32,000 nucleotides of DNA from Psychrobacter cryohalolentis K5 (GCF_000013905.1 NC_007969.1:1320001-1352000), one strand, 5' to 3'; shown: positions 1-32,000, counted from the stretch's first letter. Made by a program: numbers and translations. The notes: generated by a model from the sequence alone, not told the origin.

Positions 1-408
1 CGTCATGAGCTAGGTCGTGCATTTTTGGTGGCAGCTGAAGCCAAAGCAGCACAAGAAGGCGATACCCTATCTGAAAAAGATCGGCAAAAAACTTATAATA
101 TGCCATTACGTGCACCCGTTATTATTACTGTCGTCACACAAATGCAAGCGCATAAAAAAGTACCACCCTTTGAACAGATGCTTAGTGCGGGTGCGGTGGT
201 TCAAAACCTCATCTTAGCGCTAAAGGCACAAGGTTTTAGTACGGTATGGCGTACTGGGTTACTTTGTAATGAGCCTGCTGTTAAAGCATATTTCGATGTA
301 AGTGCAGATGATTATGTTACGGCTTTTGTTTATACCGGCACCAGCACTTGTGATATGCCAACGCGCAAGCCGATTGATATTGAACCACTGACGCGCTTTG
401 AGCAATAA
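1..408 (+). CDS. NAD(P)H nitroreductase, YdjA-like (5' end lies outside the window)
   Basis: Frame 1 is open from base 1 (RHELGRAFLVAAEAKAAQ...) to TAA at 406-408, so the track ORF 25..408 merely starts at an internal TTG. The stretch PLRAPVIITVV...KVPPFEQMLSAGAVVQNL...AQGF..VWRTG aligns by eye with the E. coli YdjA core. Confidence 0.75.
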   Translation, partial: RHELGRAFLVAAEAKAAQEGDTLSEKDRQKTYNMPLRAPVIITVVTQMQAHKKVPPFEQMLSAGAVVQNLILALKAQGFSTVWRTGLLCNEPAVKAYFDVSADDYVTAFVYTGTSTCDMPTRKPIDIEPLTRFEQ

Positions 409-567
409 AAGTCTTTATTGCATAATATAGTGGGCAACCAAGAGCATAGCTAAGTAATGACTTAACGAGAATGGCTGTTTGGCTGAGCTAGTAGCCTAAA
501 AAATACTGTTAATTTGTACAAATAATTGTTCATACATTTTGCTGCGCTCACTGTATACTCAGCATAA

Positions 568-1902
568 ATGAATTTATCACAAAGTCAGTTAATTCGGATA
601 AAACATATGATAAGCGCTAATGACAAAAGCACAGATACCAACGTAGACAGCACTCAAGCTGAGCAAAAAATAGCTGAAAAACAAAATAAATTGTTATCTG
701 GTATCATTGAGCGTGCTACCAAATCTAGTCTTGGACGTAAAAAGTTAAATCCAAGTGTGGTGGAATCTGCCGTAGCAAAAAAAATGGAAGAGATACATAA
801 AAATCCGACCAAGCTGCGTTTAGTAGTATTAGGCGGCGGTAGCTTTGGCACCGCCATGGCAAACTTAGCGGCACGCAATGGCTGCGATACCACGCTGTGG
901 GTGCGCAACAAGCGTACGGTCAAAGCGATGGCAAAATCGCAAATGAATAAAAAATACTTGCCAGGCTATAAGCTTGATGACCGCCTAAAATACAGTCATG
1001 AGCTGCAAGCCGCAGTCAAAGATACGGATATTATCTTCATTGCCGTACCGGGATTGGCGTTTCGCGAAACGCTTAAAAGTATCGCCCCTTTTATTAGTGG
1101 GCAGTCTATTGTTTCTTTGACCAAAGGGATGGAAAAAGACACTTTTTCTCTGATGAGTGACATCATCAAAGACGAGCTACCTGAAGTAAATTTTGGCGTG
1201 ATGTCTGGTCCAAATCTTGCTATAGAAATTATGAAAAACATGCCTTCTGCCACGGTAATCGCTAGTGAATCTGAACCACTGCGTCATGCCGTACAAGCGG
1301 CATTACATAGTGCTTTCTTTAGAGTATTTGCTAGTGATGATATCCGCGGTGTTGAGCTTGGCGGCGCGTTAAAGAATATTTATGCCATTGCTATGGGTAT
1401 GGCAGCTGCTTACGAGGTTGGTGAAAATACCAAAGCGATGATATTGACCCGTGGCTTAGCAGAGATGAGTCGCTTTGGTGTACATGCTGGTGCCAATCCG
1501 CTGACCTTTTTAGGGTTATCAGGTGTCGGGGATTTATATGCCACTTGTAGCTCCGAGTTAAGTCGTAATTATCGTATTGGTAATATGCTTGGTCGTGGTA
1601 TGACGATTGATGCAGCGGTCAAAAAATTGGGACAAACTGCTGAAGGTGTGAATACCATTCAGCAAGTACATGAAAAAGCCACTAAAGAAGGCATTTATAT
1701 GCCTATTACTCATGCGTTATATGCCGTCATTTATGAAGACAAAGCGGCGCTTGGTGTTGCCCTGCATTTGATGGAAGCAGGCTTTCGTAGTGATGTTGAA
1801 TTTGTCATGGAGCACGACCACAGTAATGCTTCGCTGACCGCGCAAATGCAAACTGCAAACAGCCAATCAAAAGAGGATAAAAGTAAGCAGGGTAATAAGT
1901 AA
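568..1902 (+). CDS. gpsA: NAD(P)H-dependent glycerol-3-phosphate dehydrogenase with N- and C-terminal extensions
   Basis: Rossmann motif LRLVVLGGGSFGTAMA is present, with GpsA-typical blocks SGPNLAIEI, GGALKNIYAIAMG, GLSGVGDLYATC and SRNYRIG. The start is ambiguous (ATG 568, 607 or 784). The 72 stop-free codons before 784 in AT-rich DNA favour an upstream start. Confidence 0.9.
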   Translation: MNLSQSQLIRIKHMISANDKSTDTNVDSTQAEQKIAEKQNKLLSGIIERATKSSLGRKKLNPSVVESAVAKKMEEIHKNPTKLRLVVLGGGSFGTAMANLAARNGCDTTLWVRNKRTVKAMAKSQMNKKYLPGYKLDDRLKYSHELQAAVKDTDIIFIAVPGLAFRETLKSIAPFISGQSIVSLTKGMEKDTFSLMSDIIKDELPEVNFGVMSGPNLAIEIMKNMPSATVIASESEPLRHAVQAALHSAFFRVFASDDIRGVELGGALKNIYAIAMGMAAAYEVGENTKAMILTRGLAEMSRFGVHAGANPLTFLGLSGVGDLYATCSSELSRNYRIGNMLGRGMTIDAAVKKLGQTAEGVNTIQQVHEKATKEGIYMPITHALYAVIYEDKAALGVALHLMEAGFRSDVEFVMEHDHSNASLTAQMQTANSQSKEDKSKQGNK

Positions 1903-2001
1903 TAAGAGGTTGTTAGCGCAATAGCAATAGCGTGTCACTAAAAGAGAGTTACTTATAATTTGAACTGGCGATATAACAACAATAAAAAAGGCTGATAACT
2001 T

Positions 2002-2460
2002 ATGAAAATTATTTTGATGCGCCATGGTCAAGCAGAAGACGAGACGCGTCCCGATAGCGCCCGCCAGCTGACGGATTTTGGTCAGCAGCAAGCAAAGCAG
2101 ACCGCAAAATATATCACTACGCATTATCATCCCGATTATTTTTTGGTCAGTCCTTATGCGAGGGCACAGCAAACACTGGCAGAACTACAGGCACAATTGC
2201 CTACTGTTCCATCGAGCATACAAGACAGTCTCAAGCCGTCTGACGATGCGCGTCAAGCGTTAAATGAGATTGCTGATATTGAAGCTAAGTGTCTGGTGGT
2301 GGTTTGTCATATGTCTATCGTTGCTTATATCGCAGGGTTGCTAACCAGTGACTATCCTGAGTCTTTTTCTTTGGCAGAAGCACGTGTGTTTGAGATGGAT
2401 TTTGTGATGGCAGGTATGGCACGCGAGATTGCCCGCTTTGTACCGGATCAGCCTTATTAA
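2002..2460 (+). CDS. sixA: Phosphohistidine phosphatase SixA
   Basis: 152 aa, with the histidine-phosphatase signature MKIILMRHGQAE at the N-terminus and size and layout typical of SixA. Confidence 0.8.
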   Translation: MKIILMRHGQAEDETRPDSARQLTDFGQQQAKQTAKYITTHYHPDYFLVSPYARAQQTLAELQAQLPTVPSSIQDSLKPSDDARQALNEIADIEAKCLVVVCHMSIVAYIAGLLTSDYPESFSLAEARVFEMDFVMAGMAREIARFVPDQPY

Positions 2461-2562
2461 TCTAAGTTATTATTGATGGTTAATAATAGTGCTGCTGTTG
2501 ATGGTCCTAGATCATCTGCATTTTAGCTAAACGATAGCTTTGATATATTATGGCTTTAACAA

Positions 2563-3876
2563 TTGAGGACACATTTGGTGTTACATGTTTGGTTAAGAGC
2601 GCAGCACAGTCCACTAGCGGTCTGGCATGAAGACAGTCAACACTGGCAGTTGGTCGAGGGTTGGCAGCAGCTACAGGATATCTATAGTCGCTATAAAGCA
2701 AATAGCCAAAAAGCCATTTGTCTTTATTTTCCATCTAACCATATGCTACAAGTCGATACGGAGCTAAACAGCACTCAGCTTAAGCAGTTAGGCAGTAGTG
2801 GCAAGCAGTACTTATTTGAAGAGACTTCTTTAACGCCTGTTGAGCAATTAGCTATTCGACAAATGAGTCATAACAACACGCACCATCTATATGCGCTGGC
2901 ACAAACTGATATCGAATTATGGCAACAGAGCGCAAAGCTTGCTGGCATGAATATCGTTGCTTTATTGCCTGATTTTCTATTATTGCCACTACCAGAAGAA
3001 GGGGCTGGGCAGCAAATCACCCTATATCAAGACAAAGAAACTGTGTTGCTTCGCCAATCTTTATATCAAGGTATGGCAGTCAGCTATTTACCGCTAATTT
3101 TTGAGCGTTTTCCGCATTTAAGCGAGGTTTTGATAGTACCTGCCATTGATGACCCTGTTTACGATACCGGCTACGTTTCTGACATCATTACGACTGATAA
3201 TGAGCTTGCTAATCGAACTGAGATTGAAAACTCTATAGCAGCAGGCAGCTTTACCGCGATTACAGCTGACATGATAGCTGAGCATCAACTGTTATTAACC
3301 ACACTAGTGACGACGCCAAAATCACTTGATAACGCAGAGCGTCATGCGCTAAACTTTTTTGTTAAGTCAATGGATTCGCAGTTGTCGCCTTATCTTCGTG
3401 TGGCGATGATGGTGGCGTTATCGGCACTGGTATTGCAGATGGCGACCGATGCGGTGCAGTGGTATCAATATAATGAGGCAACAACTGCGACCAAGACTGA
3501 GATTGCGACACAATATCAGTCTTGGTTTCCAAATGAGCCACTCAGTACGCGTACCAAACTACAAGTTCAATTAGAGCCAAAATTGCGTAGCGATAGCCAA
3601 GCACCCGCGTCACATATGGCAGTCCTTTCGCGTATATCCCCTTTGATTAAACAGTCGTCATTAAAGGCGCAAGCATTGGTTATGCAGCCTTCGGCACTTA
3701 GCTTTACGTTGATTGCTCCTGATCGCGGCAGTCTTGATCAGTTTACTGCTACACTCGTCGCGCAAGGTCTAACGGCAAAACTAGAGCAAGTGAATGGTAA
3801 TGAGCAAGGGCAGTTTAGCGGTCAAGTAACGGTCAATGTCATAGAAAACAACAGCAGTGTCGGCAATAAAGGGTAA
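2563..3876 (+). CDS. gspL: Type II secretion system protein L (GspL)
   Basis: ~430 aa with a cytoplasmic N-domain, the LLPDFLLLPLP motif typical of Acinetobacter-type GspL, one central TM (LRVAMMVALSALVLQMA) and a periplasmic C-domain. It is followed by a gspM-like gene overlapping by 1 nt (TAATG). The start is a non-ATG codon (TTG 2563, or TTG 2575 / GTG 2578). Confidence 0.7.
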   Translation: MRTHLVLHVWLRAQHSPLAVWHEDSQHWQLVEGWQQLQDIYSRYKANSQKAICLYFPSNHMLQVDTELNSTQLKQLGSSGKQYLFEETSLTPVEQLAIRQMSHNNTHHLYALAQTDIELWQQSAKLAGMNIVALLPDFLLLPLPEEGAGQQITLYQDKETVLLRQSLYQGMAVSYLPLIFERFPHLSEVLIVPAIDDPVYDTGYVSDIITTDNELANRTEIENSIAAGSFTAITADMIAEHQLLLTTLVTTPKSLDNAERHALNFFVKSMDSQLSPYLRVAMMVALSALVLQMATDAVQWYQYNEATTATKTEIATQYQSWFPNEPLSTRTKLQVQLEPKLRSDSQAPASHMAVLSRISPLIKQSSLKAQALVMQPSALSFTLIAPDRGSLDQFTATLVAQGLTAKLEQVNGNEQGQFSGQVTVNVIENNSSVGNKG

Positions 3877-4439
3877 TGATGAAAATACTACAGCGCCGTA
3901 CCAAACGTAGCACAACGATGCTGCAGAAAAGTGCATTATCAGCGCGAATGACAGGCTATCAAAACCTGCTATTTGTACGCTGGCAAGCACTGTCTTCTCG
4001 TGACCAGTTGGCTTTGCTATTATTGTCTGCTTTTTTACTACTGTTTATTGGCGGTTATGGCGGTTATAGTATTCATCAGGCAGCCAATCATAGCAAAAGC
4101 GAGTACCAAGAGCAGGTTGCTGATTATTTTTGGTTGCGTGCTCAAGCAGGTAATATAGATAGTAATGCGTTAGCGGCTGCCAATACTACTGATGGTGCAG
4201 AGGTAATACCTGCTACTAGTAGTGTCAATGCGCTGTTGACTAACTCAGGCATTGTAGATGCGCAAGTGATTGCTAATGGTAATACGGTACAATTGAGCTT
4301 TAATAATCCGAGTCAAGCGGTGGTGAGTGCTGCCCTTGGTAAGCTTGAACAACAAGGCTGGCAATTCACTCAGTTGTCTATGCAGCAAGATTTACTCACT
4401 AAAGCGATTCAGGTTCAGGCTACCGTGACCTTATCATAA
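3876..4439 (+). CDS. gspM: Type II secretion system protein M (GspM)
   Basis: Small bitopic protein with W..LSSRDQLALLLLSAFLLLFIGGYGGY (the GspM-type N-terminal helix/TM) and a periplasmic C-domain. It is translationally coupled to gspL. The start could also be ATG 3918 or 3948. Confidence 0.6.
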   Translation: MMKILQRRTKRSTTMLQKSALSARMTGYQNLLFVRWQALSSRDQLALLLLSAFLLLFIGGYGGYSIHQAANHSKSEYQEQVADYFWLRAQAGNIDSNALAAANTTDGAEVIPATSSVNALLTNSGIVDAQVIANGNTVQLSFNNPSQAVVSAALGKLEQQGWQFTQLSMQQDLLTKAIQVQATVTLS

Positions 4440-4451
4440 AGGGGCAAGAGG

Positions 4452-4487
4452 CATGGGGCATGGGGCATGGGGCATGGGCATCATGGG
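4452..4487. repeat. CATGGGG heptamer tandem array (3 perfect units, then CATGGG and a CATCATGGG variant)
   Basis: Read directly: gcatggggcatggggcatggggcatgggcatcatggg, beginning 12 nt after the gspM stop codon. G-runs lie at 4455-58, 4462-65, 4469-72 and 4476-78, separated by CAT. Confidence 0.9.
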
Positions 4488-4554
4488 AATAAAGTTTACT
4501 CAAAAGTAGTCAGTAGCTTTTATGCTAACAAACCCATTTATACAGCAGACCTTA

Positions 4555-4583
4555 TTGAAAAAGTGCTTCTTAGACACTATAAA
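4555..4583 (+). promoter_or_regulatory. Candidate sigma70-type promoter for the downstream membrane-protein gene
   Basis: TTGAAA (4555-4560), a 17-nt spacer, then TATAAA (4578-4583), about 75 nt upstream of ATG 4660. Motif resemblance only. Confidence 0.3.
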
Positions 4584-4659
4584 ATAGCTATAACAAATGT
4601 TTCACTTTAAAATTCATGACTCATTTATGTGTAGGGTTTTATAATCAGCACAATATGCT

Positions 4660-5109
4660 ATGTATGCCATGACAGGTGATCATATAAATAATCCGATGAG
4701 TGATAATATGAATAATAAACAAAGCCGCTCTTTAGTAACGTATAACCACATTACGTATTTATTATATGTACTCAGTTATTTTACTGCCGGTTTGCTATGG
4801 ATTGTGCCTATCTTTATGAATTATGCCAAACGTCGTGATGCTGATGGAACATGGCTTGCCACGCACTTTGACTGGCAAATTAAAACATTTTGGTACAGTA
4901 TTGTGTGGTTTATCGTGGGTATTGGCATCATCACTTTTGCTCTTGGTAGCTTTGGCGTGAGTATTATGGCGGATAGCGGTAATATCGCTGTCGGCTCGGT
5001 ATTACTGGCTAGCATTGGTTTTATTATTATGGGCGTTGCCTTTATTTGGCATTTATACCGTATCGTGCGAGGCTGGATTGCTCTGGCGGATGGTCGACCT
5101 GTCCCTTAA
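4660..5109 (+). CDS. Small integral membrane protein (DUF4870-like, 3-4 TM)
   Basis: Hydrophobic segments are YLLYVLSYFTAGLLWIVPIF, FWYSIVWFIVGIGIITFAL and VLLASIGFIIMGVAFIW. The block Y.KRRDADGTWLATHF.WQI.TFW resembles the conserved loop of that family. The start is ambiguous (ATG 4660, 4669, 4696 or 4708). Confidence 0.55.
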   Translation: MYAMTGDHINNPMSDNMNNKQSRSLVTYNHITYLLYVLSYFTAGLLWIVPIFMNYAKRRDADGTWLATHFDWQIKTFWYSIVWFIVGIGIITFALGSFGVSIMADSGNIAVGSVLLASIGFIIMGVAFIWHLYRIVRGWIALADGRPVP

Positions 5110-5120
5110 TAATTGAGCTA

Positions 5121-5178
5121 TATCTTACTATAGATAGCTACTCTCTATATCTTACTATAGAGAGTAGCTATCTATAGT
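5121..5178. repeat. 20-bp hairpin with nested 14-bp direct repeat
   Basis: Arm 5127-5146 (actatagatagctactctct) is the exact reverse complement of 5159-5178, with a 12-nt loop. TATCTTACTATAGA occurs at 5121-5134 and again at 5148-5161. Confidence 0.85.
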
Positions 5179-5213
5179 CGATTCCAAATAAAATAGATAC
5201 GCTATATTGCAAC

Positions 5214-5289
5214 GCGGAACTGGAATAAATTTTTCTGGCGTGCTGTGCCTACGCCGACAGAGGCTGCGTAAAATTTATTCCAGTCCCGC
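5214..5289. repeat. REP/MITE-like palindromic element, copy 1 (20-bp arms plus 36-nt conserved core)
   Basis: Arms 5214-5233 and 5270-5289 pair at 19 of 20 positions. The core tctggcgtgctgtgcctacgccgacagaggctgcgt matches the core at 26584-26619 at 31 of 36 positions. Confidence 0.8.
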
Positions 5290-5445
5290 TGTATCGTTTT
5301 AATACTGAATTCACTATATATTCTCTATAGTAAAATTGGCTGATGAAACTTTGGTCTTATTTCGACTAAGCTGATATAATCGCTGCGCTTGACCACATTG
5401 GTTTTCTTTATTCATTTTCACTTTCAAGCAGGGTCTGTCGTTACT

Positions 5446-6480
5446 ATGTCTTATGCCTTACTTCGCCCTTTTTTGTTTAATATGGACCCTGAACACGCGC
5501 ATGAAATGACCTTATCCTTATTGGATAAAGCTCATAAAGCGCGTGTTTTAGGTTTGGTTTATGGTCAATCTATGCAGCCAACTGATTGCATGGGCTTGCA
5601 GTTCTCTAATCCTGTTGGTCTCGCTGCTGGGCTAGATAAAAACGGCGATTATATTGACGCCTTAGCTGAACTTGGTTTTGGCTTTATCGAAGTAGGTACG
5701 GTCACCCCAAAGCCGCAAGCCGGTAATGATAGACCACGTTTATTTAGGCTCAAACAAGCAGACGCCATTATTAACCGTATGGGTTTTAACAATGAAGGTG
5801 TCGACTACCTCATTGAAAATGTGCAGCGCTGTAAATACAAAGGCAATATCGGCATTAATATCGGTAAAAACGCTGCAACGCCAGTTGAAAAAGCGGCTGA
5901 TGACTATGTTTACTGCTTAGAGCGTGTTTACCCACATGCTTCCTACATCACTGTCAATATCTCTTCGCCAAATACCGCAAATTTACGTGACCTGCAAAGC
6001 GGAGAAGCATTAACCCATCTGTTAGATGCGATCAAAAACCGCCACAGTCAATTGGCAACAGAATACGGTTTTTATGTGCCATTGGTTCTTAAAGTCGCGC
6101 CTGATTTAGATCCAATACAGGTAGATTATATCTCTCAGCAACTGCTGGATTTCGAGATTGATGGTTTGATTGCGACCAATACCACATTGAGCCGCGTAGG
6201 CGTCGAAGATTTGCCCGATGGCGATCAAGCAGGCGGTTTATCAGGTCGTCCGGTCAGCCACATTAGTACGCAGATTTTACAACAATTCTCTGATCAGCTG
6301 GATGGTAAAGTGGCATTGATTGGGGTCGGCGGTATCGATAGCGGCGCTAAAGCTGTCAAGAAAATCGAAGCGGGCGCAGATATGGTTCAGCTTTATTCAG
6401 GGCTTATTTATAAAGGGCCTGGGCTTGTACAGTCTTGTATACAGTCTATCGGTGGTTATTACGACGCAATGGAAAATTAA
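5446..6480 (+). CDS. pyrD: Dihydroorotate dehydrogenase (quinone), class 2
   Basis: [20 protein letters not shown]..., [40 protein letters not shown] and GGLSG are collinear with E. coli PyrD. ATG 5446 is preferred over the track's TTG at 5389, which adds a non-homologous leader. Confidence 0.92.
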
Positions 6481-6578
6481 TTGTAGCTATATGGATTAGA
6501 TTAAAAGTATGAAGGCTTGTTATCTAATACTTAATTCAACACCTGATACAAAAGATATAAAGTAACGAGGCAGTATAC

Positions 6579-7076
6579 ATGAGTGGTTTAGACATTGTGA
6601 TTGCTGTTGTGGTGCTAATAGGCTTATGGCGCGGCTTTCAAGTGGGTCTGATTAAGACGGCAGTTGGTTTGGTTGGTTGGTTTATCGCTCTTATTGCAGC
6701 AAGTCGATTGGCCGCTTCCGTAGCACCGCAGTTATCGAGTATCATCCAGAACCCTGTTTTACAGATGGCTGCTGCTTTTTTATTGGTAGTGATTGCGATA
6801 TTGGCTATCATGCACTTGGTTGCTTTTGTCTTTTCAGGTGTCTTAAAAACCTTACGTTTGGGTGTACTTGATAAGATGGCAGGTGGCCTATTAGGTGCTG
6901 CTAAAAATGTGCTGATGGTTTTAGTGATTCTTAGCATTAGTGCGCCACTATTGGTACAAATGCCGCAGTGGCAGACATCCGTACTGGCACCTGAGCTGTT
7001 ACCTTATGCACCTGTCGGTAAAGCGCTCGTCTCAGATATGTTTGGGATGGCTTGGGATCAGGTCAATCAATCATAA
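6579..7076 (+). CDS. cvpA: Colicin V production protein CvpA (inner-membrane protein)
   Basis: 165 aa, 4 TM, N-terminus MSGLDIVIAVVVLIGLWRGFQVGLIK typical of CvpA. It lies immediately upstream of purF, as in E. coli. Confidence 0.8.
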   Translation: MSGLDIVIAVVVLIGLWRGFQVGLIKTAVGLVGWFIALIAASRLAASVAPQLSSIIQNPVLQMAAAFLLVVIAILAIMHLVAFVFSGVLKTLRLGVLDKMAGGLLGAAKNVLMVLVILSISAPLLVQMPQWQTSVLAPELLPYAPVGKALVSDMFGMAWDQVNQS

Positions 7077-7329
7077 GGGTTGAATAAAAAGCTATTCAAC
7101 CGCATCTAATATTCGTAAAATACCATCCATCAATTATCACTGCTTAATTATTAGCTTAATCATCAACCGTTTGTGTCATAGATCATTCTCTTCTTAAAAA
7201 GATTTTAATCTTAGCAAACATCATCAGCTTGGCGGCATATGATAGGTCACAAACTAAAGCGATTTTATCAGTAGTAATGCCGTTATTGTGTTTTTAATGT
7301 GTGGTTCAAATTCAAAATAGGATACAACT

Positions 7330-8865
7330 ATGTGTGGAGTCGTTGGGGTCGCAGCTCATGAGCCGGTCAACCAAATTTTGTATGATGCCTTAACCATGTT
7401 GCAGCACCGTGGGCAAGATGCGGCAGGTATTGTGACTTTACAGGATGGACGTTTATATTTACGCAAAGAAAACGGCATGGTACGTGACGTTTTTATGAAT
7501 CGCCATATGTTAAAGCTGGTCGGTAAATTCGGTATCGGTCATGTGCGTTATCCGACTGCTGGCACGTCAAGCAGTGCTGAAGCGCAGCCTTTTTATGTCA
7601 ACTCGCCTTACGGTATCACGCTGGCACATAATGGTAACTTGACCAATGCTGAGAGCTTGGCGAAGTCGCTTTATCAAGAAGATCGTCGTCATCTAAATAC
7701 CGACTCAGATTCTGAGGTTTTGCTCAATGTGCTGGCACATGAAATGCAAAATCTAGGCAAAACCCATCCAACGCCTGCTGACATCTTTGAAGCAGTGACA
7801 GCGGTTTATGGTCGTGTTGAAGGCGCTTATGGCGTAGTCGCTTTGATTACTGGTCATGGTTTGCTAGCATTTCGTGATCCAAACGGTATTCGTCCGCTCA
7901 TCTTTGGTAAGCGCATGGCTGCCAATGGCGGCACAGAGTACATGGTAGCATCAGAATCGGTTGCTTTGACCGGTTCAGGTTTTAGTATTGTTCGTGATGT
8001 TAAGCCCGGCGAAGCTATATTTATTGATTTAGACCATAAATTACATACGCATCAGTGCGTTGAGCAAAAAGAATATACACCTTGTATCTTTGAATATGTG
8101 TATTTTGCCCGTCCAGATTCTATTATGGACAATATCTCCGTTTATAAATCACGCCTACGTATGGGTGAAAAACTGGCCGATAAAATCCTTGCTGAATGGG
8201 GTGAAGATCATGATATCGATGTGGTCATTCCTATTCCTGATACCTCGCGTACCTCAGCGATGGAGCTAGCGCTAAAGATGAATATCAAGTACCGTGAAGG
8301 GTTTATGAAAAACCGCTATATCGGTCGCACCTTTATCATGCCAGGTCAGCAGCAGCGCAAAAAGTCAGTGCGTCAAAAGCTTAGTGCGGTACCATTAGAG
8401 TTTAAAGGTAAAAACGTACTCTTGGTTGACGATTCAATCGTCCGCGGTACAACCTGCCATGAGATTATCCAAATGGCACGCGATGCAGGCGCGCGCAAGG
8501 TATTCTTTGCCAGTGCAGCGCCACCGGTTAAGTATCCAAATGTCTATGGTATTGATATGCCAGTGCGTAGCGAACTTATTGCGTCAGGACATAGCGTTGA
8601 AGAAGTGCGTGATATCATCGGTGCTGACCGCTTAATTTTCCAAGATTTGGACGATTTGATTGAAGCGGTCAAAGACACTAAGCATAGTAAAGTTGAAGGT
8701 TTTGATTGTGCCGTATTTAATGGCTGCTACATCACTGGTCAAATCAATGAAGCGTATCTTGAGCATCTGCAAGAGCAGCGTAACGACACTGCTAAAAAGG
8801 GTAAAAAAGGGCTACAAATAGTCGCTGATACGCCAGTAGATATGATGGGTGTAGAAGAACTTTAA
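7330..8865 (+). CDS. purF: Amidophosphoribosyltransferase
   Basis: MCGVVGV N-terminal nucleophile Cys, RGQDAAGI, and the PRPP-binding loop [13 protein letters not shown]. Length 511 aa. Confidence 0.95.
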
Positions 8866-8894
8866 GCCTCTTTATATCTTAAAATAAAGTAATT

Positions 8895-8931
8895 AAAAAA
8901 GGCTGGATTCTCAATGAATTCAGCCTTTTTG
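8895..8931. terminator. Bidirectional intrinsic terminator between convergent purF and azlD
   Basis: aaaaaa-ggctggattc-(loop)-gaattcagcc-ttttt. Roughly 10-bp stem with one mismatch, flanked by an A-run and a T-run. Confidence 0.6.
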
Positions 8932-8975
8932 CTATTAAATTTATTGTCAAAATATATAGTTTTAAGAGTGATTCT

Positions 8976-9335
8976 TTAAATTAAAAAAGCCTTGAACAAC
9001 CATAAAAAGCCATTAATTGCAGTGATACCGACCACCATGCTGACCAGTAATTGACGGCTAATATGATAGACAAACAATACCAATAATAAAGCGCCTATTT
9101 GTGCCATTAATAAATGTACTTCTGCGCTACTGATATCGATATTTTGTGACAAACCTTGATAAGACAAGCTGGTCAAAATAAGCAGTACCATGACCGATAG
9201 CGGTAAACTTTCATTTAATCGATGCAGCCAAGGCGTATCCAGTAGCTTTTTGGGTATTAAAGCGGGTAGAGCGCGGGTAATAAAAGTCACTGCGGCCATC
9301 GCGAACGTTGCAAAAATCAGATAACTACTGCTCAT
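8976..9335 (-). CDS. azlD: Branched-chain amino acid exporter small subunit AzlD
   Basis: Small 4-TM protein (YLIFATFAMAAVTFITRALPALIP...). It overlaps the stop of the upstream azlC-like gene. ATG at 9335 (MSSSYLIF) is preferred over the track start at 9374. Confidence 0.75.
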   Translation of the reverse strand: MSSSYLIFATFAMAAVTFITRALPALIPKKLLDTPWLHRLNESLPLSVMVLLILTSLSYQGLSQNIDISSAEVHLLMAQIGALLLVLFVYHISRQLLVSMVVGITAINGFLWLFKAFLI

Positions 9336-10056
9336 TATTGCCTCCTTGCACACTGCGCTGCACCCAAACTCCACGGACTAAAATCATAAGCATACAAATC
9401 GTAATCGCTACCAATAATAACCAGTTACTGGTAAAAAAAGAGGCGATGACTAAAGCAATGACAGCAATAATAATAGGGAAATAACGTTTGATACTTTGGA
9501 ATTGCTCATAAGCTAAAATCGCAAACAGACAGACCAAGGCAAAGTCTAAATGTGGCACCAAATCACTGAGTGCACTACCGATCATTACACCAATCGCACC
9601 TGCTAATACCCACCAGCTTTGATTGAATAAGCTTATGGGCACTATCAATGCTTGTCGTGATTCATTCGGCAAACTGGTCATCACCGAAAAAGTTTCGTCA
9701 GTTAGAGCAAACAAGCAATAAGTCTTGGCTATTTTGTTCTTTGGCAGATATTGTAATAACGGCATGCCATAAAAAACATGACGCAAGTTAATAGCAGCAA
9801 TATTGGTTGCGATATTGCCAATCGGTAATCCAGCACTTAACATTGGTAGGCAGGCATATTGAGCGGCACCCGCATACAACACCACGCTGAGCATAATCGT
9901 TGCCCATACTGGTATACCAGCAACTTGCGCAAGCACACCAAAGGCGATGCCCGCTGGCAAATAACCCATGGCGACTGGTAAGCTTTTTTTAAAGCCTTCT
10001 CCCCAGTCATAGCCCTGTATCTGAGTTTGATTGATCTCATTTGATTGAGTATTCAC
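9325..10056 (-). CDS. azlC: Branched-chain amino acid exporter AzlC
   Basis: 243-aa polytopic protein with AzlC-type blocks LPAGIAFGVLA, YAGAAQY and NLRHVFYG. Paired with azlD. Confidence 0.8.
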   Translation of the reverse strand: MNTQSNEINQTQIQGYDWGEGFKKSLPVAMGYLPAGIAFGVLAQVAGIPVWATIMLSVVLYAGAAQYACLPMLSAGLPIGNIATNIAAINLRHVFYGMPLLQYLPKNKIAKTYCLFALTDETFSVMTSLPNESRQALIVPISLFNQSWWVLAGAIGVMIGSALSDLVPHLDFALVCLFAILAYEQFQSIKRYFPIIIAVIALVIASFFTSNWLLLVAITICMLMILVRGVWVQRSVQGGNNEQ

Positions 10057-10130
10057 GTCACATCCTAGTTTTTACCATTCTTGTTTATTATTAAATTTTA
10101 AAGGGAGCTTAATAGTGTAATGGCAATCGG

Positions 10131-11549
10131 TCAATGGTCAAGTTGGAGTTTTTCATAGCTGCTAGTTTGATGAGCATGGTATAAAAATCCAGCAAGTATC
10201 AGCATTCTTAGCAACAATAAACACCATACGCTGAGCCAGATGCCCGTCATAGCCCACTGCTGATAAAGCAACCAACTCAATGGGAAAAAGATAGCCGCTA
10301 ATATAAGGGCTGCATTGCGAATAATGCTACCTGCTGTTAAACCAAAAAATATCCCATCTAACCAGTAAGCACCAACCCCGACAAGTGGTAACAGGACAGC
10401 ATATAAATGATAGTCATAAGCAAGCGTAAAAACAGGTTCGATATTGGTCATAAACTGTAAATATGTGGGCATGGCAAGCCACCATATTGCACTTAGCAGA
10501 ATAGCAAGACCGTAGCTGACGATGCCGGTACGTTTCACGATAATGCGAAAGCGTGACCAATCTCGTCGACCTGCTGCTTGTCCACTTAACGTCTCAGCAG
10601 AGACTGCCACCCCGTCAAGGGCAAAGGCTGAGATGCTCAATACTTGTAATAAAATAGCATTGGCAGCGAGTATGACGTCACCGCTTTGAGCAGAGAGTCG
10701 AGTAATCCAAGCAAAGCTTAATGTTAAAATAAGCGTACGAATAAAAATATCTTTATTTAATGAAAATAGCCTAAGCATCTTATCTTTATTAAAATGCTGC
10801 GGATCAGCAGTAAATAACGCCTGCCAAGAGATTTTCAAATGTAGACGACTTAACCATAATGCCAATACTACGCCCAACCAAAACGCAATCGCTGTACCCA
10901 ATGCAACACCGACCAAGCCCATATCCATTGCAAAAACAAAAAATAGTGTCAGAATGATATTGAGTATAGCGATAAAACCTTGTTGATATAGCATATAACG
11001 GGTCTTGCCTTGACCTGCAAACCAGCCAATAAAAGCAAAGTTCATTAGCTCAGCAATCACACCCCAAAAGCGCACATTTAAATAGGTCTTTGCTGCATCG
11101 CCGCTATCAGGATTGGCGGCAAGCGCTTGTAGACCAAAATCAATGAGCCAAGGTTTTACCAGTAGTAAAACGGCACCAATCATAAATGCCAAAACCAAAG
11201 CGCGTTGCAAGATGGACAACAGCGGTGATTGCTGACTAGGATTATTCTTTAGAGTATCGTTATGAGCGGTATTTTTATTAGCCAGCTGTCCTAGCGCCTG
11301 TGCCGAAAGTCCAGATGAAGCATATTGCAAAAAGTTAAAACTGACGAGCAATAGTGATAGCAGTTGTACTGCAAGCCCGATACCAGCAAGTTTTGCCGTA
11401 TCATTCATATTGCCAATAATCGCCGTATCAATGACGCTTTGGAGTGGCATTGCAAGATTTGCCAATAATACTGGCAATGCAATAGCGATAATACGTGCAT
11501 AGCGAGTATCAATAGACGGCATAGGACGTGGCGGTAGCATAGATGACAT
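10131..11549 (-). CDS. MATE family efflux transporter
   Basis: 472 aa, about 12 TM, with N-terminal ALPVLLANLAMPLQSVIDTAIIGN typical of MATE/DinF-like proteins. Confidence 0.8.
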   Translation of the reverse strand: MSSMLPPRPMPSIDTRYARIIAIALPVLLANLAMPLQSVIDTAIIGNMNDTAKLAGIGLAVQLLSLLLVSFNFLQYASSGLSAQALGQLANKNTAHNDTLKNNPSQQSPLLSILQRALVLAFMIGAVLLLVKPWLIDFGLQALAANPDSGDAAKTYLNVRFWGVIAELMNFAFIGWFAGQGKTRYMLYQQGFIAILNIILTLFFVFAMDMGLVGVALGTAIAFWLGVVLALWLSRLHLKISWQALFTADPQHFNKDKMLRLFSLNKDIFIRTLILTLSFAWITRLSAQSGDVILAANAILLQVLSISAFALDGVAVSAETLSGQAAGRRDWSRFRIIVKRTGIVSYGLAILLSAIWWLAMPTYLQFMTNIEPVFTLAYDYHLYAVLLPLVGVGAYWLDGIFFGLTAGSIIRNAALILAAIFFPLSWLLYQQWAMTGIWLSVWCLLLLRMLILAGFLYHAHQTSSYEKLQLDH

Positions 11550-11665
11550 AAGGCAATCGCTTAGATAGGCAGATTAAGAATGCTCATAGGTAGTGCTAAG
11601 GATAATAACTTATAGCAGCGCTAAAATTTTTAGGTATTGATTTGATTTTGACCATTATACATAAA

Positions 11666-11695
11666 CAAAAGCACCTAGAGTCTAGGTGCTTTTTT
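11666..11695 (-). terminator. Intrinsic terminator downstream of secF
   Basis: agcacctaga-g-tctaggtgct is a perfect inverted repeat flanked by A/T runs. On the minus strand the hairpin is followed by TTTTGTTT. Confidence 0.6.
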
Positions 11696-11756
11696 CATGA
11701 TCACGCTTATCTACTCACTTAATAGAGAATTTACCAAGTGAGCAGGGGTGCCATTA

Positions 11757-13001
11757 TCAATCTTGTTCAAACATCTTTGGATCATTGAAAGTCACGATTT
11801 CTTCTTCAAACTCAGGTTTTACTTTGACGATAAAGTCATCACGTGACAGACCCATCGCTAGAGGAATCGAGCTTGCAATATAGGTAGAGGAATAAGTACC
11901 AGCAAGTAAACCAATAAACAGTGCCGCTGAGAACCAGAATAAGCCATCACCGCCCAAGAACAGCATTGCTAATACCACTAATAGCACGGTTGAGATAGTC
12001 ATAATCGTACGGCGTAGTGTCTCTGTTAATGACAAATCAATGGTTTGACGCGGACTGATCCCGCGGACACGGCGGAAATTTTCACGGATACGGTCATAGA
12101 CAACGATGGTATCGTTCAATGAATAACCAATCAATGCCAAGATGGCTGCTAGTACTGTTAAATCGAATGGGAAGCCAAATAAGGCAAAGACACCGATGGT
12201 CACGATAGCATCATGGAACAAGGACAATACCGCGCCAAGTGCCAGTTTGAACTGAAAGCGCAGGGCGACATATCCCAGCATACACGCTAGTGCAAGCACA
12301 ATTGACATGACTGAGCTTAAATAGATCTCGTTACCAACTTGACTACCGATAATATTCACGTTGCTGATTTCAACATCGTTATTAGGTAGCGCTAACGCTT
12401 CGCTCAAGCTGTTGTTAAGACCATCAATGTTATCAGATTGAGGCGGCAAACGTATTAGCAGCTCTTGCGAGGTGCCTAGGTACTGCACGACTGCATCATC
12501 AAAGCCATTATCTGCCAACGCAGTAACCACATCACCTTGCTCAACGGATTGCTCATAGCGCACATCTGCTGACACGCCACCGGTAAAATCAAGACCAAGG
12601 TTCAAGCCATTGACCGCAATTGCAATGATACTACCAATCACCAAAATGATTGATAAAATGCCCATTGGCTTTTCTAGCTTCATAAAAGGGATGATACGCT
12701 GATCACCGACGGCTTTGATACCCCCTTCGGCATAGGCAGCAGCATCTTCAGCGGCATCACCTAATGCTAAGCTAGGATCAAGAGCAGTAGTCGCGAATAC
12801 TTGACTGTCTTTATTAGCGCCTTTGCCAGTACGCTGAGTTTTACTGGCTGATTTCTTAGCAGTGGCGTTATTGGTTTGGGTATTGCTACCTTTGCCATCA
12901 CGGCGCGGTTTTTTACGCCCACGCCCACTTGCTTCACTATTTGAGCCGTTGGGTTCTGGATTGTTCTGTTTTTCTAGAGGATTGTTATTATCGATTGCCA
13001 T
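11757..13001 (-). CDS. secF: Protein translocase subunit SecF with ~100-aa basic low-complexity N-terminal extension
   Basis: A SecF core from IPFMKLEKPMGILSIILV onward (DFTGG, GYSLNDTIVVYDRIREN). ATG 13001 is preceded by AGGAGA and lies 9 nt after the secD stop. Confidence 0.9.
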   Translation of the reverse strand: MAIDNNNPLEKQNNPEPNGSNSEASGRGRKKPRRDGKGSNTQTNNATAKKSASKTQRTGKGANKDSQVFATTALDPSLALGDAAEDAAAYAEGGIKAVGDQRIIPFMKLEKPMGILSIILVIGSIIAIAVNGLNLGLDFTGGVSADVRYEQSVEQGDVVTALADNGFDDAVVQYLGTSQELLIRLPPQSDNIDGLNNSLSEALALPNNDVEISNVNIIGSQVGNEIYLSSVMSIVLALACMLGYVALRFQFKLALGAVLSLFHDAIVTIGVFALFGFPFDLTVLAAILALIGYSLNDTIVVYDRIRENFRRVRGISPRQTIDLSLTETLRRTIMTISTVLLVVLAMLFLGGDGLFWFSAALFIGLLAGTYSSTYIASSIPLAMGLSRDDFIVKVKPEFEEEIVTFNDPKMFEQD

Positions 13002-13010
13002 AGTTTTCTC

Positions 13011-14888
13011 CTAACCGATGCTCAGACGTTTGATAGATTTACGCTTACCATAAGCAATTTGTATCAGTGCACGGGTTACTAAAATTGCCGTAAACAGCGA
13101 GCTGACAATACCAATGGCTAAAGTAATCGCAAAGCCTTTAATCGGACCTGTACCAATCGCAAATAAGATAAAGGCGACCAGTAAGGTTGTGATATTGGCA
13201 TCGAAAATACTACTATAAGCACGATCAAAACCTGCCACGATAGCCGATTTCGGTCTGACTCCATTAGCTATTTCCTCGCGAATACGCTCAAAAATCAGCA
13301 CGTTGGCATCGACCGCCATACCAATGGTCAATACAATACCAGCGATACCCGGTAGCGTCAGTGATGAGCCTAAGATGGACATAATAGAGATAATAATAAT
13401 AACGTTGAATGCTAGAGCAATATTGGCAATCACACCAAACAGACGATAGAAGATAATCATAAATGCAAAGACTAGTAAGTAACCAACCTGCGTAGAGAAT
13501 AAGCCTTTATCGATATTTTCCTGACCCAGTGATGGACCAATGGTGCGCTCTTCAACAAAATACATCGGTGCCGCTAACGCGCCTGAGCGTAGTAACAATG
13601 CAAGCTCAGCGGCTTCAGCACTACTATCCAGACCAGTGATACGGAAAGATGAGCCTAGTACTGCTTGGATATTGGCACGGTTAATGACTTTTGTTTCAGC
13701 ATATGGCGTCCGAACTTCAGTCGTTTCGCCAGTAACTGGGTCTTCTTCATAAGCGATGCGCTGTTTATTTTCAATAAACAATACTGCCATTTGTTTGCCA
13801 ACCGCTGTACGGGTAGCATTCTGCATCAGCTTACCACCAGCACTGTCTAAGGTGATACTAACCTCAGGTGAGCCACTTTCATCAATACCGGTTTGAGCAT
13901 TGGTAACTTTATCACCAGTGACAATCGCTTGGCGCTCTAATAATACTGGCGGACCATCAAGGGTTTCAAATGGGAACGCTTCAGTACCGGCAGGTGGAAT
14001 ACCGCCTGTATAGTTTTCGGCACCTTCAGCGACCATACGGAATTCAAGATTGGCCGTACGACCAAGGACGCGTTTTGCCTCAGCGGTATCTTGTACACCT
14101 GGTAGCTCAACGACGATACGGCTAGCACCTTGTGATTGTACCAAGGCTTCTGTTACCCCAAGTTCAGCAATACGATTGCGTAGGGTAGTCAAGTTTTGAT
14201 TGACCGCATAGCTGTTGATTTCATCAAGCGTTGCATCGTTATACGCCAAAATCAGGGCAGGGCCTTGCTCATCAATAGAAGATTGCAGGGCAAAGGTATT
14301 ACCCATTGAGCTTTGCAAAACGTTTTGGGCACGGTTACGAGTGTCTGTATCGGAAAAATGCAATACCACGCTACGCTTGTCGTTTTTGATACCTTTGACA
14401 GCAATGCGCTCAGCTCTTAGATCTCGTCGAATATCGCGACTGGCACTGGTCAGACGTTGTTCGAGCGCCTTGTCCATATCAACTTCTAAGACGAAACGAA
14501 CGCCGCCACGCAAATCAAGACCAAGTTTCATGGGCTTTGCGCCGATATCACGCAACCACTGCGGCGTTGTCTGCGCTAAGTTCAGTGCGACTACATAGTT
14601 CTCACCCAAGTTTTTTCTCAATACTTCCTGAGCTTTGAGCTGATCGACTGGATTGTCAAGACGTACCAATGCACTGTTACCTTTGAACGTACCATCATGG
14701 TAGTTCAAGCCAGCTTCTTTTAACAAGTCTTGTGACTGCGTTAAAATGCCATCAGACAACTGTGTGCCTGCTGCAGCACTGGTAATCTGTACGGCAGGTT
14801 CGTCAGGATATAAGTTAGGAGCAGCGTATAGACCGGCAATGATAAGTACGACGGTGATGAGTAGGTATTTCCAAGCGGGATATTGCAT
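13011..14888 (-). CDS. secD: Protein translocase subunit SecD
   Basis: MQYPAWKYLLITVVLIIAGLYA, LGLDLRGG, a large periplasmic domain and C-terminal TM bundle motifs (GMAVDANVLIFERIREE). ATG 14888 is preferred over the track start at 14933. Confidence 0.93.
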   Translation of the reverse strand: MQYPAWKYLLITVVLIIAGLYAAPNLYPDEPAVQITSAAAGTQLSDGILTQSQDLLKEAGLNYHDGTFKGNSALVRLDNPVDQLKAQEVLRKNLGENYVVALNLAQTTPQWLRDIGAKPMKLGLDLRGGVRFVLEVDMDKALEQRLTSASRDIRRDLRAERIAVKGIKNDKRSVVLHFSDTDTRNRAQNVLQSSMGNTFALQSSIDEQGPALILAYNDATLDEINSYAVNQNLTTLRNRIAELGVTEALVQSQGASRIVVELPGVQDTAEAKRVLGRTANLEFRMVAEGAENYTGGIPPAGTEAFPFETLDGPPVLLERQAIVTGDKVTNAQTGIDESGSPEVSITLDSAGGKLMQNATRTAVGKQMAVLFIENKQRIAYEEDPVTGETTEVRTPYAETKVINRANIQAVLGSSFRITGLDSSAEAAELALLLRSGALAAPMYFVEERTIGPSLGQENIDKGLFSTQVGYLLVFAFMIIFYRLFGVIANIALAFNVIIIISIMSILGSSLTLPGIAGIVLTIGMAVDANVLIFERIREEIANGVRPKSAIVAGFDRAYSSIFDANITTLLVAFILFAIGTGPIKGFAITLAIGIVSSLFTAILVTRALIQIAYGKRKSIKRLSIG

Positions 14889-15054
14889 AATCACTTCTTT
14901 AGGTTGATAAACTACTGGCGACGCAGGCCACAAGTTAGCAGATGGGAAGTTAGCGATAACAATGGTGAGGTGCTTATTTAGCTGTCATAGAAGCCATGAA
15001 TAGTGCACCACTGTGATCATCCGCGATGATAATAAAGCATAAAACGGTAAAGCC

Positions 15055-15087
15055 AAAAATGACCGTAAATAATGTACGGTCATTTTA
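15055..15087 (-). terminator. Hairpin plus T-run between yajC and secD (possible terminator or attenuator)
   Basis: aaaatgaccgta (15056-15067) pairs perfectly with tacggtcatttt (15075-15086) around a 7-nt loop. On the minus strand it is followed by TTTTTGGCTTT. Confidence 0.5.
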
Positions 15088-15194
15088 TAATCATTACAAC
15101 TGTTAATTGATACTGATACAGTAATAGCCAGTCATTATCGTGCTGACTAATTTTAACGATCACATATATCAATTATCAAAGATGTCAATGACGT

Positions 15195-15521
15195 TTAAAC
15201 GCTTTCGATAGTACCAGCTGGCAATACTGAAATAACAGAAGCACGTTGTACTTTGATATCTGTATTATTATTTAAGCTTACCACTGCATAATCGCCTTCC
15301 AAATGTTTGATACGACCCATCAAACCACCAGCAAATATGATTTCACTGCCGACTGTCAAAGCACTTACCATAGCGCGATGCTCTTTAGTACGTTTTGATT
15401 GTGGACGAATCACCAAAAAGTAAAAAATAGCAAAAAAAGCAACTGGTAATAAGATTTGACCGAACAGTGATGCCGCACCGGCAGTTTCAGCAGCATGAGC
15501 GGCTTGGATAAATAACAACAT
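15195..15521 (-). CDS. yajC: Preprotein translocase subunit YajC
   Basis: Single TM followed by FYFLVIRPQSKRTKEH (the YajC signature). It sits upstream of secDF. ATG 15521 is preferred over TTG 15536. Confidence 0.88.
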   Translation of the reverse strand: MLLFIQAAHAAETAGAASLFGQILLPVAFFAIFYFLVIRPQSKRTKEHRAMVSALTVGSEIIFAGGLMGRIKHLEGDYAVVSLNNNTDIKVQRASVISVLPAGTIESV

Positions 15522-16092
15522 AGTTTCTCTCGACAAGTTATAGATAACAATTAATTTAGACGCATAGTAGCAAAAAATACCAGACTTGGTAACTGTTAAT
15601 CATAAGCTGGATATGTTTTTCTTAAGCTAAAGGCATGTTGATAGCGCATTATTTTGTCTATCTTACTTTTTAAACTGTCTACATTATATAGAATCCATTG
15701 ACTTATAAAACAAGCCCAATAGTAAATAGTTAACATGCCATCAAGCGAAACCCGTATTTCTCTCATTCGCAAATGTATCGTGATTATTGAAATATATAGC
15801 GATTTATTGTGAAATAAGCGCATCAATGCTACTATCGAAAGCAAATAGTCGCCAGTTTTTACAGTAAGATTTAAGCCATTGTGCTGAGCGATATGTGCTC
15901 ATTTATATATCAAAGATCCAGACCATATCAGATAATATTTTCTATCTGCTTGCCTCTGCTCATGATATATTGTGACTTCCTTTTACTTCTTTGTTTAGGT
16001 TACCTAACTTGTTCACCTCTTTTATGTCTGTACCTCGTTTACATCGTTCGCGTGCTTGTCGTAAAGACGCCTCTGCCAAACCTCCCCCGACG

Positions 16093-17298
16093 ATGCGCGG
16101 CGATACTCGCTTGAGTATCAAATCATTGTTGGTATTATTCGGGATAACGTTACTGCCGCAAACGGTTTGGGCGGCTGAAGCTTTGGCAGACCCAAGTGCC
16201 AGTAGCATACTACTGCTCATCTTATTTGTGGTAGTAGCGATTGGTATCTCATTTATCTGTTCGTTGGCAGAGGCTGCATTGCTCAGTATGACCCCGTCAT
16301 ATATTGCTGACATTCAAGAAACCAATCCAAAAAAAGCAAATATGCTAAAAAGCTTAAAGGTTGATAATATCGATCAGTCTTTGGCAGCTATCTTGACGCT
16401 AAATACAGTGGCGCATACCTTAGGCTCTATCGGTGCTGGTGCGCAGGCAACGATTGTATTTGGTAGTGCCTGGTTTGGTCTGTTTTCTGCAATCATGACA
16501 TTGGCGATTTTGTTTTTGTCGGAAATCATGCCAAAAACGCTCGGAACAATATACTGGCGACAACTAGGTGGCGTTGTTGCTTATTTTGTCCGCGGTATTA
16601 TATTGCTGCTGTATCCACTTATTTGGATATCAGAGAAGTTCACCAAGCTGCTTGTACGCGGTAAAGAGCCGCAGGCGTTTAGCCGTCGTGAGTTTGCCGC
16701 GCTTGCCAGTATTGGTGAAGAAGCAGGACAGATCGACCCATTAGAGTCACGTATCATCCGTAACCTATTGGCATTTGGCGCTATTAAAGTCGAAGATATA
16801 ATGACACCGCGTTCAGTGATGCTGGCGTTTGAAGAAAATAAAACCGTTGCAGAATTATTGGTTGATCGCCCAAAGCTGACATTCTCAAGATTGCCAATTT
16901 ATGATGGCGATTTGGACAATATTACAGGTTTTGTGTTGAAGACGGACATGCTATTAGCAAAGGTGAATCATGCTGTCGATAGACCATTGACGCAGTTTAA
17001 ACGAGATATCACTTTTGTATTCTCAAAAATGAAGTTATTTGATCTACTAGAGCTGATGCTCAAAAACCGTATCCATATTGCTATTACGGTTGGTGAGTAT
17101 GGCGAAGTCAAAGGTTTAGTTACTCTAGAAGATGTGTTCGAAACTCTCTTAGGTCTTGAGATTGTCGATGAGATAGATCGCGTTGAAGACATGCAAGCAT
17201 TGGCACGGCAAATGATGGACAGACGTGTCGAGCGCTTGGGTATGAAGCTAAGTGATGATGAGCATTACGAAGACTATACGGCTGACAGTAAGCAGTAA
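16093..17298 (+). CDS. CNNM/DUF21 transmembrane domain plus CBS-pair protein (hemolysin-family, putative divalent cation efflux)
   Basis: Signal-like N-terminus MRGDTRLSIKSLLVLFGITLLPQTVWA, a DUF21 block (SLAEAALLSM..., GSIGAGA, SEIMPKTLG), then a CBS pair (VEDIMTPRS..., RIHIAITVGEYGEVKGLVTLEDVFE). The track start (TTG 15991) adds an implausible leader. Confidence 0.8.
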   Translation: MRGDTRLSIKSLLVLFGITLLPQTVWAAEALADPSASSILLLILFVVVAIGISFICSLAEAALLSMTPSYIADIQETNPKKANMLKSLKVDNIDQSLAAILTLNTVAHTLGSIGAGAQATIVFGSAWFGLFSAIMTLAILFLSEIMPKTLGTIYWRQLGGVVAYFVRGIILLLYPLIWISEKFTKLLVRGKEPQAFSRREFAALASIGEEAGQIDPLESRIIRNLLAFGAIKVEDIMTPRSVMLAFEENKTVAELLVDRPKLTFSRLPIYDGDLDNITGFVLKTDMLLAKVNHAVDRPLTQFKRDITFVFSKMKLFDLLELMLKNRIHIAITVGEYGEVKGLVTLEDVFETLLGLEIVDEIDRVEDMQALARQMMDRRVERLGMKLSDDEHYEDYTADSKQ

Positions 17299-17680
17299 AA
17301 ACTTAATCAGTTTTTATTGCGTAAACTACTGATAATTTATCGTATGCTTTTTATAAAATAGCTCATTTATTCAAAAAGCATACTTTACTGAAGTAGTCGC
17401 AATAATTACACAGGGTGTCACATGGCTGTGAGAATTGAGTGATAGGCTAAAAGTATCCTAATAAGAGGCTGCTAGAAATCTAATATAAAAGCACTTGTTA
17501 GAAATGCCTATCAATAGAAATACTCGTTAATTACTGCATCGATTGAAGATACTAGTTCGTCAGTAGTTAAAAGTTTAGGGTATAAGATTTATTAGATATA
17601 AATAGCACTCTATAATTAAATCGTAGCTATTTCATTGTCGTTCAATAGTAATGATTATAAAGCCACCATTAAGGAATATC

Positions 17681-18175
17681 ATGAAACAACTATGGGGAAA
17701 AGGGTTATTGGCTCTATTGATAAAAGGTGCCAGCTTGGCGGCAATCGTTGCTGCTGTCAGCACCATAACTATCACTGCGCAAGCAGCAACCATGACTGAA
17801 GCCTTGGTACAAAACTACGCGACTGCTATGAAGTCTGCCGCTAATAATCGAAATATTAATCAGGTGGCGCGTTTGGTTTCTGATGAGGCATTGATTTCGT
17901 TGTCAAGAAAAGGCAAGTCTACCAGTTTGGATAAAGAGGCTTATTTAAAATTGCTGCAAAATAGCTGGGGCAATACCTCAAACTATCGCTATGACATCAA
18001 TGTTGATAACATTGTAATTTCAGGTGAACAAGCAAAAGCCAATGTAACGACCAATGAAAGCTGGGTCAAAGATGGTCAAAAGGTCTCCTTTGTTACTACT
18101 TCAAGAGTGACACTGGCTTTGTCTACTGGTGACGCCATACTTCTGCGTGCTGTATCCCAAGTTACGATTAATTAG
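17681..18175 (+). CDS. Secreted hypothetical protein, possibly NTF2/SnoaL-like fold
   Basis: AAGGAA RBS 5 nt before ATG 17681. Signal peptide MKQLWGKGLLALLIKGASLAAIVAAVSTITITAQA. The ~125-aa mature part alternates helix then beta strands, like DUF4440/SnoaL proteins (weak call). Confidence 0.55.
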   Translation: MKQLWGKGLLALLIKGASLAAIVAAVSTITITAQAATMTEALVQNYATAMKSAANNRNINQVARLVSDEALISLSRKGKSTSLDKEAYLKLLQNSWGNTSNYRYDINVDNIVISGEQAKANVTTNESWVKDGQKVSFVTTSRVTLALSTGDAILLRAVSQVTIN

Positions 18176-18350
18176 TCTTCGTTCAATAATAAAGTCAGCT
18201 AATGAGCAGAACCTTTAGCCATCAATGATAGGGCACATTAATTTTTGTGCATTATCTTTTATATTGAGCTGGTCTTTATTTGATATTGCGTACTATACTG
18301 TCGATCAACTTTATTTCATCACTTCTCGTTGTTAGGAAACTTCCATTATC

Positions 18351-21300
18351 ATGTCTACTGTGTCATCAAACTATCGCTCATTTATAGCTTTACCATTGAC
18401 GCTTGCGGTGTCAACTCTTCTTATCAGTGCGTGTAGTAATACATCAGCGGTGAAAAAGACGGGGGCGACTGGCAGCACAGCTGTGGTTAAGCGTCCTACC
18501 ACGCAAGTTCAGCCAACGGGAAATGCAGATTATTCGACTGCATTTTTGGATGCTGAAAGCTTAGATGAGCTTGCTGATTTATTGGAAGCCACTGATATGA
18601 CTATGGTTGAGGGCAACAAACTTGCTATTCAACAATATGGTGACTTGTGGAATCGCCTGCGTGCTGGGTATCGGATGAACGGTGGACAGCCGGTTTATAA
18701 TCAGCGTATTGAAGCACAAAAAGGCTGGTTTACCAGTAGACAGGACTATCTAAACCGTTTAACAGCGCGTGCCAGTCGCTATATTTATCACACAGTAAGA
18801 GAGGCAGAGCGTCGCAATATCCCAACCGAGCTGGCTTTGCTGCCTGTGATTGAGAGCTCCTACGATCCAAGTGGTACCAGTAGTGCGGCAGCGGCAGGTT
18901 TATGGCAGTTTATTCCGAGTACGGGACGTATTTATGGTCTAAATCAAAGCAGTACATATGATGGTCGCCGTGATGTGATTGAGTCAACACGTGCCGCTTA
19001 TGACTTTTTGACGGCATTGCACAATCAGTTTGGTAGTTGGGAGCTGGCATTAGCCGCTTATAATGCCGGTCCTGGTCGTGTGCAAAAAGCCATTGATGCC
19101 AATAGAGCTCAAGGTTTACCTACCGACTATTGGTCACTCAGATTACCGACTGAAACCATGAACTATGTACCACGCTTTTTGGCAGTTGCCGAAATCGTTG
19201 CCAAACCTGAAAAATACGGTGTCTATTTGCCGGCTATCGCTAACCGTCAGCATTTCCGTAGTGTGCCTGTCAACTATGGCGTAAGCTTAGCCGAAGTATC
19301 GCAAGTCACGGGTGTTAGCTACGATGAATTAGAAAGATTAAATACGGCGTTAACCTCAGCACGTATCGATTCATCAGGTCCGCAGCGTATTATTATTCCT
19401 AATGATGTCAGTCTGACCACTGATGTGAAGCTGAGCGCTTTGAGGGGTAATGGCAGTAGTAATATTCTCGCCTCTAGCAATGCTGTTACGACGACTACGC
19501 CAAGCTACTCTGGGTCAACAACGCCAAGCTATAATAATAGGCCATATACTACCAGCTCATCATTACCCGGTACTGGCAAAGGTCTTGCTGACTATGCTGC
19601 CAGTGCGAGCGTCCCGCAGCAAACCACCAGCTATATTCCGCCATCGTCATCAACGACCAGCAGCTCAGTTTATAGCAGCAGTGCCTCAGTGCGTACAGAG
19701 CCACCTTTAACCTCAGCAGAGACCAAAAAAATCAATGCTGAGCTGAAAAGTAGTAACAGCTTACCGACCACATCAGCGCAAATCACTCAAAACAATACCA
19801 TCATTCAAGAGCCGCCGCTAAGTAAAGCGGAGCGTGATTTTATTGCCAATCAAATTCGTATTAATACGCCTGAAACCAATGTCATTAACGCCGATGGTAA
19901 TATTAATTTATCTGCCGTGCAGACGCAGCAGTCCGTCTTAGAAGCCACGGGACAAGAGAAGAAACTGAGCTTCCCAAAAACCTCAGTTAGTAAGCCAAAA
20001 CCACAAGGCACACGTACCACTTATACGGTCAAACGCGGTGATACTTTGGTTAATATTGCCAGTCGCTCTGGTGTGAGCTGGCGTGATATTGCCGAATGGA
20101 ATCAGATGGATGCCAGTGCCAAGCTACTCTCTGGTAGTACTTTGTATCTATATAATGCCAAAACTATCGAGCCATTGAGCGCTACCAGCAGCACTGTCGC
20201 GAGCCAGCCTGAAAGTTATGTGGTACAAGGTGGCGATACGCTTATAGGTACTGCCAATCGCTTTGGTTTATCAGTGACGCAGTTAGCAAGTTATAATAAT
20301 TTGAGCAGCCGTGCAGACTTATTAAGAGGTCAGAAACTATGGCTTATCCCAGGCAAAGTAACAGCACCAGTCAGCACTCCTGCCGCGCCATCTACTAAAC
20401 CCAAGAAGTCATCGACTGCGACCAAAAACTATAAAGTAAAAGCAGGTGATGGCTTGATTGCACTTGCACGCCAATTTAATATAACGACTGAGACATTGGC
20501 CAGTCTTAATGATATTGGTACGACAGATTCATTATACGTCGGTCAAACCTTAAAAGTACCTGCCAGTGTAGACTTTACTTCTAACAGTGCGCCTACTGCT
20601 ACACAGAGCACTGCTAATAGCAATAACACCACAACCAAAGCCAGCAGTTCAAGTTCAGTGCCGACTAGCAATTATAAAGTCAAATCAGGGGATACCTTGA
20701 TTGGCATTGCTAATAGTGTTGGGGTCAGCGCAGAAGATATTGCTGCCGTAAACAGTAACTTTGATGCTAAGGCGCGTTTGCAACGTGGACAAACGATTAA
20801 AGTTCCTGTATCAAAAGAATTGGTTGATCGTCAGCTAAATGATGAGGCAGTCAGCTACAAGGTAAAATCAGGCGATACTTTGACGGGTGTTGCTCAGCGT
20901 TACAATATTGGCTTGGGTGATTTGGCAGCAGCTAACAATCTCAAGACCAATTCTAACTTGATCTTAGGTCGCACGATTACCATTCCTGCTAAAGGTAGCG
21001 TGAGTACTAGTGCCAATGCTGCGGCCAGTAGCAAGAGCAGTAGTTCGGTGAGCACAGAGACAAATAGTAAGTCTGATAGCGCGCCAGCTACCAGTAATAG
21101 CGGCAAAAAGCTCGGCAACACAGAAAGCTATAAGGTGCAGTCTGGCGATGGACTCATCGCTTTAGCACGCCGCTTCGGTGTTTCAGTTGAAGACTTGGCT
21201 GCTACCAATGATATTTCGACTAAAGCTCAGTTACAACGTGGTCAGACCATCAAAGTGCCGAAATTAACGGTCAGCTATACGGTTGGCTCAGGAGACAGCT

Positions 21301-21416
21301 TAATTGGTTTGGCACGTAAATACGACGTTTCAACCAAAGAGCTTGCGGATATGAATGACATTGCAGTCGATACCATGCTGCAACGTGGTCAACGCTTAAC
21401 GGTGCCTAATCGCTAA
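18351..21416 (+). CDS. mltD: MltD-like membrane-bound lytic murein transglycosylase lipoprotein with 7 C-terminal LysM domains
   Basis: Lipobox LLISAC. SLT catalytic block LPVIESSYDPSGTSSAAAAGLWQFIPSTGR and AYNAGPG. There are seven Y.V..GD.L..IA....V...L...N modules separated by Ser/Thr/Pro-rich linkers. Confidence 0.85.
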   Translation: MSTVSSNYRSFIALPLTLAVSTLLISACSNTSAVKKTGATGSTAVVKRPTTQVQPTGNADYSTAFLDAESLDELADLLEATDMTMVEGNKLAIQQYGDLWNRLRAGYRMNGGQPVYNQRIEAQKGWFTSRQDYLNRLTARASRYIYHTVREAERRNIPTELALLPVIESSYDPSGTSSAAAAGLWQFIPSTGRIYGLNQSSTYDGRRDVIESTRAAYDFLTALHNQFGSWELALAAYNAGPGRVQKAIDANRAQGLPTDYWSLRLPTETMNYVPRFLAVAEIVAKPEKYGVYLPAIANRQHFRSVPVNYGVSLAEVSQVTGVSYDELERLNTALTSARIDSSGPQRIIIPNDVSLTTDVKLSALRGNGSSNILASSNAVTTTTPSYSGSTTPSYNNRPYTTSSSLPGTGKGLADYAASASVPQQTTSYIPPSSSTTSSSVYSSSASVRTEPPLTSAETKKINAELKSSNSLPTTSAQITQNNTIIQEPPLSKAERDFIANQIRINTPETNVINADGNINLSAVQTQQSVLEATGQEKKLSFPKTSVSKPKPQGTRTTYTVKRGDTLVNIASRSGVSWRDIAEWNQMDASAKLLSGSTLYLYNAKTIEPLSATSSTVASQPESYVVQGGDTLIGTANRFGLSVTQLASYNNLSSRADLLRGQKLWLIPGKVTAPVSTPAAPSTKPKKSSTATKNYKVKAGDGLIALARQFNITTETLASLNDIGTTDSLYVGQTLKVPASVDFTSNSAPTATQSTANSNNTTTKASSSSSVPTSNYKVKSGDTLIGIANSVGVSAEDIAAVNSNFDAKARLQRGQTIKVPVSKELVDRQLNDEAVSYKVKSGDTLTGVAQRYNIGLGDLAAANNLKTNSNLILGRTITIPAKGSVSTSANAAASSKSSSSVSTETNSKSDSAPATSNSGKKLGNTESYKVQSGDGLIALARRFGVSVEDLAATNDISTKAQLQRGQTIKVPKLTVSYTVGSGDSLIGLARKYDVSTKELADMNDIAVDTMLQRGQRLTVPNR

Positions 21417-21445
21417 TGTGTGCATGTTTGAATAAATGTTGTTAA

Positions 21446-21482
21446 TAAAAAAGCTGCTCTTATAAAAGAGCAGCTTTTTTTA
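21446..21482. terminator. Bidirectional intrinsic terminator between convergent mltD-like and mltF-like genes
   Basis: aaaaa-agctgctctt-ataa-aagagcagct-ttttttt. Perfect 10-bp stem with a 4-nt loop. Confidence 0.75.
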
Positions 21483-21508
21483 TGGCAGTATCAATTATCA
21501 ATATCTGA

Positions 21509-22717
21509 TTAAACCGTGGCGGTTTTTATTGTTTCAAGATAGCTTCTGATATTGCTCACATAATGCATGGCTTGACCATAGCGGCTATTTGACGCTTTAT
21601 TATCAGACAGATAGGCATATATGTTTGCCCAGCTTTTGTCATCGATACCTTTGGCACTCAATTTACGCTGAATACCTTTAACAGCGTTTGGTCCCATATT
21701 ATAAGCCGCAAGCGCAAACCAAATACGATCCGTTTTTGGCACATCGGCAAAATCAGTTTTCATTTGCTCTAAGTAACGAGCACCGCCGCCGATACTTTGG
21801 TAAGGGTCAACACGGTCTGAGACGCCCATTGCCTTTGCCGTATTATTAGTCAGCATCATAATGCCGCGTACCCCGGTCGGAGAGACTGCATTGGCATCCA
21901 AGTGCGACTCTTGATAACCCATGGCAACCAAAAGCTCCCAATCATGATTGTAGTTGCGCGCTTGTTCTTCAAACGAAGACTGATAATCAGGCAGCTTTTC
22001 TGTCAGTGTGGTCTTGAAATGGTCTTGACTATAGGCATCTTTTAATAAGTCTTGATTATAAAAGGCGGCTAGCTTTTGAGTGTTATCAAGCTTGATGCTA
22101 TCACATAAAAAATAGCTGGCTTTTTGTGACAATGGATCATTGGCAGAATTAAACGTCCAGCTTACTTTAGGATGCAAGCCATTTTTGGTCAAACTGGCAT
22201 CATAACCACAGCTGACATTAATAGAAGACAAATTCAGCTGGCTTTTTAATTGGGTGCTGGCCGTGGTCAATGCCATATCCGCATCGCCTGACTGTAACGC
22301 TCTTAGCGCAGCTTCCTCATCAGCATAAGCTTTGAGAGTGACTTTTACCCCAAGCTCATCAGCATAGTTACGCACTAAGTCGTAACCAAAGCCATGTTGG
22401 AAGCCATCGGTCGCAAAATAAGTGCTATCGCCTGGAACAGCAGCGATGGTCAAGGTCTTCTCCAGCATAACATGGTCATAAGCTGGTACTTGGTTATTCA
22501 TGGTCGTCAAACTCTCAGCAGGGAGTGAAAGTAGGGCGATGCTTGAGATTTGCGCCAATTTCTTGGTTTTGGCGAAACGAGTGACTTTGATAGATGCAAT
22601 AGCTGGAACGATGTTACTTTCGGTGTTTAGCAAGCGTTTAGATGGACGCAATATATATGAGATACGGCGTTTAGCCCCTCGCGCAGATGCTTTCGCACGA
22701 TAAGTAATTCGCTGCAT
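21509..22717 (-). CDS. mltF: MltF-like lytic transglycosylase (periplasmic solute-binding-like domain plus SLT domain)
   Basis: C-terminal LLVAMGYQESHLDANAVSPTGVRGIMMLTNNTAKAMGV and AYNMGPN match the MltF catalytic domain. The N-terminal half is PBP-type-3-like (GFGYDLVRNYADELGVKV). AGGAGA lies 5 nt before ATG 22717. Confidence 0.8.
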   Translation of the reverse strand: MQRITYRAKASARGAKRRISYILRPSKRLLNTESNIVPAIASIKVTRFAKTKKLAQISSIALLSLPAESLTTMNNQVPAYDHVMLEKTLTIAAVPGDSTYFATDGFQHGFGYDLVRNYADELGVKVTLKAYADEEAALRALQSGDADMALTTASTQLKSQLNLSSINVSCGYDASLTKNGLHPKVSWTFNSANDPLSQKASYFLCDSIKLDNTQKLAAFYNQDLLKDAYSQDHFKTTLTEKLPDYQSSFEEQARNYNHDWELLVAMGYQESHLDANAVSPTGVRGIMMLTNNTAKAMGVSDRVDPYQSIGGGARYLEQMKTDFADVPKTDRIWFALAAYNMGPNAVKGIQRKLSAKGIDDKSWANIYAYLSDNKASNSRYGQAMHYVSNIRSYLETIKTATV

Positions 22718-23633
22718 GGATGTCTCCTAATTTTAGCCATCCTACTTACCATAAAAATACGTGCTCATTTATGCCAATATCAGCAGCATAAATAGCAGTG
22801 CATTTTAAATACTATAAAATTTACATACTTATTGAGCATATAAATCTCATAACATCTCGTTTAAATATAGCCGTACAGTCTCAGCTGGCAACCTTATAGC
22901 AAGGGGTGTAAGAGCATAAAAAAGCACTTTAATACCTGATTGCTAAAAAAAGGCTGCAAAACACCGCAAAGGCGCTAAATCAGATGATTCCTTCATCAAT
23001 GATAGACTTGGCTATGATTGGAACTATTTAAAAGACATTATTTAAAAGACACTTTAAAACATCGGTAAGGTCATGAATAAATTATTGGAAAAACGTGGCG
23101 TGAGCAGGATATGCTCAGAGTTGTTACGCTGGTATGAATAATTAAATACTCTGACTATGTTAAGAGTAAATGGTCACTCATACCGTTTATCCAGCAATAA
23201 AGACAAGCAAGTTAATCTGTCTGATAAATAAGACTGATCAATAAAAGCCAATGGTTAAAAAACCATCAGGTAGTTTGCTGTACCGCTATTGCGACATTAA
23301 AATAGAAAATATCATCTTACTCAAGAATATATAAGCCGAGGTGATATTGTATTGATCGCTGTTTATATCCCTATTAAAAAAGTAAAAATAATAGGATTTT
23401 AGACCTCAATCATCATTTTAGTGCCATAACCGGAAGCTGTAATAATGGGGAGTCTCATGACAAGACATTCTTTCTACAGATAGTAATATGCAGATATTCA
23501 TCTGATTATTCAAGTGTGGTTAAGAAAATTGCGATAAAACTTAACAATAGCACTATAGACGGTAATAATTTAGCCTGTTTTCTGTCGCATAATTTCGATT
23601 TAGTGAATATAAGTTCGTTCTGTTACTGGCCAA

Positions 23634-23678
23634 AATAAAAAAGGCAGGTAAGCAAAAATCTGCTTACCTGTCTTTTTT
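23634..23678 (-). terminator. Intrinsic terminator downstream of the Nif3-family gene
   Basis: caggtaagca (23645-54) pairs with tgcttacctg (23661-70) around a 6-nt loop. On the minus strand the hairpin is followed by TTTTTTATTTT. Confidence 0.7.
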
Positions 23679-23702
23679 AGGAGAAAAATAAGTTTCTGCT
23701 GC

Positions 23703-24521
23703 TTAAGCAGGATTATCGATATCGATAAATGTCACTGGTAAGTCAAACTGTTGAGCAACAATCCTACCTAAAGCTTCAATGCCGCCGCGTTCTGTTGCAT
23801 GATGTCCGCAAGCAAAATAATCAATGCCAAGCTCACGGGCAATATGAGTCGTACGTTCTGATATTTCACCAGAAATAAACGCATCACAGCCCATTAATGA
23901 TGCTTGCTCAATCATATCTTGTGCGCCGCCCGTACAGATACCAATCCGTTCAATTAACCTATTACTGGTATGAGTATCGACGTTATACTCAGCGGCAATA
24001 TGTAATGGCATGCGCCCCAATGCTTGAGTAATTTGAGCGATAAGGCTTTGAGCACTCTGTACGGTGCAAATGGCAATATTACCAACCGGATGAGTCTCAG
24101 CAGGATACAGTGCCTCGATGATGGTCATGTCTAACGCCGCCGCCAATGTGGCATTGTTACCAATGATGGGATGGGCATCGAGTGGTAGGTGATAGCCGAT
24201 CAAGGAGATACCATGTTGCATAAGCTTGCGAATACGCTGACCTTTCATACCAGTCAATGGAGCAGGTTCACCTTTCCAAAAATAGCCGTGATGTACCATG
24301 ATTGCATCAGCATTATCTGCAATGGCGGCATCAATCAATGCTTCACAGGCAGTCACACCAGTGACAATACGCTTAATAGGCCGACCGCCATCTACTTGTA
24401 GACCATTCGGTGCATAATCTTTAAAGGCATTCGCTGATAAGTAATCATCGCAAAATTCAGTTAAGGAGTGTGCAGTAATGATAGTATTTGATGATGTGAT
24501 TAAGACATCGTGCGTACTCAT
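23703..24521 (-). CDS. Nif3-like dinuclear metal center protein (YbgI family)
   Basis: 272 aa with DAIMVHHGYFWKG, HLPLDAHP and ACGHHATE, the metal-ligand blocks of the NIF3/YbgI family. Confidence 0.85.
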   Translation of the reverse strand: MSTHDVLITSSNTIITAHSLTEFCDDYLSANAFKDYAPNGLQVDGGRPIKRIVTGVTACEALIDAAIADNADAIMVHHGYFWKGEPAPLTGMKGQRIRKLMQHGISLIGYHLPLDAHPIIGNNATLAAALDMTIIEALYPAETHPVGNIAICTVQSAQSLIAQITQALGRMPLHIAAEYNVDTHTSNRLIERIGICTGGAQDMIEQASLMGCDAFISGEISERTTHIARELGIDYFACGHHATERGGIEALGRIVAQQFDLPVTFIDIDNPA

Positions 24522-24780
24522 AGTATTCCCTTATCAATGTTTCAATTAATAATTGCAGTAGCTCAAGTATTTATAAATAATGAATTATTTCTCGTAATCA
24601 CCATTTTAACATGATGTGGCAAAAGAATAGACAAGCCCAATAACTGAAACGGTACACGATGCGCTACCATTGTATTATGAGGACAGCTATAATTTACACA
24701 TGTGAAAGTGCCTTATATCAAGGCGTACGCCTGATATGGCTTAATACCGATTGTCCATGTGAAATTATAGAGGTTTTTAT

Positions 24781-26109
24781 ATGTCGTCATCCCCGAATGC
24801 CGAGAACAAGGCTGGTCTCTTAAAGTGGTTACCTTGGGTTTTACTGCTATTGGTCACAGCTGCCTTTATTTGGTTATTTGTGAGTATGAAGACAGCATCG
24901 GAGGCAAAATGGGAGCCGCCAAAGACCACACCTGCTGAGCAGCAAGCTTCCGAGCCGGTATCGGACTCACCAACGCCTATCGCCTCTTATCATAATGGTG
25001 TGGCTCGAGCCTCCCAGTCTGTGGTCAATATCTATACCACGCAGACGATGGCAGAACATCCTTATATGAACGATCCGGTGTTGCGCCGGTTTTTTGAATA
25101 TCATGGCGCGCCGTCAGAAGAGCAAGGCAATACCAACCTAGGTTCAGGCGTTATCGTGTCGGATGATGGTTATATCGTCACCAATGCCCATGTGATTGAA
25201 AAAGCCGATGAAATTACCGTTGCGTTTAATGATGGTCGTAAAAGCCGTGCAAAATTAATTGGCACAGACCCAGATAGTGATTTGGCAGTGATTAAAGTCG
25301 ATATGACTGGGCTTACACCATTAGGCTTTCGTGAAAAACCAACGCTTGTCGGCGATGTAGCACTAGCGATTGGTAATCCATTTGGTGTCGGTCAAACCGT
25401 TACCCAAGGTATTATTTCAGCGACTGGACGTACAGGGCTTGGCGTTAATAAGTTTGAAGACTTTATTCAAACTGATGCGGCTATCAATCCGGGTAACTCG
25501 GGCGGCGCATTGGTTGATGCACGTGGTGAGCTGATTGGTATCAATACTGCCATCTACTCACGCTCTGGTGGCTCTATGGGTATTGGATTTGCTATTCCCA
25601 CCGCTATCGTTGAGCAAGTGATGAATGCTCTGATCAAAGATGGCAAGGTCAGTCGTGGTTGGCTGGGTATTGAGATACAATCGCAGCTGAGAGATCCGAC
25701 ACAGCTCGAATCATCAACAGGCGTAGAGGTACTTAACGTGGTTCCTAAGAGCCCAGCTGCTAAGAGCGGTCTAAAAGTTGGCGATATTGTTTTGACCATT
25801 GATGGGGTTGAGATGACTGATGCCAATACCTTGATTCAGTATGTCGCTCGTAAAGCACCTAATACCACGCTGCATGCTCAAATCTTACGTCAAGGTAAAA
25901 ATGCGCAAGTGAAGATATTGCTAGAGGAGCGTCCAGTTGAAGAGCCAGTCACCGTTCCTGTTGTGATTCAAGATGAAACGCTTGGCGGTGCGCAGCCACC
26001 AACGCTACAAGCGCCAGAACAAGACACCCCTATGATGTCAGAGGCTGAACGTGACCGTATGCGTGAAGAGCTTTTATTACTGTTCGAAAGAGATGGTGCA
26101 CCTTTGTAA
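24781..26109 (+). CDS. S1C serine endoprotease, DegS/AlgW-like (N-terminal TM anchor, one PDZ, acidic C-terminal extension)
   Basis: TM WLPWVLLLLVTAAFIWLFV. Catalytic triad blocks TNAHV, DLAVIK and GNSGGALV. A single PDZ (GVEVLNVVPKSPAAKSGLKVGDIVLTIDG) is followed by ~60 extra residues. Confidence 0.85.
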   Translation: MSSSPNAENKAGLLKWLPWVLLLLVTAAFIWLFVSMKTASEAKWEPPKTTPAEQQASEPVSDSPTPIASYHNGVARASQSVVNIYTTQTMAEHPYMNDPVLRRFFEYHGAPSEEQGNTNLGSGVIVSDDGYIVTNAHVIEKADEITVAFNDGRKSRAKLIGTDPDSDLAVIKVDMTGLTPLGFREKPTLVGDVALAIGNPFGVGQTVTQGIISATGRTGLGVNKFEDFIQTDAAINPGNSGGALVDARGELIGINTAIYSRSGGSMGIGFAIPTAIVEQVMNALIKDGKVSRGWLGIEIQSQLRDPTQLESSTGVEVLNVVPKSPAAKSGLKVGDIVLTIDGVEMTDANTLIQYVARKAPNTTLHAQILRQGKNAQVKILLEERPVEEPVTVPVVIQDETLGGAQPPTLQAPEQDTPMMSEAERDRMREELLLLFERDGAPL

Positions 26110-26150
26110 AGAGAGTGTTTACCGATTCTCTGATCTCTAAGAGCAATAAC

Positions 26151-26187
26151 AAAAAGCGCACTATCTATAAGATAGCGCGCTTTTTTA
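26151..26187. terminator. Bidirectional intrinsic terminator between the convergent protease gene and yfaE
   Basis: aaaa-agcgcactatc-tataa-gatagcgcgct-ttttt. 11-bp stem with one mismatch. Confidence 0.65.
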
Positions 26188-26233
26188 ATAAGTTTTGATT
26201 GATCGAATAGTTAATAATTTATTGATTTAGCAG

Positions 26234-26500
26234 CTACTTTTCTATCAGCTCATGATTGACATAAATCACGCCTTGTACTCTACAGCAGCAAGGTAGGATT
26301 TCATCTTTTTCAATCATGGCTAAGGGCTCAAAAGGATAATCAATAACGTGTGAGCTGGCGATACGCTTGATGCGGCAGCTGCCACAATAACCTTCCTTAC
26401 ATTGATAATTGATATCATGTCCGGTGCGTAGCAATCCATCAAGCAAGCTTTCGTCATCATGCAAGTAAAATTGCTTCTTACTCGTCATTACCCAAGTCAT
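26234..26500 (-). CDS. yfaE: 2Fe-2S ferredoxin YfaE (class Ia RNR maintenance ferredoxin)
   Basis: 88 aa with YQCKEGYCGSCR ... ILPCCC, the same Cys pattern as E. coli YfaE. It sits directly downstream of nrdB. Confidence 0.85.
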   Translation of the reverse strand: MTWVMTSKKQFYLHDDESLLDGLLRTGHDINYQCKEGYCGSCRIKRIASSHVIDYPFEPLAMIEKDEILPCCCRVQGVIYVNHELIEK

Positions 26501-26563
26501 AGTTTTATCCTATCTTTTTATAATATGGTCAATCCTAAATAAAATAAGTACAATTATTATAAC

Positions 26564-26639
26564 GTGCTACTGGGATAAATTTTACTTGCTTGCTGTGCCT
26601 ACGCAGACAGAGGCTGCGCAAAACTTATCCCAGCAGCAC
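26564..26639. repeat. REP/MITE-like palindromic element, copy 2 (nrdB-yfaE spacer)
   Basis: Arms 26564-26583 and 26620-26639 pair at 18 of 20 positions. The 36-nt core matches 5234-5269 at 31 of 36 positions. Confidence 0.8.
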
Positions 26640-26697
26640 TACACTTATTCTATGATGAATCGACTATATTAAAAGCTCAATCTTGAAAAACTATCTT

Positions 26698-27831
26698 CTA
26701 CAACTCAAAATCATCAAAATCGCTGTCTGATAAGTCTGAATCAATCTGACCGACCAAGTACGAGCTAATCTCTGTTTCTTGCGGGGCAACTTGTACGTTG
26801 TCAGACGACAACCACGTGTTAATCCATGGAATCGGATTTGATTTAGAGTTCGGGAATGCGACTGGTAAGCCAACCGCTTCCATACGTAAATTGGTGATGT
26901 ATTCGATATATTGGCAAAGAATGTCTTTATTCAGCCCAATCATCGAACCGTCTTTGAACAGATAGCCTGCCCATTCTTTTTCTTGCTCAGCTGCTTTACG
27001 GAATATCTCGATGCTTTCTTCGTAGCATTCTTTAGCGATATCGACCATCTCCGGATCATCACGACCGATGCGCATGAGGTTAAGGATATGCTGAGTACCT
27101 GTTAAATGTAGCGCCTCATCACGAGCGATCAATTTAATAATCTTGGCATTACCTTCCATTAGCTTACGCTCAGCAAAGGCAAATGAGCAAGCAAATGATA
27201 CATAAAAGCGAATGGCTTCTAGGACATTGACTGCCATCAAGCACAAATAAAGCTGCTTTTTCAGTGATTTTAAATCGATGGTAATTTGCTTACCATTGAT
27301 CGTATGCGTGCCTGCACCGTATAGGTTATATAGCGATGAGCTGTAATACAAATCATCATAATACTTAGCGATGTCCGCCGCGCGCCCTAGGATGTGCTCG
27401 TTTTGCATGATGTCATCAAAGACGATAGCAGGGTCATTGATAATATTACGAATGATATGGGTATAGCTGCGCGAGTGAATGGTTTCAGAAAACGTCCACG
27501 TCTCAATCCAAGTCTCAAGTTCAGGGATAGACACGAGCGGCAATAGCACCACGTTTGGGCTACGGCCTTGGATAGAGTCGAGTAGGGTCTGGTATTTGAG
27601 GTTACTCAAAAATATATGCTGCTCATGCGAAGACAGGTTGCCAAAGTCCATACGATCTTTTGATACATCAACTTCTTCTGGACGCCAAAAGAACGACAAC
27701 TGCTTTTCAATCAGCTGCTCAAAGATAGGGTGCTTTTGTTGGTCGTAACGCGCCACGTTGACCGGATTACCAAAAAACATCGGCTCTGTTAGCGCATTGT
27801 TTGGCGTTTGGGAAAAAATCGAATAAGTCAT
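26698..27831 (-). CDS. nrdB: Ribonucleoside-diphosphate reductase beta subunit (class Ia)
   Basis: 377 aa, collinear with E. coli NrdB ([62 protein letters not shown]-terminal [10 protein letters not shown]). Confidence 0.97.
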
Positions 27832-27903
27832 GGGACTGCCTTTATCATTGATATGGTTATTAAGTTATAGGGTTTTGACTAGATTTGGTTTGATTGGATT
27901 ATA

Positions 27904-28287
27904 TTACAAGTGCTCTAAAGATATTTGTTCTGGCGTCTGTCCGTCATTCATATACGCTTTAAACATCTCACTCAGCTCGCTATCGTCCAAACCTTCCAAT
28001 TCATCGATCGCACTCTTACGCAGCGCACTCAAGCCATCATCATCTGATAGTTGCTGCATTTCTTTCTGTACGTCTTTTTTAGTCACTCTCTTTACTGGTT
28101 TTTTCAATACTTTTGTGGCGACTTTCTTTAATGCTTCTGGTTTTGCTGCTGTGCCTTCGCCTAATTGCTCACGGACGTCTGCGATGTCGACTTCTACTTG
28201 TACGATATGCGAGCCACCATCGTTTAGGTCTGAAAATACGTTTGGGATAAACAAACCACCGTCTTTGATGATTGCGGTATATTGCAC
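27904..28287 (-). CDS. Hypothetical 127-aa protein with a DUF104-antitoxin-like N-terminus and a Lys-rich then acidic tail
   Basis: GTG start at 28287 with GGAGG 4 nt upstream. The first upstream in-frame stop is 12 codons away. N-terminus MQYTAIIKDGGLFIPNVFSDLNDGGSHIVQVEV follows the A.Y.NG.F.P....L.EG..V.V pattern of DUF104 proteins. The rest is unrecognised. Confidence 0.6.
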   Translation of the reverse strand: MQYTAIIKDGGLFIPNVFSDLNDGGSHIVQVEVDIADVREQLGEGTAAKPEALKKVATKVLKKPVKRVTKKDVQKEMQQLSDDDGLSALRKSAIDELEGLDDSELSEMFKAYMNDGQTPEQISLEHL

Positions 28288-28357
28288 ATGACCTCCGTCG
28301 TTTTCATTGTTTGTGTGTTTCAGTTATAGCACTTAATGCCTCTTATAATGACTTTCA

Positions 28358-28645
28358 TCATGGCTGGCGTGTCGCAAGATTGTCATATACTTTGTTGTTT
28401 TCTCTTTTGCCTACTGCTAATACATAAACTACCACCACATCATCTTTTACGGTATATACCAGACGATAGCCTACGGTGCGTAATTTGATTTTATAAGTAT
28501 CCGTATGTCCCGATAGTTTTGACGCAGGCACATGAGGGTTTGACAATCGCTGCTGTAATTTTTTCTTGAACTGCTGCTGAATATTTGGCGCTATCTTTTT
28601 CCACTCTTTTAACGCTAAAGGATGAAACTCAAGATTATAAGTCAT
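28358..28645 (-). CDS. relE: Type II toxin RelE (mRNA interferase, RelE/StbE family)
   Basis: 95 aa, alignable end to end by eye with E. coli RelE (ALKEWKK, KKKL, YKIKLR, GYRLVY, VVVYVLAVGKRE, VY). The start overlaps the antitoxin stop by 11 nt. Confidence 0.9.
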   Translation of the reverse strand: MTYNLEFHPLALKEWKKIAPNIQQQFKKKLQQRLSNPHVPASKLSGHTDTYKIKLRTVGYRLVYTVKDDVVVVYVLAVGKRENNKVYDNLATRQP

Positions 28646-28886
28646 CCAACGTTACCTTTATCGGTATCTGCCCGTCATTTAACCGTGCGCTAACGGTTTG
28701 GCTTAATGCCATGTCGTCCATGGCTTCCATCATGCGCTCGAATACGTCTGTCGAAACTAGGTAAGCCACGGGTTTATTGTGGTTTAAAATAGCAATAGAC
28801 TCACCGTCTGACTGTTTAATCAGTGCCGACGGGTTGGATTTTAGTTCTGAGATACTGGCTGTCTGTGTCGCAAATATTGGTTTCAT
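28635..28886 (-). CDS. Type II antitoxin with a Phd/YefM-type N-domain and RelB-like C-terminal tail (StbD-type)
   Basis: 83 aa. ISELKSNPSALIKQSDGESIAILNHNKPVAYLVS is the Phd/YefM fold signature. The C-terminus PIKVTLDDL resembles the RelE-binding tail of E. coli RelB (PVRVTLDEL, as I recall it). GGAG lies 8 nt before the ATG. Confidence 0.88.
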   Translation of the reverse strand: MKPIFATQTASISELKSNPSALIKQSDGESIAILNHNKPVAYLVSTDVFERMMEAMDDMALSQTVSARLNDGQIPIKVTLDDL

Positions 28887-28976
28887 GATTCATTCTCCGC
28901 TAATATTACGCTCTAAATATAGCGCTAATTTTAGCACGAAAATTAGGTCTTATTTGTTAATCTATTTATGCATAAT

Positions 28977-29046
28977 TTGTAGGGTGCGCCTCGCGCACCT
29001 TTAAATACGATTTCTATATCATCGGTGCGCTGGGCGCACCCTACAA
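28977..29046. repeat. REPIN-like doublet: two inverted 23-nt REP units
   Basis: ttgtagggtgcgccTCgcgcacc (28977-28999) and the reverse complement of 29024-29046 (ttgtagggtgcgccCAgcgcacc) are identical except for the 2 central nt. Each unit itself contains a 7-bp hairpin, ggtgcgc-nnn-gcgcacc. The spacer is 24 nt. Confidence 0.85.
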
Positions 29047-29067
29047 CTTTGGCTAATCTGAGCCATA

Positions 29068-29838
29068 TTATTTAATGCCTTTTGCCTTATTGATTTTTTT
29101 AGCTTTTGCTAGAATGGTTTTAGATTTGTTTTCGAATAATTCAGATAGAACATGTTCTAAAATTTCATACAAGTCAATGACATCATTTTTGGTTAATCTC
29201 TTTTCTGGGTGACTACCTTCATTACCAATCCATTTAATTGCCAAAAGTAATTCTTTAAGTTCAGAATTTTGCTTAGCTAGTTTATCAATTCTATTGTGTA
29301 AGTTTATTTTAACTCTCTTATTTTTATTGTTTATAGTAGTCTTTGGTATTTTGAAATGATTCAATATTAGCTCCAAGGCGGAGCGTGCATGATTTATTGC
29401 AGCAGAAGGAGAGCTAAAAAATAATTCAAAAGACTTATTAAGTTGATTAGTAATATCATCTGGAACATTTTCAGGTATGTCGATGATTTTTAATGATGGA
29501 TAAAAATAATAAGGCTCGAAACATGGTGAATAAACCTGCTGTTGCATACCGTAGTCATCTTCTTCTATGTCCCAATCCAAACAACCATGACCTGAGCTTG
29601 CAAACTGTTCATTACAATTGTTGTTTGAACATCTAAAGATGCAACTATATACGAAACGAACCGATTCAGGATCCGATTCATAGAGAGGGTGCACTTTTTG
29701 AGAAACAGAAGTTTCTTTACTAAAAAACGTATCCTCATTAATCACTAAATAGCCATTAGAACAAGGCCAATAAGTATTTTGGTTTGTTGTGAAGTAGGAA
29801 GTTAGAAGTTCTTTGTCAATCATGAAATATGGTCTCAT
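29068..29838 (-). CDS. Hypothetical protein with a Cys-rich N-terminal domain and DUF4145-like C-terminal domain
   Basis: 256-aa ORF in markedly AT-rich DNA. The C-terminal half (AAINHARSALELIL ... LLAIKWIGNEGSHPE ... VIDLYEILEHVLSELF) matches the DUF4145 pattern (R.alE ... lR.lGN.aaH ...) as I recall it. The N-terminus carries WPC, CIFRCSNNNC, GHGC and SPC. The start is ATG 29838 or 29823, and no SD is seen for either. Confidence 0.65.
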   Translation of the reverse strand: MRPYFMIDKELLTSYFTTNQNTYWPCSNGYLVINEDTFFSKETSVSQKVHPLYESDPESVRFVYSCIFRCSNNNCNEQFASSGHGCLDWDIEEDDYGMQQQVYSPCFEPYYFYPSLKIIDIPENVPDDITNQLNKSFELFFSSPSAAINHARSALELILNHFKIPKTTINNKNKRVKINLHNRIDKLAKQNSELKELLLAIKWIGNEGSHPEKRLTKNDVIDLYEILEHVLSELFENKSKTILAKAKKINKAKGIK

Positions 29839-30025
29839 GTAGTAAGTCTATAATTATTTATATAGTCATAAATTACCATGCTATTTTTTAAGCCAATGAT
29901 ACAATAGTCTTACTTGGCACAGAGGTTTCACTGCTAGTCTCAATATTGGAACATAGCGAGCTTAACTAAATAAGCAAAACCCGCCATCCGTCAGAAATTC
30001 TATTTAAAGAGCTTCTTTTGCAAAC

Positions 30026-32000
30026 CTAGATCTTACAAGCCCCGCCCGCACAATCATCTTCCATATCCGCTTGGGCATCGTTCGCACCATCACGAGTGTT
30101 ATGATAGTACAAAGTTTTCACGCCAAGCTTATACGCGTTTAACAAGTCTTTTAGTAATATCTTCATTGGTACACGGCCGCCTTCATAACGAACAGGATCG
30201 TAGTTGGTATTGGCAGAGATACTTTGATCAACGAATTTTTGCATGACAGCGACCAGCTTTAGGTAACCATCATTGTTTGGCATTTGCCATAGTAGCTCAT
30301 ACTGATTTTTTAGCTTATTAATCTCAGGCACGACTTGCTTCAAGATGCCATCTTTTGACGCTTTGATAGAGACCAGACCGCGTGGTGGCTCGATACCATT
30401 AGTGGCGTTGGCGATCTGACTCGAGGTCTCAGACGGCATCAAGGCGGTTAGGGTAGAGTTGCGTAGACCGTGCTCAGTGATCTCGCCACGTAGCGTTTCC
30501 CAATCGAGATGTAGCGGCTCTTGGCAGATTTTATCCAAGTCTTTTTTGTACGTATCAATCGGCAAGATACCTTGTGAGTACGTCGTCTCATTGAACGCAG
30601 GGCAAGCGCCTTGCTCTTTTGCCAATTTGTTTGACGCTTTCAAGAGATAAAATTGCAATGCTTCAAAGGTTTGATGCGTCAGACCAATGGCGCTGTCGTC
30701 TGAATAGCGTACGCCATTCTTGGCAAGGTAATAAGCATAGTTAATCACGCCCACACCGAGCGTACGGCGACGCATGCTGCCGTTTTGAGCGGCTTTTACT
30801 GGATAGTCTTGATAGTCAAGCAGGGCATCAAGCGCACGGACAATTAGCTCAGCTGGTTCTTCGATATCGCTGACGTTTTCGACTTTACCCAAGTTGACCG
30901 CTGATAGCGTGCAAAGCGCGATTTCGCCTTCTTCGTCATTGATATTATCCAGTGGCTTCGTCGGTAGGGCGATTTCCATACATAGGTTTGACTGGCGAAT
31001 CGGCGCAACCGTCGCGTCAAATGGGCTATGCGTATTGCAATGATCGACGTTTTGGATATAGATACGACCCGTACTGGCGCGCTCTTGCATCATTAGACTG
31101 AACAAGTCTGCTGCTGGGATTTGACGGCTACGAATAGCAGGGTCATTTTCGTACTTGGTGTATAGCTCTTCGAACTTGTCTTGATCTTCAAAGAAAGCAT
31201 CATACAAGCCAGGGGTATCACCTGGAGAGAATAGCGAGATGTCTTGACCTTTTATTAGGCGAGTGTACATCGTTTTGTTTAACTGTACGCCATAATCCAT
31301 ATGACGGACACGGTTGTCTTCGACGCCACGGTTGTTTTTCAATACTAAGAGCGACTCAACTTCTAAATGCCATAATGGGTAGAATAATGTCGCAGCACCG
31401 CCACGGACGCCACCTTGTGAGCAGCATTTAACGGCTGTCTGAAACAATTTGTAGAATGGGATACAACCCGTATGCTGTGCTTCGCCGCCACGGATAGGGC
31501 TACCGAGGGCACGGATGCGACCAGCGTTGATGCCGATACCAGCACGCTGTGACACGTAGCGTACGATGGCGCTGGTGGTCGCGTTGATAGAGTCTAGGCT
31601 ATCACCACATTCGATAAGGACGCACGAGCTAAACTGGCGCGATGGCGTACGTACGCCTGACATGATAGGGGTTGGTAGTGAGATTTTGAATTCTGAAGTC
31701 GCATCATAGAAACGCTTCACATAGTTCATACGCTCTGATTTTTCGTAACGGCTGAACAAGCACATACCAACCAGCATGTACAAGAACTGCGGGCTTTCAA
31801 AGACGGTTTTGCTCACGCGATCTTGAACGAGGTATTTACCTGCCATTTGCTCAACAGCAGCATAAGCAAGGTTCATATCGCGCCAGTGATCGAGATACTC
31901 TTCTAACTCGTCAAATTCAGCACGGCTATAGTCCGCTAGGATATGCTGATCGTATTTTCCAGCATCAGTGAGTTTTTTAACGTGATCATACAGGTGCGGC
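30026..32000 (-). CDS. nrdA: Ribonucleoside-diphosphate reductase alpha subunit (class Ia), N-terminus outside the window
   Basis: Collinear with E. coli NrdA residues ~110-761 (FSSCVLIECGDSLDSINAT, GGVRGGAATLFYP, NLCMEIALPT, SETSSQ, C-terminal GGACKI). The frame stays open upstream of the track's Met at 31876 to base 32000 (..PHLYDHVKKLTDAGKYDQHILADYSRAEFDELEEYLDHWRDM). Confidence 0.97.
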   Translation of the reverse strand, partial: PHLYDHVKKLTDAGKYDQHILADYSRAEFDELEEYLDHWRDMNLAYAAVEQMAGKYLVQDRVSKTVFESPQFLYMLVGMCLFSRYEKSERMNYVKRFYDATSEFKISLPTPIMSGVRTPSRQFSSCVLIECGDSLDSINATTSAIVRYVSQRAGIGINAGRIRALGSPIRGGEAQHTGCIPFYKLFQTAVKCCSQGGVRGGAATLFYPLWHLEVESLLVLKNNRGVEDNRVRHMDYGVQLNKTMYTRLIKGQDISLFSPGDTPGLYDAFFEDQDKFEELYTKYENDPAIRSRQIPAADLFSLMMQERASTGRIYIQNVDHCNTHSPFDATVAPIRQSNLCMEIALPTKPLDNINDEEGEIALCTLSAVNLGKVENVSDIEEPAELIVRALDALLDYQDYPVKAAQNGSMRRRTLGVGVINYAYYLAKNGVRYSDDSAIGLTHQTFEALQFYLLKASNKLAKEQGACPAFNETTYSQGILPIDTYKKDLDKICQEPLHLDWETLRGEITEHGLRNSTLTALMPSETSSQIANATNGIEPPRGLVSIKASKDGILKQVVPEINKLKNQYELLWQMPNNDGYLKLVAVMQKFVDQSISANTNYDPVRYEGGRVPMKILLKDLLNAYKLGVKTLYYHNTRDGANDAQADMEDDCAGGACKI

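Follow-up and report, generated by a model that had tools for sequence, protein, structure and literature searches.

Gene content of the nrdA-nrdB interval

The ribonucleotide reductase (RNR) genes nrdA and nrdB of Psychrobacter cryohalolentis K5 are separated by 2194 nucleotides (positions 27832..30025), according to a listing of ORFs in the window, by which we mean the whole 32,000-nucleotide stretch of DNA that was analyzed. The gap contains four ORFs and one REPIN, and all four ORFs lie on the nrd strand (-) (Table 1). This listing agrees with an earlier, sequence-only reading of the same DNA, which had placed the nrdA stop (30026) and the nrdB start (27831) ~2.2 kb apart with four same-strand genes between them. 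Such a gap is unusual for the class, because nrdA and nrdB are 16 to 316 nucleotides apart in 41 proteobacteria outside the Moraxellaceae; three Neisseriaceae are exceptions, with gaps of 0.87 to 1.4 kb. A terminator scan also found a strong terminator-like hairpin with a 16-bp stem 3' of the yfaE-like gene (26185-26151).

The left flank of the interval is conserved, and NrdA is 88 to 99% identical to its counterparts, which were located in 26 Psychrobacter loci. Homology to other species, as detected by blastn, ends near 29955 and picks up again at 29049. The DUF4145 gene within this segment has a G+C content of 0.29 to 0.38, versus 0.40 to 0.575 for nrdA and 0.38 to 0.46 for nrdB. It is therefore AT-rich relative to its flanks, as had been proposed from hand counts, and it belongs to a mobile family (see below). 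The view that the interval holds accessory and partly foreign DNA is supported.

Table 1. Features of the K5 nrdA-nrdB interval and its flanking genes, in window coordinates
Feature	Position	Strand	Evidence or remark
yfaE-like 2Fe-2S ferredoxin	26234..26500	-	Pfam Fer2 E=2.7e-10
nrdB, conserved right flank	26698..27831	-	Pfam Ribonuc_red_sm E=1e-50
orf127, 127 aa, GTG start, GGAGG 4 nt upstream	27904..28287	-	Conserved orphan antitoxin-like gene
Phd-RelE cassette, including upstream palindromic region	28331..28960	-	blastn presence/absence, 630 bp
RelE toxin, 95 aa	28358..28645	-	ParE_toxin E=5e-15; TIGR02385 RelE_StbE above cut-off
Antitoxin, 83 aa, Phd/YefM N-terminal domain, RelB-type C-terminal tail	28635..28886	-	Pfam PhdYeFM_antitox (PF02604) E=1e-13
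REPIN, two inverted GTAG-type REP units, right border of first cargo unit	28970..29049	-	Arm complementarity and RNA folding
Hypervariable cargo position	29050..29954	-	No counterpart DNA in 28 representative Psychrobacter loci
DUF4145 cargo gene, 256 aa	29068..29838	-	Pfam DUF4145 (PF13643) E=4e-20
HEPN motif K202-x7-H210 (AIKWIGNEGSH)	29209..29235	-	Alignment of 25 subfamily sequences
K5-specific in-frame 9-nt deletion site	29758..29766	-	Protein and DNA alignments versus P0002-P0006, L081, L084
Conserved RNA hairpin, terminator- or attenuator-like	29948..29989	-	37 nt downstream of nrdA stop; folding
nrdA, 3' part, class Ia RNR large subunit	30026..32000 (ORF listed 30026..31876, runs past window)	-	Pfam Ribonuc_red_lgC E=2e-140

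A variable slot in Psychrobacter

We compared the interval across 28 representative Psychrobacter loci, sampled at one genome per species (individual loci are denoted L001, L003 and so on). The sequence-only reading had suggested this comparison, and it proved decisive. All 26 loci in which both nrdA and nrdB could be placed have a gap of 1.1 to 4.9 kb, gap G+C content ranges from 0.25 to 0.39, and the two genes are unlinked in Moraxella and in L027. The earlier picture of a tight operon broken by an insertion in K5 is therefore not borne out. Blastn breakpoints fall at the same module borders across species, and the order of modules, 5' to 3' on the nrd strand, is nrdA, a hairpin, variable cargo, the REPIN, an optional Phd-RelE cassette, orf127 and nrdB.

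Cargo at this position is diverse. In 29 loci, 41 cargo ORFs of at least 100 amino acids fall into 28 sequence families, and all 41 are on the nrd strand. Recognizable cargo includes a Thoeris system in L005 (ThsA-like SIR2+STALD, E=7e-64; ThsB TIR, E=1e-24), a CBASS-like pair in L016 (SMODS with S_4TM, E=5e-70), AIPR/AbiU in L001 (E=4e-25), a KAP NTPase in L006 (E=1e-42), and DUF2971 in L015 and L017. Psychrobacter sp. T6-5 (L014) carries a bona fide full-length PD-T7-4/RAZR gene (E=3.9e-76, model positions 3-209) and has no toxin-antitoxin (TA) genes. About 20 of the 28 families match no recognized defence-type domain or model; these include a pair of 77 and 295 amino acids common to five species and the families found in L018/L021, L019/L022, L003/L028, L008, L009, L020 and L026. 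A "defence slot" label thus extrapolates from an annotated minority. The slot is chiefly of value for the candidate defence genes that it supplies.

Because the same flanks enclose unrelated content that includes known defence genes, the locus adds a new case to a known class, the defence hotspot between core genes, such as the cDHS of Pseudomonas aeruginosa (NAR 2023, PMC10250203). Like those hotspots, it occupies a fixed position between core genes, has variable, low-G+C content enriched in anti-phage systems, and lacks a detected integrase. It differs in that its flanks are two subunit genes of an essential enzyme that form a tight operon in most Proteobacteria. Its alleles are small (1 to 5 kb, mostly one or two genes) and strand-locked, its borders are an RNA hairpin and a REPIN, and a fixed orphan antitoxin gene accompanies it. 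The intI gene that would mark an integron array was not found: neither the gap nor the DNA adjoining it has an integrase-like ORF, the scan of cargo proteins revealed no integrase or transposase domain, and, by inspection, there is no match of the REPIN ends to the attC core consensus RYYYAAC / GTTRRRY.

The alleles are mosaic. NrdA and NrdB of K5 are 98 to 99% identical to those of L001, but the L001 cargo is different, the TA is missing and orf127 is only 65% identical. The K5 TA proteins, on the other hand, are 95 to 97% identical to those of L015, L018, L021 and L028, in which NrdB is ~92% and orf127 64 to 68% identical, and these four loci carry the near-identical TA beside four unrelated cargo sets. 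Decay is also evident in the slot, where a gene of L003 is split relative to L028 and relE of L025 is frameshifted.

These data bear on the proposal that the four K5 genes are one horizontally acquired islet, in which the DUF4145 protein and the RelE pair together make up a stress-coupled defence or addiction system not described before, expressed by read-through from the RNR promoter. The genes are indeed co-oriented and closely spaced, the scan for terminators found no canonical one after nrdA and ahead of the first of them, the order DUF4145-TA-orf127 recurs in P. namhaensis and an uncultured Psychrobacter, and a distant DUF4145 homologue lies near a HigB-family TA. However, almost every Psychrobacter locus has orf127 regardless of its cargo, the TA accompanies at least eight cargo sets and is missing from half of the species, the RAZR gene of L014 occurs without a TA, distant DUF4145 homologues share no common partner, RAZR acts as a single gene (PMC13017515), and a conserved hairpin follows nrdA. 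The TA and the DUF4145 gene vary independently and so are not one system. The four genes have different histories, and among them the DUF4145 gene is the only cargo specific to a strain or lineage. The distribution data largely refute the one-islet proposal, which we regard as very improbable, and we reject the four genes as a single inserted system because the modules come and go separately across loci.

We instead consider it probable, at roughly 0.7, that the K5 spacer represents an allele at a variable hotspot and has a mosaic make-up of independent modules comprising a RAZR-like cargo gene, a conventional TA and a retained solo antitoxin. The modular anatomy of the slot and the distribution of its modules are plain from the comparison. 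Cargo is exchanged wholesale from lineage to lineage, probably by homologous recombination in the conserved sequences on either side, with nrdA and the hairpin on the left and the REPIN, TA, orf127 and nrdB on the right.

The Phd-RelE cassette

The cassette is bounded by breakpoints at ~28959-28969 and 28330/28331 that are common to several species, and is present in 14 of the 28 representative loci, as well as in L081-L084. Its antitoxin gene is directly upstream of relE and overlaps it by 11 nucleotides. The antitoxin also matches the NCBIfam model phd_fam (TIGR01552) above cut-off (E=2.8e-7), and its last 29 residues match the RelB/DinJ equivalog (E=0.015). In phmmer searches the toxin matches the E. 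coli RelE structures 4v7k and 4fxe over residues 1-91 (E=2.4e-26), and 2kc8 at ~1e-25 to 1e-26. The sequence blocks YKIKLR, GYRLVY and VGKRE..VY are conserved, in keeping with the RelE fold and its catalytic residues, and the toxin appears to be a catalytically intact, ribosome-dependent mRNA interferase. The family and structure matches bear out the identification of this pair as a genuine type II TA module. As in E. coli RelBE, the toxin matches RelE over its full length, the antitoxin gene is upstream and overlapping, and the antitoxin C-terminus is RelB-like. The K5 antitoxin differs in having an N-terminal Phd/YefM fold rather than the RelB ribbon-helix-helix, and the next gene downstream, orf127, encodes another protein that ends in the same tail. 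The cassette, which has palindromes of its own in the upstream region, is a conventional type II module, gained and lost independently of the cargo.

TA genes have been proposed to stabilize chromosomal integron arrays, and the RelE cassette, orf127 or both might likewise stabilize the hotspot by post-segregational killing, preventing loss of cargo. The fixed position of the TA beside variable DNA in about half of the species and the apparent integrity of RelE are compatible with such a role. Nonetheless, cargo is swapped freely while the TA stays in place (L015, L018, L021, L028), alleles lacking the TA hold cargo equally well, relE is a pseudogene in L025, and a downstream solo antitoxin with the same tail would blunt addiction. 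We therefore consider stabilization by addiction improbable.

The orphan antitoxin-like gene orf127

Of the 28 Psychrobacter loci, 24 have a homologue of orf127, and in each it immediately precedes nrdB, whatever the cargo. In K5, relE is 70 nucleotides upstream of orf127; relE is absent from 14 of the 28 representatives, of which 10 nevertheless retain orf127. The family is restricted to Psychrobacter and close relatives: all of its 374 homologues that carry a genus name are Psychrobacter, and 13 representatives were found among 1.84 billion proteins.

The sequence-only reading had labelled this gene DUF104-like. For this protein, neither Pfam nor NCBIfam has a model that rises above noise at E<=0.1, and the DUF104 (AF2212-like antitoxin) identity is rejected for want of such a Pfam match, although the protein is antitoxin-like. 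Its C-terminal 31 amino acids are 42% identical (E=1e-7) to the tail of the adjacent Phd-type antitoxin and are nearly invariant across the genus. Its N-terminal domain also occurs in a VapB-like protein (L206) that is encoded right beside a PIN toxin gene, and an AlphaFold2 (AF2) model predicts a disordered linker followed by C-terminal helices. In its sequence and predicted fold, orf127 thus resembles solo antitoxins, anti-addiction modules and VapB-type antitoxins: a disordered linker connects its small conserved N-terminal domain to a helical, putatively toxin-binding tail. It departs from them in having no apparent cognate toxin in half of the species, in its locked position upstream of nrdB, and in its restriction to Psychrobacter and close relatives with no Pfam family. 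The most plausible interpretation of orf127 is a solo antitoxin that has been retained, whether it serves as an anti-addiction buffer or survives as a fossil of an older TA 5' of nrdB.

The DUF4145 cargo gene

The K5 cargo protein comprises a putative zinc ribbon at the N-terminus, a beta-rich extension, a linker and a C-terminal DUF4145/HEPN domain. It shows 100% identity to a P. cryohalolentis K5 protein. Its AF2 model (pLDDT 88) places strands at residues 24-113 and helices at 127-252, and the best interpretable Foldseek match in the PDB is the HEPN toxin 7ae6 (probability 0.89). The PADLOC model for PD-T7-4 (PDLC04109) matches residues 112-227 weakly (E=6e-4, 17 bits, model positions 64-174 of 211). 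PD-T7-4, or RAZR, is a ring-activated zinc-finger RNase that acts as a single-gene defence, and residues R146 and H154 of RAZR-Ec are essential for this activity (Nature 2026, PMC13017515). An hhalign comparison with the RAZR family gives a probability of 54% (E=1.3e-4) over 108 columns, which cover only the linker and HEPN domain; the zinc-ribbon domain does not align to the RAZR zinc-finger domain. The RAZR structures 9Y9C and 9Y6U were not retrieved by sequence or Foldseek searches.

The two proteins are alike in several respects. Both are of similar size, and in each a Cys-rich N-terminal domain, a zinc ribbon in RAZR and a putative one in K5, is joined through a conserved linker to a divergent HEPN domain whose core reads GNxxxH; in both, the N-terminal domain is the most variable part, and the families occur on mobile DNA and in defence contexts. 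Moreover, the genuine PD-T7-4 gene of L014 occupies exactly this slot. The K5 protein differs in that its N-terminal domain is ~50 residues longer, with long beta hairpins, and in that its match to the family HMM is partial, so that by HMM it falls outside the PD-T7-4 family; the L014 protein, a positive control, matches at full length. Residue K202 aligns with the Arg of TVRITGNNAVH in bona fide RAZR proteins, and Lys is found throughout the K5 subfamily, which therefore has K-x7-H in place of the catalytic R-x7-H. RNase chemistry is not guaranteed for the subfamily, given that the canonical HEPN Arg is replaced.

The K5 protein is RAZR-like in architecture but belongs to a distinct subfamily, and by analogy it is a candidate anti-phage RNase. 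The weak PD-T7-4 match and the RAZR-like architecture lend support to the earlier suggestion that the gene is related to defence. The subfamily most likely works as RAZR does: the N-terminal domain would sense a phage protein assembly, the HEPN domains would then be brought into an active arrangement, and RNA cleavage would halt translation, amounting to abortive infection. The K5 copy may be impaired, as it is the only one to have lost a cysteine from the set of four that bind zinc (see below). Another comparison is with DS-38, described as a validated single-protein defence in E. coli from the DefensePredictor screen, which combines a HEPN domain with a zinc finger unlike that of PD-T7-4 (bioRxiv 10.1101/2025.01.08.631726). 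The likeness is by description only: the K5 subfamily has E. coli plasmid members that fit it, such as WP_001774870 on an IncHI1A plasmid.

The family to which this gene belongs is mobile and was found on 130 plasmids. The same gene is in the slot of P. namhaensis (87% identity) and the uncultured Psychrobacter (75%). Distant homologues have no conserved partner gene.

The K5 copy might instead be a decaying, non-functional relic. The subfamily zinc-ribbon pattern is CPxC...CxxxxC, and the 9-nucleotide deletion, found only in K5, converts WPCSTCSNG to WPCSNG, with loss of one Cys of the CxxC zinc knuckle that is kept in all 24 other aligned family members. The Lys in place of the Arg essential in RAZR raises the further prospect that the subfamily is not an RNase, neither candidate ATG is preceded by a clear Shine-Dalgarno sequence, and other cargo in the slot is decaying, as in L003 and L025. 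Against decay, the ORF is intact and in frame, and its remaining 253 residues are 86 to 94% identical to those of relatives. Residues K202, G205, N206, S209 and H210 do not vary among the 25 subfamily sequences, whose identity goes down to 31%, which implies purifying selection on the motif; an extra conserved Cys, C66, is near the second knuckle; and the AF2 model is of high confidence. We consider the relic interpretation a serious alternative, although an unlikely one.

Transcription of the interval

The sequence-only reading saw no convincing terminator after nrdA, and our terminator scan likewise returned no canonical one before the first cargo gene. Folding nevertheless identified a conserved hairpin there (-17.4 kcal/mol, z = -3.95), common to at least 20 Psychrobacter loci, with other hairpins in the remainder. 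RNAalifold predicts 18 pairs; changes are mostly one-sided, with two compensatory. Many pairs are G-U, which makes the hairpin specific to the sense strand. A U-run follows the stem in most species, but the U-tract is weak in K5 and L081. The hairpin probably ends or attenuates the nrdA transcript, and orf127 appears to be co-transcribed with nrdB.

This structure weakens the proposal that cargo is expressed by read-through in an nrdA-cargo-nrdB mRNA whose level tracks dNTP demand and replication stress. The strict co-orientation of cargo with nrd does suggest some transcriptional dependence on the operon, in favour of part of the earlier idea, and the weak U-tracts of K5 and L081 point the same way. 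So do the cargo of L009 and L026, which ends 35 to 40 nucleotides before nrdB and leaves little room for a separate promoter, and the 72-nucleotide orf127-nrdB spacer, predicted by folding to be unstructured. Opposed to these are the stable hairpin itself, usually with a U-run, the REPIN 3' of the cargo (-48.7 kcal/mol as RNA, z = -10), the independent transcription of nrdB from nrdA in Moraxella and L027, and the failure to detect NrdR boxes. The shared orientation could just as well have arisen because convergent transcription into essential genes is avoided. Read-through is, in our view, rather unlikely.

A broader synthesis, which we regard as speculative and doubtful, would combine several of these ideas. 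Here the slot is genus-wide and strand-locked, its unrecognized cargo consists mostly of undescribed anti-phage systems, expression of cargo and orf127-nrdB is tied to nrd transcription, and orf127 both buffers RelE and serves as a promoter or regulator that lets nrdB work apart from nrdA.

The REPIN, also anticipated by the sequence-only reading, is borne out. Its arms (28974-28999 and 29024-29049) are 26 nucleotides long and 88% complementary, and each opens with GTAG. It is the only REPIN in the 32-kb window. At least 12 other Psychrobacter loci have one at the same relative position, and in the ~15 kb covered at each of 30 related loci, REPINs occur nowhere outside the nrdA-nrdB gap. The REP motif is also present in at least 120 metagenome contigs, often as inverted pairs.

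A variable interval between nrdA and nrdB

The ribonucleotide reductase (RNR) genes nrdA and nrdB of Psychrobacter cryohalolentis K5 are separated by 2,194 nucleotides that contain four ORFs, all on the nrd strand, and a REPIN, which consists of two inverted REP units. This ORF listing and the low G+C content over the DUF4145 gene (0.29 to 0.38, versus 0.40 to 0.575 in nrdA and 0.38 to 0.46 in nrdB) confirm the description given by a sequence-only reading, which took the interval to be an inserted four-gene islet. The REP pair is predicted to fold as RNA at -48.7 kcal/mol (z = -10). The sole match in an Rfam scan of positions 26000 to 30300 likened the REPIN to a miRNA precursor, but its score is far under the gathering score and the match is spurious.

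Features of the K5 interval and of related loci (each locus in its own coordinates)
Feature	Locus	Position	Strand	Evidence or remark
nrdA	K5	stop codon 30026-30028, start outside window	minus	ORF listing
AT-rich palindrome	K5	29994-30017	minus	equivalents in other loci
Post-nrdA hairpin	K5	29989-29948
DUF4145 protein, 256 aa	K5	29068-29838	minus	Pfam E=4e-20
Inverted 26-nt GTAG-type REP units	K5	28974-28999 and 29024-29049		between DUF4145 and antitoxin genes
Phd/YefM antitoxin, 83 aa	K5	28635-28886	minus	Pfam E=1e-13
RelE/ParE toxin, 95 aa	K5	28358-28645	minus	11-nt overlap with antitoxin gene
orf127, 127 aa, GTG start, GGAGG ribosome-binding site	K5	27904-28287	minus	ORF listing
nrdB	K5	26698-27831	minus	ORF listing, Pfam
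yfaE-like ferredoxin	K5	26234-26500	minus	ORF listing, Pfam
Strong terminator-like hairpin after yfaE-like gene	K5	26185-26151	minus	terminator scan
Two-gene cargo	L002; L004; L010; L024; L025	4964-6172; 5188-6396; 4583-5791; 4368-5576; 4385-5617
Split cargo gene, P. immobilis 1617	L003	4789-6436		305-aa and 166-aa ORFs
Intact counterpart, P. aquaticus	L028	4029-5684		one 551-aa ORF
DUF6173 gene; 70-aa ORF, uncultured Psychrobacter	L084	4480-4881; 6259-6471
REPIN in longest alleles	L013; L022	2977-3046; 3718-3794
Frameshifted relE, P. submarinus	L025	6189-6475		two overlapping 57-aa ORFs
Region of 87-aa orf127 relative, metagenome scaffold	L205	433-809		upstream of nrdB
NERD-domain protein, 402 aa, Eikenella MAG	L043	5699-6907		between nrdA and nrdB
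Unannotated ORFs, 190 aa and 194 aa, Neisseria	L070; L073	6157-6729; 6113-6697		between nrdA and nrdB

Relatives were gathered by a NrdB scan with one genome per species, yielding 28 Psychrobacter loci and others from Proteobacteria. The nrdA-nrdB gap is 16 to 316 nucleotides in 41 non-Moraxellaceae genomes, with three Neisseriaceae reaching 0.87 to 1.4 kb, and is 1.1 to 4.9 kb in every Psychrobacter locus in which both genes were located (26/26). In Moraxella and one Psychrobacter MAG, no nrdA occurs within 7 kb of nrdB, which is preceded by opposite-strand genes.

Breakpoints recur when the K5 interval is compared with these loci by blastn. Homology from nrdA reaches ~29955 in some loci and the stop codon in the rest, is missing over 29954-29050 (the hypervariable cargo position), and reappears at the REPIN (29049-28970) in 12 species or more. 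The toxin-antitoxin (TA) cassette (28960-28331) is matched in 14 of the 28 loci, and from 28330 onward, through orf127 and nrdB, homology extends in nearly all. Because these distributions differ, the "islet" is four modules, each with its own distribution. The comparison across relatives thus supports accessory DNA related to defence and TA functions, but shows the idea of a single unit that arrived in one insertion to be wrong.

K5 NrdA and NrdB are 98-99% identical to those of P. glacincola (L001), which carries different cargo, has no TA cassette, and whose orf127 is just 65% identical to that of K5. The K5 TA proteins share 95-97% identity with their counterparts in species where NrdB is ~92%, and orf127 64-68%, identical. 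This mosaic is the pattern expected from homologous replacement via the conserved flanks, and we infer this route. REPIN-bounded, co-oriented single genes might also be read as integron cassettes, a reading that is ruled out by the lack of both intI and attC core sites.

Each part of the K5 locus is of a known kind. Together they form a hotspot that splits nrdA from nrdB in every sampled Psychrobacter species with both genes placed. An RNA hairpin and the REPIN are its bounds, and a fixed, predicted solo antitoxin is its companion. The locus adds a new form to the known core-gene-flanked defence hotspots (PMC10250203), and no published description of it was found in a search covering part of the literature. 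In one genus, a normally tight gene pair has been split, and the interval has become a small site at which anti-phage genes are exchanged. The locus offers no new mechanism; it is a compact, tractable supply of candidate defence genes and of natural variants resembling the anti-phage RNase RAZR.

Cargo genes

ORFs were taken from every gap and clustered, and cargo was counted at 100 aa or more in 29 loci. The resulting 41 ORFs form 28 families and lie without exception on the nrd strand, in DNA with a G+C content of 0.25-0.39. Scans with Pfam and PADLOC identified a Thoeris-like ThsA (SIR2+STALD) with ThsB (L005), a SMODS nucleotidyltransferase with an S_4TM effector (L016), AIPR/AbiU (L001), a KAP NTPase (L006), full-length PD-T7-4 (L014, E=3.9e-76), DUF2971 (L015 and L017), DUF6680 (L011), and a protein with a C-terminal HhH motif (L012). 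No integrase or transposase domains were found among the scanned proteins, and ~20 of the 28 families lack a match to any defence-type domain or model in Pfam or PADLOC. These short unrecognised families, situated beside Thoeris, CBASS-like, AbiU, and RAZR genes, constitute a guilt-by-location catalogue.

A conserved two-gene cargo, encoding proteins of 77 aa and 295-310 aa, fills the slot in five Psychrobacter species. Neither protein matches Pfam or PADLOC, and the two genes are a promising candidate for a still undescribed pair of defence genes. The K5 DUF4145 gene is found in this slot in P. namhaensis as well (87%), and likewise in an uncultured Psychrobacter (75%), where a DUF6173 gene precedes it and a 70-aa ORF follows; both are absent from K5. 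The cargo gene of P. immobilis 1617 is split relative to that of P. aquaticus and has probably become a pseudogene by frameshift. In the longest alleles, which span 4.6-4.9 kb and include several genes, the REPIN comes after the first cargo gene instead of at the right edge, and the genes beyond it seem to be additions. One of these weakly matches the SUKH/SMI1-KNR4 immunity family.

The DUF4145 protein of K5

Within HEPN, DUF4145 forms a divergent family (Anantharaman et al. 2013, PMC3710099). PD-T7-4, now named RAZR, acts in abortive infection as the product of a single gene. A conserved linker joins its N-terminal Cys4 zinc ribbon to a DUF4145/HEPN RNase at the C-terminus; RAZR activity requires R146 and H154, and the protein is activated by assembly around phage ring proteins (PMC13017515). 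In the confident AlphaFold model of the K5 protein (pLDDT 88), the N-terminal half is rich in beta structure (strands 24-113) and the C-terminal half is helical. Aligning 25 homologues reveals CPxC...CxxxxC, P114 and P126 in a conserved linker, and the motif A-x-K-x-x-G-N-x-x-S-H, which does not vary. This layout of predicted zinc ribbon, linker, and helical HEPN part is also that of RAZR, and the best interpretable PDB match, a weak one, is the HEPN toxin 7ae6, which served as a comparator for RAZR (PMC13017515).

Unlike RAZR, however, the K5 protein matches the PADLOC PD-T7-4 model only at E=6e-4 and only over the linker and HEPN part, and the invariant Lys of its subfamily (K202) aligns with the RAZR catalytic Arg. 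When its family profile was aligned with that of 16 bona fide RAZR proteins, the probability was 54% (E=1.3e-4, 108 columns). By these measures the K5 protein falls outside the PD-T7-4 family. PDB sequence and profile searches for the RAZR structures 9Y9C and 9Y6U gave no match at E<=10. We read the subfamily as a putative RAZR-like, trigger-activated RNase, whose chemistry is uncertain because Lys replaces the catalytic Arg. The K5 allele alone carries an in-frame 9-nt deletion (CCTTGTTCAACTTGTTCT to CCTTGTTCT, changing WPCSTCSNG to WPCSNG) and has therefore lost one predicted zinc ligand; this copy may be impaired.

The subfamily is mobile: tblastn detected it on 130 plasmids, and the member on an E. 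coli IncHI1A plasmid has CxxC and AIKFLGNAGSH. Distant members are single genes amid varied conflict-gene neighbourhoods. Judging from its description, "HEPN plus a zinc finger distinct from PD-T7-4", the validated E. coli defence DS-38 may belong here. With Lys for the catalytic Arg, varied sensor domains, and one zinc-ligand deletion, these proteins form a natural RAZR-like series usable for probing HEPN activation.

The toxin-antitoxin cassette and orf127

The RelE toxin aligns with E. coli RelE structures over 91 residues (E=2.4e-26) and its catalytic blocks are conserved, while the antitoxin combines a Phd/YefM N-domain with a RelB-like C-terminus. Including upstream palindromes, the cassette spans ~630 bp and is present or absent as one cleanly bounded unit, whatever the type of cargo. 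No functional connection between it and the DUF4145 gene emerged. A testable picture supplants the attractive but unsupported proposal of one new TA-plus-DUF4145 system tied to RNR expression. In P. submarinus relE is frameshifted, which looks like toxin decay, with antitoxin and orf127 intact. A plasmid search for the cassette yielded only distant RelE/RelB matches (67-79% over short stretches) and no Psychrobacter plasmid copy.

The 127-aa ORF, previously labelled DUF104-like, matches no Pfam or NCBIfam model, and the DUF104 identity was rejected. It is present in 24 of 28 Psychrobacter loci, each time directly upstream of nrdB. All of its 374 homologues that bear a genus name are from Psychrobacter, and merely 13 representatives exist in 1.84 billion clustered proteins. 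Its N-terminal 40 aa form a domain that hardly varies, which is followed by a Lys-rich linker of variable sequence and a conserved C-terminal tail. This tail is 42% identical over 31 residues (E=1e-7) to that of the adjacent Phd-type antitoxin, and also resembles the RelE-binding C-terminus of E. coli RelB. The AlphaFold model, whose pLDDT of 59 is too low for a fold search, has a disordered centre and C-terminal helices, a layout typical of antitoxins.

Distant relatives keep the N-domain with another tail (DPVxWQxxxRxxW); next to one of them (L206), a PIN toxin gene begins one base past the stop codon. Another relative, encoded upstream of nrdB on a metagenome scaffold (L205), is 87 aa long and joins the orf127 N-domain to a VapB-like tail. 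The 37-aa ORF after it may be what is left of a toxin, an arrangement that hints at an ancestral toxin-antitoxin module 5' of nrdB. We conclude that orf127 is likely a retained solo antitoxin, which could buffer RelE, regulate its own and nrdB transcription, or both. It would exemplify a solo antitoxin fixed beside an essential gene.

Hairpins and transcription

The sequence-only reading saw no terminator after nrdA and proposed that the cargo is wired to the RNR promoter. A simple terminator scan of K5 likewise detects none between nrdA and cargo, but a conserved hairpin is present, which the scan misses because the predicted loop is above its limit. This hairpin, of 13-18 bp, lies 13-80 nt past the end of nrdA in at least 20 Psychrobacter loci, and loci without it have other hairpins after nrdA. 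Its many G-U pairs restrict it to the sense RNA. Most substitutions change one partner of a pair; two changes are compensatory. A U-run follows in most species; the K5 hairpin (-17.4 kcal/mol, z = -3.95) has a weak U-tract. Together with the unlinked nrdB of Moraxella, these hairpins argue that nrdA and nrdB are separable transcription units in this family, and wiring to the RNR promoter is probably wrong. Since all cargo is co-oriented and ends 35-40 nt ahead of nrdB in two loci (L009 and L026), partial read-through stays plausible. NrdR boxes (ACACWATATATWGTGT, up to 3 mismatches) were found neither in the gap nor upstream of nrdA in another Psychrobacter locus with the cassette (L081), a result that is uninformative on regulation.

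Just upstream of the hairpin, most species have an AT-rich palindrome, AGAAATTCT-TTAAAT-AGAATTTCT, which is degenerate in K5. There it overlaps a promoter-like TTTGCA-16-TAGAAT match, and it could be a protein-binding site. Four species (L002, L007, L020, and L022) carry an additional palindrome of ~45 nt (GAACCGTTAAAAAATTGCAnTGCAATTTTAGGTTC) ahead of the conserved hairpin, within the first ~50 nt past the nrdA stop, which looks like a miniature mobile repeat.

Loci outside Psychrobacter

Neisseriaceae also carry genes between nrdA and nrdB, including that of a NERD-domain protein, and the spacer may be an insertion site beyond Psychrobacter. In a record titled Streptomyces cinereus JCM 3040 (L035), a NrdB 78% identical to that of Psychrobacter is followed by a yfaE-like gene; this proteobacterial arrangement suggests assembly contamination or recent transfer.
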